Sequence record: OV754623
DNA length: 64,000 nucleotides
Source: Escherichia phage UGJNEcP1
Direction: 5' to 3' (one strand)
The notes beneath the pieces were generated by a model that was not told where the DNA came from, made no database searches, and saw only the letters and a list, made by a program, of their open reading frames with translations. The position numbers were made by a program, and so were the translations under genes. How positions within the stretch are numbered: position 1 is the first letter of the stretch; each line of letters begins with the position of its first letter. Below are positions 1 through 64,000 of the stretch, one piece after another.

Positions 1-43
1 AGGTATTTGGACAAGAATTTAAAGAAGCATCAGAATAAATTTA

Positions 44-68
44 GGGAGACTTCGGTCTCCCATTTTTG
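44..68 (+). terminator. Rho-independent terminator upstream of gene 36
   Basis: GC-rich hairpin gggagacttcggtctccc followed by a T-run. Confidence 0.6.
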
Positions 69-76
69 TATAAATA
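69..76 (+). promoter_or_regulatory. T4-type late promoter (TATAAATA) for gene 36
   Basis: Exact TATAAATA about 25 nt upstream of the ATG at 101, with RBS aaggag in between. Confidence 0.6.
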
Positions 77-100
77 TGGTATACATATAAGGAGACAACT

Positions 101-766
101 ATGGCCGATTTAAAAGCTGGTAGTACAACTGGCGGTGCTGTTATATGGCATCAAGGTAATTTCCCTTTAATGCCGGCAGGTGATGACGTCCTGTATAAAA
201 CGTTTAAACTCTATTCAGAATATAATAAGCCACAAGCGGCTGATAACGATTTCGTTTCTAAAGCTAATGGTGGTACGTATGCCGCTCGAGTAACATTTAA
301 TAATGGTGTGCAAGTACCTTATGCCGTAAATAACACAAATCAAAGTGGTATTTATCCTGGCAATGGCGATGCTGCTACTTTTGATACAGCAAATATTGAT
401 ATTGTTTCATGGTATGGCATTGGTTTTAAATCATCACAAGGATCTGCAGGTAGAACTGTTGTTGTTAACACTCGTACTGGTGATATCAGCACTAAAGGTG
501 GTATTTATGCAACTGGTCCTGTCCGTTCTAACGCTACTGCTCCTATAGCAGCGAATGACCTTACTAGAAAGGACTATGTTGACGGACGAATAAATATTGT
601 TACGGATAACGCAAATTCCCGTGTATTGCGTAAAGGCGATACCATGACTGGTACTTTAACAGCACCAAACTTTTTCTCACAGAATCCGGCGTCTGAGGCT
701 AATCATGTTCCTCGTTTCGACCAGATTGTAATTAAAGATTCTGTTCAAGATTTCGGCTATTATTAA
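101..766 (+). CDS. 36: Long tail fibre hinge/connector protein gp36
   Basis: 221 aa, same length as T4 gp36, directly upstream of gp37; Gly/Thr/Asn-rich fibre-like composition; strong RBS. Confidence 0.75.
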
Positions 767-774
767 GAGGACTT

Positions 775-3700
775 ATGGCTACATTAAAACAGATACAATT
801 TAAAAGAAGCAAAGTGGCAGGAGTTAATCCTACTGCAGCACAATTAGCCGAAGGCGAATTAGCGATAAACTTAAAAGATCGAACTCTTTTTACTAAAGAT
901 GACCTCGGTAATATTATTAGCCTAGGCTTTGCTAAGGGTGGGGATATTAACGGTAATGTAACTCAAACTGGCGATTATTTACAAAACGGCACGTATAATC
1001 TCAATGGAAATCAGTTTGTTTATGCAGGAAAATACATTGAATTTTTACCTAAAACCACTGGAAATGGCGCTTGGGCTAACCAACATTCGAATAAAGCCCC
1101 TATCTTTACAGATTTAAGTTCAACTACTTCTGTTTCAGAATACCATCCACTGATTAAACAACGCTATAAAGATGGAACTTTTTCTGCTGGTACATTAGTA
1201 AACGAAGGTAGTTTTAAATTCCATTATATTGATGAAACCGGGACTTCAAAATACTGGACTTTTAATCGAAACGGTAATTTTCAAGTTGATTCCGGAAGTT
1301 TATTAGTATCTAATGGATATTTAGTTACTCAAAGTAATATTGAAACTAAAGCTGGTTCTTTAATTGGTCCTAAAGTTATTACCAAAAATATCAATGTGAG
1401 CACTAAATCTTGGGACACTAATATTGATACTGCATATGATTTAGTTTCATTACCGACTTGGCAGTATACTCCAACCGAAACAGATTTGGATACTAATGGT
1501 ATAAACTACCTTCGTAAATTCCGCGGACATGTTTCTTCTGCTATTTTCCATGAAGTTGCTGATGCTCGTTCAGGTAAACCACAGAATATTTCGTATTGGA
1601 CAGGACGTAATGCTGAAGTTTATCAATGGTCTTATACCACAGATGGGCGTATGTCTGTTGCTAATTCGATAGGTATAGGTCTTGCTGATGTTGGTGACCA
1701 AGGACGTTATCCATTGGTTTCGTTTGGTAAAGGTATTGCAATTGGTGACAATGATACTGGTATTAAATGGGTTCGTGACGGGGTTATCGATTTAGTTGCG
1801 AATGGTATTTCTGCCGGCACTATTCTTAATAACGGTATTAACAGTACTAAAAAATTGATGGTTGGTTATAGTCGAGATTCTGGTTCTACTTGGGATTACC
1901 CAAATAACAACCAAGCAATGTTTACTGCGCGTACCGATGTTGATGGTAATAATAACGGTGACGGTCAGACTCATATCGGTTATAGTAGCAATGCCAAGAT
2001 GTATCACTATTTCCGTGGCACTGGTCGTATGTCCGTTAGTATGGGTGATGGGCTTCTTGTTGAGCCTGGCATTTTAGATATTAAAACCAGTTCAAATAGG
2101 GTTGCTATTAGAGCAGATGGTACATTTGACTCAACCCAACGTATTTCAATGCGTACTGGGTTATTTTTATCAGGTGATGACAATACCAATGCTTTGACAT
2201 TTAAAGCGCCTACAGGCGTTGACGGGACAAAAACCATTAACTGGGATGCAGGTACTCGTAATGGTCAGAATAAAAATACTGTAACCATTAAAGCATGGGG
2301 TAACTCATTTAACGCTGAAAAGGGTAATAGAGAAACTGTATTTGAAGTATCAGATTCACAAGGTTATTATTTTTATGCTCAACGTACCAACCCGGCTTCT
2401 GGTGAAACAGTAGGTCCTGTTAACTTTAAATTTAACGGAACTGTCGAAACAGGCCATATCATAGGCCTTGGTAATATAAGTGCCTCCGGTACAGGTTCTT
2501 TTGGTGGCAATGTTACCATGACTAATGGCCTGTTTGTCCAAGGTGGTTCTTCTATTACAGGCCAAGTTAAAATTGGTGGAACAGCTGATGCATTAAGAAT
2601 TTGGAATGCTGAATACGGTGCTATTTTCCGTCGTTCTGAAGATAAGCTTTATATTATTCCAACCCCGCAGAATGCTGGCGAATCAGGTGGTATTTCTAAT
2701 TTACGTCCGTTCTATATTACATTAAGTACCGGTAAAGTTTCTATGGACCATGATGTAGATATCGGTGGTGGAATATTTAAAGTAGAAACTAGTGGAACAA
2801 CAGCAGGGAAACGTATTACAGTTAATGCGGCGTCAGATGCTATTAGAATAAATGCCCCAACGCAAGAGTCTTCTAACTTTATTCAAGGACGTAAAGCAGA
2901 TGTTACAAAATGGTATTTAGGTATTGGCGATGGCGGCAACGTCGTTCGTATGCATAGTTACACCTATTCACATGGTATTGCACTGAATTCTGATACTGTC
3001 GATATTACTAAACCATTAAAAGTTGGTAATGCTCAATTCGGTACTGATGGTAATATCACTGGTGGTTCTGGTAATTTTGCTAACTTGAATACCACAATAA
3101 ATAACCTTAAGACAGATATTGTCTCAAGTTATCCAATTGGTGCTCCGATTCCTTGGCCTACTGATACACCTCCTGAAGGTTATGCCATAATGGAAGGCCA
3201 GACGTTTGATACTGACTTGTATCCTAAGTTAGCTGCGGTGTATCCTTCCGGCGCTCTGCCTGATATGCGCGGTCAAACTATCAAGGGTAAACCATCCGGG
3301 CGTGCTGTATTAAGTACAGAAGCAGACGGTGTTAAGTCACATAGCCATAGTGCAAGTGCGTCAAGCACGGATTTAGGTACTAAGACCACTTCTAGTTTTG
3401 ATTACGGTAGCAAAACGACTTCAAGCTTTGATTATGGTACTAAAACCAGTAATACTACTGGTAACCATAACCATACAGTGAGTGGTAATACTAGTGCCGC
3501 TGGTAATCACCAGCACTCACAGACAGGCCCAAGAGGACCTAGTAACCAACCGACCGGGATATTTCCTAATGGGGCTACTCTAATTAGTGGGACTCAGGTT
3601 ATTAGTTTTGGCCTAAGCAACGGTATCGTGCCTGGTACAAGCCAATATATTGCAAAGTCGTCAACAGAAGGTAACCATACCCATAGTTGGTCAGGAACTA

Positions 3701-3888
3701 CTAGCGCTACTGGTAACCATGCCCATACGGTAGGTATTGGTGCTCATACCCATTCGGTAGGTATTGGTGCTCATTCTCATACTGTTGCAATTGGTTCCCA
3801 TGGGCATACAATAACTGTAAATGCCACAGGAAATACAGAAAACACTGTTAAAAACGTTGCTTTTAACTATATCGTTCGTTTAGCATAA
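775..3888 (+). CDS. 37: Long tail fibre distal subunit gp37
   Basis: 1037 aa; C-terminal His-rich GNHxH / G(A/S)HxH repeats as in T4 gp37 needle domain; RBS aagagga. Confidence 0.9.
3403..3450 (+). repeat. In-frame tandem direct repeat inside gene 37 ([10 protein letters not shown] x2)
   Basis: Two near-identical ~24-27 nt units encoding [23 protein letters not shown]. Confidence 0.7.
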
Positions 3889-3921
3889 GGAGAAGGGACT
3901 TCGGTCCCTTTTTATAATATG
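3886..3921 (+). promoter_or_regulatory. Gene 38 translation initiation region: stable hairpin between SD and AUG
   Basis: SD aaggag at 3886-3891, hairpin gggacttcggtccc at 3895-3908, ATG at 3919; the hairpin would bring the SD to normal spacing, as described for T4 gene 38. Confidence 0.55.
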
Positions 3922-4470
3922 AAACTCTATCACTATTATTTTGACACTAAAGAATTTTACAAAGAAGAAAATTATAAACCATTAAAAGGCGTAGGATTTC
4001 CGGCTCATTCGACACCAAAAAAACCTTTAGACCCTAAAGAAGGCTATGCTGTTATATTTGACGAACGCGAGCAAGAATGGGTATATGTTGAAGACCATCG
4101 TGGAAAAACAGTATGGACTTATGATAAGCAAAAAATTGTTATTGACACTCCAGGTGCTCTTCAAAATGTTACTACAGAAGAACCTGGTGAATTTGACATT
4201 TGGACCGACGACGGGTGGAAGGAAGATGAAGCATATAAACGCGTAGTTCAACGTGATAAGAAAATTCATGAACTCTATAAATTATTCAGTGTTTTAAGTT
4301 CTCTTATTGACGCAGAGGTTGCTAATAGAGAAGAAAAACGAAAATTTAAAGAGCTCAAAAAATTCTTTGCCCTTTTAGAAAAACATGAACATCTTGGCGG
4401 CGAATTCCCTAAATTCCCTGACCTTGAAAAAAAATCTATTGTCAAAGCGATTATAAATATCTTTAAGTAA
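3919..4470 (+). CDS. 38: Tail fibre assembly chaperone gp38 (T4 type)
   Basis: 183 aa; N-terminus MKLYHYYFDTKEFYKEENYKP and C-terminus FFALLEKHEHLGGEFP match remembered T4 gp38. Confidence 0.85.
   Translation: MKLYHYYFDTKEFYKEENYKPLKGVGFPAHSTPKKPLDPKEGYAVIFDEREQEWVYVEDHRGKTVWTYDKQKIVIDTPGALQNVTTEEPGEFDIWTDDGWKEDEAYKRVVQRDKKIHELYKLFSVLSSLIDAEVANREEKRKFKELKKFFALLEKHEHLGGEFPKFPDLEKKSIVKAIINIFK
4452..4459 (+). promoter_or_regulatory. T4-type late promoter (TATAAATA) for holin t
   Basis: Exact TATAAATA about 20 nt upstream of the t start, followed by RBS aaggagg. Confidence 0.55.
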
Positions 4471-4479
4471 GGAGGTATT

Positions 4480-5142
4480 ATGGCAACACCAAAAGTGTCA
4501 TTTTCGCCTAGTGATATTCTATTTGGGTTGCTAGATCGTATTTTCAAAGATAACGCTACTGGAAAGGTTTTAATGTCCCGAGTAGCGGTAATTATTCTTT
4601 TGTTCCTAATGGCACTAATATGGTACAAAGGAAGTATTTTGCTGGATTATTATGTAAGAGCTAAGTATGATACTTATACTGAAATAATCCAAAAAGAACG
4701 AGCTTTACGTTTTGAATCTGCGGCTCTAGAACAACTGCAAATAGTTCATATCTCATCTGGTGCAGATTTTAGTGCTGTGTATTCTTTCAGACCTAAAAAC
4801 TTAAATTATTTTGTCGACCTTATAGCTTATGAAGGCAAACTACCTAGCACAATTTCTGAAAAGTCGCTTGGTGGATTCCCGGTGGATAAAACGGCTAATG
4901 AATATATAATTCATTTAAGTGGCCGTCATTTCTCATCTAAATCAGAATTTGCATTTTTGCCTACAAAATCTAAGACTGCCGAACTTTCTTATATGTATAG
5001 TTGTCCATACTTTAATTTGGATAACATCTATGCTGGAACTGTGGCGATGTATTGGTATAAGGGGAATAATAATATACTTGAGGAAGATCGCTTAGCGGCT
5101 ATATGCAACCAAGCGATCCGAATACTAGGAAGGGCTAAATAA
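4480..5142 (+). CDS. t: Holin T
   Basis: 220 aa; N-terminal SFSPSDILFG..DNATGKVL..SRVAV plus a single TM and large periplasmic domain match T4 holin. Confidence 0.9.
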   Translation: MATPKVSFSPSDILFGLLDRIFKDNATGKVLMSRVAVIILLFLMALIWYKGSILLDYYVRAKYDTYTEIIQKERALRFESAALEQLQIVHISSGADFSAVYSFRPKNLNYFVDLIAYEGKLPSTISEKSLGGFPVDKTANEYIIHLSGRHFSSKSEFAFLPTKSKTAELSYMYSCPYFNLDNIYAGTVAMYWYKGNNNILEEDRLAAICNQAIRILGRAK

Positions 5143-5415
5143 TTAGTTGTTAGAATACATCGCTAAATGACGATAAATATTTTCAAAACCTTCATTGAAT
5201 TCACTAATCAGTGTTTTCTTTTCTTCGGCAGTTAAATTTGTAATTAGTTTTCTAAAAGAATTCTGATTTAGCTGCCGACCATCTTTTTTAATTCCAATCT
5301 CATTCAAGAATCCGATGAAACTTGCTCGGTCTTCAACAATATCTTCCCTAGAGAATTTAATCAAAATAGAAGCAATAGTAATAATTTCACGTACAATTTC
5401 AATATCTTTATTCAT
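5143..5415 (-). CDS. asiA: Anti-sigma70 factor AsiA
   Basis: 90 aa; MNK.I..VREIIT.ASILIKFSREDIVE..A.F..FLNEIG matches T4 AsiA. Confidence 0.9.
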   Translation of the reverse strand: MNKDIEIVREIITIASILIKFSREDIVEDRASFIGFLNEIGIKKDGRQLNQNSFRKLITNLTAEEKKTLISEFNEGFENIYRHLAMYSNN

Positions 5416-5461
5416 AACGTTTTATTCATTCTACTTAGTTGATATGGATATAGTACCATTA

Positions 5462-5623
5462 TCAGTGTTGATTGTAAACAGCTTTTTCTACGCTTTTAAC
5501 GTAATTGACGTAGTCTTCCTGTTCGTACGAGTGTAAGGCTAAGAACAGAGCTAATAGTTCATTATAGACTAAAGCCTCACGCTCGCGTTCGGCCTCTACT
5601 ACGTTCTGAAGATTATGGCTCAT
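5462..5623 (-). CDS. Hypothetical small protein (about 53 aa)
   Basis: ORF from an internal ATG (MSHNLQ...) overlapping the stop of the upstream gene; no recognisable family. Confidence 0.3.
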   Translation of the reverse strand: MSHNLQNVVEAEREREALVYNELLALFLALHSYEQEDYVNYVKSVEKAVYNQH

Positions 5624-5912
5624 ACCGTTCCTTATAACTATCAATATAGTCCTGTATGTCGAAGAATGACATTTCATATTCTAGGGCATTAAGAGCCCGT
5701 TCTTCAGTATAGTCAGAACCAAAGACGATAGTGATTTCACCAGGCTTCATGTGATTGAAATCAACACTAAAAGGAATACGAGAACATACTTCGTCTGCCA
5801 TATCTGCAACAACACTACGATACACTTCTCGGTTAACCTGATAAAGCTCTGCAAGTTCTTCGCATCGAATAACAAGTTCAGTGGCAGGATTTTCTTTGAT
5901 TTTAGTAAGCAT
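5613..5912 (-). CDS. Acidic small protein at the arn position (possible Arn-like anti-restriction protein)
   Basis: About 100 aa from MLTKIKENPATEL; acidic; sits between asiA and motA where T4 has arn; identity from position only. Confidence 0.35.
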   Translation of the reverse strand: MLTKIKENPATELVIRCEELAELYQVNREVYRSVVADMADEVCSRIPFSVDFNHMKPGEITIVFGSDYTEERALNALEYEMSFFDIQDYIDSYKERYEP

Positions 5913-5995
5913 AGTCTTTACCCTTATGTTTTTGTTTGCGTTTAGATTGAAGTTCTGATTTCTTCTTGTCCTTATGGACAGAAGCCTTATTGAAA

Positions 5996-6214
5996 TCATG
6001 TTTTGCTACAAGATTGTTCATAATGATTTATAACCTCATTTAAGCATTTATCGGTAAAAGAAAACTTTTTAGCCACAGAACATTCGATAATGTGCTCTTT
6101 CAAATCTTTAGAGTCGGTATATCCCATCTCAGTAATAAAGTGGCGAATTAAAGCTTTATTCTTATCATTGACAGAATTAAAATAATCTGCTTTAGAATCA
6201 ATTATTCTCATCAT
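5996..6214 (-). CDS. Hypothetical early protein
   Basis: 72-aa ORF in the packed minus-strand array between asiA and motA. Confidence 0.4.
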   Translation of the reverse strand: MMRIIDSKADYFNSVNDKNKALIRHFITEMGYTDSKDLKEHIIECSVAKKFSFTDKCLNEVINHYEQSCSKT

Positions 6215-6479
6215 CTAATTTCCTTAATTGATATTGCAACGAGCTAATAATTTCTTCATTCATTTTAATATACATGTCACACAAGAAAGATTTTAACCCG
6301 TCACGAATAATTGCTAACTTATCACCTTTACATAAATTGACCAAATAAGGATGATCTAAAGCATCCCAACCAGGCTGATTAGCATACATACCATAGTTTT
6401 CTTCCATCATATGATTAAGACGTTTGATATCTTGGATACGTGTTTCAATAGCATCTTTCTGGAGTTGTTTAATATTCAT
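6198..6479 (-). CDS. Hypothetical early protein
   Basis: 93-aa ORF, stop overlaps the next start. Confidence 0.45.
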   Translation of the reverse strand: MNIKQLQKDAIETRIQDIKRLNHMMEENYGMYANQPGWDALDHPYLVNLCKGDKLAIIRDGLKSFLCDMYIKMNEEIISSLQYQLRKLDDENN

Positions 6480-6940
6480 TAATAAAGGTCCTCTGAATAA
6501 AGTTCTTTCTCACTTCCGCCACGTTCAATACGTACCTGTCCAGCATATGTTGCAATAATCATTGCTTCTTCACGAGTCCAGTAATTAGAGTATTGGTCGA
6601 TAAAGCCTTGGTCGTCACCACAAACTTGTTGCGAGACTAATTGAGGACCAACTATATCAAGTACTTCAGCCATATCTTTAGAGTAATGACGAACTCCAGG
6701 AATAACCAGAGTTCCACCGCTCTTCAATTTAAACCTATTAGCTGCACATACTATAACACGTTGAACTTTTTGGTCATTATTCCAATAGCATGTTTGCCAA
6801 CAGATTTCAGGAACTTCATTCATTATATCATCAGCAGAATAATTATAACCGTAGGACTGGAATTTTTCTGCTAGACTTTCAGGAGTCTCACGAGACAAGG
6901 CCAAATCTAATAGCTCTAAACGTTCTTTAAATGATTTCAT
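6479..6940 (-). CDS. Hypothetical early protein
   Basis: 153-aa ORF, overlapping start/stop with neighbours. Confidence 0.5.
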
Positions 6941-7281
6941 TTAAACCATTCCTTAATACGTTGCCAAATAGATTTTTGTGCTTGTTTATTTACACCAATC
7001 GAACGAATAACTGGTTGTGACTGCTGATATTCTTTATAATCTTCTTTATAGATTTCGTAAGCTGCATCAACAAATGAACTGATCGCTGCCATGTAGTTTT
7101 TACGAAGACCACCAGGAGCTACTCCATTAGGGAATTCGGAATTTTCGCGAATAATTAAATATAACCCAGCTTTAACCTTTACAATTGTCCCTAAATAAGC
7201 CCCGTGGTACCAAATATCCCATCCTTCCTGAGTAGGTTCTGCACATTTACGAAGTTCGTTAATAATATTCAGCTTATTCAT
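6937..7281 (-). CDS. Hypothetical early protein
   Basis: 114-aa ORF downstream of motA. Confidence 0.5.
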
Positions 7282-7291
7282 TATGTATTCC

Positions 7292-7924
7292 TCACAGTAC
7301 GTTAGTTACAAGAGTAATGATTTCTTTGGACACATTAGGGAAGTCAATGTAAGTATATTTACCACCGATCTTAATCTTAACATCATTTTCAAGAGAAGTA
7401 AACAGCTTTGATTCAGTTTCTGACATGTTGTATGCAAAGATTCTAAGAGCGCCATCTCGTCGAATTTCAATTTGGCGAATGCCTAGAACTCGTTTAGCGA
7501 ATCGAACTTCTAAGTTACTACGGTTTTCACCAATTTCTTTAACTTCAACTTTATCTTTAATATTTTCAAAAACAAAGTTTGCTAATTCATGCATTTCAGG
7601 AGTAACTCCACGTGCTTTTCTAGTGTTACGTTTCTGAAGAAGTTCTGGAGCATTTTCTTGGGCAAAGAGGTCTGCAGCTTTTTGGATAATATCCATTGCT
7701 TCGCCTGTTGCTATAAGTCCATCACCAGATTTTTCGACTAAACCTTTCTTAATCAATACACCAATGTTAGAGTTAACAACCGATGCATTGTATTCAGCTT
7801 CCAGAGCTTCACGGACATTAGCAGCAGTGGTGAAGTTGTTCTTAATGATATAAACCATTATTGCAGCAGTTTTTTCATTCAGAGCGTTTTCAGAAGCTTT
7901 GATGATGTAAGTAACTTTAGACAT
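7292..7924 (-). CDS. motA: Middle-transcription activator MotA
   Basis: From MSKVTYIIKAS..; VVNSNIGVLIKKGLVEKSGDGLI.TGEA and QENAPELL match T4 MotA; RBS ggag; the track ORF has a 20-codon upstream extension that covers the promoter. Confidence 0.85.
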   Translation of the reverse strand: MSKVTYIIKASENALNEKTAAIMVYIIKNNFTTAANVREALEAEYNASVVNSNIGVLIKKGLVEKSGDGLIATGEAMDIIQKAADLFAQENAPELLQKRNTRKARGVTPEMHELANFVFENIKDKVEVKEIGENRSNLEVRFAKRVLGIRQIEIRRDGALRIFAYNMSETESKLFTSLENDVKIKIGGKYTYIDFPNVSKEIITLVTNVL

Positions 7925-7961
7925 TTTATTTCTCCAATTTGGTTGTTTTGTTTTGATATGT

Positions 7962-7992
7962 CTATAATACCATGTTTGAAGCAAAAGTAAAC
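7962..7992 (-). promoter_or_regulatory. Sigma70-type early promoter upstream of motA
   Basis: Minus strand reads GTTTAC, 17-nt spacer, TATTATAG; the spacer contains TGCTTCA, a MotA-box-like motif. Confidence 0.6.
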
Positions 7993-8029
7993 TTTATTTT
8001 GGGCTCTTTTTCAAAAGCCCTGGTAAAAT

Positions 8030-8245
8030 TTACAAACTCATTTCTTTAATAAGGCTAATAAGTTTTGCCTTTTTAGAACGAAGCTTTTCTAAATGATGCC
8101 CATTTGAACCGCGAACCACTAAAGAATTGATTTCAACTTCTAAGAAATTTAATTCTTCAACAAGTGCTTTACGGAGAGCATTCATACCAGGTTTAACTTT
8201 ACCGAAACGAGTAGTTGTGTTTTGAGTTAATTTCATTTTAGACAT
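8030..8245 (-). CDS. Hypothetical basic protein (71 aa)
   Basis: ORF with RBS ggag and its own early promoter; Lys/Arg-rich. Confidence 0.5.
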   Translation of the reverse strand: MSKMKLTQNTTTRFGKVKPGMNALRKALVEELNFLEVEINSLVVRGSNGHHLEKLRSKKAKLISLIKEMSL

Positions 8246-8282
8246 TTTATTTCTCCAATTTGGCTGTTTTGTTTTGATAGGT

Positions 8283-8313
8283 TTATAATATCATGTTTGA
8301 AGCAAAAGTAAAC
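8283..8313 (-). promoter_or_regulatory. Sigma70-type early promoter (near-duplicate of the motA promoter)
   Basis: GTTTAC, 17 nt, TATTATAA; about 70 nt near-identical to 7921-7995. Confidence 0.6.
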
Positions 8314-8324
8314 TGTTTTCGTGA

Positions 8325-8357
8325 GAAAAAAATGCACAAAAGGGAGCTTCGGCTCCC
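8325..8357 (-). terminator. Rho-independent terminator downstream of gene 52
   Basis: Minus-strand hairpin gggagccgaagctccc followed by a T-rich run. Confidence 0.6.
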
Positions 8358-8433
8358 TAATCATGTTTGTCTAACCAATACAGCCAAATCACTAGTGCAG
8401 CTATTGCACCGAGAAATCCTAAGGCTAGGGCAC

Positions 8434-9759
8434 TCAAAGTGCCTCCAAGTCTTTAGTGTACTCTGTCACAACATCAGTAGACTTCCAATACTCGTTTTCT
8501 TCTTTCTTAGCTTTAGCTTCTTCTGCTAGTTTACGTGCTTCGTCGGAAGTGATATGGAAGATGTTAAGACCTACCAGTTTATCGACATGTTCTTTATACA
8601 TTTCGATTTGTGCTAGCTCTTCAGTCAAAGCTTTACGAGTCTTGCCTTGAATCACAATTTCACCGGCAATAACTTTTTTGATGAAGTGTGCCTTAGCAAA
8701 AGCAAGTTTAAATGCTTTTTCAGATTCAAGGATTTTGTTGTCAATACGTTTCTGAACGTAAGTCTTACGGACTTCAACAAAATCTTTGATTAAGTCCACT
8801 ACGTTATCGTAGACCGCTAATTTACCCTTTTCATTAATCACTGTGATGTTTTGTGAACGACGTTCGATGAGACTAAAATCTTTCATGATTTTTTCGTGAC
8901 GTAGCTCTTCATCATCAGGAAGCGAGTACTCTTTACGGAACTTCACCTTAAACCCAAAGCCGTGTTCACCACAATCATCTTCCCATGAGATTAGACCTTT
9001 GTCTTCCAACGGGTCAAGAACCTTACTCACATACGTTTCACGGTCGAATTTATATGGGATTTCAGTTATCTGCATTTGAGTGCGAGATGTGAACTTATAT
9101 GTTCCGTGAATCTCATAACGCCCATCAACTTCATGTACTTCACCACGGAATTCCGGGAATTCAACTTTTGGCTTAGTGACATTTTTACCTTGAAGAGCTT
9201 GTAATACAGCCTTTTTAACTGATTTAAAACTATGAGGCAGAATATTTGTTGCGTAACCGGTTGCAATACCAGAGACGCCATTCAAAAGAACTGTCGGAAT
9301 AATAGGAAGATAGAATTTTGGTGGAACGTGTTCTTTATCTTCATGAGCTGGAGCGTATTCAGTATCTTTATAGACATTATAGAAATTTTTACTTACACGA
9401 GCAAAAATATAACGAGATGCTGCAGCTTTTTGGACTGTTCTAGAACCAAAGTTGCCCTGGCCGTCTAACAGTGGATAGTTGTTGTTCCATGTGTTAGCCA
9501 TCAATGCACCTGCATCTTGTGCAGAAGATTCGCCATGATGATAACCTAAATCTGCAACACCTCCTGCAATTGACGCAAGTTTATGAAATTTTTCTTTATT
9601 ACCACGAGCCAAATCTAATGCCCGATGAACAACAAAACGTTGAACCGGCTTAAATCCATCAATCATGTTTGGGATTGCACGGTTTTCAACGGTGTACATC
9701 GCATATGCTAAGGCTTCGTTATCAATAATACTTTTTAGATTACGAGAATTCAATTGCAT
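8434..9759 (-). CDS. 52: DNA topoisomerase II medium subunit gp52 (GyrA-like)
   Basis: 441 aa; GFKPVQR, active-site region AAASRYIF.R, topo IIA A-subunit architecture as in T4 gp52. Confidence 0.9.
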   Translation of the reverse strand: MQLNSRNLKSIIDNEALAYAMYTVENRAIPNMIDGFKPVQRFVVHRALDLARGNKEKFHKLASIAGGVADLGYHHGESSAQDAGALMANTWNNNYPLLDGQGNFGSRTVQKAAASRYIFARVSKNFYNVYKDTEYAPAHEDKEHVPPKFYLPIIPTVLLNGVSGIATGYATNILPHSFKSVKKAVLQALQGKNVTKPKVEFPEFRGEVHEVDGRYEIHGTYKFTSRTQMQITEIPYKFDRETYVSKVLDPLEDKGLISWEDDCGEHGFGFKVKFRKEYSLPDDEELRHEKIMKDFSLIERRSQNITVINEKGKLAVYDNVVDLIKDFVEVRKTYVQKRIDNKILESEKAFKLAFAKAHFIKKVIAGEIVIQGKTRKALTEELAQIEMYKEHVDKLVGLNIFHITSDEARKLAEEAKAKKEENEYWKSTDVVTEYTKDLEAL

Positions 9760-9763
9760 ATTT

Positions 9764-9904
9764 TCACCATATTAATGAACGAATAACCATTATAACATCT
9801 GAAATGAAAAGCACTACTTGGATTAGTCCAAACATCACACCATAATACAGAACCGTAAGCAACAACAAGAGCCCGAAGGCTCCTGCTAAGATTTTCTTAA
9901 TCAT
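9764..9904 (-). CDS. Small hydrophobic membrane protein (46 aa)
   Basis: Hand-translated MIKKILAGAFGLLLLLTVLYYGVMFGLIQVVLFISDVIMVIRSLIW; below the track cutoff; start overlaps the stop of the next ORF (ATGATTAA). Confidence 0.4.
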   Translation of the reverse strand: MIKKILAGAFGLLLLLTVLYYGVMFGLIQVVLFISDVIMVIRSLIW

Positions 9905-10049
9905 TACTCGCCTTTAACACGTTAAGAAGAGCTAAGACCGCTAAGGTGCCTTGTGATACGGCTTGTTGAAATACTGTTGTTTCGCCTGTAACTAAAGTGT
10001 TAACGAATAAAAACAACCAACACAGCAATGCAATAATCCATGATACCAT
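9897..10049 (-). CDS. Small membrane protein (50 aa), possible ac/stp-region gene
   Basis: Hand-translated MVSWIIALLCWLFLFVNTLVTGETTVFQQAVSQGTLAVLALLNVLKGSND; RBS gaggt; sits between 52 and ndd where T4 has ac and stp. Confidence 0.4.
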   Translation of the reverse strand: MVSWIIALLCWLFLFVNTLVTGETTVFQQAVSQGTLAVLALLNVLKASND

Positions 10050-10101
10050 TTTAATTACCTCAAAAATAAATTAAAGGACTATTAAGCTAGGCCCGTATAA
10101 A

Positions 10102-10548
10102 TTAGTAACTCTGCAGAATGAATTTGAAATTATCTGCCAGAAGACGGTTCATTTCAGTGAGTGTTTGATATTCTGATGTATGATTGCGAGTGAATGCCAG
10201 AGCCAATTGTCCTTTACCATAACCAGTAGTCAGGGGTTTCATGTTCTTAGCTGCAACAAAGATTACATCATATTCAATATTGTTAGTGCCCATAGTACGG
10301 GCTAGTTGTGAACGGCCTTGACGAATGTGAGAAAGAATTGCATCCAACCCTTGTTTAGAACGTTGACGTCCTACAAAGAATCGTGCTGCTACTTGTCGCC
10401 AATCAGATGAACCTTTAACAAAGAAGTAAAAACCTTCACGAGAACGAAACTCTTTAGAAACTTCAGAACCGTATTCACCATTACGAACTACTGCAACAAC
10501 TTCACCGCCAACTGCCAGAAGGTCTTTACGAGTTAAATATTTGGACAT
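10102..10548 (-). CDS. ndd: Nucleoid disruption protein Ndd
   Basis: 148 aa; [56 protein letters not shown] match T4 Ndd. Confidence 0.85.
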
Positions 10549-10592
10549 GCTAATTTCCTCAATTGATTAATGTTTTTGTAATCCATGAGAGC

Positions 10593-10621
10593 ATTATACT
10601 CTGCTCTCAAGAGTTTGTACA
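10593..10621 (-). promoter_or_regulatory. Early promoter with inverted repeat around -10
   Basis: TATAAT flanked by TGAGAGC / GCTCTCA arms; the 32-bp core is repeated exactly at 55476-55507. Confidence 0.5.
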
Positions 10622-10624
10622 ATT

Positions 10625-10825
10625 TTATTCGGCCATATCAGAACGTTCAAAAAGCTCTTCAACAGTTAAACATTCAGTGTCATCCTCAATAAAGAATCGA
10701 GTCCAACACGTTGGGGCGATACAGTTATGAGTTTGTCCGGCGATAGAAGCTACACGAATAAGCTGCTGACCGTTATTCAGAACAAATTTTTCACCAATTT
10801 CAACATCTTTAAAAAGCTTAGCCAT
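10625..10825 (-). CDS. Hypothetical protein (66 aa)
   Basis: ORF with upstream early promoter; several Cys. Confidence 0.45.
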   Translation of the reverse strand: MAKLFKDVEIGEKFVLNNGQQLIRVASIAGQTHNCIAPTCWTRFFIEDDTECLTVEELFERSDMAE

Positions 10826-10853
10826 TTTGTGTTCCTCATGTTTCAGTAGGACT

Positions 10854-10883
10854 ACTATACCATAATCCTACCTTGTTGTAAAC
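10854..10883 (-). promoter_or_regulatory. Sigma70-type early promoter
   Basis: GTTTAC, 18 nt, TATAGT; inverted repeat GTAGGA..TCCTAC around -10. Confidence 0.55.
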
Positions 10884-11075
10884 AATTAAATTACATTAAA
10901 ATATGTTAAAGCCAACCATGTTCCTGTGAACGAACACGCAATGTAAAAACCCGTATCGCAAATTGTTCTTAGTACAATAAGAAGTGCATTTTTCATAAGT
11001 ACCTCAATGCAATTGAAAATATTATACAAATCATAGGGATACTAAGCAACCATATTCCGATCCACATTTTAGAGC

Positions 11076-11339
11076 TCATAGCTCAACTTCCGCCAGTTCC
11101 ATATATCCTTTGTTGATAGTCTCTTTAAGGTCTTTAGAAAGAATGACATTAAAATGGTCGTTCATATGTCCGTTAACTAAACGAGTTATTTCGGCTTCAG
11201 ATGACATATAAGGCACGTCTGAGTCCCAATGAGATAGTCCCAAATGGGTATAAATCATCCCTTCGTCATCTGCAGTGTTGTACATTGAAACAAATTCGCC
11301 TGTTACTTTATGTTTTGCGTAGAAAAATTTAAATTTCAT
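11076..11339 (-). CDS. Hypothetical protein (87 aa)
   Basis: ORF downstream of an early promoter. Confidence 0.5.
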   Translation of the reverse strand: MKFKFFYAKHKVTGEFVSMYNTADDEGMIYTHLGLSHWDSDVPYMSSEAEITRLVNGHMNDHFNVILSKDLKETINKGYMELAEVEL

Positions 11340-11365
11340 AATGTTATCCTCTTTTAGATAGGACT

Positions 11366-11395
11366 ACTATAACATAGTCCTACTTAGTTGTAAAC
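11366..11395 (-). promoter_or_regulatory. Sigma70-type early promoter
   Basis: GTTTAC, 18 nt, TATAGT; inverted repeat AGGACTA..TAGTCCT flanks -10. Confidence 0.55.
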
Positions 11396-11407
11396 ACTTT
11401 TATGAAA

Positions 11408-11884
11408 TTAAAGATGAAGATACCACCCGTTGTAGTTGCTCTTGCGGACGATTTTCTTTAGGTCTTCATGGTCTCCCACAAACTTTATAGAATAAGAGAA
11501 GACGTCAGGTGAGGTTTCTTTGACATCTAATATAATAATGCAATCTGCGACTCGATGATTCAAGAAGGGCCCTATATTGATTCCATTACCACCCGGATAA
11601 TCACCGCTGTATCCTGTGGTAACCGAAATCCATTTAGAATCTATCTGATGGGTCTTTACTTCTACGCGTAGACCACAGTACTTAGGATGAGCTAAAACGT
11701 CCCACGCATACGTGTACGGGTCTTCTACGTCTTCAATACCTTTATTAACATATCCGTCTAGCCAATTTGCTACTACGTACTCTGCAAAGACCGCAACCTT
11801 ACAACGTCGAACTACATCTTCTTTGTTTTGGTCAGGATTTTGGCTCAGGGAATACCGAGCAGTGTCAGCAATCTTCACCTTCAT
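11408..11884 (-). CDS. Hypothetical protein at the denB position (possible nuclease)
   Basis: About 158 aa from the internal Met (MKVKIADTARY...); positional analogue of T4 denB between ndd and rIIB; family not verifiable by eye. Confidence 0.4.
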   Translation of the reverse strand: MKVKIADTARYSLSQNPDQNKEDVVRRCKVAVFAEYVVANWLDGYVNKGIEDVEDPYTYAWDVLAHPKYCGLRVEVKTHQIDSKWISVTTGYSGDYPGGNGINIGPFLNHRVADCIIILDVKETSPDVFSYSIKFVGDHEDLKKIVRKSNYNGWYLHL

Positions 11885-11900
11885 TTCACTAGTCAAAAAC

Positions 11901-12188
11901 TCATTCGACAGGATAAATGTCGGAAGATTCTTCAGTCTCAACAGTCCCAAGTTCGTCTTTACCATAGATACCTCTGATGTGTAGTTCGCCAAAATAAATG
12001 CGGTCACCTTCTTCAAGATATTCAGCATCTACAGATGGAATTTCAATAACAACTTCGTCGCATTCTAACCAGCCGTAGTGTGCATCACCAGGATGTTTTA
12101 CCAATTTAGCACAATAAACTGATTTACACTTATGATGACCACGAAGATTAGCAATTTTGGATTCTGATACGTCAAATGGATGAATCAT
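11901..12188 (-). CDS. Hypothetical protein (95 aa)
   Basis: ORF immediately downstream of rIIB. Confidence 0.45.
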   Translation of the reverse strand: MIHPFDVSESKIANLRGHHKCKSVYCAKLVKHPGDAHYGWLECDEVVIEIPSVDAEYLEEGDRIYFGELHIRGIYGKDELGTVETEESSDIYPVE

Positions 12189-12206
12189 AATTACCCCTAA
12201 AGAAAA

Positions 12207-12228
12207 AAGGGGACCGAAGTCCCCAATT
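12207..12228 (-). terminator. Rho-independent terminator downstream of rIIB
   Basis: Minus-strand hairpin ggggacttcggtcccc followed by TTTTTTT. Confidence 0.6.
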
Positions 12229-12229
12229 A

Positions 12230-13177
12230 TTATTCTGCAAATAATTCAGTAACGTCTGAAATTACTTCATAACGACATGTACGCATCTTAGCATCACCAT
12301 AGTCAACTGGGATGGATACAACATCACGTGGATGAACTTTAACCTTAACAACTTTATCTGAGCTAGAACCAAAGTAACGAATATATGATTTAGCACAAAC
12401 GTGGAGACCGCGAGAACAGGTTTGTGTATCATCGTCGTTAACTCGAGTACGAGGCATTGAAACAACTTTACCAGGCGAGTTATCAAATGTGCCACTATAG
12501 CAATCTAAATAGTCTTTACGAACTACTTTCCATGCATAGAAATACCCATCTTCAGTGATTTCAATATCGTTTGCAACCAAGAAGTCGAATAAACGTTGTA
12601 CAGCTTTTTCGCTTGGGTTTTCTAACAGGTTTTCAAGGAATGGCAGATAGAATTTAAAGTCTTCACCTTTTTCCATGGAATCAATAATACGGTTAACCAG
12701 CCCTGAACGAATCTCTATACCTTGATAAAATAAACTACCACCTTCAATAGTAACATTACCGTCAACAAACTTACTAATAGCTTTCTTGATGTTAATAAGT
12801 TCGACAGCTTTACTAAGGTTTCCTGCGACCAAATTAGCTTTAATTTCTTCAAAATTTGCATGACTTGATGGGGTCGCATTGTATGCTACGCGTCCTTCAA
12901 TGATTGAAATAAATTTAGATGACGCGTTCCATATGATTTCAGGACGATGTCCGCCGATAATAGGTTCATCATTTTCTGGAACTTCTTCGATTACATAAGA
13001 GGCATCGTTTGCTTCAGGGACAACGCCTTCAGCTTTAAAATTCTTAACAATCTTACGAAGAGTATCTGTTGAAATGTCGAAGTAATCGGCAATTTCTTTA
13101 CGAGTCCATTTGCCTGATTCAACCAGGCCGTAAGCTTCTAACTGTTCTTCTTGGGACAAGCATTTGATATTGTACAT
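12230..13177 (-). CDS. rIIB: rIIB protein
   Basis: 315 aa; MYNIKCL start, long stretches (FDFLVANDIEITEDGYFYAWKVVR, TQTCSRGLHVC.KSYIR.FGSS) match T4 rIIB. Confidence 0.9.
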   Translation of the reverse strand: MYNIKCLSQEEQLEAYGLVESGKWTRKEIADYFDISTDTLRKIVKNFKAEGVVPEANDASYVIEEVPENDEPIIGGHRPEIIWNASSKFISIIEGRVAYNATPSSHANFEEIKANLVAGNLSKAVELINIKKAISKFVDGNVTIEGGSLFYQGIEIRSGLVNRIIDSMEKGEDFKFYLPFLENLLENPSEKAVQRLFDFLVANDIEITEDGYFYAWKVVRKDYLDCYSGTFDNSPGKVVSMPRTRVNDDDTQTCSRGLHVCAKSYIRYFGSSSDKVVKVKVHPRDVVSIPVDYGDAKMRTCRYEVISDVTELFAE

Positions 13178-13186
13178 AATGTTTCC

Positions 13187-15400
13187 TTATTTGGCCGCTT
13201 CCACGGCCTTCATGAATTTAACGATTTGAGCGACCTGTTCTTTTGAAAGAGTACCACGTCGTCCCATGTATTCTGACACAATATGATAATTGGTTTCAAA
13301 TTCAATAACCATTTTATCATCATTATCGTAAGCATTATCTTTAAGCTTATCGAAAATTTTAGCACACAATTCTAACTTCCTGTTCAGGTCTGTATTAGTA
13401 GCACCTGCGAATCGATTCCATCCCCAGCGATTATTTACTGTTGAGAGTTTTGCAAAGTCTTTACTGATTTCTTTGTTCTTAGAGCTAAAATACTTACTAA
13501 GGAAGTTAAGCTCTTCATTACGAGTAATATGATTCAAATAAGGCTGTGCTCTACGACTTGGTGATACATACTCATCATAATCTACTTTATCGATTAGCAT
13601 AATATAGTCATTAATTGATTTTTCAAACAAACATTCTACTTCACCAAGTTTACGAACTTTCTTAGCAATCTGTGGGCGAACTACAGTGAACTCTTTAATA
13701 CCTGACAAATCGGCAATACGAGTCAAGAAATTAGAATCATAGTTCAACCAACCTTTATCTGCGTCAAGACATTCAGCGTTAGAACGATTACGAATTACAA
13801 CATAACCTTGAATCTCATCAGCTTTACCGGCCGGAATAAAGAGATCTTCTGATACCCAAACATCGTTTTCATTCTTAAAGAACCGATGAGCACTCGGCGA
13901 TTTAGGACGAGGCTGCGATGAACGTTCTTTAACTTCAATCCACGGTTTAACTAATGCAAGAATTTCAGATGTCTTATAAAATTTAAGGCTATCACCAGCG
14001 AAAATAACCTTTAATCGTTCCAGAAGTTTCATTGCAACTTCATCTTCCGGGTTAATGAATAATACGCTACTACCCCATCCGGAAGGAACCTTATCAACGA
14101 GTGTTGATGCATCGGTGGAAGTCAAAGCATCGTTCAGAGCACGCATCATTGGTACGCGGCCTTTCACATCGTCAATAACGATATCAATATGCTTACGACT
14201 AATACCTAGCAGGCTATTAATTGAAATAGTTGCAGACGAGCTTCCGCTTTCACGAATACGACGAAGTCGTGGGTCTGAAACGATATCATATACAACGCCA
14301 AGGTTGCACCATTCAGGTCCCATTTTAAAACGTTTGTACAACTCAGAATAAGTTAGTTGTTCTTTAGAGTATTTCAGTGATTCAATATTAGAACCGGCTT
14401 TTTCCATATATTTACGAGCAGAGTAACCAAGAGAATCGATTTCACGGAATACATGACGTGGATATTCACAATCAATCCATTTCTTAGAATCTTCAGCAAA
14501 TAATTTTGCATCGATTTCTGCAACACGTTTATGGATATTTGCTACTGTACGTTTATCAAATGACAATGCTTCACGAGACGGGGCTACATCTAGTTCACCC
14601 ATAGGGAATTTAATATAAGCTGTAGTGCATCGCGTCATCATCCATGTTTGTTCTTTAATAACACTTCCGATTGGATATACAATACCGCCATAAACAGCCA
14701 TGATATTACCACGTTCACCCCATGGAGCTTCCTTGGCCAAATATACATCGTCAAATTCAGGAAAGTATTTAATATCTTTAACACCGCGAACTTCTGCAAT
14801 ATCACCTAGAGGACGCATAACATATGCAATTTCAGATGCGAACTTTTCAAAATCTTCTGGGTTAACAGGTACAACTACTTCTACACCCGTACGGTCATCA
14901 GGACCCATCTTATCTACAAAGGTTGGCTTAATCTGTGGACCACTGTCATCTTGGTAGATTACGTAACCACGAACTTCACCGTTGTGATAAGACGTAAGGT
15001 TAAACGTATCAGTATATGCTAGCGGAGCTTTAGAGCCGAGTCCGAATCCACCAATGAAATCGTTACTCGATGTTTTAGTTGAAGCAAAATATGAGTTATA
15101 GATTCCTGGCTCTTCGTCATTACCTCGAATGGTGAAATCACTCATACCAGGACCAAAGTCTCGAACTACAAAACGTGGGTCTAAACGACCTGGTGCCTGA
15201 ACAATAAACTTATCAGTGCAACCATTAAGAATTTGTCCATCGATACAGTTTGTGATTAATTCACGTACACAAGCCAATTCTTTGTTTGTATAAAGGTCAT
15301 TAGACAAAATCTTATAAACTTTGCTATTGCCTTGAATAGTAAATGCTGTGCTCTTACCGCCTGAACCAATAATCGTTTCTTTAGCCGTTTCAATAATCAT
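13187..15400 (-). CDS. rIIA: rIIA protein (GHKL ATPase-like)
   Basis: 737 aa; position upstream of rIIB; N-terminal ATPase-like region with Gly-rich loops (DFGPGM, GGFGLGSK). Confidence 0.85.
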   Translation of the reverse strand: MIIETAKETIIGSGGKSTAFTIQGNSKVYKILSNDLYTNKELACVRELITNCIDGQILNGCTDKFIVQAPGRLDPRFVVRDFGPGMSDFTIRGNDEEPGIYNSYFASTKTSSNDFIGGFGLGSKAPLAYTDTFNLTSYHNGEVRGYVIYQDDSGPQIKPTFVDKMGPDDRTGVEVVVPVNPEDFEKFASEIAYVMRPLGDIAEVRGVKDIKYFPEFDDVYLAKEAPWGERGNIMAVYGGIVYPIGSVIKEQTWMMTRCTTAYIKFPMGELDVAPSREALSFDKRTVANIHKRVAEIDAKLFAEDSKKWIDCEYPRHVFREIDSLGYSARKYMEKAGSNIESLKYSKEQLTYSELYKRFKMGPEWCNLGVVYDIVSDPRLRRIRESGSSSATISINSLLGISRKHIDIVIDDVKGRVPMMRALNDALTSTDASTLVDKVPSGWGSSVLFINPEDEVAMKLLERLKVIFAGDSLKFYKTSEILALVKPWIEVKERSSQPRPKSPSAHRFFKNENDVWVSEDLFIPAGKADEIQGYVVIRNRSNAECLDADKGWLNYDSNFLTRIADLSGIKEFTVVRPQIAKKVRKLGEVECLFEKSINDYIMLIDKVDYDEYVSPSRRAQPYLNHITRNEELNFLSKYFSSKNKEISKDFAKLSTVNNRWGWNRFAGATNTDLNRKLELCAKIFDKLKDNAYDNDDKMVIEFETNYHIVSEYMGRRGTLSKEQVAQIVKFMKAVEAAK

Positions 15401-15412
15401 ATTTTTCTCTCA

Positions 15413-15613
15413 TCACAAGTTACGTTTAAAAATTTCTGCCACTTCGAGAAGTTCTTCTTTAGTAGCTGTATCGGTTTGTATTTTATATCGAATTTCTTTA
15501 AAGCGTTCTTTAAAGGACTCTGCTGACTCGATATCAAAAAATCTTTGGATAAGCCGGAATTCCCGGAGCACTGCTTTATCAAAAAGTTCCAAGTCCACGT
15601 TATATGTTCTCAT
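15413..15613 (-). CDS. Hypothetical protein (rIIA.1 position)
   Basis: 66-aa ORF directly upstream of rIIA. Confidence 0.45.
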   Translation of the reverse strand: MRTYNVDLELFDKAVLREFRLIQRFFDIESAESFKERFKEIRYKIQTDTATKEELLEVAEIFKRNL

Positions 15614-15705
15614 AATATTCTCTTCAGTAGATTCCTAGGGCACTATTACTAAAGACCATATAATCTATCATCTTATGTGTAATAGTGCCTCAGGCTATTC
15701 AGGAT

Positions 15706-16806
15706 TTACGCTGTGAAGATTTTATCCCACATCGCAACAACTGCATCTCGGTTATACTTCTTCCATACTGCTTCAGCACGTTTAACTCGAGCTTCGTATG
15801 TGTCAGTGAATTCTAATACAGCTTTTGTGTAAAGCGCAACTACTTCTTTCTTAGGAGTAGAGGAATCAATTTCTACACGCACAGTATCTGGGTCGTATTC
15901 GAATGTCGCATGAGGATAATCCTTAAAAACTAACTGGATTACAGGGACACCTTTAGAGATGGCTTCAATAGAACTATTCTCTACAGTACCTGTGTCAGGA
16001 CACGTATTAATAAGTGCTTTAGCTGTTTTAAGACGTTCCATAATTTCACTGTGTGGAGCATCAATAATAACAGGATATTTAGCTGGTGGCGCCCATTTGC
16101 TTGGACAGTATCCTGCACCATTTTCGCCTAGTGCTTTAATCGCTTCAAGAGCAACATCAGTACGACGCATTTTAGTGTCATAACGTTGTGCACTAATAAT
16201 CAGATCCGTCGCCGGAAGAACTTCTGGCTTTTCAGTCAAACAAATAACCGGATAATCTTCGGCTTCAAACAACGGATTTGCTCGCCAATAATCATAATCA
16301 ATTTTGTCAGTCAGACCTGAAGTCATATAACAATATTTGCGTTCAAATTCACGGAAGGCTTTAGTAGGAGCATAACTCTTACCACCATTCTTATGAATTT
16401 GAATAGTCTGGTCCCAAATTTGAACAATGCCACGAGATACCGGTTCAAATGGTGTTGCCATAAAATTCTTATGAACTTTAGAGAGACCTGCGTCTTTAAT
16501 TGCCTGAACGGTTAGTTTAGTCGGTTCCATAGTAACAACAAAATCGTATTCATGGATGCCGGCTAGTTCAACAATCTTACGAGCCATAGTATAACTCATA
16601 CCTAGACTGAATTTAGTCAGATGACCAACAGGATGATGATTAACTTTCCAATCACCAAATGTGTCATTATCAAAACCGATATAATCAATATCAGCACCGA
16701 TGGACACAAGATATTTCAACACGTTCAAATGAACCGCTTCAAGACCACCTTGTACACGGTCAGGATTAAATGGGACTGCACGAGATGGGATAAACATAAC
16801 TTTCAT
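15706..16806 (-). CDS. GT-B (GT4-like) glycosyltransferase, candidate DNA sugar transferase
   Basis: 366 aa; N-terminal GGLEAVHLNVLKYL resembles the GT4 acceptor-domain motif; C-terminal TGTVENSSIEAISKGVPVI resembles the GT4 E-x7-E donor region; occupies the T4 gene 60 slot. Confidence 0.55.
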   Translation of the reverse strand: MKVMFIPSRAVPFNPDRVQGGLEAVHLNVLKYLVSIGADIDYIGFDNDTFGDWKVNHHPVGHLTKFSLGMSYTMARKIVELAGIHEYDFVVTMEPTKLTVQAIKDAGLSKVHKNFMATPFEPVSRGIVQIWDQTIQIHKNGGKSYAPTKAFREFERKYCYMTSGLTDKIDYDYWRANPLFEAEDYPVICLTEKPEVLPATDLIISAQRYDTKMRRTDVALEAIKALGENGAGYCPSKWAPPAKYPVIIDAPHSEIMERLKTAKALINTCPDTGTVENSSIEAISKGVPVIQLVFKDYPHATFEYDPDTVRVEIDSSTPKKEVVALYTKAVLEFTDTYEARVKRAEAVWKKYNRDAVVAMWDKIFTA

Positions 16807-16814
16807 AATTAAGC

Positions 16815-16850
16815 CTTATTAAAATTAAAATGAAGCTCCCGAAGGAGCTT
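16815..16850 (-). terminator. Hairpin/terminator at the end of gene 39
   Basis: Minus-strand hairpin aagctcc-ttcg-ggagctt right after the stop, followed by a T-rich tract. Confidence 0.45.
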
Positions 16851-18666
16851 AGGACATCCATTCTTTACGAAGTTCTGAATCATCACCCATCAACATTTCA
16901 AAGAGTTCTTTCCAATTTTCAGGAAGTTTAACTACGTCGTACACAGGGTTCTGAATCATTTCACGATATTCTGACTTTTCAAGGGAGCCTAATCCCTTGA
17001 TGTATCTAATACTATGCTTAGGCAGTGTATCTTTAACTTCTTCATACTCAGCTACAGTATAAAACCATTTTTGAGTTTTGCCAATTTGTGCAATAATTAC
17101 AGGCGTTTTAACAAAACGAATACGTCCTTGTTCAAACAATTCAGGCCAATTACTAAAGAAAGCAAGCAAAGCCGGATAGATACTTCCAAGACCGTCGTGA
17201 TCTGCATCGGTCATAATTGCAATATTACGATAGTTCGTATTCTCTGCCTTTTCACCAAGAATAAGACCTGTGATAGCACAGATATCGAAGAGCTCTTTGT
17301 TCTTCATCATATCGGCATATGACATACCCCAGCTATTCATCACCTTACCACGTAATGGGAATCCACCGTGTAGTTCACGGTCACGAACATCAATGAGATA
17401 ACCAATTGCCGAATCACCTTCTGTTAAAAACAATGTTGTATCTGCATCTTTACCGCATTGGTTAGCTTTAATATGCTTATGAACCTTAGCTTTAGTTGCC
17501 TTTTTAGCTGCTTTAGTTTCTGCAGCCTTTTCTGCCGCCAATTTACGAGCTAATGCTGCTTCAACAATAGGCATAATCAAGGCTTCGTTTTTAAGAAGTG
17601 CCTGAGCAATTTTCTTAGCATCTAATTGGATATGATTACGAATATCACCGTACGTTGACGTTAAACGCTCTTTAGTCTGAGAATCAAAACGCATGTTGCT
17701 CATGTCTCTAATAAACATCAACATTGTGAGACATTCTTTAACACGAGCTTTAGTGACTTCAATACCCTTATATTTCTTTTTAATACCTGGCAAAAGATGT
17801 TCACAGATATCATCCATTACACATTCAACATGATGACCACCATTTTTAGTATGGATGTTATTCACATAAGTTAAATGACGGAAGCCATCTGGTGATGTTG
17901 TGAATGCTATAGAAACTTTATCATTTTCTTGAATGATGTTATCTTCACCAAATTGTTTAGCAAATCGTTTAAAATTACCATCAACCTTTTTACCATTAAA
18001 TGTGAACTTGATATCAGGATAAACGACTGCCAATGTTTGAAGTCGGTCTAAAGTAATATCTAAATAAATTTGAGATAAATTGTGCTCTTCAAACGAAGAG
18101 AAATCAGGAGTGAAGATTACTTTAGTGCCTTTACCTTTAGATTTCTTAGAAGACCATGATTTGTTTTCCATTCCATTTGAACAGTTAACAGTGATTTCAT
18201 TTTCGCCATCTGACGTAATGCCTGTAAACAACGTAGAGAAGATATTAGTTAAACTACTCCCGACGCCATTCATACCACCAGTCTTGCGTTCAGAGTCATC
18301 ACCAAAGTTACCACCGGCCTTTGGAATAGTCCAGGCTGCTACAGGCCCAGGAATTTGTTCACCTGTTTGGTCGGTAACTAAACCTTGAGGAATACCACGT
18401 CCGTTATCTTCCACCGAAACTTGATTATTTTTAATTTGCACATCAATTTTATTTGCAAACTTAAATGATGTACGAATAGCTTCATCAACCGAGTTGTCAA
18501 TAATCTCATCGATTAATTTAACCAGACCAGGAACATATTCAACTTGTTGATATTTACCAAACAAAAAACGCTCATGTGCTTCTTTAGCTGAAGAACCAAT
18601 ATACATACCACTGCGTTTCTTAATATGTTCTACATCCGACAATACCTTAATTTCATTTTTAATCAT
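16849..18666 (-). CDS. 39: DNA topoisomerase II large subunit gp39 (GyrB-like), unsplit
   Basis: 605 aa continuous ORF with N-terminal GHKL ATPase and TOPRIM region (LTEGDSA); not split as in T4. Confidence 0.9.
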   Translation of the reverse strand: MIKNEIKVLSDVEHIKKRSGMYIGSSAKEAHERFLFGKYQQVEYVPGLVKLIDEIIDNSVDEAIRTSFKFANKIDVQIKNNQVSVEDNGRGIPQGLVTDQTGEQIPGPVAAWTIPKAGGNFGDDSERKTGGMNGVGSSLTNIFSTLFTGITSDGENEITVNCSNGMENKSWSSKKSKGKGTKVIFTPDFSSFEEHNLSQIYLDITLDRLQTLAVVYPDIKFTFNGKKVDGNFKRFAKQFGEDNIIQENDKVSIAFTTSPDGFRHLTYVNNIHTKNGGHHVECVMDDICEHLLPGIKKKYKGIEVTKARVKECLTMLMFIRDMSNMRFDSQTKERLTSTYGDIRNHIQLDAKKIAQALLKNEALIMPIVEAALARKLAAEKAAETKAAKKATKAKVHKHIKANQCGKDADTTLFLTEGDSAIGYLIDVRDRELHGGFPLRGKVMNSWGMSYADMMKNKELFDICAITGLILGEKAENTNYRNIAIMTDADHDGLGSIYPALLAFFSNWPELFEQGRIRFVKTPVIIAQIGKTQKWFYTVAEYEEVKDTLPKHSIRYIKGLGSLEKSEYREMIQNPVYDVVKLPENWKELFEMLMGDDSELRKEWMS

Positions 18667-18699
18667 GTTGTCTCCTCGTTATGAAGGTATTCTATCATC

Positions 18700-18722
18700 C
18701 GAAATCTAAAGCAAAAAGGGCC
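18700..18722 (-). terminator. Rho-independent terminator upstream of gene 39
   Basis: Minus-strand hairpin agggcttcggccct followed by TTTTT. Confidence 0.5.
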
Positions 18723-18729
18723 GAAGCCC

Positions 18730-19173
18730 TTATTTAAATTTAATTTTCTGAAGTGCATCAATTGCAGCTAAACGCCCTTGTTCACTTTTAACTGTAATGA
18801 CCACATCGCCTGATACGATCACCGAACCATCAACAAATTCTATAGAGCCTTTTTTGAAATCGACAGCTGTATCTGGTTCCGGAACTTCTTCAAAGAATTT
18901 AAATTCTGCACCATAAATCAGAATATCACCTTGCATACTAATGATTGTACGTCTAGGTCCATCGGTTTCAGCGGCAATCATTGAAACACCATAACCAATC
19001 ATCTCTTCTACAATAAAATCTCTTGATAATAAAACTGTATGCAGAGTAGTGTTAAGACGTTTACCAGTTGTATTAAGAATTCTCAAGAAATTATCTTCTT
19101 GACCTTTGATAATACGATATTTCTTACCAACTTCAAAACCTTTAAAACCTTTAAAAGCCGTATTAAAAGCCAT
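18730..19173 (-). CDS. Hypothetical protein (147 aa)
   Basis: ORF in the variable region between 39 and dexA. Confidence 0.5.
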   Translation of the reverse strand: MAFNTAFKGFKGFEVGKKYRIIKGQEDNFLRILNTTGKRLNTTLHTVLLSRDFIVEEMIGYGVSMIAAETDGPRRTIISMQGDILIYGAEFKFFEEVPEPDTAVDFKKGSIEFVDGSVIVSGDVVITVKSEQGRLAAIDALQKIKFK

Positions 19174-19175
19174 AA

Positions 19176-19355
19176 TTAACCCTTCTTAAGTAAGTCGTAA
19201 AAACCACCGTTCACATGTTTAGGAGCAGAAACCCGACGAGTAGACAGACGATGACATTCAGGGCAAACATCGTTTTCTCGTTCAGAAATCCTTTTAATTT
19301 TTTCATATTCATGACCACAATCTTCAGATTGACATTTATAGTCGTATAACGGCAT
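19176..19355 (-). CDS. Zinc-ribbon small protein (FmdB-like)
   Basis: Hand-translated [45 protein letters not shown]...; two CxxC pairs; below the track cutoff; TAATG overlap with the upstream gene. Confidence 0.55.
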   Translation of the reverse strand: MPLYDYKCQSEDCGHEYEKIKRISERENDVCPECHRLSTRRVSAPKHVNGGFYDLLKKG

Positions 19356-19768
19356 TATTGTTCCTTAAAATGTGCTTTCAACATTTGATACAAAGACCAT
19401 GCCTGGTCGTTATTTTCGATAGTAATCGTCATCACAGGAAATTCAGACAATTCGTCAAGTTCATCAGAATCTTGCTCTTCAGACGCTTGATATGGATTTC
19501 CAACTTCGTCAAAGAACTCTGCTTCATTCGTGGAGAGCCAGATAAAGTTTTCATCAAGGATATCACCGCCTGTTGCGTATCCAACCGTGCCAGTAGATGT
19601 TAAAATTTTAGTAGGACGTCCGAGATGGTCAACATCTAATACTTTAAATGGTTCCATGCCAAGACGTCGTGCATAAATCCCATTATCAGTGTGGTCTTTA
19701 ATAAACTCTTCTTGGGCACGTTTATCTATAAATTGATACCATGAGTTAACGCGGAATTTATTAGCCAT
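19355..19768 (-). CDS. Hypothetical acidic protein
   Basis: ORF from [13 protein letters not shown]; acidic C-terminal stretch. Confidence 0.5.
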
Positions 19769-19995
19769 TAGTAAGTTTCCTTCCAATAAGTTGTACCATT
19801 TTCAGTGATTTCACGGAAGATACCATAGATAGGCATTTCATCGCCGAGTTTTTCGTAAACGTAAACCACTTCGGTGTAGCATAAAAATTCAGTCCAGTTT
19901 TTCTGTACAACAACTAAATCAGGATTAAACAGAACATCTTCAAACTCATCGATGTTTGAATCGGTAGTTACGTTTTTAATGATTTGACGTTTCAT
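19768..19995 (-). CDS. Hypothetical protein (about 75 aa)
   Basis: From the internal Met MKRQIIKN with RBS agaggag; the track N-terminal extension would cover the promoter. Confidence 0.5.
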
Positions 19996-20023
19996 AATAT
20001 TCTCCTCTTGTTTTGATAGGTCT

Positions 20024-20052
20024 ATAGTATCATAGACCATAGTTGTTGTACA
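20024..20052 (-). promoter_or_regulatory. Sigma70-type early promoter with inverted repeat
   Basis: TGTACA, 17 nt, TACTAT; arms GGTCTAT / ATAGACC flank -10. Confidence 0.5.
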
Positions 20053-20577
20053 TCATTTTAGCAAAATAAAATCAACTTGTTCTGCCAATGAACGTCTGAA
20101 CATTAATTGACAACTTCCAAGGATGAAATCAGGTGCTTCATAGACCGCGATGTAGTATCCTTTAGCTTTCAAGAGTTCAACATCCACCTGGTCATCAAAC
20201 CATGCATAGACCGCGTCAACACTTTCAAATCCAAAATAGAACTCTTGAGCCCAATCTTCGCTCAATTCAAATGTGTGCTCAATTCTATGGTATCTTAAGG
20301 TATTTTGTTCAAGGAGTTTGTCTTCATTTACTGTAGGACGATTAGGGACATTATAGTTGTCGCCATGATGGTAGAAGTTACCTGAGAGTATTCCATGCTT
20401 ATCAAGGAACTCCCATGTTTCTTCAGAGTTGTCGGTGCCCGACCAACCGTATGGCGAACGAGGTTCTTTATTCCAAGAGGTTTCCCAAATTCTGACGGCT
20501 TTACCGTCTTCAATAGCAATTCCTGGTAATGATTCACGTTGAGTACAAAAACTACGTTCTACTCGGTAAACTAACAT
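20053..20577 (-). CDS. Hypothetical protein (174 aa)
   Basis: ORF with its own upstream promoter; no family recognised. Confidence 0.5.
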   Translation of the reverse strand: MLVYRVERSFCTQRESLPGIAIEDGKAVRIWETSWNKEPRSPYGWSGTDNSEETWEFLDKHGILSGNFYHHGDNYNVPNRPTVNEDKLLEQNTLRYHRIEHTFELSEDWAQEFYFGFESVDAVYAWFDDQVDVELLKAKGYYIAVYEAPDFILGSCQLMFRRSLAEQVDFILLK

Positions 20578-20604
20578 ATTATTCTCCTCTGGTTGATATG
20601 GTTA

Positions 20605-20632
20605 TAATATCAAAACCAGAGGAGAAGTAAAC
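20605..20632 (-). promoter_or_regulatory. Sigma70-type early promoter with 11-bp inverted repeat
   Basis: GTTTAC, 16 nt, TATTAT; arms CTCCTCTGGTT / AACCAGAGGAG flank -10. Confidence 0.55.
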
Positions 20633-20636
20633 AACT

Positions 20637-21056
20637 TTATGCAAAAGATGCTGGACAATATTTTTTGATTTGGAACTCAGGAACTACCATGAACTGACCA
20701 GCAAAAACAATGTTATAAAGCTTGACGCCATCTTCAACCCATTGGTCACTGATGAACCCAGCGACTTGATTCGTTGTCCACGGTGTTCCGTCTGTCGCAG
20801 AGGCAATGGTGAACTTGTGGTCTTTTACAACTAAAACCGATCTGCACAGTTTCCATTTGAACGCTTTTTCTTCCGGTTCAATGAATTGGCTTTTAACGTA
20901 ACCAATGTTACCATCGGCGTCACGAACTTTAATTTCGTTACGTCCAAAAACAGGATCACTCACATAAAGAACTTCAACCAACTTCCCGGCAACTTTAGAG
21001 CGAGAAGCATCCGATACGTGTACATAATCACCAATAGAGAGATTTGCAATATTCAT
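20637..21056 (-). CDS. Hypothetical protein, paralog family member A
   Basis: 139 aa; shares SxASRSKxAGxLVEV and GFISDQWVEDG.KLYNIVF with the next gene and a conserved ~30-nt DNA stretch with both neighbours. Confidence 0.6.
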   Translation of the reverse strand: MNIANLSIGDYVHVSDASRSKVAGKLVEVLYVSDPVFGRNEIKVRDADGNIGYVKSQFIEPEEKAFKWKLCRSVLVVKDHKFTIASATDGTPWTTNQVAGFISDQWVEDGVKLYNIVFAGQFMVVPEFQIKKYCPASFA

Positions 21057-21065
21057 AATAATTCC

Positions 21066-21530
21066 TTAAGCTTTACGAGGAGACACATAGCGAGTGATTT
21101 CAGATTCTTCAACAACTCGGAAGTCACCTAAGAATACAATATTGTATAGCTTTTTACCATCTTCAACCCATTGGTCGCTGATGAAGCCGCACATAGTATC
21201 AGTTTTGCTTGGATAACCGTATTCGTCGATGTAATCAAATTCTTTATCGGTTATAAATTCAACGCCTTTGCAAAGGGCCCATTTGAACTGTGTAGTAGGC
21301 TCAACGATATCGCTTGAAGCAAATTGGACTCGTATATGTTTTTCCAGGAATTTAGGACTTACGTAAGCATACTGGGCATCTTGTCCGCCAAAACTCGGGA
21401 TGATTCGAACTTTAACTTCTTTAACACGTCCCATGCCGTTAGTACGAAGCCCTGCTACTTCAACCAGACGACCTGCAGCTTTAGAACGAGAAGCAGGAGA
21501 TACACGAAGGATTTCACCAATAGTAATCAT
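21066..21530 (-). CDS. Hypothetical protein, paralog family member B
   Basis: About 154 aa from MITIGEILRVSPASRSKAAGRLVEV; the track N-terminal extension overlaps the promoter. Confidence 0.6.
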   Translation of the reverse strand: MITIGEILRVSPASRSKAAGRLVEVAGLRTNGMGRVKEVKVRIIPSFGGQDAQYAYVSPKFLEKHIRVQFASSDIVEPTTQFKWALCKGVEFITDKEFDYIDEYGYPSKTDTMCGFISDQWVEDGKKLYNIVFLGDFRVVEESEITRYVSPRKA

Positions 21531-21592
21531 AATTTCTCTCTCTTTGTTTAAATTGAATTCACTATACTCCATCCATCCTTGGATGTACAACA

Positions 21593-22087
21593 TTAATTAA
21601 GGATATTAACCACAGCACTACGTGGAACAACACTAAAATCACCAGCATGAACAACGTTAATAAGTTCAACACCATCTTCAATCCACTGGTCAGTTACCCA
21701 TCCACTCACTGGACCTGCGAACGGACGTCGAATTGAAACGGCTTTACACAACAAATCAGTAGGCTCAATAGGCTTAATCAGAGTACCGTACATACAAGCG
21801 ATGTCCATATCAAAGTGGAGACCATCTTTAACAGGTGCTTCTTCAATCAACAGTTCAAAGTCTGTGCTTGGAAGGGCGGTAGTAGAAATTGTACCGTATG
21901 AATTTTTAATTTCTAAGAATAACCAAGGGCCTTCAGCTTGTTTGATGAAGTTAACAATAGTGAAACTATTACCTTGAGTGGCACCTAAAATTTCACAAAA
22001 CTTTTCATAAGCTCGCACTGAAGCACCGTACCAATTGATTTGTTTTTCGTCTTTCAGGATGTAAGTAGCCGTAGTATTGATATTCAT
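21593..22087 (-). CDS. Hypothetical protein, paralog family member C
   Basis: 164 aa; C-terminal GWVTDQWIEDGVELINVVHAGDF related to A and B. Confidence 0.6.
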   Translation of the reverse strand: MNINTTATYILKDEKQINWYGASVRAYEKFCEILGATQGNSFTIVNFIKQAEGPWLFLEIKNSYGTISTTALPSTDFELLIEEAPVKDGLHFDMDIACMYGTLIKPIEPTDLLCKAVSIRRPFAGPVSGWVTDQWIEDGVELINVVHAGDFSVVPRSAVVNILN

Positions 22088-22118
22088 AATGTTTTTCCTG
22101 TTTGGTTAAGATAGAAAG

Positions 22119-22148
22119 ATTATACTCCAACCATCCTTGGTTGTAAAC
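22119..22148 (-). promoter_or_regulatory. Sigma70-type early promoter with spacer hairpin
   Basis: GTTTAC, 18 nt, TATAAT; the spacer holds a 6-bp stem hairpin (caacca-tcct-tggttg); same element at the 3' window edge. Confidence 0.55.
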
Positions 22149-22152
22149 TGTT

Positions 22153-22830
22153 TTATCGCTGTTTTACACTTAACGGGTCAGGATTCTCAGGGACATCTTC
22201 AAGGCCAAGCGCATAACGCTGGGCATATTTTAACATCAAAATATCTTTAGCACAATCATGAATACTATCATGGGCAACGAATCCTTTTAGCGTACCCATC
22301 GGTAATGGACACATACTTAATCCTCGTGTCAACGAGTAAGCTTCGATTGCCGTACGAATATCACGTTGAGCCCAGAATTTAACAGGTTCTAATTTATCAG
22401 TATCAATATCTGGTTCAAGAACACCTTCATCACGATAGAGGTCACGAATCAAATCGACCAAGATTGGGAAGTCAAAGCTCATACCACGACACCACATCTG
22501 TGATTTCCATTGGTCAACTTTATTAGCTCGACAATAATCTAAAAAGATTTTAATGCCTTCAAGCGTAGTGACATCGTCTTCAGACGGAGCCAAGTTTTTA
22601 CGTGCTTCAGCCGATTGTTCTTTCCACCATTTCATAGTTGATTTAGCGAAAACTCGCTTCCCTTTCTGAGAAGCTAAATTAAATTTAATTCGCTTACCTC
22701 GTTGAACAAGTTCTTCGAATGATTCAACAACTTCAGGGTCGGAATTATATGCAATAACCGCAAGGTCAATAACGGCCGCTTTTGATGTATTGCCGAATGT
22801 TTCAAAATCTATAATAACATCAGTGCTCAT
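22153..22830 (-). CDS. dexA: Exonuclease A (DexA), DEDDh 3'-5' exonuclease
   Basis: 225 aa; N-terminal D-x-E motif (IIDFETFG) and T4 dexA position next to dda. Confidence 0.8.
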   Translation of the reverse strand: MSTDVIIDFETFGNTSKAAVIDLAVIAYNSDPEVVESFEELVQRGKRIKFNLASQKGKRVFAKSTMKWWKEQSAEARKNLAPSEDDVTTLEGIKIFLDYCRANKVDQWKSQMWCRGMSFDFPILVDLIRDLYRDEGVLEPDIDTDKLEPVKFWAQRDIRTAIEAYSLTRGLSMCPLPMGTLKGFVAHDSIHDCAKDILMLKYAQRYALGLEDVPENPDPLSVKQR

Positions 22831-22839
22831 AATTTTCTC

Positions 22840-24153
22840 TCAAATAAAATGGACGTCAAACCGACCACGAGTTGTGCCGACATACAATAACTGTTTAGCT
22901 AATTCTGAATCGGCATAATGGATACACGGTGTATAAACAAAGGCCGTGTCAACAGACATACCCTGGGCCTTATGGAAGGTTGATACAGGTAGTGCCTTCA
23001 CCTTAGTGAACATACGTTTAGCATCCCAGAATTCGCTCCATGGAGCTTTACCACCTTTATTCCAGAATTTGTATGTTTCTGCGGTCTTAGCCAAAAACAA
23101 ATTGAATTTATAAAGCTCTTCTTCAGAAGAAATAACCTTTATATCTTCGCGGATGTATTCTTCATCATCCCCATATGTTTCTACTGTAAGATTCCAGTAT
23201 CGTATCATATATTCGCCTGAAACACCACGTGCTTTAACGAATGTAGACGTTTCTACAGCATCTCGAATACGAACGAATTGCCCGTTATTGAAAAGCATTT
23301 CAGTCATATTTTTGCCATCTAGCTTGTACGTCTTAGTAAATGGCTCTTGTAGAACAATGACTTCGTCTTTAATAAATGGTTTTTCTGTTTCAAGAAGTTT
23401 TCGGCGAATAATTGAATTTAACTTGTCCACCGACTTATTTGTGAATGCCATCATTCGATTTTCGAAAAGGTCTTCAGGAGTTTTAACGACGTTAAAATAG
23501 TTCATCATATACGATTTAAGGTCTGTATATCCATGAACACCGTGTCCATCAACTACTTTATCGTAAATCCATTTGCCATTACGAATATCAGTCGCAACAT
23601 CAATAATTGGTGCATTGCTACGTTTAACTTCTGTAAGGTTGCATTGCACGAAGTCTTTGTGAGTGAAGAAAGGACTTAGATACGCAGTTGATTCGCCTGG
23701 GTCTACCGGACGAATCTGGCATCGGTCGCCGATTCCAATTACTGTACACCATTTAGGGATACTAGCTAACATTATTTTAAACAGAGAACGGTCGCACATT
23801 GACGCTTCATCAAATAACAGTACACGACACAAGGCTAAGTCGGGAACCTTTTTCTGTTCAAACAATACGTTTTCTTCGTATGTAGTTGGGTTGATTTTAA
23901 GAATGCTATGAATAGTCGATGCTTCTTGACCCGCAAGTTTGCTTAGAACCTTTTTAGCAGCATGTGTAGGGGCTGCTAAAATAATACCTGATTCTCCAGA
24001 AGAAATAAGGGCTTCAACGATGAATCTAGTAAGGGTTGTTTTACCTGTACCAGCAGGTCCATTAATAGTTACATGATGTTTCTTTTCTTTAATAGCTTTC
24101 ATAACAACGTTGAAGGCGTTTTTCTGGCCTTCAGTCAAATCATCAAATGTCAT
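22840..24153 (-). CDS. dda: Dda DNA helicase (SF1B)
   Basis: 437 aa; Walker A GPAGTGKTT, Walker B LLFDEASM and N-terminal LTEGQKNAF as in T4 Dda. Confidence 0.9.
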   Translation of the reverse strand: MTFDDLTEGQKNAFNVVMKAIKEKKHHVTINGPAGTGKTTLTRFIVEALISSGESGIILAAPTHAAKKVLSKLAGQEASTIHSILKINPTTYEENVLFEQKKVPDLALCRVLLFDEASMCDRSLFKIMLASIPKWCTVIGIGDRCQIRPVDPGESTAYLSPFFTHKDFVQCNLTEVKRSNAPIIDVATDIRNGKWIYDKVVDGHGVHGYTDLKSYMMNYFNVVKTPEDLFENRMMAFTNKSVDKLNSIIRRKLLETEKPFIKDEVIVLQEPFTKTYKLDGKNMTEMLFNNGQFVRIRDAVETSTFVKARGVSGEYMIRYWNLTVETYGDDEEYIREDIKVISSEEELYKFNLFLAKTAETYKFWNKGGKAPWSEFWDAKRMFTKVKALPVSTFHKAQGMSVDTAFVYTPCIHYADSELAKQLLYVGTTRGRFDVHFI

Positions 24154-24461
24154 CGTAAAGTCCCTGCAATTGGAATACTAACAATACGGCCTGTGTCCAG
24201 AATTCGTTGATACAATCTTTGCGTCTCCGCATCTAGTTTAACGTGTTTCATTTCAAGCTTATTAAACCAGAACTTACGCGGAGTTTCGACCATTCTTAGA
24301 GCTCCCATTTTTAAATCTGTTTTATACTGTGTTTTCAAAGTATCGAAAACTTTATCTGCAATATCCTTTCTAAAAAATACTGCAGGACGATGCTCATCAA
24401 GTGGAACCGGGACAGTAAATCCTTCCATATCTCGATAAACTATTGCATATACATAAACCAT
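24150..24461 (-). CDS. Hypothetical protein (dda.1 position)
   Basis: 103-aa ORF overlapping the dda stop. Confidence 0.5.
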   Translation of the reverse strand: MVYVYAIVYRDMEGFTVPVPLDEHRPAVFFRKDIADKVFDTLKTQYKTDLKMGALRMVETPRKFWFNKLEMKHVKLDAETQRLYQRILDTGRIVSIPIAGTLR

Positions 24462-24463
24462 AA

Positions 24464-25210
24464 TTAACCTTTAATCAGTTGGAATAATGATGCGCTAAGT
24501 GGTAAGCCACGTTTCAATTTTAATTTACCAATGAAACCAATCTTTTCAAAACGTTGCAGACCTTGGATAACTTTATCATATGTATCGAAAAGCGATTCAG
24601 CGTCAGTTAATTTAGTTTTAGTTTTCCAGTCAGAGCCTTTAAGAAGAACGTTGAGTTTAGTAAGTTCATGGCCTTCTGCTTGATGTGAGCCGTTAATGCG
24701 TGCTTTCAAAGCAACAATTCTAAGTTTAGATTCGTTAGATAAAGGTTGATTTTTCATCATGTTCGCCATATGCTTAACACGATTTTCACGTTTTGCTCGG
24801 ATTTTTAAAATAGTACCATAAACCTTTTTAATTTGGGCCCATTTCTTCTCGTCGAGATTAAGTTTCTCTACTTTACGAACAGAAGGATTAGCGATACGTC
24901 TTGCAATAGCATCACGTTTCTCAATAAGTTCTTCTAATGTTAAATCAGAACGAGCCGTGTTATATTTTTTCTTAACTGGGATAACATTACCTTTAATGTA
25001 GCCTATATCATTATTAAAACGTTCTAAGGATAATTTCTCACCTTCAACAGAGTTATTGAAAGATTCACCTGAGTAAGCGCAGACCTTTTGATCAAGAATG
25101 TTTTTAAGGTAATTAAAGTCTAAGTTAAAATCCTTAGAGCGTCTCTTCGCAGAAGCTCTGGTGTGGTCAAGACGACGATTGATTTTGTTAATTTTATTAT
25201 TTGATAACAT
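24464..25210 (-). CDS. Basic protein at the srd position (Srd-like)
   Basis: 248 aa, very basic; between dda and modA as T4 srd; identity from position only. Confidence 0.35.
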   Translation of the reverse strand: MLSNNKINKINRRLDHTRASAKRRSKDFNLDFNYLKNILDQKVCAYSGESFNNSVEGEKLSLERFNNDIGYIKGNVIPVKKKYNTARSDLTLEELIEKRDAIARRIANPSVRKVEKLNLDEKKWAQIKKVYGTILKIRAKRENRVKHMANMMKNQPLSNESKLRIVALKARINGSHQAEGHELTKLNVLLKGSDWKTKTKLTDAESLFDTYDKVIQGLQRFEKIGFIGKLKLKRGLPLSASLFQLIKG

Positions 25211-25363
25211 AATATTTTCCTCTGTCTTACGGACGTTAAGGTCATTTAGCTGATAAGCTTATAATATCATGCCCTCAGGTAGTGTACACTCTTTTTTCAT
25301 GAAATGCTTTAATTTTTTATGTGTTATAATGGTTCTGAGTTCCATCCGGTTATTCCAATTCAG

Positions 25364-25972
25364 TCAGTAACTGACAATAGACAGATTCCAGATTGTATAA
25401 CGTCCATCCTGAATAATAGAATCTACACACAGTGTAGTCCCTATAGGGAGCATAAATTCACATTCGTCAGATATAAGTCTAGCATTAGACCGTCTTGTCG
25501 CTTCAGGGAAAGCTCCATTGAACTCACAAGATGGCGCAGCCAGAATCATGTTAAGCATATGTTCACGGAAGTTGAAAGCAAATGGTGCATCTTTGATGCA
25601 GAACATATTAAATGTTCCGTAAAAATTATACGAAGCAAAGTTACGTGCTACACCGAACACTGGGCTGAAGCTCATTACTCTGTCAAATTTAATAATACTA
25701 CCAATGCCTTTATCATCGAGTGTGGCCATAGTTTTCTTAGAGATTCCACGATACATTGTCTCAGGAACAGAAGACGTCCAATTTCTACGAACGATTGAAC
25801 TTAACTCCTGTTGAATACAGTCTGGCTTGTTTTCCATACACTGCCAAAGGACACTTTGTTCAATGTCGCTGAATTGACTATCAATTTCGTACTGCAATAC
25901 ATCTTGATATTCGGGGTTTTGAGCACGACGAACCATTTCTTCAATTTCACACTCGTTATACGGCATAAACAT
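25364..25972 (-). CDS. modA: ADP-ribosyltransferase ModA (R-S-E class)
   Basis: 202 aa; MYRGIS (Arg), SFSPVFG (Ser-x-Ser region) and a C-terminal Glu-rich motif; tandem with modB as in T4. Confidence 0.7.
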   Translation of the reverse strand: MFMPYNECEIEEMVRRAQNPEYQDVLQYEIDSQFSDIEQSVLWQCMENKPDCIQQELSSIVRRNWTSSVPETMYRGISKKTMATLDDKGIGSIIKFDRVMSFSPVFGVARNFASYNFYGTFNMFCIKDAPFAFNFREHMLNMILAAPSCEFNGAFPEATRRSNARLISDECEFMLPIGTTLCVDSIIQDGRYTIWNLSIVSY

Positions 25973-26029
25973 TTTGGTTTCTCCTGTGGTTGATAAAGGT
26001 ATAGTATCATCATCGGAAGAGTTTGTACA

Positions 26030-26644
26030 CTAAAAATTCAACATTTTCAAATGAATGATTTTGTATAATCGAGATAAAGGGTCATACTCTAACTCTTCGA
26101 TTTCCACAATCTCAAATCTAGAGATACTTGAAACCATGTACTCTTGTTCAGATTCAATCATATCTAGGACATCAACACGTGTTTCTTCCATAACATGCTT
26201 AGGGTTCTTTCCGGCGAGTACAATATTAACCATGTTTTGGTAGTAATCAAAAATGAATGGAGCATTCCTGAGACTAAGAATAGTGTACGTCTGATATTCC
26301 CATCTCCCAGAGAATTGACGAGCTGTACTGAAATCAGTTGTGAACGATGTTACTCGTCCAGGAGACCAATGGCATCCAACAGAAAGAAGTGAAAGACGTT
26401 CTACTTCTTCTGGAGTTACACCACGGTAAAGTTCTACTGGTACTGTAGAAGTCATATGCTTACGAACAAGATGGTCTAATTCATAGTGGAAATCCGGGTC
26501 TTCCTTAGAATCGGTGCAAGCCCAGAGAATGTTTTGTTCTTGGCGGGTGAATTTGTTATCAATAAGATTTGTTAGGTATTCACGTTCTTGAAGTTCAGAT
26601 TGACATGTCATGATAGACCTCCATTTAAAGATAAAGCCTATCAT
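26030..26644 (-). CDS. modB: ADP-ribosyltransferase ModB (R-S-E class)
   Basis: 204 aa; paralog of the preceding gene with LYRGV, SFTTDFSTA and MIESEQEYM motifs. Confidence 0.7.
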   Translation of the reverse strand: MIGFIFKWRSIMTCQSELQEREYLTNLIDNKFTRQEQNILWACTDSKEDPDFHYELDHLVRKHMTSTVPVELYRGVTPEEVERLSLLSVGCHWSPGRVTSFTTDFSTARQFSGRWEYQTYTILSLRNAPFIFDYYQNMVNIVLAGKNPKHVMEETRVDVLDMIESEQEYMVSSISRFEIVEIEELEYDPLSRLYKIIHLKMLNF

Positions 26645-26828
26645 AACACGAGAGGAGGGAATGTAAACTACTTTTTAAGCTTTCCTACTAAAGGACCATC
26701 AGGACCAGGTTGTTCTAACATGAATAACGATGCTTTAAAAAGCAATGTCAACCCTTTCACCATTCGATACCATGTCTCAAAGTCTTTTTCCTTAATTTCT
26801 AGTAAGAATTTCTCTTTAAATTTCTCTT

Positions 26829-27017
26829 TCATTTCCAAGGACTCCATGGTGGAGGGTCGTCATAATAAGATGCAAGGTCTTTCAGGGCTTCAACAGGTAA
26901 ACTAAAGCCATGACGCTGTATAATACTATCTAGTTCATCAACAAGTTCACTACGATGCACTTTAGGAGCCTCAACTTCAGGCTCGTCAAACATACTCATA
27001 AGGTCCATATTATTCAC
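26829..27017 (-). CDS. Hypothetical acidic small protein
   Basis: 62-aa ORF. Confidence 0.4.
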   Translation of the reverse strand: MNNMDLMSMFDEPEVEAPKVHRSELVDELDSIIQRHGFSLPVEALKDLASYYDDPPPWSPWK

Positions 27018-27474
27018 CTAAATAAAAACTAGGCTGCTCGGAGAATGTTTCTAGCGCTACACCTTTTGTCTTAAAAAATTTCCAAATAGCTCGTTGCAAA
27101 TGGATTAAATCTGCTAATGATGTAATAAAGTATTTTTTGGCAAAATATTTATGGTCTCGCTTTTCAAACAAGTCTAAACGCTTTTCAGGATTCACATAAA
27201 CGGCATTTTCCGTAGATTCATAACCTAAGTCCTTTATGCCTTCTTCAAGACTAAACGGAGAATTTTTAGAACGAGTAATAGCTCCAACTCGCTCTACACG
27301 AATTTTGTAACCTTTAGGAATCTGCAATTTGCAGAATTCTTCTACGATATATTGCGGATTATTTAGACTTTTGTTAATGAGAATAGCTATTTCTAGTGGA
27401 GTCTTATCTTCCACTGGTATATGTTTAAATGACTTGGCTTCAAGCAAATACATTTTAAATAACATAGCATCCAT
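27010..27474 (-). CDS. Hypothetical protein (154 aa)
   Basis: ORF overlapping its neighbours. Confidence 0.5.
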   Translation of the reverse strand: MDAMLFKMYLLEAKSFKHIPVEDKTPLEIAILINKSLNNPQYIVEEFCKLQIPKGYKIRVERVGAITRSKNSPFSLEEGIKDLGYESTENAVYVNPEKRLDLFEKRDHKYFAKKYFITSLADLIHLQRAIWKFFKTKGVALETFSEQPSFYLGE

Positions 27475-27653
27475 TATAATTTCCTCGATGGTTCACCCAT
27501 ATAAAGTTTTACAATACGTTCGCCTTCATCTTCGACGAGCTTTTCTTCATGTTTCTGGAATTCTTTAGCCATATTCTCTTCAAGAACATCCAGCCAATCT
27601 TCTGGACCGACACCATCGTCCCAGCTTTTAAACCATTTAACTATCTTGTTCAT
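27474..27653 (-). CDS. Hypothetical small protein (about 59 aa)
   Basis: Hand-translated MNKIVKWFKSWDDGVGPEDWLDVLEEN...; ATGA/TAATG overlaps on both sides; below the track cutoff. Confidence 0.4.
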   Translation of the reverse strand: MNKIVKWFKSWDDGVGPEDWLDVLEENMAKEFQKHEEKLVEDEGERIVKLYMGEPSRKL

Positions 27654-27837
27654 TCGCAGCTCCCTGAGCTTGAATCACAATCAGAATAACTTGACCCAGA
27701 ATCACCAGACCAAGACGATACATATGAATGATTATAACTTGAAGAGTTTGAAGCAGACTTAGGACGAATAACTTCTTCCATCATTCCGTCACCGATATAT
27801 TCCCAACTTTTTTCGTGTGTATCAGGAATAGGCATCA
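27650..27837 (-). CDS. Hypothetical Ser-rich small protein
   Basis: From the internal MMPIPDTHEKSW; Ser/Cys-rich C-terminal tail; start uncertain. Confidence 0.35.
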
Positions 27838-27851
27838 TACCTTCGCCTGGT

Positions 27852-28079
27852 TTAACAGCAAACAACTTCTTCAGTATCGTAAGCATTAATTGTTCCTCGA
27901 ACAAAACGAACACCACCATTATCCCAGCGGATTTCGGCATTAAATTTGACGTCTTCACCATCCATCATGAATGAGTGTACGACTACATCATCGTAATATC
28001 CAAGACCGTATTTCAACGAAACTTCTTGAGCAATCAAAGCACCTAATGTGTTATTAGGTTTAATCCAACGATTTAACAT
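27852..28079 (-). CDS. Hypothetical protein (about 75 aa)
   Basis: From the internal MLNRWIKPNNT with RBS agaggag; the track ORF begins at a TTG further upstream. Confidence 0.45.
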   Translation of the reverse strand: MLNRWIKPNNTLGALIAQEVSLKYGLGYYDDVVVHSFMMDGEDVKFNAEIRWDNGGVRFVRGTINAYDTEEVVCC

Positions 28080-28149
28080 ATTGTTCTCCTCTTGAGTAAG
28101 TAAGAATATCTTAACACAGTTTTTAGCGGTTGTAAACTGTAGAAACAAA

Positions 28150-28180
28150 AAAAAAAAGGAATCCCGAAGGATTCCTAAAT
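28150..28180 (-). terminator. Rho-independent terminator downstream of soc
   Basis: Minus-strand hairpin ggaatccttcgggattcc followed by an 11-nt T-run. Confidence 0.7.
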
Positions 28181-28183
28181 TAT

Positions 28184-28420
28184 TTAACCACTTACTGGTG
28201 TAGGGGTAAACATTGCAGCGTTCTTAGTTTTCCAGTCAGCTGCATCAGAAACTACAGTAGAATAAGCTGCCTTTTCAGAAGGAAAGGTCTGATAATGAGA
28301 ATCTGCAATCCGATGTTCGTTTGAATAAATCTCAAACGGTACAGAAACTTCCATACCTTTAACTTCTTTGCCTTCACCAGCCGGACGTGTAAAGGTTTTG
28401 ATATTAACGTAACCACCCAT
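28184..28420 (-). CDS. soc: Small outer capsid protein Soc
   Basis: 78 aa; GYVNIKTF, AHYQTFPSEKAAYSTV-like stretch as in T4 Soc; late promoter upstream and strong terminator downstream. Confidence 0.85.
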   Translation of the reverse strand: MGGYVNIKTFTRPAGEGKEVKGMEVSVPFEIYSNEHRIADSHYQTFPSEKAAYSTVVSDAADWKTKNAAMFTPTPVSG

Positions 28421-28452
28421 AATTAACTCCTTTGTTGTTTAATTACAGGTGT

Positions 28453-28460
28453 ATTTATAA
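28453..28460 (-). promoter_or_regulatory. T4-type late promoter (TATAAATA) for soc
   Basis: Minus-strand TATAAATA about 30 nt upstream of the soc ATG. Confidence 0.55.
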
Positions 28461-28465
28461 CTTAA

Positions 28466-29002
28466 TCAGTAACCATTATCCTGACGTTCAAAGTTGTGTT
28501 GGTTTTTCAAGTAGTAAAGTTTAAAGATTTCTTCTGCAGTGAGTCCAAGACCCTGGAACATATTCAGAACAAAGTGGAGGATATCAATCATTTCAAATTT
28601 AATTTCAAGCTGGTCTTCAGGAGACAGTTCATCGATACGACGATTTCGATATTCAGCATGTTGTGCTTTCCAAGGCTTCCATACAGAGCTAGCGGCTTTT
28701 TCACCATTGCTCATACCACCGAGTGAAGTCAGCAGTTCACGGAATTCATCATCAATATAATCTTTCTGATTACGCAGCCAATCAACAACATCACCAGCAG
28801 TGGCCAATTCATCAGGATGTTTGTTATGTTCAGGCTTGTCATTTGCCAGACGAACCTGTAAAGATTTCTGCATATCAAGCATTACCTGCAGTGGGTCTTT
28901 ATCTTCGTGAATCAGAGCATTAAAATAAGCTTCTTCCGCTTTATCAACACCAGAAATAAGTTGTGAACATTCGTTAAAGTGTGCCATTATTTTTCCTTTC
29001 AA
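28466..29002 (-). CDS. 56: dCTP pyrophosphatase gp56 (MazG-like)
   Basis: 178 aa; all-alpha NTP-pyrophosphatase-like sequence at the T4 gene 56 position between soc and 61; start may be the internal MAHF. Confidence 0.7.
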   Translation of the reverse strand: MKGKIMAHFNECSQLISGVDKAEEAYFNALIHEDKDPLQVMLDMQKSLQVRLANDKPEHNKHPDELATAGDVVDWLRNQKDYIDDEFRELLTSLGGMSNGEKAASSVWKPWKAQHAEYRNRRIDELSPEDQLEIKFEMIDILHFVLNMFQGLGLTAEEIFKLYYLKNQHNFERQDNGY

Positions 29003-29075
29003 TTCAGTATAAGAGAGTTAATTTTAACATTAATTTTATAAAGCGTAATAAATAATAGGTAACTAAGGAGATATT

Positions 29076-29273
29076 ATGTTTAAACTTCCATCGTTAATCA
29101 ACGCTATTAAAGGCAATAAAAAGAAAACTGCTATCGCTGCAATAGTTGTAGGTGGCATTATTTCATGGAACTTCGGGATTGCACCATTGTTAGTTGCCCA
29201 TGGTATTATAGTTCCTTCTGTTCCATTGGATACTGTAGTTGATTTGGCCTTTGCTATTATAGGGCTTGTTTAA
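29076..29273 (+). CDS. Small hydrophobic membrane protein on the plus strand
   Basis: 65 aa; strong RBS taaggag 7 nt before the ATG; two hydrophobic segments; convergent with the gene 61 stop. Confidence 0.5.
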   Translation: MFKLPSLINAIKGNKKKTAIAAIVVGGIISWNFGIAPLLVAHGIIVPSVPLDTVVDLAFAIIGLV

Positions 29274-30292
29274 ATCTTCGAATAACGAGATAATCTCATT
29301 TTAGCATGCAACCCACTTGAAATATTCTGTTTCATATATTCTAAAATTTCTTGTGGTGTTGCATTTTCTTTCATTACCATATCATTCACATCCTTTGATC
29401 TCCACGGAGCTCGGTCCCAGAACATGACACGTTCGCCTGCATCAACTAATCGCTTCATGCGAGCTATAGTATCCGGATGCCTAGGTTCATTATCCATTAC
29501 CCATACCCGACGTTCTTTAAATGGTACCACATCTAAATCTATTGAGCCGCCTGTAATAGCGATTGCATTGGGTATGAATAAACTATCAATAGGGCCTTCC
29601 ATTACCCAGACGTCTCCTTCCTTAACACGTTCAACACCATAAATTTTTGTTGCAGACTCAAACGCTTTAATAGTGATATATTTCTGAGGAGCATCTTTAC
29701 GAAGTGCACGTCCTTGGAATGACTCGGCCTTACCATCTTTATTAAAAATAGGAATCACTAAACGTGGTTCGGGAATCTCTTTCTTGTACGTACCAGGTTG
29801 AATCTTGTTGACCAATTTAGGCCATTCTAATGTGAACCATAATCTGTTCCATGATTCTTTAGGAATACACCGAGACTTGACATATTTCACAATAGGATGC
29901 TCTTCAGGCAACTTGTCCAGACGAGAACAAGACGGCAAAGAATTTATAGTCTTTTTCTCCGGTTCTGGTTTATGTTCAGGAACCTTTTCAATTTTTGGTT
30001 CCATTCTAGCTTTTTCTTTACGAACTTCCATTAGATATTCGCGATAAAGCTCTTCATCATACTCTTTTAAGTATCCAGAAATTGTATTATGGTATTGACA
30101 GTTATAGCAATGTACATTACCAGGAGTACCGCCATAATACCATCCGCGAGCTTTCATTGCATCTGTCTGGGAGTCGCCACAAACTGGACAACGAAACGTT
30201 AATTTAAATGTGCTTGAATTATTGATTTGTCTAAAACGAGGGAGGTGAGAAAACGCACGATAAGCAAATTCATTATCTATCCATTCAGCCAT
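29270..30292 (-). CDS. 61: DNA primase gp61
   Basis: 340 aa; zinc finger CPVCGDS..HCYNC and long stretches (QGRALRKDAPQKYITI, FWD..PW.SKDVNDM) as in T4 gp61. Confidence 0.9.
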   Translation of the reverse strand: MAEWIDNEFAYRAFSHLPRFRQINNSSTFKLTFRCPVCGDSQTDAMKARGWYYGGTPGNVHCYNCQYHNTISGYLKEYDEELYREYLMEVRKEKARMEPKIEKVPEHKPEPEKKTINSLPSCSRLDKLPEEHPIVKYVKSRCIPKESWNRLWFTLEWPKLVNKIQPGTYKKEIPEPRLVIPIFNKDGKAESFQGRALRKDAPQKYITIKAFESATKIYGVERVKEGDVWVMEGPIDSLFIPNAIAITGGSIDLDVVPFKERRVWVMDNEPRHPDTIARMKRLVDAGERVMFWDRAPWRSKDVNDMVMKENATPQEILEYMKQNISSGLHAKMRLSRYSKI

Positions 30293-30331
30293 AGTATTCT
30301 CCAGAGGCCTTAAATTAATAAGGCCATCATA

Positions 30332-30826
30332 TCACAACTTATTAATATTTACTTTAATTCGCTTTCTTTTCTTGGAAGGAATTTGTTCTGGACCTTTATT
30401 TACGACTGCACCTGAAGTAGTTCCTGATGCAATAGCTTGAGGACTGCCACCTGAATCACCAGCAACCATATCCTCAAATAAAGGGAGTTCTTTAAATATT
30501 TCTTTCTGTTGTTCTTCCGTAATGTTATAGCGTGAAGCTACAGCACTCCAGGCAGACATCATTGAGGCCATTCCATTAAGACCTGGAACAGTGCTCATCA
30601 TTCGCTTCATTGAACGAACTGAAGCATGAAAAGGTGTATAAGCCGCTTTCTCTTCAGGAGTGGAAGGGCGTTTAAGAACACTTCCACGTTCATCGATGAT
30701 TTTGGCTTCATACGCTTTCCATTCGGTAAAAGGTTTTTGCATTAGTCGAATAAACTTATATGCGTAAACAGAATCTATTGCAGTGTTAATAATACCCATA
30801 GGTACCTCCTGAGTATATTTAATCAA
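30332..30826 (-). CDS. Hypothetical protein (164 aa)
   Basis: ORF in the island between 41 and 61; basic C-terminus. Confidence 0.5.
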   Translation of the reverse strand: MIKYTQEVPMGIINTAIDSVYAYKFIRLMQKPFTEWKAYEAKIIDERGSVLKRPSTPEEKAAYTPFHASVRSMKRMMSTVPGLNGMASMMSAWSAVASRYNITEEQQKEIFKELPLFEDMVAGDSGGSPQAIASGTTSGAVVNKGPEQIPSKKRKRIKVNINKL

Positions 30827-31016
30827 TTACAAAGATTGCTTTGTCACCATTTATATCTGTGACTTCATATGTAGTGCCTTCATACTGTGGAATATTCCAA
30901 ATTACACCATCATTAGCTTTTACGCTAATATGGCATTGGTGTTTTGAAACAACTTCATAATCTTCAAAACTTGTAAAAACACTAATTTTAGAACCAGTGC
31001 AAATTGCAGTAGTCAT
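30819..31016 (-). CDS. Hypothetical protein (65 aa)
   Basis: Small ORF overlapping the next gene by 8 nt. Confidence 0.45.
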   Translation of the reverse strand: MTTAICTGSKISVFTSFEDYEVVSKHQCHISVKANDGVIWNIPQYEGTTYEVTDINGDKAIFVID

Positions 31017-31017
31017 T

Positions 31018-31677
31018 TTAACCTCGATTCATAAATGCATTAAATATTTGGTCATCAACAGAAATTTCTAATTCGACTTCAATTGCTTCAGCCTTTTCTT
31101 CAGGCGGTAATTCGTATCCACACACTACAATTTTTTCATCGATATCAAAATATACAGAAGCAATATGATTAATGTTATTTTCAGTTAAGTCCAAATCAAC
31201 ATCAACATCTTTTTGACCTTCACTTAAAGGATAACTAATACGGGTTATTTTATTATCTTTAACAAAGAGTCCGCCAACATACTCTGTACTACGTTTGAAG
31301 TTTACACGTTTCCGAATTGAAAGATATGATGCATCTTTACCGTGAGCTCGGCTCATAGGACATAATGAATAGCTAGAATAAGAGATGTCAAATCCTACAC
31401 CTTCAATATGAGCCAACGTATCATGATTAAACCAATTATAATCATATGCCAAATCCATTATATTGTAATATGTGAAAGGCACAGGATTAACATCATATGT
31501 TGTACCTTTAAAATCCGCCCATGCAACGATTTCGTTATCTTTAACAATTACAAAAATTACACCAATATGGTATCCATTATTATTTTCATTCGGCGTTATA
31601 TTATAACATTGTGCATTAGGAAATTTACCATATTTAAATGGCGCATTTTTGTGCATATAATAAATCATATTATTCAC
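31018..31677 (-). CDS. Hypothetical protein (219 aa)
   Basis: ORF in the island; no family recognised. Confidence 0.5.
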   Translation of the reverse strand: MNNMIYYMHKNAPFKYGKFPNAQCYNITPNENNNGYHIGVIFVIVKDNEIVAWADFKGTTYDVNPVPFTYYNIMDLAYDYNWFNHDTLAHIEGVGFDISYSSYSLCPMSRAHGKDASYLSIRKRVNFKRSTEYVGGLFVKDNKITRISYPLSEGQKDVDVDLDLTENNINHIASVYFDIDEKIVVCGYELPPEEKAEAIEVELEISVDDQIFNAFMNRG

Positions 31678-31963
31678 CTGTGATTTCGGTTACGATATCT
31701 TTGTTATCGAAATTAGGGTCACAATACAAAACATAGTTGTACTGCATGATACCGCCAGACTTAAGTTGTTCAACAACTTTATTAACCATATTAGGACGGT
31801 CTCGTTTAGTGATGTTCATGATATCAGAGAAGATTTGTTGTTCAACATCTTCTTGATTTGCAGTCATTGACCACTCACAGAGGTCTTTATCATAACCTGC
31901 CGTAACTGGAGCCGGTGCACATGATACTGCAAGTAAGATTGCTGCCAATGATAACTTTTTCAT
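31670..31963 (-). CDS. Secreted small protein with signal peptide (Sp/spackle-like)
   Basis: 97 aa; signal peptide MKKLSLAAILLAVSCAPAPVTAG, two Cys; length and character of T4 Sp; identity uncertain. Confidence 0.45.
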   Translation of the reverse strand: MKKLSLAAILLAVSCAPAPVTAGYDKDLCEWSMTANQEDVEQQIFSDIMNITKRDRPNMVNKVVEQLKSGGIMQYNYVLYCDPNFDNKDIVTEITGE

Positions 31964-31992
31964 TTTAACTCCTTAGTTGATTTGATAGGACT

Positions 31993-32022
31993 ACTATACT
32001 ATAGTCCATCTATAATGTAAAC
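31993..32022 (-). promoter_or_regulatory. Sigma70-type early promoter with inverted repeat
   Basis: GTTTAC, 18 nt, TATAGT; arms GGACTA / TAGTCC. Confidence 0.55.
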
Positions 32023-32026
32023 AAGT

Positions 32027-32275
32027 TTATTCTTTTTCGCGAATAATAATTACTTGTTGAGGCTGCTGAGCAGATTTCTTTTCGGCAACGATAGACCAAA
32101 TTAAAGTTCCAATCCAACCAACCATCGTCCAGTTAAAGAGTAAAGATACAAAGAAGATTGCTGCTGTGCTTTTTGTGCCACGAATAAGTGCGATTACCCA
32201 AGGCAACATGTAAATGATGATTGAACCAATACCTGCGATTAAAACTGCTACTGAACTAGCCACGAATAATTCCAT
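32027..32275 (-). CDS. Small inner-membrane protein (Imm / superinfection-immunity-like)
   Basis: 82 aa; two TM segments with P..IA..RG.K....NW..VGWIGTLIWS pattern typical of the Imm family. Confidence 0.5.
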   Translation of the reverse strand: MELFVASSVAVLIAGIGSIIIYMLPWVIALIRGTKSTAAIFFVSLLFNWTMVGWIGTLIWSIVAEKKSAQQPQQVIIIREKE

Positions 32276-32303
32276 GATAATTTCCTCTTGATTTGTTATG
32301 TTT

Positions 32304-32333
32304 ATAGTATCTTATTTTAACTTTGGTGTAAAC
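32304..32333 (-). promoter_or_regulatory. Sigma70-type early promoter
   Basis: GTTTAC, 18 nt, TACTAT. Confidence 0.5.
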
Positions 32334-32336
32334 CAA

Positions 32337-32705
32337 TTAATTAAATTTGTTTAAACGTTCAATACACTGGACGTAGTTATTCGCGATTTGTTTCTGGGTA
32401 GGCTCTTTACCAGTTGTTTCAACATAGCGAATGAATGCGATTTCAGTAGCCTGTAAGCAATGTTCTTTAACGCGTTGTTCCTTTGACAATGCTACAGTAT
32501 CAGAGTCACGATAACGTTGAGCATGAGCGTCAGCTTGAATCATTCGATTACCTACAGTAACCGGGTCTTCCACTTCAACTTTAGGTTGTTCATATTGTTT
32601 AACATTCGGATTGTAAATCAGTTGGCCAACGTTATTAGGGATAAAGCCATGAGCACCACATCCGGTTAATCCGAATACCATTGCTAAAGCGATTAATTTT
32701 TTCAT
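32337..32705 (-). CDS. Putative lipoprotein
   Basis: 122 aa; signal peptide plus lipobox LTGC (MKKLIALAMVFGLTGC). Confidence 0.6.
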   Translation of the reverse strand: MKKLIALAMVFGLTGCGAHGFIPNNVGQLIYNPNVKQYEQPKVEVEDPVTVGNRMIQADAHAQRYRDSDTVALSKEQRVKEHCLQATEIAFIRYVETTGKEPTQKQIANNYVQCIERLNKFN

Positions 32706-32733
32706 TTCAATTTCCTCTGTAGTTGATAGAAAG

Positions 32734-32763
32734 ATAGTAACACAGTATGTGGTGCTTGTAAAC
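32734..32763 (-). promoter_or_regulatory. Sigma70-type early promoter
   Basis: GTTTAC, 18 nt, TACTAT. Confidence 0.5.
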
Positions 32764-32765
32764 AG

Positions 32766-32978
32766 CTATTTTAAACTTTTGCGAAATTTGCGTTTTTCTT
32801 GACGAATCTGTCGTTTAGTCGGACGTACAGCAAATTTAACGAAGTCCACTTTGCCGTGTGGAAACTTTTCAGATGCTTCACAATCCATCATTAGTTCCCA
32901 TCCTTCCAAAATAAGAGCTTTCCATTGGGTAGTTGATGCAAATTCGTATGTTGATGGTTTAAACACAGTTGAATACAT
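32766..32978 (-). CDS. Small protein with basic RPTKRQ tail
   Basis: About 70 aa from MYSTVFKP; the C-terminal VRPTKRQIRQEKRK tail is shared with two small ORFs near gene 49. Confidence 0.45.
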   Translation of the reverse strand: MYSTVFKPSTYEFASTTQWKALILEGWELMMDCEASEKFPHGKVDFVKFAVRPTKRQIRQEKRKFRKSLK

Positions 32979-32979
32979 A

Positions 32980-33171
32980 TTAACCTCTGAAGTCTGCTTC
33001 AAAAACTTTCTCATCATTAACAAATGCTTTAACTAATGCATTGTTCACTTCAGCAAGTTGTACCGCAACCCACTCGATTTCTTCGCGATCACCTGATAAC
33101 ATGATATCTTTAGTGAACATCTCACCGCTTTTAAACCAACCGATAAAAGTAACTTTAGTTAATTTGCTCAT
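32980..33171 (-). CDS. Hypothetical small protein (about 63 aa)
   Basis: From MSKLTKVTFIGW; ATGA overlap with the upstream ART-like gene. Confidence 0.45.
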   Translation of the reverse strand: MSKLTKVTFIGWFKSGEMFTKDIMLSGDREEIEWVAVQLAEVNNALVKAFVNDEKVFEADFRG

Positions 33172-33485
33172 ATTTCCTCGCAAAATGCCCATTCAGCGTG
33201 ATAAACTGTAGCGCCTTTAGTATCATTCATTTGAACTACATCTACCGGAGAAATTACTCGATAGAGACGTGGTTCACCTCCATAAGAGCGTGCTGCTCGT
33301 CCTGCATAAATCTTTGCTAAACCGATATCTTCGGTAAAGAATACACGATCCAAGTTTTTCTTACGTCCTGTTTCAGACAGAACTCCTGTTTCTTCAGGAG
33401 GACAAAGCATGTTTTCGATGTTAGCTGAACTACTTGAACCGTGATAAAAAATCTTAAATTCTGCTTTACAATCGATGGTTTTCAT
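33168..33485 (-). CDS. Small protein with an ADP-ribosyltransferase-like H-Y-E signature (tentative)
   Basis: 105 aa; FYHGSSSS (H-G-S), AKIYAGRAARSYGG (Tyr-rich loop) and YHAEWAF (catalytic Glu context) in the order seen in PARP/diphtheria-toxin ARTs; short for a full ART domain. Confidence 0.35.
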   Translation of the reverse strand: MKTIDCKAEFKIFYHGSSSSANIENMLCPPEETGVLSETGRKKNLDRVFFTEDIGLAKIYAGRAARSYGGEPRLYRVISPVDVVQMNDTKGATVYHAEWAFCEEI

Positions 33486-33511
33486 TTTGTTCTCCAGTAG
33501 TTGATAGGTCT

Positions 33512-33540
33512 ATAATAACACAACTACTGGAGAAGTAAAC
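33512..33540 (-). promoter_or_regulatory. Sigma70-type early promoter with 10-bp inverted repeat
   Basis: GTTTAC, 17 nt, TATTAT; arms CCAGTAGTTG / CAACTACTGG flank -10. Confidence 0.55.
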
Positions 33541-33915
33541 TTAAAAACGTAATTTAGATATATCTGCGTTGATTTCGTTTTGGTTTGCGTCGTATGCAAT
33601 TAAACGAACCGCTTTAGATGGGTCATTCAATGCATAGAAATGATGGAACATTGCTCGAACGATATCACCATTTACGAGTTCTACCTGGATAGGAGAACCT
33701 TTTTCGAGTTGGAAATGTTCATAAGCTTTGATGGTTCGTAGATAATCAAGTTTTTGATTTCCAGCTCCAACTATTTGTACGATACGTTTGCCCATGTTTT
33801 CCATACGAGATACAATAGTTTTAGGAGCAAGAATAACGTAGGTTGCCAGCGGAGAAACTACTTCAACAGTTGTGTTTTCGGTGATTGCAGTAAAAATTGC
33901 TTGAGACATATTCAT
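33541..33915 (-). CDS. Hypothetical protein (124 aa)
   Basis: First gene of the island downstream of gene 41. Confidence 0.5.
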   Translation of the reverse strand: MNMSQAIFTAITENTTVEVVSPLATYVILAPKTIVSRMENMGKRIVQIVGAGNQKLDYLRTIKAYEHFQLEKGSPIQVELVNGDIVRAMFHHFYALNDPSKAVRLIAYDANQNEINADISKLRF

Positions 33916-33944
33916 AATGTTTTCCTCTTGGTTTGTGTAAGTGC

Positions 33945-33974
33945 ATCATATCATGCCTAGAGGAAGATGTAAAC
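33945..33974 (-). promoter_or_regulatory. Sigma70-type early promoter
   Basis: GTTTAC, 18 nt, TATGAT; arms TCCTCT / AGAGGA around -10. Confidence 0.5.
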
Positions 33975-33977
33975 CCC

Positions 33978-34000
33978 GAAAGGAGACCGAAGTCTCCTTT
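33978..34000 (+). terminator. Hairpin with T-run on the plus strand (possible antisense or bidirectional terminator) just after gene 41
   Basis: aggagaccgaagtctcct followed by TTTTTATT on the plus strand; weaker T-tract on the minus strand. Confidence 0.4.
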
Positions 34001-34003
34001 TTA

Positions 34004-35446
34004 TTAAAATTTTAACTCATTGGCTAAGCTATCTAGGTCAGCACGTGTTGCTTTGGCTTTACCTACGCGTTCCGTACGATTCACCTCTGCCTGACGCATC
34101 TGAGCACCTGCGTTTTCATTTACTGTGTTAGGTGTGTTCATGCCTTCTTGCTCAATCTCAATCCATTTCTGGTTGCCTTTACGTACACCCATCAGGAATT
34201 TATTCCACTTATTCTTATCACCATAACGTGATTTGATTTGTTTGATAAGTTGTTGTTCGGCTTGTGCAAGTTCTTCGGTTTCAATTACAGCCAACATGAA
34301 ATCTGCCGTTGCTGGTAAACCTGCTGATTCTGCGATATCACTCATGTTCATGTCTGAAGCATCCCATGCTGCACGTCCTACTTGAGCTGCAGTCCATAGA
34401 ACTGTTTCAGATTCTACTGCTAATGCACGAAGTTCTTCTGCGATAGCTTTAACTAATGTGTAGCTATTTTCAGTGTAAACTCTGATACGACAAGACCCAC
34501 AAATACCTAAGTAATCAACCATGATTACAGATGGCACAAAGTTCTTCTTAAGTTTTAACTCATTAAGCAATGCACGGAATGTATTAGCATTAGCTCCACC
34601 AGTAGGATACTGTTTAACTACTAAACGTCCTAATGTGGATTTTGAACGCCATTTTTCCATCTTGGCTTTATATTCAGCATAAGATACGTTACCATCATCG
34701 ATATCATCGAGTGATACGTCAAGCATGTTTGCATCTATACGCTTAGCACAAACTTCTTCAGCCATTTCCATGGAAATATAAAGAACATTATGTCCTGTTT
34801 GAAGATAATCTGCAGCAAGTGAACAAAGGCCTAAAGATTTACCAACGTTAACACCTGCCATTAAAACGTTTAGTGTACCAGTTTCAGCACCGCCTTTGGT
34901 GATTTTATTCAAAATGTTTAATTTGAACGGGACCTTACGTGCTTTGTTCAGATAAGAAAGCCAGCGTGCTTCGTAGTCTTCCATCCAGTCATGTCCAACA
35001 TAACTATCGAACGAAATTGAAAGTGCTTGACGCATAATATCAGGAATAGCTCCTACATCAGGCATTTTCTTGTTACGTTGTTCTGGAGGTAGTTCAGCAT
35101 TAGACTGAATCTCAATGATTTTGGACGTAGCATTATACATCGCTTTTTGCTGGACATATTTCTCAGTTTCTTTAACCAACCATTCGTGGTCTTCAGGAGT
35201 ATCAGCCAATTTTTCAATTAGGTCTGAAGTTCCTTTATATTCGGCTTCAGTTAAAGAACTGTTATCTAAAGCCACCTTTAATGCATTGATAGATGGCATT
35301 GCATTATATTCGTTAACGTGGCTCTTTATAATTTTAAAGACATTTTTTGCCGGTCCACGCTCAAAGTAATCAGAATCCATATAAGGCCAGACCTTAGAAA
35401 AATAAGCCTGGTCATATACTAGATGAGACAAAATAATTTCTACCAC
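34004..35446 (-). CDS. 41: Replicative DNA helicase gp41 (DnaB-like)
   Basis: 480 aa; Walker A GVNVGKS, DnaB-family motifs and T4 gp41 length. Confidence 0.9.
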   Translation of the reverse strand: MVEIILSHLVYDQAYFSKVWPYMDSDYFERGPAKNVFKIIKSHVNEYNAMPSINALKVALDNSSLTEAEYKGTSDLIEKLADTPEDHEWLVKETEKYVQQKAMYNATSKIIEIQSNAELPPEQRNKKMPDVGAIPDIMRQALSISFDSYVGHDWMEDYEARWLSYLNKARKVPFKLNILNKITKGGAETGTLNVLMAGVNVGKSLGLCSLAADYLQTGHNVLYISMEMAEEVCAKRIDANMLDVSLDDIDDGNVSYAEYKAKMEKWRSKSTLGRLVVKQYPTGGANANTFRALLNELKLKKNFVPSVIMVDYLGICGSCRIRVYTENSYTLVKAIAEELRALAVESETVLWTAAQVGRAAWDASDMNMSDIAESAGLPATADFMLAVIETEELAQAEQQLIKQIKSRYGDKNKWNKFLMGVRKGNQKWIEIEQEGMNTPNTVNENAGAQMRQAEVNRTERVGKAKATRADLDSLANELKF

Positions 35447-35455
35447 GATAACTCC

Positions 35456-35818
35456 TTAAAAGAATTTAAATTTTTTCTTGGCCCGTTCATTAAAAGCTTG
35501 TTGTACTTGCATTGTAACACATTTTTCAACATGTGGTGCAAGTTCTGCTTTTCTGTCCTGGTCAAGAACTGCAAAGTCCATTACGATTTTACCATCAACC
35601 CAGTCTAGTTTTGTAATATAGACTATATGATGGGAACCATCTTCAAGTGTAATCAGAATCTCTTGAATGACATTTTCCATTGCTGAACGGATAATTTTAA
35701 GAGATTCATTAAACACTCGTTCTTTGCGAATGTCTTCCCCTTCCGAAGAAGGGGATTCATCAACGATTTCTAGATTTAAATCATCGAGATTATTCATCGA
35801 AATCTTCCATTTCGTCAA
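35456..35818 (-). CDS. gp40-like protein (head vertex assembly chaperone position)
   Basis: 120-aa ORF between uvsX and 41 as T4 gene 40; N-terminus overlaps the uvsX 3' end. Confidence 0.45.
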   Translation of the reverse strand: MTKWKISMNNLDDLNLEIVDESPSSEGEDIRKERVFNESLKIIRSAMENVIQEILITLEDGSHHIVYITKLDWVDGKIVMDFAVLDQDRKAELAPHVEKCVTMQVQQAFNERAKKKFKFF

Positions 35819-36962
35819 GGTCGTTTTCTATATCTGCTGCAGACGGAGCATCAGAAGTTTTAACCGGAACTTTAGTTGTTGCTTTGCAATTAATAAGGTC
35901 ATTAACAGCGTCATCAACTTCTTTAATAGAAGAGATAGCACCTAGTTTATATTTAGTTTCAATTGCATCTCGGAAAGGTTTGTGTTTAAACAAAGGTCCC
36001 CAGAATTCTACACAATCAGTAGCTTTAGCACGCCATGATTTTTCTTCACGAATCATTTCACCTGTTTCTTCGTCAAGGAATTCGCGAGCATACCAACCGG
36101 CTTTAGGCTTAACTACAAAACCAATTTCAGTTGCCATTTCTAACAAGCCACTGAATGGGTCAATACCGCCATCAAAATTAACCGTGATTGGGAAAGTAGA
36201 TTTTTCTTTAACGGTGCGAGATTTTTCTGCTTTCAACGTGAAGTCATAACCGGTCAATTCTGTACCTTCTTTAACCTGACGTTTAGAGATAAAAAATACC
36301 GTGTTGGCAGAATAAAGAATACCTGTACCACCGCCCATAATCTCTTTAGGATACAATCCGCCAATTTCCATTGCGGTATGGTTGATTGCAACACATGGAA
36401 TATCTTTAATAGTCAGATAAGGAGTCACAATACGGAACAGAGATTTAAGTGCCTTAGCACGAGACATATCACCTACAACTTTCTCGTTCAACGCATCTTC
36501 GGTTTCTTTCTTAGATGCAGTATTACCGATTGAATCGATAAAGATAATAACTTTATCACCGCGTTCAATCGCGTCAAGCTGATTAGTCATATCAACTTTA
36601 AGTTGTTCGACTGACTGAATTGGTGTATGAACTACACGGTCTAAATCAACACCCATTGAACGAAAATAAGATTCTGAAGCACCAAATTCTGAATCATAGA
36701 ACAAACAAATTGCATCTTTATATTTCTTCATATATGCTGCAACCATAGTTAGTCCAAACAACGTTTTAAAGTGTTTAGAAGGAGCAGCAAAAATAGTCAA
36801 GCCTGATTGCAATCCTGCATTCAGAGCACCACCTAATGCAATATTCAACATCGGAATACGAGTAGGGACTTCATCACGATTATTAAACAGCTTAGACTTA
36901 GTCAAGTCTGCAGTCATTTTAGAAGTAGAAGCTTTAATCAGACGAGATTTTAAATCAGACAT
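35790..36962 (-). CDS. uvsX: UvsX recombinase (RecA-like)
   Basis: 390 aa; near-identical stretches to remembered T4 UvsX (MSDLKSRLIKASTSK, KETEDALNEKVV, NGWYAREFLDEETGEMIREEKSWRAK). Confidence 0.95.
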   Translation of the reverse strand: MSDLKSRLIKASTSKMTADLTKSKLFNNRDEVPTRIPMLNIALGGALNAGLQSGLTIFAAPSKHFKTLFGLTMVAAYMKKYKDAICLFYDSEFGASESYFRSMGVDLDRVVHTPIQSVEQLKVDMTNQLDAIERGDKVIIFIDSIGNTASKKETEDALNEKVVGDMSRAKALKSLFRIVTPYLTIKDIPCVAINHTAMEIGGLYPKEIMGGGTGILYSANTVFFISKRQVKEGTELTGYDFTLKAEKSRTVKEKSTFPITVNFDGGIDPFSGLLEMATEIGFVVKPKAGWYAREFLDEETGEMIREEKSWRAKATDCVEFWGPLFKHKPFRDAIETKYKLGAISSIKEVDDAVNDLINCKATTKVPVKTSDAPSAADIENDLDEMEDFDE

Positions 36963-37060
36963 TGTATTTTTCCATAGGCATCATTATATTTTACTCATGT
37001 TTAAAAGATAAGATGATTATATACTAAGAGTTATACAGCATTTAAAACTTTAAATGGCTC

Positions 37061-37609
37061 TTAACGAGCCCATTTAATGATTTCTGTAATCAAATTATTA
37101 CGTTCGCTTGCATTAAATCCTATAACTTTGTTAGAACCATCATGATTAAGTAATTGATACGTTTGGATTTTGTTATGAATTGCAAACTCTTCAAAATGTG
37201 AAATGACTGTATTAAAACCGAATGAAGACAAAGTAATAAGGTCGTCTTCAAAACTTTCAGTCATTTCGTTACGTGTTAAAATAATTGTGAACACATCATG
37301 GTTTTGGCAAAGACGAACATAATCCTGTTCATAAACGTCAAGAACCGAGTCCGCATCTTGTCGAATACGTCCATAAACCCAGTTACTAATATATCCACGG
37401 TCTAATAGATAAATCTTAGTAGGGTCTAAATAATTCAACATCGTTTCGAAACAGCCAACTTCATTTCGAGACTTAACATCGAAACGCCCATCAACTGTTC
37501 GTTTAGGGAAATCAATCTTTACATATCTTTCACTAATTTCCATTATATCATTAATGAAAGTTGTTTTACCAGCATTATCCGGCCCGTCTACTAAAATAAT
37601 TTTAGCCAT
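37061..37609 (-). CDS. Thymidylate-kinase-like P-loop nucleotide kinase
   Basis: 182 aa; Walker A GPDNAGKTT near the N-terminus and DRGYISNWVYG resembling the Tmk DR-Y..S..AY substrate motif. Confidence 0.55.
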   Translation of the reverse strand: MAKIILVDGPDNAGKTTFINDIMEISERYVKIDFPKRTVDGRFDVKSRNEVGCFETMLNYLDPTKIYLLDRGYISNWVYGRIRQDADSVLDVYEQDYVRLCQNHDVFTIILTRNEMTESFEDDLITLSSFGFNTVISHFEEFAIHNKIQTYQLLNHDGSNKVIGFNASERNNLITEIIKWAR

Positions 37610-37610
37610 T

Positions 37611-38510
37611 TTATTCCTCGATTACGACATCTTCGTATTTAGGTATATTATACGGTGAAGAAATTAAAGCATTAAAGTAGATGAACTCACCAAGACCTGG
37701 ATGGAATACTTCTTCAGGATTTTCGAAATATTGAATCTTCGGACGTCCTTTAAGAATTTGATAGTACTCAGTTTTAGTTGGATTAAAAATTCGAATCAGC
37801 GCTTCTTCAGGATACTTATTTCTGTCGAAACTATTATTTGGATCAGTTATATAAAGCGGTTGACCTAATTGAATTGCGCATTCAACCACTTGTTCAAAAC
37901 GATAGCATGGGTCACTAATTCGAAATGGATGAAAAATACCATCTAGATGAATAGGAGCCAAATCACCTACAAGACGCTGCATGACGGAAGGACGTATAAC
38001 TTTCTGCGTTACGATAATCTTATTACCATCTGCACCTGCGTTAACCAGCACTTCTTTTTGACGTTCATTCAACATAGTAGTTTGAAGTGAACGATTAACA
38101 GACAACATGTCGGTTTTTAAGAATTCATCAATATAAAAACGTGGTTTATTAGGGTCTGCAGTGATATTGAAATTGAATTCTACATCAAAAGCGCCGTCAT
38201 ATCCAGTGATATCTGTGATTAGAAAATCACAATCATAATAAGCAATTAATGAATCAACCACAAATTCATTTTCAGACCAAAAATATTTACGAGTGTTATA
38301 CGCGTTATCTTTATACCATAATGGAACAAACTTAAATTCTGGGAAAAGACGTTCACATTCTTTAATATCAGATGCATTACGTGGATATGTAATCACATCA
38401 CCCGGATTAGCACGGTGCAAATGAAGTTGGAAGTTGCCATCCTTAAGGATAGCATACTGTCCAGTTTCATAAGACCGCATACTCAAGATAGGTACGCGGA
38501 AAATAGCCAT
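37611..38510 (-). CDS. Hypothetical protein in the beta-gt slot (candidate DNA-modifying enzyme)
   Basis: 299-aa ORF directly downstream of and overlapping gene 42; positional analogue of T4 beta-gt; no clear family motif. Confidence 0.45.
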   Translation of the reverse strand: MAIFRVPILSMRSYETGQYAILKDGNFQLHLHRANPGDVITYPRNASDIKECERLFPEFKFVPLWYKDNAYNTRKYFWSENEFVVDSLIAYYDCDFLITDITGYDGAFDVEFNFNITADPNKPRFYIDEFLKTDMLSVNRSLQTTMLNERQKEVLVNAGADGNKIIVTQKVIRPSVMQRLVGDLAPIHLDGIFHPFRISDPCYRFEQVVECAIQLGQPLYITDPNNSFDRNKYPEEALIRIFNPTKTEYYQILKGRPKIQYFENPEEVFHPGLGEFIYFNALISSPYNIPKYEDVVIEE

Positions 38511-39226
38511 TAGTCAAGGAATCCTTTAACATAATCAAAATCACGTTCAAACACATGGGCACTTACCATGGTATGAGTATAATCACCAACTTCTACACCA
38601 CATTCGTTAGCGATATAATGAAGTAATTTTCCTTGGAGATAAAAATCCAACTGCATAACAACAGCACAGTTCTGGGAACGCATATGACAGTGGGTATAAA
38701 GCTTACCATCACGAATATAATAAGTCACTGAGTCAGTACATGGATATTCAAGCGTTTCGTCCGAATCAAGCAAAGCCTGATCAGAACTTTCTAGAATTTG
38801 GAACACAACTCTTCGGGAGTTAGGCTTCTCTTTAAGTTCTTTTAGAAGAGCTGGTAATTGAGCCGCAATGCGAGGGCCATAGAAAGTGTTGAAGTTCGCC
38901 GGCAAAACATCTGATTTTGGTTTAGAAATAAATTTAGCGACATTAGGATATGCCTTAAACGCTTCTTCTGCGTTGGTACCACCAGAAATCATAAACTTCC
39001 AGAAGTCTTCGGCATATTCATAAGAGATGCGGTTAATACGTGGGTCGGTCATTTTGAATGATGATGGAGTGTCAACAACCACTGTCATAGACCCAATTTC
39101 ATTACAACGTCCAATACGAGAATCAGTTACGAATTCCGGGTTTTCTAAAATTTCACGATTGACTGCTTTAAATGCGGCTTGAAAATCTGCGGCTTTGATA
39201 TATTTCATTGTGTTATGTTTTCCCAT
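38510..39226 (-). CDS. 42: dCMP hydroxymethylase gp42 (thymidylate-synthase fold)
   Basis: 238 aa; EYPCTDSVTYYIRDGKL...HMRSQN aligns with T4 gp42 catalytic Cys region MCTNTVQYLIRD...NMRSND. Confidence 0.7.
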   Translation of the reverse strand: MGKHNTMKYIKAADFQAAFKAVNREILENPEFVTDSRIGRCNEIGSMTVVVDTPSSFKMTDPRINRISYEYAEDFWKFMISGGTNAEEAFKAYPNVAKFISKPKSDVLPANFNTFYGPRIAAQLPALLKELKEKPNSRRVVFQILESSDQALLDSDETLEYPCTDSVTYYIRDGKLYTHCHMRSQNCAVVMQLDFYLQGKLLHYIANECGVEVGDYTHTMVSAHVFERDFDYVKGFLD

Positions 39227-39268
39227 GTTTACCTCAATACAATTTATTATATACTCAATTCGTAAAGC

Positions 39269-39508
39269 TTATTTGAATTTCTTGACAATGTTGATATAAC
39301 GTAAAGCTTCAGCATCGATACTTCCAAGAACACTATGAAGAAATGCATCAGCGTAATATTCTAGTTGAACAGGTTCTTTAATCACTTTAGCCGCTTTAGT
39401 TTCAAACAGGCCCATCAGGGCCTTTTTAAGAATTTGTTCGTTAGTGTTCAGTTTAATAGTCAAAATCTCTTCGTTAAGTTGGTGGTTAAAAGTTTTTCTA
39501 GAAATCAT
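39269..39508 (-). CDS. Hypothetical protein (79 aa)
   Basis: ORF between the U32-like gene and gene 42; start overlaps the upstream stop. Confidence 0.45.
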   Translation of the reverse strand: MISRKTFNHQLNEEILTIKLNTNEQILKKALMGLFETKAAKVIKEPVQLEYYADAFLHSVLGSIDAEALRYINIVKKFK

Positions 39509-40665
39509 TCCGGGTACCTCAAAGCGTCATCAGAGTTAGTTATATCAATAATAGATATAGAGTTTTCTGCTAACCCGTTTTTAGATAATTGACGTTTATA
39601 ATATCTTTCACAATATGTACACGTCGTCCCGCAGATTTCATTAGCACAATCGAAATCTGGATGTCTGAACCACCTTTTTTCTAAAAAGCCATCTAACAAA
39701 GAGGTTTCAATATTTACTGTATGTGAAAACTCAGTTTCGTTTTCAAGAGTGAAAATAGTCTCTAAAGGCTTCCACAGTTCTAACAAATTACCTTCAAACT
39801 TTTCAGAAGCGTATGCTTCAAGAACTTTCAAAATGTAGTCTGTGCTACCTGTACGTCCTGAAACTTTGAATTGAGTGATACCAATATCATTATAAAGTTT
39901 CAAATCTTGAGGACGAACAAAACGAGTTCTCAACCAGTTAAATGGGTCTGTATCACGAGCTTTAATACAGTGCTGCATAGGATATCCGTTTAAGGATTTA
40001 GCATCATCGGCTGTAACATCAGTACTATGGAAAATATAGCAAGAGTCACGATAGCTACAATGTGTTGTATACCCTTTACCAGCATTAGAACAGAACTCAT
40101 TTACAAGAACTTCAAATATTATATTGTTCTTATTGCAAAACTCTGCTGCACGCTTCAGGAAAGAAACTGAACGGTTCTTATGAATTCCACAGCAGACCTT
40201 TTTGATATTATATTGGTCATGCAAGTATTTGATTTGAGTTACAGCATCGACATGTAGAATTGTTGAAACTTCAATCTCAATGTCTTTATTGACTTCACGA
40301 ACAATTTCCATAACAACAGGGTTAGCGATAGTAATACGCCATACGCCTATTGACCAAAGATACTGAACATAATCCTGAATAGCTTTCTTCTTCCACTCAA
40401 CTAGTTCTCTTTTTGAACCAGGATTTATCGTGTTGAGTGTATAGTTAAAGCAAATACCTAATTCGTTACAACGTTTAACGTAATCTTCTAACATCTTTTT
40501 GTCAACGTCAGGAAGCCTAAAATCAGGTCTGGCTGCTACAAAAGCCATTTCTCTTGTAGAGCCGTATACTTCATTTATCAAGCTATTAGGATAAGTTTTA
40601 TTGAGCTCTACGATTTTATCAAGAAGAGCTAAATCAAAATTCGTTCCGATTTTAAAAGTATTCAT
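39505..40665 (-). CDS. Cys-rich protein resembling peptidase U32 family (TIM-barrel, Fe-S type)
   Basis: 386 aa; N-terminal FKIGTNFDLALL..INEVYGS and central NRSVSFLKRA...EVLVNEFCSNAGKGYTTHC resemble the U32 signature region; C-terminal CANEICGTTCTYC contains C-x3-C-x2-C. Confidence 0.4.
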   Translation of the reverse strand: MNTFKIGTNFDLALLDKIVELNKTYPNSLINEVYGSTREMAFVAARPDFRLPDVDKKMLEDYVKRCNELGICFNYTLNTINPGSKRELVEWKKKAIQDYVQYLWSIGVWRITIANPVVMEIVREVNKDIEIEVSTILHVDAVTQIKYLHDQYNIKKVCCGIHKNRSVSFLKRAAEFCNKNNIIFEVLVNEFCSNAGKGYTTHCSYRDSCYIFHSTDVTADDAKSLNGYPMQHCIKARDTDPFNWLRTRFVRPQDLKLYNDIGITQFKVSGRTGSTDYILKVLEAYASEKFEGNLLELWKPLETIFTLENETEFSHTVNIETSLLDGFLEKRWFRHPDFDCANEICGTTCTYCERYYKRQLSKNGLAENSISIIDITNSDDALRYPE

Positions 40666-40719
40666 TTTTTACATCTCGCGTTAATTGATGCGATGGTTTT
40701 TTTGCAGGTCTTACTTAAA

Positions 40720-41124
40720 TTATTGTAGATTCGGTTTATATGATTTAAATGTTTCGAATTCGCCTTTATTCATAAGAGCTTTGAATTCGTCAGGACGCAT
40801 AGCTTTGTCGTCGATAATCCAATCATATACTGGTTTATGTGTTAGCAAATTATGGTACTTCAAGCCAATGTTTGCCAAGTTCTGAATCAGACTTGGGAGA
40901 ATGTCAATTGCTATACGACCAGGACCTACTGACTTCATACCGCGAGCAGTGTAAAGCGTTATGGTATGCCCTGCATCATACAGGGCATTAATGGCAGACA
41001 CCATTTCGACGTCTGGTTTGAAGTTCACGTAATCACGATTGTTATTCCACTCTGTTATACAATCATCGACATCAAAACAAAGATTAAGCATGTTTTCTAC
41101 ACGGTGCATTAGATTCGTTCCCAT
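40720..41124 (-). CDS. Small HAD-superfamily phosphatase
   Basis: 134 aa; motif I FDVDDCIT, motif II Thr (ITLYTAR), motif III Lys (THKP), motif IV IIDD. Confidence 0.6.
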   Translation of the reverse strand: MGTNLMHRVENMLNLCFDVDDCITEWNNNRDYVNFKPDVEMVSAINALYDAGHTITLYTARGMKSVGPGRIAIDILPSLIQNLANIGLKYHNLLTHKPVYDWIIDDKAMRPDEFKALMNKGEFETFKSYKPNLQ

Positions 41125-42794
41125 TGATGAGTGATATCGCCACCGATTGGACGATAAGAAACACCAGTTTCTTTATCAGTTAGTACCCATTTACCAGGAT
41201 TTTTTGTAATCAGAGTAGCCGTTACAGGCTCTGCTACGTCATAACTAATAGAGCCGTCTTGAAGTACACGGCCCATGTTACGTAATTGCTTAGTCAGAAG
41301 TTCCATACCTTTATAATATGCGGCTACCGCTTTAAGTGGATTATTCTTGAAATAACCACCTAATGCAATCCAGATAATTGCCACCGCCAAATGATGATAC
41401 TCGTTAAACGAACTCATCTTTCCATATTTGTAAATTAATGGATTGATGTTAATAGTCACATTACAAGTTGTTTCATCAATAGTAAACTGTCCCCAGGTCG
41501 GATTAGCATTGAATTCATCATAACCTGAAACAGCATAAAGCACTTTAGCTTCATCGTACAATTTTGGCCCGTAAATCTTGGTTTCGCCAAAATATCCACG
41601 AGGGTCGATAAACTTGACTTCGCCGTTATCAGTAATCATAGTATTACTGAAGTTCGGGTCACCGTGAATAACAGAGTACTGTCCCTGAGAACGGTTATGA
41701 TAACGAATAAGGTGTTCTAAAGCTTGTTTCAGCATTGGCTTCAGACGTCCAATCTTAGTGTAGTTCACGTGTGTGATTTTACCAAATGAATCAATCAATG
41801 GTTGAATGCTTTCACAACGATCAATAACTTTCGTATAGAATTCTTTAGTGAAATCACGACGAACAGTTTCAGGACTTACAAAATAAGTGTCTGTGCTGAA
41901 TTTCAGTGCATCTAAAATTGCATCAACAATTTGTGGACGAGCAAGACTTGATTTGGATTTAATATATTCAAATGCCGGCTTACCTTTAATGCGTTCCATT
42001 TCAAAGTTATTTTCATTAACAGAAACTAACTGAGGAACTGAATCTGATTTCACTTTAAGATACCATGAAATCTCATCTTTCTGAAGAGCTCGGCCCTGTT
42101 CGGTTAATGCGAATTTAGTTACAGTTTCTTCACCAATTTCAACTGCATTAAAACTACGATTAAGTTCACGAACTTCATGAGCCTTTTCAAGTTTAGGCAT
42201 ATCACCTAAATCAATTAGATTCATAAGCTCTGATTTATTGAATGCACTCCCGTAAAGGAATTCTACAAAATCACGTCCTTTGCAATATTCGTGAATTTCC
42301 TCATCAGTAGAACCCATGTAGAATTCCCAGTCTTTGAACTGATAAATTCCTACAACATTACCACCTGTTGAACCTACGTTAGTGATATTTTCACCGTCGA
42401 AATTATATCGACATTCGTCACCCTTAACATAGATTGCGTTAACATTCCAAGACCATGAACCAAAATCAGGAATAATATCACACCAGTTAACAATTACGTT
42501 ATGGCCGTCTAAATCTTTGTGTAATTTAGCAAGAGCATAAGCAGAACCATACGCTTCATCAACTGTACGAATAGTCACATTGAACCCTTCTTGCTCACAA
42601 TAAGCTCGAACAGTTTCAGCAAATTTTGAATGAACTACTACAATAATTTCATCTGCGCCAAGGTCAGAATAAATTGTATACAAATTGCTCAGAATAGTGT
42701 CTTGTTTATAGTTAACAAGCACCTTAGGAATATGATGCGTTATTGGATACAAACGAGTTGCCAGTCCAGCACCAAGAATAACAGCTTTTTTCAT
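41109..42794 (-). CDS. Bifunctional sugar-1-phosphate nucleotidyltransferase / APH-like kinase
   Basis: 561 aa; N-terminal RmlA/GlmU-type signature AVILGAGLATRLYPIT; C-terminal HGDPNFSNTMI and FIDPRG resemble the catalytic loop of aminoglycoside/choline/anomeric-sugar kinases; RBS gagga. Confidence 0.65.
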   Translation of the reverse strand: MKKAVILGAGLATRLYPITHHIPKVLVNYKQDTILSNLYTIYSDLGADEIIVVVHSKFAETVRAYCEQEGFNVTIRTVDEAYGSAYALAKLHKDLDGHNVIVNWCDIIPDFGSWSWNVNAIYVKGDECRYNFDGENITNVGSTGGNVVGIYQFKDWEFYMGSTDEEIHEYCKGRDFVEFLYGSAFNKSELMNLIDLGDMPKLEKAHEVRELNRSFNAVEIGEETVTKFALTEQGRALQKDEISWYLKVKSDSVPQLVSVNENNFEMERIKGKPAFEYIKSKSSLARPQIVDAILDALKFSTDTYFVSPETVRRDFTKEFYTKVIDRCESIQPLIDSFGKITHVNYTKIGRLKPMLKQALEHLIRYHNRSQGQYSVIHGDPNFSNTMITDNGEVKFIDPRGYFGETKIYGPKLYDEAKVLYAVSGYDEFNANPTWGQFTIDETTCNVTININPLIYKYGKMSSFNEYHHLAVAIIWIALGGYFKNNPLKAVAAYYKGMELLTKQLRNMGRVLQDGSISYDVAEPVTATLITKNPGKWVLTDKETGVSYRPIGGDITHQWERI

Positions 42795-42835
42795 GTTGAA
42801 GTCCTCATTGGTAAGTAGGAGTATTGTACACTATT

Positions 42836-42979
42836 CTAGTTAAAGCATTCATACTTTGCTTGTAGTCCAATCATAATCCATCCGATTATAAGAGTCGGAA
42901 TCATTACCGGAGCCGTTAAGCTCCAGTAGATAGTCATGACAAGCATCAATAGTAAAAGTCCTATTGTTATTGCTTTCAT
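42836..42979 (-). CDS. Small membrane protein (about 47 aa)
   Basis: Hand-translated MKAITIGLLLLMLVMTIYWSLTAPVMIPTLIIGWIMIGLQAKYECFN; ATGA overlap with the SIS gene stop; below the track cutoff. Confidence 0.4.
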   Translation of the reverse strand: MKAITIGLLLLMLVMTIYWSLTAPVMIPTLIIGWIMIGLQAKYECFN

Positions 42980-43611
42980 TGTTCGCCTCGTAACATGGCA
43001 CCTAGTGCACCGCCTGGATGGAACTTAAGGAAGTCATTAGAGGTAAATCCACGTTCAGACGAAAGGTTGATAGCAAACGTATCGATAAGCGCTAACAACA
43101 ATGTAGTGGACATAGTCGGAGCCAGAGAATTCTCATCAACCTCTACCGCGATGCCTGTACAGAAAGAGTAATCAAAAAGGGCTTCATTTTCTTGCGGAAT
43201 GTCTGGGTTACAATGCAACAGAATCTGTTTGACGTTCGGTCGAATCATTTTAAGATGCTTAGCCACGCCTATCATTTCTTCAGTTTTACCAGAACGACTA
43301 ATATGAATCAACACATCATTAGGCGCAATGAATCCTGCGTCACCGTGAGAATAATGTCCAGTGTTCAAGTACATACTCGGGATACCGAGTGAAGCAAATG
43401 TCTCAGAAGCTTTAGTTGCAATATTAGCATTCTTACCAACACCTGTAATAATTACTCGGCTTTCATAATTACTAAGTCCAGGGCGTCGAAGAGTTTCTAG
43501 AATAGCATTATAACGAGCAGGGTTTTGACTAATTACTTTGGCCATAGCGGCCAAAGAAGAAGCTTGTTTTATGATTGCGTCAATAGCGATAGTAATAGGA
43601 GTAGTTTTCAT
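42976..43611 (-). CDS. SIS-domain sugar-phosphate isomerase, KdsD/KpsF-type arabinose-5-phosphate isomerase-like
   Basis: 211 aa; ITGVGKNANIATKASETFASLGIPS, HGDAGF, ISRSGKTEE, LAPTMSTT and FHPGGALG align with KdsD GMGKSGHIGKK.AATFASTGTPS / HGDLGM / ISNSGE / LAPTSSTT / HPGGALG; lacks the CBS domains. Confidence 0.7.
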   Translation of the reverse strand: MKTTPITIAIDAIIKQASSLAAMAKVISQNPARYNAILETLRRPGLSNYESRVIITGVGKNANIATKASETFASLGIPSMYLNTGHYSHGDAGFIAPNDVLIHISRSGKTEEMIGVAKHLKMIRPNVKQILLHCNPDIPQENEALFDYSFCTGIAVEVDENSLAPTMSTTLLLALIDTFAINLSSERGFTSNDFLKFHPGGALGAMLRGEQ

Positions 43612-43651
43612 ATTTCTCTCATTTAATTAGTTTACCGTCCATGGCATTATA

Positions 43652-46363
43652 TCAAAAATCGAACATATCGAACAGAGATGCTTTCTTCTCGTAATCGAGT
43701 TTCGCTGCTGATGTGAATCCTTCAAGTGGTTTAATAAATGTCTTCTCAAGGAGAACAGTGTAGTCCATCCAATGAAGTACGTCGTCTTTAATTAAATCTG
43801 TGATTTCCGTACCAGAAGGCCATGCGATACATTTATCACCGAATGGGTTTCCATCACGTAAAGGCAGAACGTATACCTTTTCGCCTTCTACAACTTGTGG
43901 AGCATCAATATTACCTTTGATAGCTCGGTTATATGTCAGAATTCCACGAATATGGAACGGGCATTTAGGTCCTGGATATCCACCTACATCATATTTAGCA
44001 ATGTTATTCGCAGAAGATACCGACGCGATGCTAATATAATTCAATTGACGGAATTCTTTTTCAAACTCTTTAAAATATTCTTGTAATGATTCTTCACCTT
44101 CTTGAAGCATACGACGAATACATTCTTTAAGAGCTTTCTGTACTGCTTTAGGAGTCGAAGATTTCTGAGTCTCTAGACCCATGATTTTGAGTTTAGGCTC
44201 AGCGTAACGAGTACCTTCCATATCCCACACGTTTAATGCATAACGTTTCTTACCAGTCCAGAATCCACCAATACCTTTAGAACCGAGCGGAGGTCCAGCG
44301 ATAGCTTCTCGGTCCATGAACATTAAGTGTTGTTTATTGTTCATGTATTCACACATTTCACGGAAACCTTTATCAATAGCTGGTTCCATACGTTCACGTG
44401 CAAACTTATCTAAGAAGTCTACCCAATGGTTGGTATCACGGAATTTAGATTCACCAACCTTATCGATAATTTTATCAGCAGATACGTAAATAGAGTCTGT
44501 ATCACCATAAAGAACGAAAGCTTCACCTTCTGTGCCACAAACTTCATTCAGATATTCATTAACTTTACGTTCAATCCACTGTAAAGCCATTTGACCAAAT
44601 GTTGTGATTGCAGTTGCATTACGCAAATCGTAATAACGGAACCAAACGTTGCCAAGTGCACCATAAAGCGAGTTGATGAGCAATTTACGGTTAATCTGTG
44701 CAGTCATACCTGCAACTTCAGTACGTTGAGCTCTAAACAACATTTCATTAAGAGATTTAGCAGACAACTTTTTAATCTTTTCTTTAATCTCATCGCTGAA
44801 GTCGAAACGATAATCAACATCTAATGGTTCGTCAACAGAAAGATTAGGATTATGCAATGCCTCTTTAATTATTTCACCATTACGTTGAGCTGCAAGCATG
44901 TAACCTTTATGTTCTTTACGTTGATTAAAGACCTTAGTTATTTCAGTTGGAACTACACCATCACGGTCTTTATAATACATCATGCCGTTAGGAGAACAAC
45001 TGTACACATCTGAAGGACGTTCAGCGATTGCGTTAATATAATCATGCAATGGAGCTACTTTAAACGTTCCTGCTATTGTTTCCGGGCTAATATTCACTTG
45101 GCGAATAATACTTGGATACAGAGATGTAAGGTCGAAACTCATTACATATTTGTATCGATTTGGAATAGGTTCCTTAACAAAAGCACCCGGGTAAGGTTGA
45201 ACTGGATGCGAACGACCTTGTGGAATCACCTTGTTTTGTTCTTTAAGGCTATTAAAAATAATAGCGTCCCAAGTTTTAATTGGACTGAACACAGATTGAA
45301 TCTGAATTTTAGCATAATAACCCATGTCCAAACTCAAGTTGATGAACTGACGCTTAGCATCAATTTGCAATACACGATACACGTCGATAATGTTATAAGA
45401 AATATATCGTTGGTGATTGCTTTCACGAAGCTTAGAAATAGGGCCGTCATATTTCAGTTTACCAACGTTCAATTCAAATTCTGAAATGTAATCCAGAGAA
45501 TACGACGGTTGATTAGTAAAAGAGAATTTTTTGTAAAGGTCGATGTAATCAAGAACAGAGATACCGAACAATGTAATGATTTCACGAGAACCATACATGT
45601 TTTCGATAACTTTAACACGAGTTTTACGATGTGGTGATAAACGTTTCGCAGTAGATTCGCCAAAAATATTCTTGATTCGGTTATACACATATGGAATATC
45701 AAATGACTCAACGTTCCATCCGGTTAAAATGACAGGAGTTTTCTGTTGCCAGAAGTTGAGATATTCCATCAACAATTCTTTTTCGTTATCGAACGGCATA
45801 TAAACGATTTTATCGATAATTTCAGATGGAACCTCATCACCACCTTGTTCTTGAAGCTTAGCAGCGATTTCAATAGACCATTCTTCTACATTACCGTATG
45901 GAGAATTCAATAGATCAAATACGTAGAACCTGTCGTCAATTGAGTCATAATGGGTGATAGCATCAATCGGATGTTTTGCTTGTGACGGCTCAGGGAACCC
46001 GTCCGGAGATGTTACTTCGATGTCGAAGTTAGCCACACGAATTTTTGTATGGTCGTATTTGATTTCATAGTTATAAGTGTCAGACAAATACGCCAATTTG
46101 AAATCGTCCATGCCAAGTGCTTCAAGTCCGATATCTTCCATGCGTTTAATCCATTGGGAGGCATCACGCATATTAGCGAACAACTTACGAGTACACGGCT
46201 TACCGTAGATATCGAAATATTTCGTAGCCTGACTTTCCGGACAATGAGCAAACAGTGATGGTTTATATTCTACTTCACGAGTACGTTCACGGCCATTAGA
46301 ATCGATGTAACGTTCAAAAATTGAATCACCAATCTGTTCAACCGTTAAGTAAAATTCTTTCAT
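43652..46363 (-). CDS. 43: DNA polymerase gp43 (family B)
   Basis: 903 aa; exonuclease motifs, polymerase motif C YGDTDS, T4 gp43-like length and position next to regA. Confidence 0.95.
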   Translation of the reverse strand: MKEFYLTVEQIGDSIFERYIDSNGRERTREVEYKPSLFAHCPESQATKYFDIYGKPCTRKLFANMRDASQWIKRMEDIGLEALGMDDFKLAYLSDTYNYEIKYDHTKIRVANFDIEVTSPDGFPEPSQAKHPIDAITHYDSIDDRFYVFDLLNSPYGNVEEWSIEIAAKLQEQGGDEVPSEIIDKIVYMPFDNEKELLMEYLNFWQQKTPVILTGWNVESFDIPYVYNRIKNIFGESTAKRLSPHRKTRVKVIENMYGSREIITLFGISVLDYIDLYKKFSFTNQPSYSLDYISEFELNVGKLKYDGPISKLRESNHQRYISYNIIDVYRVLQIDAKRQFINLSLDMGYYAKIQIQSVFSPIKTWDAIIFNSLKEQNKVIPQGRSHPVQPYPGAFVKEPIPNRYKYVMSFDLTSLYPSIIRQVNISPETIAGTFKVAPLHDYINAIAERPSDVYSCSPNGMMYYKDRDGVVPTEITKVFNQRKEHKGYMLAAQRNGEIIKEALHNPNLSVDEPLDVDYRFDFSDEIKEKIKKLSAKSLNEMLFRAQRTEVAGMTAQINRKLLINSLYGALGNVWFRYYDLRNATAITTFGQMALQWIERKVNEYLNEVCGTEGEAFVLYGDTDSIYVSADKIIDKVGESKFRDTNHWVDFLDKFARERMEPAIDKGFREMCEYMNNKQHLMFMDREAIAGPPLGSKGIGGFWTGKKRYALNVWDMEGTRYAEPKLKIMGLETQKSSTPKAVQKALKECIRRMLQEGEESLQEYFKEFEKEFRQLNYISIASVSSANNIAKYDVGGYPGPKCPFHIRGILTYNRAIKGNIDAPQVVEGEKVYVLPLRDGNPFGDKCIAWPSGTEITDLIKDDVLHWMDYTVLLEKTFIKPLEGFTSAAKLDYEKKASLFDMFDF

Positions 46364-46444
46364 TTAATTTCCTTTAGACGAGTTATTGTCTTTTGTTTGT
46401 TGATGAACTTATTATACTCCAAATGGGACCGAAGTCCCATTGCT

Positions 46445-46813
46445 TTAATTACCAATTGTATATTTTGCTTTCAAAGTCCAGTCATCTTTCTGTTTAAAAG
46501 AGATAACACGGAAGTTATTAGTCAGGCCAAACAGATCTTCACGAGCAGAGTCTTCAATAACAATCAAGCCCCAGTCTTCAAGCAACTGAGCAATCGAATC
46601 ACGTCGCTGATAGTCTTCACCATCAATATCAACCTGACGTCCGTCCATACGCAGCATTTCTTTAAAGTGGACGATGTAGTATTTACCTTGCTTTTGGAGG
46701 ATATGACAGGACTGATAAAGGACTTTATCCTTGTTATTAGCGATGCCCATACGGGTCAGAGTCTCTTTGACTTTCAGAAAATCTTCGGGGTTCTTCAATT
46801 TAATTTCGATCAT
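46445..46813 (-). CDS. regA: Translational repressor RegA
   Basis: From MIEIKLK; near-identical to T4 RegA (KPEDFLKVKETLTRMGIANNKDKVLYQSCHILQK.G.YYIVHFKEMLRMDGRQV, LTNNFRVISFKQK). Confidence 0.95.
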   Translation of the reverse strand: MIEIKLKNPEDFLKVKETLTRMGIANNKDKVLYQSCHILQKQGKYYIVHFKEMLRMDGRQVDIDGEDYQRRDSIAQLLEDWGLIVIEDSAREDLFGLTNNFRVISFKQKDDWTLKAKYTIGN

Positions 46814-46815
46814 TT

Positions 46816-47379
46816 TTACCATTCCAATGCTAATTTTTTAAATTGTTTTTGTTCTTTCACATTTTTTGTAACTTCTTTGAGAAACTCATCAGTGACCATG
46901 GCCTTCAGTTCTTTAAGGACTATTGGCAACTTGTTATTTTTTTCAAGGAGCCGCTTATACTCGGTAGCATCATTCATGTTGATTGTGTAATGTTTCATCA
47001 ACAGTTTGATAACTAGTAACTCTGAAGTGTCTTCGACTAGTTTAGCCCATTTAGAGAATCGACGACCACGCGGAATTGCCGCCATCATATAGTTGAAGTG
47101 CGCTTCATCACTTAATTCAGAACCGACTAAGTTCATCATGTAAACAGCTGGCATACATTCTGGGAACTGGGATAATGAGTTCTCAACCATAAATTTTGAG
47201 TAGTCGACCTGAGCAATTGACATAGGTTTCTTTTCATTAATAGCATTAATGATTTTAAAGAATTCGTTCTCAGGTTTTTCTTTAAACATGTCAGCGCATT
47301 TTTGAATCGCATCAGCGTCGTTAGACTTCCATGCGATTTGGTGCTCGTTAAGTTGGACGTCATCATCAAATAAGTTCAT
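46816..47379 (-). CDS. 62: Clamp loader small subunit gp62
   Basis: 187 aa; between regA and gene 44 as in T4. Confidence 0.8.
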
Positions 47380-47380
47380 A

Positions 47381-48343
47381 TTATTTCCAAGTCAATTCAC
47401 AAGTCAATTGAAGAAGCATATACATAACATGTAATTCAATATTACTAGCTAGTCCATGAAACTTATTATTTTCACCTGCAATTTCATAAAGCGAAATAAT
47501 ACTTTTACCAGGTGCAACTTGGTCATAACATTCTGAAACTAATTTATCGATGAACCATGAATAATCTGCAGCGTATTTTGGAGCTAATGCACGAAGTTGT
47601 TTGATATCTTTGTTCTTCATTGCTTCGATAACATCAGAGACTGTGCCACGGTCATTAGTTACGATAGACAGAATACCTGCATCAAGAACACCTTTAGACG
47701 AGTACTGGTCTAATTGACCAATTGTACGACGAAAGTCCGGGAAGTTCTTTTTAACAAGAGCTGCAACAACTTTCATATCAGCGATTTCAATATTTTCGTT
47801 CTTACAGATTTCAACCATACGATGAATCATTTTCTTCATCATTGAGATTTTATCTTCTTCGGTTGGACGTCCGAATTCGATAACTCGACAACGACTACGT
47901 AACGGTTCGATAATTCCATCGATGTTGTTGGCAGTAATAATAATAGAACAGTTACTAGAGAATTCTTCCATGAATGTACGAAGGTGTCGTTGTGATTCAG
48001 CAAGGCCACTACGGTCAAATTCATCGATAACGATAACTTTCGGCTTGCCTTCCATTGAGACTGAACGAGCAAATGCAGTTAACGGACCACGCACAAAATC
48101 AATCTTACAATCAGAACCGTTGACGAACATCATTTCGGCATTGATATCATTACATAATGCTTTTGCTACGGTTGTTTTACCGGTACCAGGAGATGGAGAG
48201 TGTAAAATAATATGAGGAAGTTTTCCTTTAGATACTAAAGACTTGAATGTTTCATGGTCATACGCAGGCAGAATACATTCGTCAATGGAAGAAGGACGAT
48301 ATTTCTGTTCTAGAATGTGTTCTTTGGAATTGATAGTAATCAT
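47381..48343 (-). CDS. 44: Clamp loader large subunit gp44 (AAA+)
   Basis: 320 aa; Walker [11 protein letters not shown], Walker B VIVIDEFD. Confidence 0.9.
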
Positions 48344-48418
48344 GTAATTTTCCTCATTATCATTAAACTGGAGGATTTCTCCTCCATAATCGTATCACAA
48401 TAAATGTAAAGCTTTGAC

Positions 48419-49105
48419 TTAGAAGTCGTGAGTAGAATCGGCTTCCATCGCAATAACATAACTTACTTGAGAGCTTTCAAACTTGGCTGCAACTTTATCA
48501 CCAGCTCCCCACAACATTACTTTATAGTTACCTGGCTGGATTTTCATATTAGCCATATTGATTACGAAGTTAAAGTTGTTAGAACCATCATAATCGGTAA
48601 GAGTTAAAGAATACTTAGGACGAGTTAGTCCAGAATCTTCAACTTTATTATAGCCATTGATAACAATTTTACCATCTTTATTTGTAATAGCAATTGTATC
48701 AATCTGAAGACCACGTGAAACTCGAAGCAATTGTTGAAGGTCTTCAGCTTTAATTTCAGTAATCACAGAAGCCACTGGGAATTGAATTGGCTTATTAGGA
48801 AAAACAATAGTGCTCTTGTCAGCGGCAGGCCAATAAACTGTGGAACGTGTATCTGCAATTTTAATATTGCCATCGGTGTGCATTGAAATTTCAGCATCAT
48901 CAGACACTAGACTCAAAATGCTTAAGAAGCTATTCAAATCATAAAGTGCTACGTCAAAATCAATTTCATCAGAGATATTTGCTTCCGCATAAGTGGTGCC
49001 ATTAACTGCACGAGTCATAATAAATTTACCTTGACTCAGCAGAATGCCAGAGTTAATAGAGGCAAAGTTTTTCAGAATAGCGATAGTATCTTTAGACAGT
49101 TTCAT
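48419..49105 (-). CDS. 45: Sliding clamp gp45
   Basis: About 228 aa from MKLSKDTIAILKNF; position and length as T4 gp45. Confidence 0.85.
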   Translation of the reverse strand: MKLSKDTIAILKNFASINSGILLSQGKFIMTRAVNGTTYAEANISDEIDFDVALYDLNSFLSILSLVSDDAEISMHTDGNIKIADTRSTVYWPAADKSTIVFPNKPIQFPVASVITEIKAEDLQQLLRVSRGLQIDTIAITNKDGKIVINGYNKVEDSGLTRPKYSLTLTDYDGSNNFNFVINMANMKIQPGNYKVMLWGAGDKVAAKFESSQVSYVIAMEADSTHDF

Positions 49106-49147
49106 TTTATTTCCTTTCAAGACAATTCAAAGTTTATAACAAATTTA

Positions 49148-49564
49148 TTATGCAGCAACCATCTGCTTTTTAATAGCTTCAGGCAGTGATTCAATATATT
49201 CTGGAATTTTAGAAGCAACAATTTCGCCAGCTGCAATTAGTTGTTCGTCGGCATCAACACAATAGAAATCTTCCAGACGCTCAGAACCGTCTTTATCAAG
49301 AACGATTTTTCCGCCGGCTTCAATAGAATCTTTATAGTGCTTACGCATCAGATGAATCCACATATCAGATACATCGTTATCAATAAAACCATAAATCATA
49401 AAACGAGTTTCTTGTGGCAAAGATTGGAGTTTTTTAGCACTTGCGTCATCACAATGCAGGACCCATGCTTTACGAACACGATTATGGTTATGTGGGTTAG
49501 CGTCAGTACGGATAGAAGTAACTTTCAGATCAGCAGCAGTGAAACCTTTAGCAGTAGTAAACAT
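49148..49564 (-). CDS. RNA polymerase binding protein RpbA-like
   Basis: 138 aa between 45 and 46 as T4 rpbA; identity positional. Confidence 0.45.
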   Translation of the reverse strand: MFTTAKGFTAADLKVTSIRTDANPHNHNRVRKAWVLHCDDASAKKLQSLPQETRFMIYGFIDNDVSDMWIHLMRKHYKDSIEAGGKIVLDKDGSERLEDFYCVDADEQLIAAGEIVASKIPEYIESLPEAIKKQMVAA

Positions 49565-49576
49565 ATTATTTCTCTC

Positions 49577-49777
49577 TTATTCGTAGAAGTCGGTAACTGT
49601 CCATGCGGAATTGCGATTAGACATTATTTTATTATACTCATCTTTAAAAGCAGATTTGAGCATTTGTTCAGTAACAATATGTTCTTCACCTGAAAACGTA
49701 TTGGTCAAAACATATTTTTTAATTTCAGGGACAACGAGAAGATGTTGGCCAGTTGAATACTCCATGTTGTTCTCCAT
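49577..49777 (-). CDS. Hypothetical protein (66 aa)
   Basis: Small ORF downstream of gene 46. Confidence 0.4.
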   Translation of the reverse strand: MENNMEYSTGQHLLVVPEIKKYVLTNTFSGEEHIVTEQMLKSAFKDEYNKIMSNRNSAWTVTDFYE

Positions 49778-49819
49778 TTAATTTGATGTGGTCATTATAA
49801 CCACATCGTGTTAAAGCGT

Positions 49820-51508
49820 TTATGAAACAGTCATTACAGTAAATCGTCCAACTTTGCTCATTTGAAGATGTTGTCCATAACGTTGAGGGTCATGGTCTCG
49901 ATGAGAGATAATGAACACATTAGTATTTTGTAAACTTCCAAGAATGGTATCTATAGCCTTAACAGCCTCAGAATCGACAGCCCCGTCAAAAACCTCATCA
50001 AGAATCAGAGTGTTGATTTTAACGCCAGAGACCTTTTCAGCAATATCTCGCCATGTAAACAACAATGCGATATCGATACGTGCCTTTTCACCTTGACTAA
50101 ATGAAGCGTAACTAAAATCTTCACGACCACGTGATTTTATAGATTCATTGAATTCTTCGTCAATAGAAAACACGTAATCAGCTTCCATGATTTTAAGATA
50201 ATGGTTAATCTGCTTGTTAAACAGAGGCACATATTTTTTAATGATAGCACCTTTAATACCAGAATCTTTTAACATATCTGTGATAATACCACGATGGTAT
50301 TTTTCAAGAACGATATCCGATTTTGTCTTAATGATTTTATCAAGTTCTTTTTGAAGCAAAGCTATCTCATCAGCATGGTCGATAAATTCTGCTGAGGCTT
50401 GCTCTATTGCAGCTTTAACTTTCTTAGCTTTATCAATAGTGGCAATCATTGCTTGTTTCTTGGTACGAATATCAGATGCAAGGTCCTGTTTAGTCTTAAC
50501 ATTAGCTCTATATTCGTCCACTAGGACACTCAGATTATCTCTGTGACATGTAAGTTGCTCGAATGAGTGATTACATTCGTGAAGCTTATCGGTAATCTTA
50601 GAGACAATAGGATCACCCTGGTGCAACTGTGATGCACAAGTAGGACATGTACCGCCATCGTGATACATCTTAATAACTTTGTTATATGAGTCAATTTTAG
50701 ATTTAATCAAGAACGCTTCTTGTCCTATCTTGTTGAATGCCTCAGTAGGGTCCTCATCAAGAACGATATTAAGTAGTCGCTCATTAGCTTCTTCGATTTC
50801 TGCTTTTAATGAACGAGCTTCTTTGGCTAGGTCGTCATACATATTCTGTAGACGCGCTACATTATCACCAGATAATTTCTTTTGACGTTCGATATTCTCG
50901 TTATAAATCTTAATTTGTTGGATAATACCATCTTTCTTGGCATCGAGAACTTGTCCCTGGGAATTAAGTTCTCGAACTTGAGCCTTATTGATTTTATCCA
51001 TTTCAGCGAGTGTGCCGACTTCTAAAAGGTCTTCGACAAGTTTTCTACGAGCAGGGGTGCTAAGAGCCATGAAAGGGGTATACCCTGCCGTCCCAAGCAC
51101 AACGATTTGTTTAAAAGACGCGTATGACATTCCGATGCTACGTTCAAATTCTTCTTGGAAGTCACGACTGCTGGCAGATTCATCAAGACGAACACCGTCA
51201 ACGGAGATTTCGAAAATATTGGGCTTTTGGCCGCGTTTAATGAAGTATTTTTTACCATCGAATTCCATCCAAAGCTCAACTAAGAGCTCTTTCTTGTTCG
51301 TGCTATTAATGATTTGTCCTTTCTTAACATCACGAAATGGTTTACCGAAAAGTCCGAAAGTAATGGCTTCTAACATCGTAGATTTACCGCCGCCGTTTTT
51401 TCCAGTGATTAATGTCTTTTGGACTTTATCTAATTGGATATCAATAGGATTCCCACCTACCGACATGATGTTTTGATAACGAACACGATTTAATTTAAAT
51501 GATTTCAT
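49820..51508 (-). CDS. 46: Recombination nuclease subunit gp46 (Rad50/SbcC-like ATPase)
   Basis: 562 aa; Walker A GKNGGGKST, long coiled-coil, C-terminal signature and Walker B LILDEVFD. Confidence 0.9.
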   Translation of the reverse strand: MKSFKLNRVRYQNIMSVGGNPIDIQLDKVQKTLITGKNGGGKSTMLEAITFGLFGKPFRDVKKGQIINSTNKKELLVELWMEFDGKKYFIKRGQKPNIFEISVDGVRLDESASSRDFQEEFERSIGMSYASFKQIVVLGTAGYTPFMALSTPARRKLVEDLLEVGTLAEMDKINKAQVRELNSQGQVLDAKKDGIIQQIKIYNENIERQKKLSGDNVARLQNMYDDLAKEARSLKAEIEEANERLLNIVLDEDPTEAFNKIGQEAFLIKSKIDSYNKVIKMYHDGGTCPTCASQLHQGDPIVSKITDKLHECNHSFEQLTCHRDNLSVLVDEYRANVKTKQDLASDIRTKKQAMIATIDKAKKVKAAIEQASAEFIDHADEIALLQKELDKIIKTKSDIVLEKYHRGIITDMLKDSGIKGAIIKKYVPLFNKQINHYLKIMEADYVFSIDEEFNESIKSRGREDFSYASFSQGEKARIDIALLFTWRDIAEKVSGVKINTLILDEVFDGAVDSEAVKAIDTILGSLQNTNVFIISHRDHDPQRYGQHLQMSKVGRFTVMTVS

Positions 51509-51759
51509 ATGTATTCTCTTCGAATGAAGTCCTCTACATATTTTAACATGTCATCTCTATCAGCAAAATATTCATCTAGTTCTGCATACATGACAACACC
51601 TGGTGCGTACTCACAGGTAACATACATTGTTCCAAAGAAACGAGGAGTTGTCTCCTCGTAATTCTCAGTCCATTCAACGATACCAATATAACCGTCACCA
51701 ATACTAAATTCGTGACGATGGATTTCATAATCAGTCTTCGTCATTATACGCATCCTCAA
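51505..51759 (-). CDS. Hypothetical protein (84 aa)
   Basis: ORF between 47 and 46. Confidence 0.45.
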   Translation of the reverse strand: MRMRIMTKTDYEIHRHEFSIGDGYIGIVEWTENYEETTPRFFGTMYVTCEYAPGVVMYAELDEYFADRDDMLKYVEDFIRREYI

Positions 51760-51988
51760 TACACGCTTCGGCCATTTTAAGAATAGAGCCAGGAGTATCG
51801 TTGTCCATTATATTAAAGCTAAATTCAATAGCCCAGTCAGTGCAGACATGAACTGCTTTAACTTCATTGCCTTCAACGCGTAATGGCTCAATCCAATACT
51901 TGATAGTGTTCTCGAATCCATCATCATCTTTAACGTCCATTTCAACTTCAAGCCTGAGTCCAGCATTGTTAAATTCATCTAAAGTCAT
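51731..51988 (-). CDS. Hypothetical acidic protein (85 aa)
   Basis: ORF between 47 and 46. Confidence 0.45.
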   Translation of the reverse strand: MTLDEFNNAGLRLEVEMDVKDDDGFENTIKYWIEPLRVEGNEVKAVHVCTDWAIEFSFNIMDNDTPGSILKMAEACIEDAYNDED

Positions 51989-53004
51989 TGTGTTGCCTCA
52001 ACATAAAGTTCGTTGGAATATTTGACCAGCGCTTCTCTGTCTTCATCTGAGATATCCGGAATCGCGTCAATATATTCTTTAATGATATCTTGAAGCGATT
52101 TAATCTCGATTTCCTGGTCGTCATCAGATTCAACACTGTTATCAACTTTAGAAACCATGCGAAGAGAGTGAACTACTTTTTCAAGTTCAGATTCAAACTT
52201 AGTCAACTCTGAATCAATTTCTGATACTATAACACGTACGGCTAGATTAGTATAATCAGAATAATTGATTTTGCCTTTAAACGGATAAGTGATTCGTCGA
52301 TGCCATGTTGTTTCATTAGGAATAAATTCCATACGTTCAACATCAGTGTCAAATACCCAGAATCCGCGAGGGTCGTTCTCATCACCTGCAGTAAGGGTCC
52401 ATGGTGTCCCAATATATTTGACGTTAGCAGCTTCAGAGATTGTGTGGAAGTGGCCAGAACAGACTTGTTTATAGGTCTTTAAGAAATCAGGTTCAAGCCC
52501 ATGAGACTTCATTCCTTTATAGAAATAAAAGCCATTCAGTTCCCAGTGCCCAACACAATACGCTGCGGAAGAAGTCTTGATGTGCTCTAAGATTTCACCT
52601 GTATTTTCTTCACACATCCATGGAACGATATCAATCAGACATCCATCAAAATCTACAGTAGTTGGATGCTCATAAATAGTAAAGTTTTCAAATTGAGTTA
52701 ACAATTCAGAAACAGTGTTAGGTGTTATTGTATTCTTAAACGCCATGTCATGGTTTCCTACCGTGACATGAACGTGAATGCCTGCTTTAGAAATCATATC
52801 AACGATTTCACGATTGAATTCCATCGTACGATGTGTTATTGCTTTACGGACGTCAAACCAATCACCGCACTGAATCCAAGTTTTAATCCCGTGTTTCTTA
52901 GAGTATTCAATTGCTTGACGAATACCATCACGTTGAATGTCTTGAACCCATGGGTCGTCTTGTTTGACTCCGATATGGAAGTCGCCTAAGTACAAAATTT
53001 TCAT
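51985..53004 (-). CDS. 47: Recombination nuclease subunit gp47 (Mre11/SbcD-like)
   Basis: 339 aa; N-terminal phosphoesterase motif ILYLGDFHIG, GNHD motif. Confidence 0.9.
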   Translation of the reverse strand: MKILYLGDFHIGVKQDDPWVQDIQRDGIRQAIEYSKKHGIKTWIQCGDWFDVRKAITHRTMEFNREIVDMISKAGIHVHVTVGNHDMAFKNTITPNTVSELLTQFENFTIYEHPTTVDFDGCLIDIVPWMCEENTGEILEHIKTSSAAYCVGHWELNGFYFYKGMKSHGLEPDFLKTYKQVCSGHFHTISEAANVKYIGTPWTLTAGDENDPRGFWVFDTDVERMEFIPNETTWHRRITYPFKGKINYSDYTNLAVRVIVSEIDSELTKFESELEKVVHSLRMVSKVDNSVESDDDQEIEIKSLQDIIKEYIDAIPDISDEDREALVKYSNELYVEATQ

Positions 53005-53056
53005 ATTATTTCCTCATTAGTTAATTCATTTTATCATCCGTTTATAAAGCAAAAAA

Positions 53057-53080
53057 GGAACTCCGAAGAGTTCCTATCCA
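53057..53080 (-). terminator. Rho-independent terminator upstream of gene 47
   Basis: Minus-strand hairpin ggaactcttcggagttcc followed by TTTTTT. Confidence 0.55.
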
Positions 53081-53247
53081 CATAGTACACCATACAGAGG
53101 CTCATTTGAACTTTTAAATCGAATGGGCTTGTATGTAATAGTTCCTTCGGCTTTAGCTTTATCATAAGACTCTTTAAAACGTCTCATTCTTTCTGCTTTG
53201 CCTTTACGGATTTTATCGAAATTTTCAGAAGTCGGGATGTTCGTCAT
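53074..53247 (-). CDS. Hypothetical small basic protein (about 55 aa)
   Basis: Hand-translated MTNIPTSENFDKIRKGKAERMRRFKESYDKAKAEG...; RBS gagaggtg; below the track cutoff. Confidence 0.35.
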   Translation of the reverse strand: MTNIPTSENFDKIRKGKAERMRRFKESYDKAKAEGTITYKPIRFKSSNEPLYGVLCG

Positions 53248-53286
53248 GCATAAGCACCTCTCAGAAAATGCCTAAATCAATTTCTC

Positions 53287-53508
53287 TCATCGTTTCCACC
53301 ATTTCTTAACTTGAAATGAATCGACCCACACGAGTTGTTTTGGGTCTGCCTTTACAATAGGCGGACAAATTTCTGTAATAGAACCGTCGTGATATTCCTT
53401 TTCAGAAATTTTAACACAAAGAGGACCTCCCAATTTAAGGGTGAACCCTGCGTTCAGCTTCAGACGTTTAAACTTTGTTTGAACTAGCGCCATTAATGAT
53501 GTCCTCAA
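53287..53508 (-). CDS. Hypothetical protein
   Basis: 73-aa ORF in the alpha-gt slot; start uncertain. Confidence 0.4.
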   Translation of the reverse strand: MRTSLMALVQTKFKRLKLNAGFTLKLGGPLCVKISEKEYHDGSITEICPPIVKADPKQLVWVDSFQVKKWWKR

Positions 53509-53791
53509 TAGCCTGACGAGTAGTAACCCACTGGATTTTAATTAACTTGTCATTATATGGTTGTCGTAGAATATCCCGAGATTTCTTAATAGCATATTCG
53601 TAAGCTTCGAAGTTGTTTTGAATTGCTGCTTCTTGAGCGTGAGCATAAAGACGGTTTAGTTCAAAACGATTCTTTTTAAGAATCTTTTCGGATTTTTTAC
53701 GTGCTTCAGCTTCATTTTTCTTTTGGATTTCTTGTAGCATTTTAGCTACTGCATCTTCTGCTTCTTTATTTTCAATAATCTCGGTAGTCAT
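53468..53791 (-). CDS. Hypothetical protein (107 aa)
   Basis: Lys/Glu-rich helical ORF in the alpha-gt slot. Confidence 0.45.
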   Translation of the reverse strand: MTTEIIENKEAEDAVAKMLQEIQKKNEAEARKKSEKILKKNRFELNRLYAHAQEAAIQNNFEAYEYAIKKSRDILRQPYNDKLIKIQWVTTRQAIEDIINGASSNKV

Positions 53792-53792
53792 A

Positions 53793-54008
53793 TTATCTCA
53801 TTAAATTAAAATAAAAACGTCCATCCTCTTCAATACAGAACTCATACTCAACCGGAGTCCCATTTATCGAAAATGACACGTCGTGTGGGTTCAAAGGGTC
53901 GATGTCAAAATTAATTTTAAATTCACGACCCAACAGTTTTACCAAATAAGGGATTGCTTCGTCAAAAGGTTCTTCTAAGTAGTTAGAGATGTCAATTGTC
54001 GTCCTCAT
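53793..54008 (-). CDS. Hypothetical protein (about 71 aa)
   Basis: From the internal Met; overlaps the gene 55 3' end. Confidence 0.35.
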
Positions 54009-54549
54009 ATAAAAAATCCAAACTAGGCGAATCGCTAACAACTTCCTTCTTTTCAGCCCCAGGAGCTTTATAAGCGGATTCTTCATAATGCGTCATTTTA
54101 TCGTAGATGTCTTGAATAAACGTTTCATCTACCAACGCTACCATATCATCGTCATGACTGTCGTAGACATTATGAACGAAGTAACTATATTTCTTTGCAA
54201 CTTCCTTACGTTCTTTTTTGATACGTTGGACAAAAGCATTAAAACAAGCTCGAGTTATGTATGCATGTGGGTTATTGTACTTAGTTTCGTCGAAATTATG
54301 AAGTCCCTTAATAGAGGCTTCAATCCCATCTGCAATCATCTCCTGCTTCCAAGACTGGGTATATCCTGAAAAGTTGAAACGTTTAGACAGGCCTTCGGCA
54401 ATAAGCATAATTGCTAAACCGATGGTATCATTCTGACGAATAATTTTGTTTGGGTCTTTATTATTTAAGAGCTCCTTTTTCCACTCGATTATAGCGGCGA
54501 GAAGCTCTTTATTATTCACATAGTTATTTTTATGTTTTTGTTCAGTCAT
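53992..54549 (-). CDS. 55: Late sigma factor gp55
   Basis: 185 aa, T4 gp55 length; N-terminal NNKELL..I..WK and a sigma region-2-like segment. Confidence 0.85.
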
Positions 54550-54621
54550 AAGTACCTCTTAGCTCAATTCATAGGTCTATTATATCATAATATTTAGAGA
54601 CCTATCTTAAAGCACGAGATA

Positions 54622-54891
54622 CTATCGGAGCAAACAATAAGCCTGAAACACTTTTTCCATTAAACGTTTGAACTCATGGATATCGATATAAAGCTCAGGA
54701 AGTCCGGCGTTATAAAGAAAATCTAAAAAGTTCTCATGTGTTTCGTTATAGTCGCCTTCGTTTAATTGAGATACATGAGTTTCCCAAAAACCGACACCTT
54801 TAACAAATGGAAAATACGTAACTTTCATAAAGTTGTCGACGTAAAATTCGCCCAGCTTTTCTTCAGTTATAGCGATTCGAGATAGTTTCAT
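54622..54891 (-). CDS. Hypothetical protein (89 aa)
   Basis: ORF in the packed array downstream of 55. Confidence 0.45.
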   Translation of the reverse strand: MKLSRIAITEEKLGEFYVDNFMKVTYFPFVKGVGFWETHVSQLNEGDYNETHENFLDFLYNAGLPELYIDIHEFKRLMEKVFQAYCLLR

Positions 54892-55115
54892 TCTAGTTCC
54901 TTTGCTGCTTCAAGAGCAGCATCCAGCGAATCAAATTGGTCAACGAAATCAATATTCAACGCATCGTCAACCGTAGCATATAGCCACCATTGTTTAAATT
55001 CATATTCTAGAATAAATCCAGGACCTTCAATCTGAGGAAGACCTAGACTATTTGTACCAACTTCGTAACCAGCTAGACGCAGATCATTAATCAAAGTTTC
55101 TGTTAATACGCTCAT
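54888..55115 (-). CDS. Hypothetical acidic protein (75 aa)
   Basis: ORF with overlapping stop/start. Confidence 0.45.
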   Translation of the reverse strand: MSVLTETLINDLRLAGYEVGTNSLGLPQIEGPGFILEYEFKQWWLYATVDDALNIDFVDQFDSLDAALEAAKELE

Positions 55116-55444
55116 TTTACCGCCTTAACAATTTTCAAGTCAGCGAATTTTTTCTTACGTTGATTTTTCATACGACGGATAGTCTTTTCAGAGATTTCAT
55201 GTTTCTGATAAGCTTTAGATTCAACACCAAATGCAGCAACGTCAAATTCAGAAAGAATATATTGTACTAGAATTTCGCGAATAGAATTACGTCCAATTTT
55301 CTGGTCGTGTTTTTGCATGATTTCATAAAGACGGAATTCCCATGCGTCAAGAACTTGAGGAGTAACAATATTGCCGGATTCCAGAAGAGCAACAACTTTA
55401 TCGAAAGCGAAAGAATTAACTACGTTTTTGATTTTAGTAGACAT
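55112..55444 (-). CDS. Hypothetical protein (about 110 aa)
   Basis: From MSTKIKNVV with RBS gaggaaa; promoter repeat just upstream. Confidence 0.5.
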   Translation of the reverse strand: MSTKIKNVVNSFAFDKVVALLESGNIVTPQVLDAWEFRLYEIMQKHDQKIGRNSIREILVQYILSEFDVAAFGVESKAYQKHEISEKTIRRMKNQRKKKFADLKIVKAVK

Positions 55445-55481
55445 ATTATTTTCCTCGGTTATTTTATTATCCAACGAGAGC

Positions 55482-55510
55482 ATTATACTCTGCTCTCAAG
55501 AGTTTGTGCG
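55482..55510 (-). promoter_or_regulatory. Early promoter (32-bp exact repeat of the 10587-10618 element)
   Basis: TATAAT flanked by TGAGAGC / GCTCTCA; identical core to the promoter upstream of ndd. Confidence 0.5.
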
Positions 55511-55750
55511 TTATTTCGTGATAAGATAATGTAAATAGTTTGCTTGACGAACACTGATATCAACACCCATATCAAAGATACCTTTATAGAACGGGTATTT
55601 GTTTTCAGTAGAATCTAGACTAAAAGCCTTTCCACCACAACTAACGCTAATAGCATCAGTTAAAGTGTCATATACAAACTTAATAGTTGAGCCATTCACT
55701 ACAACTTCAAGACGTTTTTTCGATGTAATAATGTCTAATTCTTGTTCCAT
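55511..55750 (-). CDS. Hypothetical protein (79 aa)
   Basis: ORF. Confidence 0.45.
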   Translation of the reverse strand: MEQELDIITSKKRLEVVVNGSTIKFVYDTLTDAISVSCGGKAFSLDSTENKYPFYKGIFDMGVDISVRQANYLHYLITK

Positions 55751-55805
55751 GATATTCTCCTCAAATTGGTAGGAAGAAGTGTTATCTTCCTACCATCATA
55801 AACTA

Positions 55806-56018
55806 TTAACCGAACTTTTTAGCGCCTTTCCAGCCTTCGTACATAATTGCGCAAGTCAATAGCACAGCATGTTGGCATTCTTTGTATTTGTAAATCCAGA
55901 ACCAGCGTAAAAAGTCTTCATCCTCAACACCGTTGAGTTTCATATTGGCAAAGAATTCGGCACGTTCTTCACGAAGTTGCCATGACACAATATTTTCAGG
56001 ATTCATTTTGTGTTCCAC
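55806..56018 (-). CDS. Hypothetical protein (70 aa)
   Basis: ORF. Confidence 0.4.
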   Translation of the reverse strand: MEHKMNPENIVSWQLREERAEFFANMKLNGVEDEDFLRWFWIYKYKECQHAVLLTCAIMYEGWKGAKKFG

Positions 56019-56137
56019 GCCCCATTTTCATCGATGAACTTAATCCAGTCATTTACAGACCATTTAGTTGTATCGCCCTTTGGATTAACATTTAAAGTAT
56101 ATAATCCCTGCTTAAAAAGCATTCGTTTGATATTCAT
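56003..56137 (-). CDS. Hypothetical small protein (about 44 aa)
   Basis: From the internal MNIKRMLF with RBS gaggaa. Confidence 0.3.
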   Translation of the reverse strand: MNIKRMLFKQGLYTLNVNPKGDTTKWSVNDWIKFIDENGAWNTK

Positions 56138-56144
56138 AATTTCC

Positions 56145-56438
56145 TCAACTGTAACGATAACATTCGTTAGCTTTACGTTTGGCTTCAGTATGAGAAGTAT
56201 TATAATCATAATCTTCTTTACTGTAAACATCTTTTTTCAACTTACGAACTTCTTTGCGGAGTTGACGATTCATTTCATTCTTGACTTCAGAATCAACGCC
56301 TTTCATACGTTTCCATTTATCTGAGCGGAAAATGTTTTCAACCATGCCTTTGTGGCTAACACCGTCAGGAGCTTTACGCTTACCAAAATAGTCATAATCG
56401 CGAACTTTCAAATCTTTACGACGATATGTTTTACCCAT
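56145..56438 (-). CDS. Hypothetical basic protein (about 97 aa)
   Basis: From MGKTYRRKD with RBS gaggt; Lys/Arg-rich. Confidence 0.45.
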   Translation of the reverse strand: MGKTYRRKDLKVRDYDYFGKRKAPDGVSHKGMVENIFRSDKWKRMKGVDSEVKNEMNRQLRKEVRKLKKDVYSKEDYDYNTSHTEAKRKANECYRYS

Positions 56439-56445
56439 AAGTACC

Positions 56446-56694
56446 TCAGAGGTTGATTGATACGACACGTTTGATAAAATTAACTTCACTTACTGAAAGG
56501 TCTTTGAGACCGATTGATTCTAAACGCTGAGTAAGCGTCAACATTGGGATATAGTCCCATTGTGTTTTAGTCGTTTGATAAGTACGGACGCCATTAGCAA
56601 TTTCAACATGTAAATCGGAAATGGTAATGAATACCAGTCGCTCGTCATTAACTTTAAGGGTTAGAACAACTTTCTTTGAATCTAAACTAATCAT
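56446..56694 (-). CDS. Hypothetical protein (82 aa)
   Basis: ORF. Confidence 0.45.
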   Translation of the reverse strand: MISLDSKKVVLTLKVNDERLVFITISDLHVEIANGVRTYQTTKTQWDYIPMLTLTQRLESIGLKDLSVSEVNFIKRVVSINL

Positions 56695-56873
56695 GGCTTA
56701 ATTTCCTTCGCAATTGAACAGAAGATACCACGGTCACAAAGCATTTCACCAATTTCTGGATATTTGATTGGACGGTACCAAACATCCAGGCTTGAAACTC
56801 TGGTTATCTGTACTGCATTACCGTTGACAGAATAGTACTGGTCGACCTTAATTTCTTTATCTTCAATTGTCAT
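56691..56873 (-). CDS. Hypothetical small protein (about 60 aa)
   Basis: From MTIEDKEIK with RBS agaggaaa. Confidence 0.4.
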   Translation of the reverse strand: MTIEDKEIKVDQYYSVNGNAVQITRVSSLDVWYRPIKYPEIGEMLCDRGIFCSIAKEIKP

Positions 56874-57014
56874 TTTATTTTCCTCTATAGTAGATGGTTT
56901 AATCTTAACACATCTATTGAGGATGTAAACTGTTTTATGAAAATATTTTTGATTTGAGAGGGGCACAAGGAGATAGTGAAGTGAAGATTCCAATGGATTA
57001 TATTAGAAATGTGA

Positions 57015-57038
57015 TAAAGAAGACCAGGCGGCACCTGG
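57015..57038 (-). terminator. Hairpin/terminator downstream of the glutaredoxin-like gene
   Basis: Minus-strand hairpin gaccagg-tgccg-cctggtc followed by a T-rich tract. Confidence 0.4.
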
Positions 57039-57362
57039 TCAATCTTCTATGATATCAGAGTCATATCCTAATGAAATCAAGGACTTTTTAAACTCTGCAA
57101 TATTCTTTTGTTTCTTATCATTTAAAAATATGACAGGATAACGAATATTAAGTGAAGTGAATCCTGCACGTTTAGCAAGAGATACGATTAAAGGACGGTC
57201 ATATCCAATCTTACCATTATTAGTGAGGACTTTATAAAATGTATAAGGAGCATTGAGCTCCTTTAAAAGTTTTGTAACAGCATAACATCCTGGACAACGT
57301 CCTACTTCTTCAGGGATGCCATAGATTTCAATCTTGTTCTTTAAGTTCGAGTTTTGTTCCAC
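57039..57362 (-). CDS. Glutaredoxin-like protein (NrdH-like, CPGC motif)
   Basis: KIEIYGIPEEVGRCPGCYAVTKLL thioredoxin-fold start; probable GTG start with RBS aagga; the track ORF has a spurious N-terminal extension. Confidence 0.55.
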   Translation of the reverse strand: MEQNSNLKNKIEIYGIPEEVGRCPGCYAVTKLLKELNAPYTFYKVLTNNGKIGYDRPLIVSLAKRAGFTSLNIRYPVIFLNDKKQKNIAEFKKSLISLGYDSDIIED

Positions 57363-57645
57363 GAGAAATAATTCCTTGGTAAGCCCAATAAGGAGGATTA
57401 ACAGAATCCTCACCAGAGTTTTCTTCAGGAAAATAAACCTGGATAACAAATCCAGATGCATCAAAGGTAAAATAAACCGTAGGCAATTCACCTAACAATT
57501 CGGCACGAGCATTAATTTCTTCTAGATCTCGTTCACGTCCAGCCCAAAAACTAGGATTTAGATTACATTCGTAAAAATAATAGTCATTACCGAACATATC
57601 AAAACCCTTCCAACTCTCTACCACATACCGCTCAAAACTAATCAT
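57328..57645 (-). CDS. Hypothetical protein (105 aa)
   Basis: ORF downstream of the small membrane protein. Confidence 0.45.
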   Translation of the reverse strand: MISFERYVVESWKGFDMFGNDYYFYECNLNPSFWAGRERDLEEINARAELLGELPTVYFTFDASGFVIQVYFPEENSGEDSVNPPYWAYQGIISRGTKLELKEQD

Positions 57646-57647
57646 AA

Positions 57648-57863
57648 TTAAGCCTTTTTATCAAGAACAGAATTCAGTTTATTAGTAATTTTGCCCAAAC
57701 GTCCATTGAATTCGCTGGAGGATAAACCCTTTTCTGGAGAAATTAAACTAATCACAAAAAATACACCAATAAAAGGAATAAGAAAAATAGCTCCAACTGC
57801 CATAAACAAAAAGAACGTTACAGCTGTAAGAAAATCAGCTAAACCTTTACGAAATTTGTACAT
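57648..57863 (-). CDS. Small membrane protein (71 aa)
   Basis: Two hydrophobic segments (FLTAVTFFLFMAVGAIFLIPFIGVFFVISLI). Confidence 0.45.
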   Translation of the reverse strand: MYKFRKGLADFLTAVTFFLFMAVGAIFLIPFIGVFFVISLISPEKGLSSSEFNGRLGKITNKLNSVLDKKA

Positions 57864-57973
57864 ATTTACCCTTAATTAACTAAGCATTGATAATCATTAA
57901 ACTATATTGCGAATAAAATTCTGGACCAAAACGAAAAATCGTATCATTTATAGTATCCATAATGTAATTCAAT

Positions 57974-58444
57974 TTAATCATGTTTCCACACCCCATCGGT
58001 ATTTGACCAAAGTCGCTGATTATCTGATCCTCGCCACAGTTTTTTGGTCGGAAGATTTTTCTCATACTTCCCATCAATAATAACATCAACATATTTAAGC
58101 ATTTCTAGCTGTTTAATATCTTCAAACTTATATCCTGTCCACAACCAAATGCTTTTATTGGGATAAAGATTTTTTACTGTTTGAACAATGCAATGAATAA
58201 CATCTCGATTGTCAGGATAGAGAGGGTCACCTCCGGTTATAGTCAATCCTTCTATATAATCATTATTCAAATAATCAATTAATTGTTCTAGTGTCTCTCT
58301 GGTGAATGGAATACCATTTCTAGCATTCCATGTTGATTTATTATAACACCCTTCGCATTTATGCAAACAACCTGTAACGAAAAGAACGACCCTGCAACCA
58401 GGGCCATTCACAAAATCGCAAGGATAAAATCTATCATAATTCAT
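57974..58444 (-). CDS. nrdG: Anaerobic ribonucleotide reductase activating protein NrdG (radical SAM)
   Basis: 156 aa; C-x3-C-x2-C within GCLHKCEGCYN; overlaps the nrdD stop. Confidence 0.85.
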   Translation of the reverse strand: MNYDRFYPCDFVNGPGCRVVLFVTGCLHKCEGCYNKSTWNARNGIPFTRETLEQLIDYLNNDYIEGLTITGGDPLYPDNRDVIHCIVQTVKNLYPNKSIWLWTGYKFEDIKQLEMLKYVDVIIDGKYEKNLPTKKLWRGSDNQRLWSNTDGVWKHD

Positions 58445-60258
58445 TGGTGTTTAACCCTATGCATGATTTCTTTATTTTTACCGAGATTAAATCCGCGTTC
58501 GTTCGGGTTTCCCAAATATCCGCATGTTCTTCTTATGGTGTTCATCTTTTTAGGATCAGTTTCTCCACAAATAGAACAAACAAATCCGTTTTCAGTAGGA
58601 GTCATTTCATGGGTACTTCCGCATGTAAAACATTTATCTACTGGCATATTAACACCAAAATAATCTAAATGTTGTGCAGCATAATCCCATACGGCCTCAA
58701 GACCTTTTAGGTTATTTTTCATATCAGGAAGTTCAACATAAGAAATGTGACCGCCTGTCGCAATGAAATGATATGGTGCTTCACGAGAAATTTTTTCAAA
58801 CGGAGTGATATTTTCTTCTACTGAAACGTGGAAACTGTTAGTGTACCAGCCTTTATCAGTAACATCCTTTACACTTCCATATTTTTCGGTATCAAGTTTA
58901 CAAAAGCGATAACACAAGTTTTCAGCAGGAGTAGAATACAAGCTAAAAGCAAATCCAGTTCTTTCAGTCCACTGTTTAAGATGAGCATTCATTTTAGTCA
59001 AAATTTCCTGACCAATATCACGACCGACAAGAATATTCAATTCGTGAATACCAATGTATCCTAGGGAAACTGAACTTCTACCGTTTTTAAATAACTCAAT
59101 TATATCGTCATCAGGTTTAAGACGAACCCCGAATGCACCTTCTTGGTAAAGAATAGGAGCTACAGTTGCTTTAACACCCTTTAAAGAACTAATTCTACAC
59201 ATCAAGGCTTCAAAACACAAATCCATTCGTTCATTAAATAGCTCAACAAATTTCTGTTCGTTAAATTGTGTTCCAATATAAGAATCTAATGCGATACGAG
59301 GAAGATTCAGTGTTACAACACCAAGATTATTACGTCCATCAAGAATTTCATTACCAGTCGAATCTTTCCATACGCTCAAGAAACTACGGCAACCCATTGG
59401 AGAAACTGGAATTGAAGAACCAGTAATAGCTTTATTATTCTTAACCGAAATAATGTCAGGATACATTCTTTTGCTTGCACATTCTAACGCAAGTTGTTTA
59501 ATATCATAGTTTGGATCATCTTTATAAAGATTAACACCTTCTTCAACAAACATAACAAGTTTAGGAAAAATAGGAGTTATTCCGTCGCGTCCGAGACCTT
59601 TAATACGATTTTTCAGAATTGCCTTCTGAATCATTCGTTCGGTCCAGTCAGTTCCCGTACCAAATGTAATTGTTACAAAAGGCGTTTGTCCGTTTGAACT
59701 AAAGAGAGTATTTACTTCATACTCATACGCTTGAAATGCGTCATAGACATCTTTTTCTGTTTTGGATTGAGCATAATTCAACGCATCAGCGATTTGCCAT
59801 TTTTCTGCATCCTCGATATGTTTTGCATAGGTGCGTTTAACATAAGGAGAAAGAACTTTATCGACATTCGCAAAAGTCGTTCCGCCATATTGATGAGAAG
59901 CAACCTGTGCAGTAATTTGTGCCATAATTGCAGTAGCAACACCAATCGATTTAGGCGTTTCAATTTGAGCATTGCCTAATTTAAATCCATTCTCAAGCAT
60001 CCCCTTTAAATCGACTAAACAGCAATTAGTAAATGGAAGAGCAGGAGAATAATCAATATCATGCATGTGAATGATTCCACTTTCATGCGCATTCATAATA
60101 AAAGACGGGACCATATTTTTGGCAATGTGCTTAGACACAATACCAGCCATAAGGTCCCGTTGAGTTGGAAAAACACGAGAATCTTTATTAGCATTCTCGT
60201 TCAAAAGATCTTTATTAGTTTTATAAATTAATCCTTCAATTTCTTTTTCAATTTTCAT
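58441..60258 (-). CDS. nrdD: Anaerobic ribonucleoside-triphosphate reductase NrdD
   Basis: 605 aa; C-terminal zinc-ribbon cysteines and glycyl-radical motif RRTCGYLG; uninterrupted ORF. Confidence 0.9.
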   Translation of the reverse strand: MKIEKEIEGLIYKTNKDLLNENANKDSRVFPTQRDLMAGIVSKHIAKNMVPSFIMNAHESGIIHMHDIDYSPALPFTNCCLVDLKGMLENGFKLGNAQIETPKSIGVATAIMAQITAQVASHQYGGTTFANVDKVLSPYVKRTYAKHIEDAEKWQIADALNYAQSKTEKDVYDAFQAYEYEVNTLFSSNGQTPFVTITFGTGTDWTERMIQKAILKNRIKGLGRDGITPIFPKLVMFVEEGVNLYKDDPNYDIKQLALECASKRMYPDIISVKNNKAITGSSIPVSPMGCRSFLSVWKDSTGNEILDGRNNLGVVTLNLPRIALDSYIGTQFNEQKFVELFNERMDLCFEALMCRISSLKGVKATVAPILYQEGAFGVRLKPDDDIIELFKNGRSSVSLGYIGIHELNILVGRDIGQEILTKMNAHLKQWTERTGFAFSLYSTPAENLCYRFCKLDTEKYGSVKDVTDKGWYTNSFHVSVEENITPFEKISREAPYHFIATGGHISYVELPDMKNNLKGLEAVWDYAAQHLDYFGVNMPVDKCFTCGSTHEMTPTENGFVCSICGETDPKKMNTIRRTCGYLGNPNERGFNLGKNKEIMHRVKHQ

Positions 60259-60728
60259 TTTAAACTCTTTCTAAGCTGCTTTTTGAATGAAGCTATTAAT
60301 TGTGTTTTAGTATCAGATTCATTATATTCAAATCCTCTTTGAAGCATCTCAGCCATCATTTCCTCTTTACCTAGTCTTGAGAACTCTTTAGTTTTGTCTG
60401 GAACAAAATTAGGATGGATATTATTATCAGAATAATCTTGTTTCAAATAAACAAGAAGAGCTTCAAGCCATTCTAAGTAGTCAACGTTTTGACCTTTCAA
60501 ACCGGAACGGTTGAACTTATGCTTCATTTGACCTTCTGCTGCGTTGCACAGATTACAGAGTAATCCACGAACTCTACCGGCTTTTGGCCCGTTTAATTCG
60601 TGGTCGTGGTCAAGATGGTTACCTTGAACATCAGGGTCTAATTCACGGTGGCAAATAGGACACTTACCGTTCTGTGCATCATAAAATTTTTGTTTTTCTT
60701 CTTTATATTTTGCGCCTGATAATAACAT
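60255..60728 (-). CDS. 49: Endonuclease VII gp49 (Holliday junction resolvase)
   Basis: 157 aa; near-identical to remembered T4 gp49 (KYKEEKQKFYDAQNGKC.IC.REL.PDVQ.NHLDHDHELNGPKAG.VRGLLCNLCNAAEGQMKHKFNRSGLKGQ). Confidence 0.95.
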   Translation of the reverse strand: MLLSGAKYKEEKQKFYDAQNGKCPICHRELDPDVQGNHLDHDHELNGPKAGRVRGLLCNLCNAAEGQMKHKFNRSGLKGQNVDYLEWLEALLVYLKQDYSDNNIHPNFVPDKTKEFSRLGKEEMMAEMLQRGFEYNESDTKTQLIASFKKQLRKSLK

Positions 60729-60756
60729 GATAAACCCTTACCTTAAATAGATAAGG

Positions 60757-60764
60757 GTATTTAT
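60757..60764 (-). promoter_or_regulatory. T4-type late promoter (TATAAATA) for gene 49
   Basis: Minus-strand TATAAATA about 30 nt upstream of the gene 49 ATG. Confidence 0.5.
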
Positions 60765-60776
60765 AATTTAGTAAAC

Positions 60777-60956
60777 GTTATAAAAGTCTCGATGAAAACG
60801 TTTATATTGACGAATCATTTTCTTAGTAGGACGAGTTTCTGAAATAATTGAAGTCCTCATATTTGGATTGTTTGGGGCCCCAATCATAATAAATTTCCAG
60901 GATTTTTGCCCATTTTTTCTTTCACCATAAAATAATTCAGTTTTCATAATAAACCT
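60777..60956 (-). CDS. Small protein with basic RPTK tail (paralog 1)
   Basis: Hand-translated MKTELFYGERKNGQKSWKFIMIGAPNNPNMRTSIISETRPTKKMIRQYKRFHRDFYNVY; below the track cutoff. Confidence 0.4.
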
Positions 60957-61370
60957 TTAACTTAAACGTCTTTCTAAATATTCAATGTATTCCGCTGCGG
61001 CTTGCATCAGATTACCTTCATAGCCATCGTTATTTTCTTGTCCAGCTAATTTAGCTAACGCATAAGAAATTCGTTCACCTTCGAATTCGCCAAGTCCACC
61101 ATCACAAACTACTTGGTCAATTTCTTCGAGTTCATCTATTGAATGGGATTCCCAGAAGCACCAAAGAGAAGTATCACGGTCATAGATGCAAAGTTTCTCA
61201 CCTGTGTTCAACATTACTTCGATAATGCCATGGTCGCCATAACCATCTTCGGTAGTAGTACCAATTACCTTGATGATCGTATCTTTCTTTAATTCAGGAA
61301 ACTTGACTTGTAGTTCTTCATCTTCTTTAACAATCTTGAACCATTTACCGCGAGTTTCAGAAATATTCAT
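60957..61370 (-). CDS. Hypothetical acidic protein (about 137 aa)
   Basis: From the internal Met MNISETRGKW; the track N-terminal extension overlaps the neighbour. Confidence 0.45.
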   Translation of the reverse strand: MNISETRGKWFKIVKEDEELQVKFPELKKDTIIKVIGTTTEDGYGDHGIIEVMLNTGEKLCIYDRDTSLWCFWESHSIDELEEIDQVVCDGGLGEFEGERISYALAKLAGQENNDGYEGNLMQAAAEYIEYLERRLS

Positions 61371-61371
61371 A

Positions 61372-61542
61372 TCAATATTCTCTATAAAAGTTACGATGAG
61401 AACGTTTAGCTTTGCGAAGCTGACGTTTAGTAGGACGAACTGTAAATGGTTGTCCAGAGAAAAAATTCGGATCGGTTTTAATAAGCAAATACCAATCATG
61501 TTTGCCATTTTTTAATAAACGGTACAATAATTTAACTTGCAT
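61372..61542 (-). CDS. Small protein with basic RPTK tail (paralog 2)
   Basis: From MQVKLLYRLLKNGKHDWYLLIKTDPN...VRPTKRQLRKAKR; clear similarity to the 60777-60956 ORF. Confidence 0.4.
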   Translation of the reverse strand: MQVKLLYRLLKNGKHDWYLLIKTDPNFFSGQPFTVRPTKRQLRKAKRSHRNFYREY

Positions 61543-61670
61543 AATAATCTCTTCCCATCTCCATATCAATTAATTCATTTATTGAAGGTTCATCATAACA
61601 TGTTTCTTCGTCGTTGTAAACCGTTTCGACGTCTGGCTCGACAGTCTCCCATCGAGCAGAATACCACGGT

Positions 61671-62027
61671 TTAACCCCGGAGTTTATTGAGCTCTTCATA
61701 ATCAACCCAGGATTCTAGCCCAGATGGCAAATCAGATTCAATGTTCCACAGAAGCTCTTCAATGGCTTGCAGGCGATTATATTCTTCAACGGTAATGGTA
61801 ACCATTGGTGCAACCGGTTCTGCCTTTTTAACCATCATATCGTTCATCAGGACGTAAAGGTCATCACGAACGACAGTGTCGTTCCAACCCCATGATTTGG
61901 CTTCGTAAGCTAATGATGAAGGGAGCACATTTAAAACTTCAATAATAGTTGGAGCATCAGGACCAAGTTCATTGGCACAAACTTCGTATACATCTTGGAA
62001 ATCTTTAAGATTTAATGAATATGTCAT
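61671..62027 (-). CDS. Hypothetical acidic protein (118 aa)
   Basis: ORF. Confidence 0.5.
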   Translation of the reverse strand: MTYSLNLKDFQDVYEVCANELGPDAPTIIEVLNVLPSSLAYEAKSWGWNDTVVRDDLYVLMNDMMVKKAEPVAPMVTITVEEYNRLQAIEELLWNIESDLPSGLESWVDYEELNKLRG

Positions 62028-62287
62028 TTAAAATATTCTCGCAGTTGATCAAATCCACCAATGTGACTTCCGTCAGGAGCAAACACTTGAGGCATAGTCA
62101 ATCCAACTTGTGATTCGCGTCCAAGCTTAACAAGAAGCTCAGTAATTTTCTCATCGTCTAACACACCTTTTTCTGGCATAACATTAATGAATTCGAATGG
62201 CTGTTTCTTAACAGTCAGCAATCGTTTCGCATTATCACAATAAATGCATTTATGAATAGTAGAGTCATACCCATACACTTTAAACAT
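62024..62287 (-). CDS. nrdC: Glutaredoxin/thioredoxin NrdC
   Basis: From MFKVYGYDS; near-identical to remembered T4 NrdC (HKC.YCDNAKRLLTVKKQPFEFIN.MPEKGV, LTMPQVFAPDGSHIGGFDQLREYFK). Confidence 0.9.
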   Translation of the reverse strand: MFKVYGYDSTIHKCIYCDNAKRLLTVKKQPFEFINVMPEKGVLDDEKITELLVKLGRESQVGLTMPQVFAPDGSHIGGFDQLREYFK

Positions 62288-62693
62288 TATTTTTCCTTTC
62301 ATCGATTAAATATGCAACGCCAAATACAATACATGTAATAAAACCTGTGATACAGATAGAAACCAACAACACCGTACCAAAGAACCAAATCAGGTTATCT
62401 TTAGTAGTTTGTTTGATATCCATCTCACGAATTTCTATAGCTATCGTATCACCTTTATTCAGAAGCGTATAAAACGACGGTGATACATGCCTGTCAAAAA
62501 CTCGACCTTGTTCATCTTTATAAACTGCAATAAATTCTAATTTAGAATATTTTCCTGTAGATTGACCTGAAATTAATTCCACTACCTCCACAGGAATTAC
62601 TTTAGTTTCCATGTAAGTATTCTGGCTGTTCCAAATGAATGGAATAATAGCAAAAACTAAAGCTGCGATAAAACAACGAAGGCTATATCTCAT
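62280..62693 (-). CDS. Membrane protein (137 aa)
   Basis: N- and C-terminal hydrophobic segments. Confidence 0.5.
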   Translation of the reverse strand: MRYSLRCFIAALVFAIIPFIWNSQNTYMETKVIPVEVVELISGQSTGKYSKLEFIAVYKDEQGRVFDRHVSPSFYTLLNKGDTIAIEIREMDIKQTTKDNLIWFFGTVLLVSICITGFITCIVFGVAYLIDERKNNV

Positions 62694-62998
62694 TATAATG
62701 TTCTCTCAAATTTGTGGAAGCATTTACGGCATTTCAATTTCAAGTTATCAGTGGTCCAGTTAACCAGTTGAACTTGGATAGTTCCACATTCCGGGCACGG
62801 ATGTTTTGCTGCCGATTTGGCAGCATTTTCACGTCGTTCAACCATTTTCATTATTTCGTTCCATGCCGGAGGAACGAACTCTTCTTCAATGTGGATTTTA
62901 TCTCGTTGAACAAATTCAATCTTTGAACTATCGTCAATAAACTTAACCAAGCCGTGATTAGTGCTCATATCAATATCCTCTAAAAGACGTAGGTTCAT
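62693..62998 (-). CDS. Zinc-finger protein (101 aa)
   Basis: C-terminal CPECG...CRKC cysteine pairs. Confidence 0.5.
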   Translation of the reverse strand: MNLRLLEDIDMSTNHGLVKFIDDSSKIEFVQRDKIHIEEEFVPPAWNEIMKMVERRENAAKSAAKHPCPECGTIQVQLVNWTTDNLKLKCRKCFHKFERTL

Positions 62999-63945
62999 TA
63001 TAACACCTCAATGGCATTTCGTAAACCGTCCGCTTTCGCATTCAGAGCTTTTAACGATTTAGTTTGTTCTGCAATCTGGGCTTCGACTTCTTTCAGACGA
63101 GATTTGAGATATTCGCGTTCTTCTCTTAAGTTATCAACTTTTTCTGCTTTAGGCTCTTTAATAGGCTTAGGCTTATACTCGTTAGGGTTCTTCAACTTAA
63201 TTTGAATGCGAGAACTGTATAACATTGAACCATTATCTTCGGTTTCATCATACATTTCTACCACGTCCATGATTCTTAACATCATGCGAAGTTTATAAGA
63301 CAGCGAACGAATGGTTTTATTGTGCTTCTTAATTTCTTCAGCTTTCATGGTGCCGAGATTACGTGAGTAGCAATAAGGAACCTGGATATCAATTGACAAT
63401 GATGCGTTACCATTACCGGTTGGTTTGAATACTGCAGTAACCCAATCTTTAACATGAACTTTATTTGTACGATCATCGCCGCCTGTGAATAATTTACGAG
63501 AATGTTTAAAAAGCATATTCACTTGGTTATTGAATTCACAAGCAAATTTATCAGCAAATTTAGTTTCAGGAATGGTAGATAACCAATCGGCCAAATGAGT
63601 CTTTTTAACATCATTAACAATAGTGAATTCAACCAAATCGGTTTTAGATGTCACAGATTTAATAAAGCTCGGCTTCATAAAGTTTTTGATGTTATCACGA
63701 GCTACAGTAGAAGATAATAAACGAGAACGTTTGAACCATTTAAGCAGTGTCCCTAATGAATGAGAATAGGCATTTTGAGTATCTTTACAGATATGATTTT
63801 CTTGGCCAACATATGTAAGAAAATCACGAAGAATACTATAAACCACGCCTTTATGTGGAACATCAGTCCAAGCACCAGTAGCACGTTGAGCGTGAGCGTT
63901 ATCGATAAGACCTGCAAAGTATTCAATGTAATGTGAACGTGTCAT
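62998..63945 (-). CDS. Hypothetical protein (315 aa) with C-terminal coiled coil
   Basis: ORF; C-terminal Lys/Glu-rich heptad-like region. Confidence 0.55.
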   Translation of the reverse strand: MTRSHYIEYFAGLIDNAHAQRATGAWTDVPHKGVVYSILRDFLTYVGQENHICKDTQNAYSHSLGTLLKWFKRSRLLSSTVARDNIKNFMKPSFIKSVTSKTDLVEFTIVNDVKKTHLADWLSTIPETKFADKFACEFNNQVNMLFKHSRKLFTGGDDRTNKVHVKDWVTAVFKPTGNGNASLSIDIQVPYCYSRNLGTMKAEEIKKHNKTIRSLSYKLRMMLRIMDVVEMYDETEDNGSMLYSSRIQIKLKNPNEYKPKPIKEPKAEKVDNLREEREYLKSRLKEVEAQIAEQTKSLKALNAKADGLRNAIEVL

Positions 63946-63974
63946 AATATTTTCCTCTCGTTAAGATAGATTCA

Positions 63975-64000
63975 TTATACTCCAACCATCCTTGGTTGTA
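63975..64000 (-). promoter_or_regulatory. Early promoter truncated at the window edge
   Basis: Same tatactccaaccatccttggttgta element as at 22121-22148; the -35 runs off the window. Confidence 0.4.

What the first reader, a model, noticed from the sequence alone, without database searches (positions are those of the whole stretch)
41109..42794. Fusion of an RmlA-like nucleotidyltransferase with an APH/choline-kinase-like kinase in one 561-aa protein
The N-terminus carries the G-x-G-x-R sugar-1-P nucleotidyltransferase signature (GAGLATRL). The C-terminus has HGDPNFSNTMI...FIDPRG, resembling the catalytic loop of the aminoglycoside/choline/anomeric-sugar kinase fold. Such a fusion would channel free sugar -> sugar-1-P -> NDP-sugar in one polypeptide, a salvage-type route unusual for a phage and distinct from the ribokinase-fold HldE fusion.
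Basis: partly seen in the sequence, partly recalled or inferred. Interest (0 to 1): 0.7.

Follow-up and report, generated by a model that had tools for sequence, protein, structure and literature searches.

The report
Known phage UDP-arabinose kinase/nucleotidyltransferase fusion
The 561-aa protein really is a sugar-nucleotidyltransferase fused to an APH/choline-kinase-type kinase, but it is the already published RB69 gp52:53 / AfhE-type enzyme that makes UDP-arabinofuranose for decorating phage DNA, so the finding is correct in outline and not new.

Summary

The window is a Mosigvirus. The ORF is 558/561 identical to the corrected RB69 ORF53_52c, and the published cloning primers land on its two ends.

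The literature already covers this protein. Thomas et al. 2018 showed it is one 561-aa protein. Lee et al. 2026 assign the N-terminal domain as UDP-Araf pyrophosphorylase and the C-terminal domain as kinase. They cite He et al. 2026 for biochemical proof in the homolog AfhE of phage HY126.

The published route is not free-sugar salvage. It runs Ru5P to Ara5P (SIS isomerase), then Araf-1,5-P2 (this kinase), then Araf-1-P (adjacent HAD phosphatase), then UDP-Araf (this nucleotidyltransferase). That is the same logic as the heptose pathway, built from different folds.

Homologs occur in 373 phage records.

Verdict: already known, low interest.

The parts
41109..42794 (-). Complete gene for the 561-aa bifunctional protein, the orthologue of RB69 ORF53_52c / gp52:53 (AfhE-type)
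   Evidence: ORF listing. 98.5% nt identity to RB69 28094-29780, apart from the one extra C in the RB69 record; protein 558/561 identical. The Thomas et al. cloning primers match at 41109-41141 and 42761-42788.
42180..42794 (-). N-terminal domain (aa 1-205): RmlA/LicC/MurU-type sugar-1-phosphate nucleotidyltransferase, assigned in the literature as UDP-arabinofuranose pyrophosphorylase
42753..42773 (-). G-x-G-x-R nucleotide-binding signature (GAGLATR, aa 8-14)
   Evidence: translation; G10 and R14 invariant in 46 sequences.
41265..42179 (-). C-terminal kinase domain (aa ~206-510): APH/choline-kinase-type (eukaryotic-like) small-molecule kinase, assigned in the literature as D-arabinose-5-phosphate 1-kinase
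41643..41666 (-). Kinase catalytic loop HGDPNFSN (aa 377-384; catalytic Asp379, Mg-binding Asn384)
   Evidence: G378, D379, S383 and N384 invariant; H377 >=90%.
41595..41609 (-). IDPRG (aa 396-400), the equivalent of the kinase DFG metal-binding Asp, followed by an invariant Arg
   Evidence: I396, D397, P398, R399 and G400 invariant.
41112..41264 (-). C-terminal ~50-aa tail (aa 511-561), mostly coil with two short strands; no assigned role
   Evidence: DSSP and pLDDT 81-89 in the model. Semi-conserved K/W/Y positions in the consensus.
42802..42806 (-). Ribosome-binding site GAGGA, 7 nt upstream of the ATG
   Evidence: Sequence read.
42823..42847 (-). T4-type middle-promoter-like site (MotA box TGCTTTA, N12, TACAAT) just upstream of the gene
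   Evidence: Pattern search gave 12 matches in the window against 3.7 expected; 0 of 100 shuffles reached 12; 9 of 12 are on the gene strand. The consensus used is from my own knowledge of T4 middle promoters.
42976..43611 (-). Upstream gene: SIS-domain arabinose-5-phosphate isomerase (RB69 gp55), which supplies Ara5P from ribulose-5-P
   Evidence: Pfam SIS 1e-10. NCBIfam KpsF/GutQ 2e-32 and KdsD 7e-31. PHROG 5670 'arabinose 5-phosphate isomerase'.
40720..41124 (-). Downstream gene: small HAD-like phosphatase (RB69 gp51; AfhF-type). Its start overlaps the stop of the target (TAATG at 41107-41111, or ATG at 41124).
   Evidence: NCBIfam TIGR01689 capsule biosynthesis phosphatase 4.4e-13. Sequence read. 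Function per PMC13326640.
38510..39226 (-). Thymidylate-synthase homolog (RB69 gp48), the published 5-hydroxy-dCMP synthase, which provides the acceptor base
   Evidence: Pfam Thymidylat_synt 2.3e-15; PMC13326640 abstract and Table 1.
37611..38510 (-). 299-aa putative first arabinosyltransferase (RB69 gp46:47), the consumer of the NDP-arabinose
   Evidence: PHROG 3891. Assignment from PMC13326640 Table 1 and text.

Best explanation
This is the Mosigvirus (RB69-type) bifunctional enzyme of the phage UDP-D-arabinofuranose pathway. The pathway feeds the arabinosylation of 5-hydroxycytosine in phage DNA.

Proposed steps:
(1) The upstream SIS isomerase converts host ribulose-5-P to D-arabinose-5-P.
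(2) The C-terminal APH/choline-kinase-type domain of this protein uses ATP to phosphorylate the anomeric C1-OH, giving arabinofuranose-1,5-bisphosphate. The 5-phosphate keeps the sugar in the furanose ring.
(3) The translationally coupled downstream HAD-like phosphatase removes the 5-phosphate.
(4) The N-terminal RmlA/LicC-type nucleotidyltransferase domain condenses Araf-1-P with UTP to give UDP-Araf.
(5) The cluster's glycosyltransferases transfer arabinose to 5-hydroxycytosine made by the ThyA-homolog hydroxylase.

Shown here: the ORF, both folds, intact catalytic residues of both domains, near-identity to RB69 gp52:53, and the conserved gene neighbourhood.

Taken from the literature, second-hand for He et al.: the substrates, the order of steps and UDP as the carrier.

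Inferred: that this particular protein behaves like HY126 AfhE.

For: Catalytic residues of both domains are invariant across 46 homologs down to ~28% identity. The protein is 558/561 identical to the corrected RB69 ORF53_52c, and the published primers match its ends.

The neighbours are a KpsF/KdsD-like isomerase and a HAD-like phosphatase. The same cassette (SIS, GT, NT-kinase, phosphatase, ThyA homolog) occurs in a 350-kb phage contig at 35% identity. It also occurs in Tenacibaculum phage PTm5, where a histidine phosphatase replaces the HAD, and in Enterococcus phage 9183. HAD-SIS-NT-kinase four-domain fusions exist, and their SIS domain is 33% identical to the window's SIS protein.

Literature: PMC6024577 shows a single 561-aa protein that is expressed. 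PMC13326640 assigns the RB69 gp52:53 N-terminal domain as UDP-Ara pyrophosphorylase and the C-terminal domain as kinase. It reports, citing He et al. [quoted passage not shown] UDP-Araf is used by the DLP3 glycosyltransferases on RB69 DNA. The 54%-identical Thanatos TH1_060 is essential for phage propagation.
Against: No assay exists on this exact protein, and none can be done here. I could not read He et al. 2026 or Mahler et al. 2025, so the key biochemistry is second-hand. I could not obtain the HY126 AfhE sequence to measure its identity to this protein.

PMC13326640 is internally inconsistent. Its Table 1 still lists the free-sugar order (Ara5P to Ara to Ara1P), while the text gives the bisphosphate order.

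Pfam kinase families are below threshold for this sequence.

Thanatos TH1_060 showed no pyrophosphorylase activity with xylose-1-P and any NTP. That fits strict specificity, but it is also a negative result for the family.

Nothing in my structural matches singles out anomeric-sugar kinases over choline kinases.
Confidence: 0.85

Rival explanations
1. Free-sugar (salvage-type) order. The HAD phosphatase first makes free D-arabinose from Ara5P, or the sugar comes from the host. The kinase domain phosphorylates free arabinose at C1, and the nucleotidyltransferase domain makes NDP-arabinose.
For: Characterised APH-fold anomeric kinases that match the domain (maltokinase, MTR kinase, NahK, glucosamine kinase) act on sugars without a phosphate (substrates from my own knowledge). 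Table 1 of PMC13326640 still lists 'dephosphorylates Araf5p to Ara' and 'phosphorylates Ara to Araf1p'.
Against: The text of the same paper, citing in vitro work on HY126 AfhE and AfhF, gives Ara5P to Ara-1,5-P2 to Ara-1-P. The product in DNA is the furanose. Free D-arabinose is mostly pyranose (my own knowledge), whereas a 5-phosphate locks the furanose. The phage encodes its own Ara5P isomerase next to the gene. Several extra invariant basic residues in the kinase domain (R213, R326, R399, K417) fit an anionic substrate, but this is inference only.
Confidence: 0.1
2. A LicA/LicC-like activator of a non-sugar phospho-alcohol, for example choline or ethanolamine to a CDP-alcohol, unrelated to DNA arabinosylation.
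Against: Sequence identity to these is only 12-21%. The gene is embedded in, and co-varies across phage lineages with, the SIS isomerase, phosphatase, ThyA-homolog and glycosyltransferase cassette. RB69 DNA carries arabose as the modification, i.e. arabinose.
Confidence: 0.02
3. A DNA glycosyltransferase, or a GlmU-like enzyme. The first was speculated for TH1_060 and, initially, for RB69 ORF053c. The second is how several GenBank records annotate the protein.
For: Annotations 'bifunctional protein GlmU'. CD-search labelled the N-terminus 'glycosyltransferase domain' in the Thanatos paper. NCBIfam gives weak GlmU hits over aa 3-109 only, 22-51 bits against cut-offs of 292-718.
Against: There is no left-handed beta-helix acetyltransferase domain; the C-terminal half is a kinase. 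All GlmU-type hits are far below their cut-offs and cover only the shared nucleotidyltransferase core. TH1_060 did not transfer xylose to DNA or nucleotides. Separate GT-B glycosyltransferases are encoded in the cluster.
Confidence: 0.02

Closest known systems
RB69 ORF53_52c / gp52:53 (Thomas et al. 2018, PMC6024577; Lee et al. 2026, PMC13326640) and AfhE of Escherichia phage HY126 (He et al., Nat Chem Biol 2026, known to me only through PMC13326640)
   Same: It is the same protein as RB69's: 558/561 aa identical, with the same neighbours in the same order. It has the same two-domain architecture and the same assigned function, Ara5P 1-kinase plus UDP-Araf pyrophosphorylase.
   Different: Three conservative-to-moderate substitutions relative to RB69 (H92Y, Q233H, I454V).
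Heptose nucleotide-sugar pathways: GmhA, HldE (or HldA/HldC), GmhB for ADP-heptose; GmhA, HddA, GmhB, HddC for GDP-heptose
   Same: The four-step logic is identical: SIS isomerase, anomeric kinase acting on a sugar that is already phosphorylated at the distal carbon, HAD phosphatase removing the distal phosphate, then nucleotidyltransferase. As in HldE, the kinase and nucleotidyltransferase are fused while the phosphatase acts between them. HddC is the best PDB sequence-profile match of the N-terminal domain (1.3e-13).
   Different: The kinase fold is APH/choline-kinase type, not ribokinase (HldE) or GHMP (HddA). The domain order is nucleotidyltransferase first, then kinase. The nucleotidyltransferase is RmlA-type, not the HldE cytidylyltransferase-like domain. 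The sugar is a pentofuranose and the product goes to DNA. The pathway facts are from my own knowledge.
AmgK/MurU (Pseudomonas MurNAc recycling) and LicA/LicC (phosphocholine activation)
   Same: Each pairs an APH/choline-kinase-family kinase with an RmlA-like nucleotidyltransferase. MurU, LicC and LicA are among the top structural matches.
   Different: They are separate polypeptides. Their substrates are an unphosphorylated sugar or choline, and no intervening phosphatase step is needed. Identity is only 12-21%.
Fkp (Bacteroides L-fucokinase/GDP-fucose pyrophosphorylase) and Leishmania arabino/fucokinase-pyrophosphorylase
   Same: An N-terminal nucleotidyltransferase is fused to a C-terminal anomeric sugar kinase.
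   Different: The kinase is GHMP-fold. The substrate is a free sugar and the carrier is GDP. No homology to the kinase half was seen in any search here. The comparison rests on my own knowledge.
GlmU (the annotation carried by several GenBank records)
   Same: It shares only the N-terminal nucleotidyltransferase core.
   Different: There is no left-handed beta-helix acetyltransferase domain. The scores are far below the GlmU cut-offs.

Membership tests
RB69 gp52:53 / AfhE-type bifunctional Ara5P kinase and UDP-Araf pyrophosphorylase | Full-length sequence orthology to the described RB69 protein | tested here: met
   558/561 aa identical after removing the documented extra C of the RB69 record. 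The published primers match both ends. PHROG 4098 matches full length at 5.5e-295.
RB69 gp52:53 / AfhE-type bifunctional Ara5P kinase and UDP-Araf pyrophosphorylase | Nucleotidyltransferase domain followed by an APH-type kinase domain in one ~550-565-aa chain | tested here: met
RB69 gp52:53 / AfhE-type bifunctional Ara5P kinase and UDP-Araf pyrophosphorylase | Gene context: Ara5P isomerase, HAD phosphatase (AfhF-type), ThyA-homolog 5hodCMP synthase and glycosyltransferase | tested here: met
   The order is the same as RB69p045-055.
RB69 gp52:53 / AfhE-type bifunctional Ara5P kinase and UDP-Araf pyrophosphorylase | Enzyme activities: ATP-dependent Ara5P 1-phosphorylation, and UTP plus Araf-1-P giving UDP-Araf | not testable with these tools
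   Reported for HY126 AfhE according to PMC13326640. The primary paper is not held.
RB69 gp52:53 / AfhE-type bifunctional Ara5P kinase and UDP-Araf pyrophosphorylase | Sequence similarity to HY126 AfhE itself | not tested
   HY126 is in the taxonomy, but I could not retrieve its sequence. Only the statement of PMC13326640 that AfhE is 'analogous' to RB69 gp52:53 is available.
Sugar-1-phosphate nucleotidyltransferase (Pfam PF00483, RmlA/GalU/LicC type) | G-x-G-x-R loop, conserved Lys, metal-binding Asp residues, Rossmann-like alpha/beta fold | tested here: met
APH / choline-kinase phosphotransferase family (Pfam PF01636) | Bilobal kinase fold with beta3 Lys, alphaC Glu, HxDxxxxN catalytic loop and a downstream metal-binding Asp | tested here: met
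APH / choline-kinase phosphotransferase family (Pfam PF01636) | Score above the Pfam gathering threshold | tested here: inconclusive
   The window protein has only sub-threshold hits to the related families Fructosamin_kin (17.1 against 22.4), EcKL and RIO1. Homologs P0056 (25.6) and P0082 (28.6) pass the PF01636 cut-off of 23.2.
GlmU | C-terminal left-handed beta-helix acetyltransferase domain; score above the equivalog cut-off | tested here: not met
   The C-terminal half is a kinase. GlmU models score 15-23 bits against cut-offs of 367-718.
HldE | N-terminal ribokinase-fold kinase plus C-terminal cytidylyltransferase-like adenylyltransferase | tested here: not met
   No ribokinase or HldE match in Pfam, NCBIfam, PDB sequence or fold searches. 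The domain order and folds differ.

The most novel reading that the evidence does not exclude
The fused kinase and nucleotidyltransferase catalyse steps 2 and 4 of the pathway. Step 3 is done by the separately encoded, translationally coupled HAD phosphatase. The most novel reading still open is that the two proteins form a relay complex (metabolon) that channels the labile Araf-1,5-P2 and Araf-1-P intermediates. A further open reading is that this four-activity NDP-pentofuranose module is a mobile unit reaching well beyond T4-like phages. It appears as a single HAD-SIS-NT-kinase polypeptide in giant-virus-like contigs and a eukaryotic transcriptome. There it would serve glycan rather than DNA modification.
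Probability: 0.25. Interest if true: 0.4.

Novelty: already known. Interest (0 to 1): 0.15.

Why it matters
The enzyme is biologically interesting. It lets a phage make UDP-D-arabinofuranose, a nucleotide sugar its enterobacterial host is not known to make (PMC13326640). The phage uses it to cover every cytosine with arabinose and so evade restriction and CRISPR.

All of this is already in the literature, for RB69 itself and for the biochemically characterised homolog AfhE. What this review adds is limited:
- It corrects the pathway from free-sugar salvage to a de novo route through a bisphosphate intermediate.
- It shows that database annotations for this gene are still mostly wrong: 'hypothetical', 'GlmU', and a split ORF in the RB69 reference record.

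Tried and rejected
- The primary papers (He et al. 2026, doi 10.1038/s41589-026-02150-z; Mahler et al. 2025) are not held. Searches for AfhE, HY126 and arabinofuranosylation found only citing papers. The AfhE biochemistry is therefore second-hand, and the HY126 sequence could not be compared.
- Sequence search of the PDB found no solved structure of this family. Only nucleotidyltransferase hits and one marginal RIO2 hit appeared.
- The sigma-70 promoter and terminator scan was no better than shuffles: 24 against 26.2, and 3 against 4.0. I rejected it as uninformative. A T4 middle-promoter pattern was enriched instead.
- The HAD domain of the four-domain fusion P0084 shows no sequence similarity to the window's small HAD-like protein. 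That part of the Rosetta-stone argument is analogy, not homology. The SIS part is homologous.
- The 'monofunctional chorismate mutase' annotation of the 79-aa neighbour's orthologue could not be confirmed by Pfam, NCBIfam or PDB sequence searches.
- The GlmU, HldE and glycosyltransferase readings are rejected on fold.
Full report
**1. Observation**

The window is part of a T4-like phage genome. UvsX, DNA polymerase gp43, RegA and the clamp-loader genes flank the region. Over the target it is 100% identical to Escherichia phage UGJNEcP2 and ~98.5% identical to about 150 Mosigvirus (RB69-like) genomes.

The ORF at 41109-42794 on the - strand is 561 aa.

It has a GAGGA ribosome-binding site 7 nt before the ATG. 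Immediately upstream, at 42823-42847, lies a T4 middle-promoter-like site (TGCTTTA-N12-TACAAT). That pattern occurs 12 times in the window against 3.7 expected, and none of 100 shuffles reached 12. The stop codon overlaps the start of the next gene as TAATG.

**2. What the two halves are**

Pfam places aa 3-99 in NTP_transferase at 39.1 bits, above the cut-off of 21.2. The C-terminal half gives only sub-threshold kinase matches: Fructosamin_kin, EcKL and RIO1 over aa ~344-409.

A database search found 321 homologs, most of them full length. An alignment of 46 of them, reaching down to ~28% identity, has two sets of invariant columns:
- G10, R14, K24, D106, D195 and D198, the nucleotidyltransferase signature with its Lys and metal-binding Asp residues.
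- K227, E241, G378, D379, N384, D397 and R399, the kinase beta3 Lys, alphaC Glu, HGD catalytic loop, Mg-binding Asn and DFG-equivalent Asp.

AlphaFold2 with this alignment gave pLDDT 94.2 and pTM 0.91.

- fructosamine-3-kinase, 14.6
- glucosamine kinase, 14.4
- maltokinase, 14.3
- APH(2''), 14.3
- methylthioribose kinase, 12.9
- NahK, 11.9

Homologs P0056 and P0082 pass the Pfam APH cut-off.

Its stated refuters, a second nucleotidyltransferase or a beta-helix acyltransferase, are excluded. The 'GlmU' label carried by some GenBank records is wrong.

**3. Identity with a published protein**

Compared with RB69 (NC_004928.1, 28094-29780), the window ORF differs at 25 of 1,686 nucleotides. The RB69 record also has one extra C.

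Thomas et al. 2018 (PMC6024577) showed by resequencing that this C (C-29116) is an error. It splits a single gene into ORF053c and ORF052c. They also showed that the region expresses one 561-residue protein. After correction the two proteins are 558/561 identical. The cloning primers of Thomas et al. match the window at 41109-41141 (exact) and at 42761-42788 (2 mismatches). The gene order from RB69p045 to RB69p056 is the same as in the window.

**4. Function according to the literature**

Lee et al. 2026 (PMC13326640) show that RB69 DNA carries mono- and di-arabinosylated 5-hydroxycytosine, not hmC. They show that the ThyA homolog gp48 makes 5-hydroxy-dCMP.

Citing He et al. (Nat Chem Biol 2026) and Mahler et al. 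(Cell Host Microbe 2025), they report three things:
- AfhF, the analogue of RB69 gp51, is a Mg-dependent phosphatase that converts Araf-1,5-P2 to Araf-1-P.
- The SIS protein gp55 supplies Ara5P from ribulose-5-P.

UDP-Araf, but not UDP-Arap, supports arabinosylation of RB69 DNA by the DLP3 glycosyltransferases in vitro. The 54%-identical TH1_060 of Shewanella phage Thanatos is essential for propagation. It showed no activity with xylose-1-P (PMC12838424).

I could not read He et al. or Mahler et al. directly, so that biochemistry is second-hand. Table 1 of Lee et al. still lists the older free-sugar order, while the text gives the bisphosphate order.

**5. Independent support from context**

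The flanking genes are a KpsF/KdsD-type Ara5P isomerase (NCBIfam 2e-32 and 7e-31) and a small HAD-like phosphatase (TIGR01689, 4.4e-13).

The cassette recurs in distant phages:
- A 35%-identical homolog lies on a 350-kb phage contig with the arrangement SIS ... GT2, NT-kinase, HAD, ThyA homolog.
- In Tenacibaculum phage PTm5 (27% identity) the order is NT-kinase, histidine phosphatase, ThyA homolog. The phosphatase is of a different superfamily, which argues that a phosphatase step is required.
- In Enterococcus siphovirus 9183 (25% identity) the order is thymidylate-kinase-like gene, ThyA homolog, dUTPase, small HAD-like gene, NT-kinase.

Relatives of about 900-950 aa fuse HAD, SIS, nucleotidyltransferase and kinase in one chain. 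Their SIS domain is 33% identical to the window's SIS protein. Their HAD domain is not detectably similar to the window's HAD-like protein.

**6.

The best-supported route has four steps:
- Ru5P to Ara5P, by the SIS isomerase.
- Ara5P to Araf-1,5-P2, by the C-terminal kinase of this protein.
- Araf-1,5-P2 to Araf-1-P, by the downstream HAD phosphatase.
- Araf-1-P to UDP-Araf, by the N-terminal nucleotidyltransferase of this protein.

UDP-Araf then feeds the arabinosyltransferases acting on 5-hydroxycytosine.

This is de novo synthesis from a pentose-phosphate intermediate, not salvage of free sugar. One chemical argument favours this order, and it is my inference. The 5-phosphate prevents pyranose formation, and after C1 phosphorylation the furanose ring stays locked. 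That explains why the DNA carries arabinofuranose.

The logic is the same as in the ADP- and GDP-heptose pathways: GmhA, then HldE or HddA, then GmhB, then HldE or HddC. HddC is the best PDB profile match of the N-terminal domain. The kinase fold, however, is APH-type rather than ribokinase or GHMP. So the enzyme is not 'distinct from HldE' in concept, only in ancestry.

It is also not rare among phages. tblastn finds it in 373 phage records infecting Escherichia, Acinetobacter, Klebsiella, Vibrio, Shigella, Serratia, Proteus, Yersinia and others.

**7. Verdict**

The domains are right; the free-sugar salvage route and the claimed rarity are not. The protein and its role are already published for RB69 itself, and the family has been biochemically characterised. 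Novelty is 'already known' and interest is low (0.15).

Three questions remain open:
- Whether the fusion protein and the phosphatase form a channelling complex.
- What the nucleotide and sugar specificity of the Mosigvirus enzyme is.
- What the four-domain fusions do in giant-virus-like contigs.

Noticed in passing
window 39505-40665 (-) and 39269-39508 (-): A Peptidase_U32-family gene (RB69 gp50; weak UbiU hit; C-terminal CxxxCxxxCxxC) and a 79-aa ORF sit in the middle of the arabinosyl-5hoC cluster. U32 homologs are in 221 phage records, all at >=80% identity. Their hosts are facultative anaerobes (Escherichia, Klebsiella, Serratia, Proteus, Yersinia, Shewanella and others). Acinetobacter is not among the listed organism names, although 57 Acinetobacter phage records carry the NT-kinase. 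One record (Klebsiella phage KLB31) annotates the 79-aa orthologue as 'monofunctional chorismate mutase'. U32-family enzymes such as RlhA, TrhP and UbiU/V are prephenate-dependent, O2-independent hydroxylases (my own knowledge). The pair could therefore be an anaerobic route to 5-hydroxycytosine, complementing the O2-dependent ThyA-homolog hydroxylase. Lee et al. list gp50 only as 'sugar or heterocycle reductase', without discussion. I could not confirm the chorismate mutase call by sequence.
   Followed up: partly
L002 8001-10781 (contig JACCDH010973257.1 of GCA_013558355.1); also P0088, P0089, P0091, P0092: Proteins of ~900-950 aa fuse HAD, SIS, nucleotidyltransferase and APH-type kinase, so all four pathway activities are in one chain. 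P0084 lies next to RNA polymerase Rpb2, Rpb10, a MutS with an HNH domain and a protein kinase. That looks like a giant virus (Nucleocytoviricota). P0091 comes from a eukaryotic transcriptome set. The NDP-pentose module may therefore serve glycan synthesis outside phages.
   Followed up: partly
L009 7571-8275 (Tenacibaculum phage PTm5): In this distant phage the gene between the NT-kinase and the ThyA homolog is annotated as a histidine phosphatase rather than a HAD phosphatase. This looks like a non-orthologous replacement of the phosphatase step.
   Followed up: no
window, 12 sites, e.g. 42823-42847 (-), 37647-37671 (-), 41517-41542 (-): The T4 middle-promoter-like pattern TGCTTNA-N11-13-TANNNT is enriched: 12 sites against 3.7 expected, with 0 of 100 shuffles reaching 12, and 9 of the 12 on the - strand. 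One site lies directly upstream of the target gene, one upstream of the P-loop kinase gene, and one inside the target ORF.
   Followed up: partly
window 42836-42979 (-): A 47-aa, strongly hydrophobic ORF (MKAITIGLLLLMLVMTIYWSLTAPVMIPTLIIGWIMIGLQAKYECFN) lies between the isomerase gene and the target, overlapping the isomerase stop (ATGA). It is annotated as a hypothetical or transmembrane protein in related phages. Its role is unknown.
   Followed up: no
L007 (RB69 NC_004928.1 24597-25497 and 28094-29780): The RB69 reference record still carries the frameshift errors that split gp46/47 and gp52/53. Across GenBank the fusion protein is labelled 'hypothetical', 'GlmU', 'mannose-1-phosphate guanyltransferase' and other names. 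The HAD phosphatase is labelled 'phosphoheptose isomerase', 'polynucleotide kinase' or 'capsule biosynthesis protein'.
   Followed up: yes
PMC13326640, Table 1 versus the section on UDP-arabinose biosynthesis: The paper is internally inconsistent about the order of steps. The table has Ara5P to Ara to Ara1P. The text has Ara5P to Ara-1,5-P2 to Ara1P.
   Followed up: yes

Follow-up and report, generated by a model that had tools for sequence, protein, structure and literature searches.

TifA and other small anti-toxin proteins of T-even phages

TifA is one of a small number of phage counter-defence proteins whose mechanism has been worked out, and this mechanism is unusual: an RNase toxin is trapped on RNA. 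The study of Guegler et al. 2023 (PMC10853763) describes an N-terminal three-stranded sheet followed by a C-terminal helix, which is capped by a conserved Pro-Thr pair. On its own, TifA is recovered together with a heterogeneous mix of cellular RNA, and it binds RNA, ssDNA and dsDNA with no clear sequence preference. Synthetic TifA from RB69 binds RNA with a KD of 0.36–2.3 µM. Both the P53A/T54A and the K55A/R56A/R59A mutants lose RNA binding together with ToxN neutralisation, and the same two mutants of T4 TifA lose co-immunoprecipitation of ToxN. 16S rRNA is enriched in the ToxN–TifA complex, and it has been proposed that ToxN is trapped on abundant RNA, notably 16S rRNA. Residue 41, located in a loop, tunes the inhibition of ToxN. 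In the same study, none of six TifA homologues (from JS98, VR7, EcS1, vB_EcoM_005, PM2 and CB4) neutralised any of the ToxN/TenpN tested. Since these six homologues were inactive, family membership by itself predicts neither anti-ToxN activity nor any known target.

Other anti-toxin proteins of T4 are also small, early and accessory. Dmd and AdfA (gp61.2) are clustered in the 'anti-TA island'. Dmd binds the toxins RnlA and LsoA directly, with no RNA cofactor described. PinA inhibits the Lon protease of the host, and on this basis a review counts it among anti-TA strategies (PMC10286901).

The tifA gene of an RB69-like phage

The window analysed here is a stretch of 64,000 nucleotides of Escherichia phage UGJNEcP1 (OV754623). 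Its positions 60200–62400 show 100% identity with Escherichia phage UGJNEcP2 (OV877511) and 97.7% with RB69 (Mosigvirus), and by this similarity its source can be assigned to an RB69-like T-even phage of the genus Mosigvirus. Three small genes of this window, hereafter A, B and C, are the subject of this work (Table 1). All three, as well as every other gene discussed, are encoded on the minus strand.

Table 1. Positions of the TifA-family genes and their neighbours in the window
Feature	Position	Strand	Description and basis
Gene A (RB69ORF087c equivalent)	60768..60947	-	59 aa, ATG start; compact TifA-family (DUF7279) protein
RPT cap and basic helix of A (R39-Y59)	60771..60833	-	Sequence, invariant columns, AF2 helix 42-58
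pin (PinA, host Lon protease inhibitor)	60957..61370	-	137 aa; Pfam Inhibitor_I24, E 2.9e-47; RB69 and OV877511 annotation
Gene B (RB69ORF089c equivalent)	61372..61542	-	56 aa from ATG; compact TifA-family protein
RPT cap and basic helix of B (R36-Y56)	61375..61437	-	Sequence and alignments
Gene C, tifA (gp61.4)	32766..32978	-	70 aa; 100% identity to RB69 gp61.4
tifA R52-K70 region (P53-T54 helix cap, K55/R56/R59)	32769..32825	-	Numbering fits published mutants; AF2 helix 55-69
dmd (antitoxin against RnlA/LsoA)	32980..33171	-	Pfam Dmd, E 2.4e-20; PHROG 2102; annotation

Gene C shares its whole protein sequence with RB69 gp61.4 (NP_861728.1) and 57% identity with T4 TifA. It lies 1 nt downstream of dmd and in one operon with it, matching the order found in T4 and RB69, and this synteny argues that C is the tifA orthologue. 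Protein identity and gene order establish C as TifA, which has been published as an RNA-binding protein that inhibits the bacterial defence toxin ToxN. The residues R52-P53-T54-K55-R56-Q57-I58-R59 of C fit the numbering of the mutated residues, so the RPTK(R/K)xxR tail is an experimentally defined RNA-binding element. The preliminary description of this DNA had suggested from the letters that this tail looks like a nucleic-acid- or ribosome-binding peptide, and in the case of C RNA binding had already been demonstrated by experiment (PMC10853763).

In the AF2 model of C, strands were predicted at residues 2–6, 27–33 and 43–49 and the helix at 55–69. The strands are joined by a low-confidence loop (7–26) and a second loop (34–42) that includes H41. 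After the cap, the helix carries the basic residues K55, R56, R59, K62, R63 and R66. According to the published mechanism, C binds RNA via the helix and contacts the ToxN endoribonuclease via the sheet and the loops. The proposed trapping of ToxN on abundant RNA such as 16S rRNA disarms the type III toxin–antitoxin defence ToxIN.

Two further members of the family flank pin

The other two genes lie about 28 kb away, in the order B, pin, A, followed by gene 49, which starts 39 nt downstream of A. Gene A is thus located between pin and gene 49, and gene B immediately upstream of pin. The three small ORFs had been correctly reported, as had a 137-aa gene between two of them, close to gene 49; this 137-aa gene is pin. 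The coordinates given for B and C were exact. Those given for A (60777–60956) had the right length but were shifted by +9 nt, position 60956 being the upstream end of the open frame and not the start codon. Ribosome-binding sites upstream of both A and B appeared plausible on inspection of the sequence, with an AAAGG motif 7 nt 5' of the A ATG. The B ATG overlaps the 3' end of a gp49.1-like gene by 11 nt. A TTG nine codons upstream of this ATG is an unlikely start because the alignment of A and B begins at the ATG. In both OV877511 and RB69, gene A is annotated as hypothetical.

A and B are paralogues, as had been proposed (BLASTP 37% identity, E 1e-11). All three proteins matched Pfam DUF7279 (PF23945), with E-values of 2.1e-13 for A, 1.1e-14 for B and 3.5e-20 for C. 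Scores of 50.4 (A), 54.5 (B), 72.1 (C) and 72.7 bits (T4 TifA) all pass the curated gathering cut-off of 24.5 bits. C had been linked to the other two through its tail only, and the likeness extends well beyond it: the DUF7279 match covers residues 18–68 of C and 7–56 of A. Among PHROGs, A (E 3.7e-29) and B (E 5.8e-27) fall in phrog_3272 and C in phrog_2375, with cross-matches between both groups. The hhalign comparison of the A/B-type profile with the TifA-type profile placed A 10–56 on C 20–69 (97.7%, E 1.4e-12), a match that spans strands 2 and 3 and the helix. Pairwise identity of A and B to TifA is about 27–31%. No NCBIfam model matched.

Gene C is already known and, on these profile matches, A and B are further members of the known TifA/DUF7279 family. 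Beyond what had been noticed at first, the family is catalogued (Pfam DUF7279; PHROG 3272 and 2375), one of its members is a characterised anti-defence protein and the homology exceeds the tail. Our literature searches found no mention of A or B (RB69ORF087c and RB69ORF089c) or of a link between DUF7279 and TifA, and the two TifA papers (PMC9391042, PMC10853763) neither mention several paralogues in a single genome nor have the pin-linked type among the proteins that they tested. Pfam DUF7279 can now be linked to a characterised protein.

A regular-expression search for RPT[KR] followed by a basic tail in the six frames of the window retrieved A, B and C only. All open frames of the window, and those in the other 105 kb of the identical genome OV877511, were also searched with the family HMM. 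The HMM retrieved the same three proteins, the next best match having an E-value of 0.16, so this phage has exactly three family members, all of them in the window. Word-indexed protein searches returned only 7 and 26 relatives. An exhaustive profile search of 1.8 billion proteins found 28 representatives (50% identity, E at most 1e-3), which indicates that the family is genuinely small. The residues RPTK, R, K, R and R, which in A are R39, P40, T41, K42, R46, K49, R50 and R53, show no variation across A, B, C and their homologues. At the DNA level, mean column identity among the three genes is only 64% and synonymous differences occur within the motif, so the conservation acts at the protein level; a repeated DNA element was considered as the cause of the shared tail and is rejected on the same grounds, together with dN/dS values well below 1.

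A and B retain the capped basic helix of TifA but not its loops

The AF2 model of A (pLDDT 87.8) contains strands at residues 2–9, 15–24 and 27–36 and a helix at 42–58. It retains the sheet, the PT cap and the helix of TifA. Between the models of C and A, the 20-residue β1–β2 loop is reduced to a 5-residue link and the 9-residue loop containing residue 41 to a 2-residue turn. B aligns with A with a single 3-residue gap, and we infer from this alignment that it adopts the fold of A. After the cap, basic positions at i, i+1, i+4, i+7, i+8 and i+11 form a stripe on one face of the helix. This stripe consists of K42, K43, R46, K49, R50 and R53 in A and of K39, R40, R43, K46, R47 and R50 in B. Predicted isoelectric points are 10.4 for A and 10.8 for B.

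Compared with TifA, the paralogues A and B are reduced: the long loop between β1 and β2 is missing, as is most of the loop around residue 41. Like TifA, they are small DUF7279 proteins of high pI with a three-stranded sheet, a C-terminal helix, a Pro-Thr cap and a six-residue basic stripe containing the equivalents of K55, R56 and R59. Unlike TifA, which has 70–85 residues, they are 56–59 residues long, have a short link and a tight turn in place of the approximately 20-residue β1–β2 loop and the residue-41 loop, and have no C-terminal extension. TifA adjoins dmd and belongs to phrog 2375, whereas A and B adjoin pin and gene 49 and belong to phrog 3272. Two features of a TifA orthologue are thus absent from A and B: synteny with dmd, since both flank pin, and the ToxN-contact loops. 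For this reason, we call them TifA-like paralogues and not TifA. Because the loops that published models and mutants connect with ToxN binding are missing, the TifA mechanism is not simply transferable to A and B. Nucleic-acid binding by A and B is predicted from homology, the cap and the basic stripe being kept.

The six inactive homologues from JS98, VR7, EcS1, vB_EcoM_005, PM2 and CB4 belong to the same family and have the PT-capped basic helix. They have diverged in the sheet and loop regions, as have A and B. However, this panel was chosen for phylogenetic clusters and consists of full-length, loop-bearing proteins, and the compact pin-linked type falls outside it.

Searches for more distant relatives added little. 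The family profile gave no match among PDB sequences, and a Foldseek search of the A model against the PDB gave no match below E 0.39. In that search, a resemblance to dsRBD and Pur-alpha folds was dropped as not significant. Against BFVD, Foldseek retrieved small proteins of Salmonella phage S16, Citrobacter phage Merlin and Serratia phage CBH8, and the matches above noise also include a 29-aa fragment from an O157 typing phage. None of them has an assigned function.

Distribution and selection

With tblastn, matches to A were found in 355 phage records, 55 of which are at least 80% identical to A. Most of the remaining matches are to A-type genes from other T-even genera (Escherichia, Shigella, Yersinia and Salmonella phages), and some of the weak ones are B genes of Mosigviruses that lack A. 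Several hundred of the 355 records, from several genera, have an intact A-type gene. In every gene-49-containing locus examined (Mosigvirus, one T4-like locus and JS98-like loci), the A-type gene is located directly upstream of gene 49, and pin is directly upstream of A in all five of these loci with a detectable pin. B matched 222 phage records, with at least 80% identity in 145 and at least 99% identity in 72. All B-bearing records and loci whose taxonomy was checked are Mosigvirus.

A and B are real genes under purifying selection. In pairwise Nei–Gojobori comparisons, dN/dS ranged from 0.02 to 0.25 among A-type genes, with dS up to about 1, and from 0.08 to 0.24 among B genes, the latter range leaving out pairs with a B/A chimera (see below).

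Loss, recombination and a relic in T4 PinA

Within Mosigvirus, a cassette of roughly 190 bp that contains gene A (corresponding to 60768–60956 of the window) is either present or absent. In two Mosigviruses, RPN187 and F27, gene A is missing owing to a clean indel, and the stop codon of pin is directly followed by the TAAATACCC leader of gene 49 (loci L020 and L021, around position 1798). In O157 typing phages, A is split. The RB69 reference has a run of A7 instead of A6 in codons 10–12 of B (61508–61513 of the window; locus L001, 1673–1881), and the extra A frameshifts the gene, so that B is annotated in RB69 as the 38-aa ORF089c. The longer run could be due either to genuine slippage in the homopolymer or to an error in the old sequence. 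As each of the two genes is lost or disrupted in some related phages, neither is essential. Such gain and loss is accessory behaviour typical of counter-defence genes.

The two paralogues also shape the genome around them. In a phiE142-like IMG/VR contig (L015, 2501–2671), a B/A chimera is immediately followed by gene 49, and pin and most of A are deleted. The crossover took place in the 9-nt stretch ACTTTTATA common to the 3' ends of A and B. Short 3'-end homologies have thus deleted pin in one phage lineage, and because of this recombination the phiE142-like Mosigvirus has no Lon inhibitor at this locus. The pattern agrees with the short-homology recombination that Srikant et al. (PMC9391042) described at tifA amplification.

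T4 has no A gene. The last ~25 residues of T4 PinA (ETQISFSDRMIQQYKRLHQMFYNT) are outside the PinA Pfam domain (locus L004 of NC_000866, 4898–5383, minus strand). The DNA encoding this tail consists of a copy of the spacer between pin and A (20 of 21 nt identical) and an A-type 3' end (41 of 46 nt identical). Judging from these matches, the C-terminal tail of T4 PinA is a relic of an A-type paralogue fused to pin. A T4-like IMG/VR contig (L008, 1961–2677) carries both the relic tail and an intact A.

Possible functions of A and B

In the reading that we consider likely, A and B bind RNA and serve in counter-defence as TifA does, but with a target different from that of TifA. They would be translated, probably early in infection, and would bind RNA through the capped basic helix, as TifA does, while the small face of the sheet would engage a host factor. 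A and B would then be counter-defence adaptors directed at another host factor associated with RNA, an RNase toxin other than ToxN being the most plausible one. Because the loops are missing from A and B and six loop-bearing homologues are inactive, we think redundancy less likely than a target different from ToxN(Ec). The neighbourhood of pin fits a counter-defence role, as does the PHROG label 'antitoxin' matched by half of a nearby 118-aa ORF (see below). PinA blocks the degradation of antitoxins by Lon, and together with A and B it may form a second small anti-toxin cluster. A and B are comparable to Dmd and AdfA as small accessory proteins encoded in a cluster, although they are unrelated in sequence and located elsewhere.

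The T4 response to ToxIN offers an argument for a different role, as additional ToxN inhibitors that provide a diverged form of gene dosage or cover ToxN alleles escaping TifA. According to Srikant et al. 2022 (PMC9391042), a roughly tenfold amplification of tifA lets T4 escape ToxIN carried on a plasmid. RB69 is by nature the least sensitive to ToxIN and has an intact A plus tifA, and no RB69 tifA deletion is described in the available text of the TifA papers (PMC9391042, PMC10853763), which leaves room for A. The helix needed for ToxN binding is also conserved. A could therefore add to the low ToxIN sensitivity of RB69, which has so far been attributed to TifA(RB69) alone; the intact A is a possible confounder of that attribution. 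However, in A and B the loops implicated in contact with ToxN have been lost or substituted, sequence identity to TifA is low, and even the more TifA-like homologues of JS98, VR7, EcS1 and others were inactive against all ToxN tested (PMC10853763). ToxN inhibition by A and B thus seems to us rather unlikely. We regard it as similarly improbable that A and B bind RNA or ribosomes in a general way, with no specific defence target, and act as an RNA chaperone, an mRNA protector or a modulator of translation during host take-over. Such a role would suit very basic proteins (pI above 10) that contain little beyond a sheet and an RNA-binding helix, and TifA alone shows broad nucleic-acid binding with no clear sequence preference (PMC10853763). 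Nevertheless, the patchy presence of A and B among close relatives is ill-suited to a general housekeeping function, and the sole characterised member of the family acts through a specific protein partner (same source).

Both ORFs are small, the RB69 record has a frameshift in B, some phages lack A or have it split, and the 3' ends of both genes serve as recombination substrates. These observations could point to decaying duplicates or chance ORFs whose shared tail is a repeated DNA element. This reading is largely refuted, and we give it a very small probability: dN/dS is well below 1 in many pairs, at dS values reaching about 1, A-type genes remain intact in many phages of several genera, A and B match the Pfam domain over its full length, the three genes differ at synonymous sites within the motif, and the fold of A was predicted with confidence. 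The reading that we prefer, RNA-dependent counter-defence against a target other than ToxN, has a broader version, which we put forward only tentatively and think doubtful as a whole. The TifA scaffold might be a modular 'RNA-glue' adaptor, with a constant RNA-binding helix and a variable sheet and loop face that selects which host protein is trapped on RNA. A and B would represent two non-ToxN specificities, directed perhaps at other type III toxins or at other RNase or tRNase defences, and the region around PinA would be a second, recombination-prone anti-toxin island. The term 'RNA glue' recalls HIV-1 Vif, a viral antagonist that needs an RNA bridge to the host restriction factor APOBEC3 and that Guegler et al. 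used as an analogy for TifA (PMC10853763). Applied to A and B, the likeness would be one of mechanism only, with no homology involved.

RB69-like phages thus carry, beside pin, two more conserved and reduced copies of the TifA scaffold. As the helix is kept and the target-selecting loops are lost or changed in A and B, the RNA-binding and targeting functions can be compared directly. At 56–59 residues, both proteins are chemically synthesisable candidates for new anti-defence specificities.

Other features of the two loci

Several neighbouring ORFs were also noted. Two genes upstream of B, a 118-aa ORF (61671..62027, minus strand) matches phrog_3402 through its residues 64–118 (E 1.8e-31). This PHROG is labelled 'antitoxin from a toxin-antitoxin system', a label left unconfirmed by the Pfam and PDB searches, which gave no significant match for this ORF. 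RB69 annotates the same stretch as two short ORFs, 091c and 092c. At the tifA locus, a 105-aa ORF (33168–33485, minus strand) is located immediately upstream of dmd and overlaps it; it belongs to phrog_2110 and has no Pfam match. This ORF appears to form an operon with dmd and tifA within the proposed anti-TA island. Between tifA and imm, a 122-aa ORF (32337–32705, minus strand), annotated as imm.1 in RB69, has a lipoprotein-like N-terminus (MKKLIALAMVFGLTGC) and matches Pfam DUF5481 (E 2e-9).

Promoter and terminator scans around both loci gave matches no commoner than in shuffled sequence. A TTTACA-17-TATGAT site with a TG is present upstream of B (61620–61592), for which no promoter is claimed. 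Directly 3' of the stop codon of gene A, a T4-type late promoter box, TATAAATA, was found at 60758–60765 (minus strand). It is followed, just 5' of the start of gene 49, by a 7-bp hairpin (ACCCTTA/TAAGGGT; 60752–60758 and 60734–60740, minus strand). This box and hairpin (60734–60765) probably correspond to the known control of T4 gene 49 by a hairpin and a late promoter.
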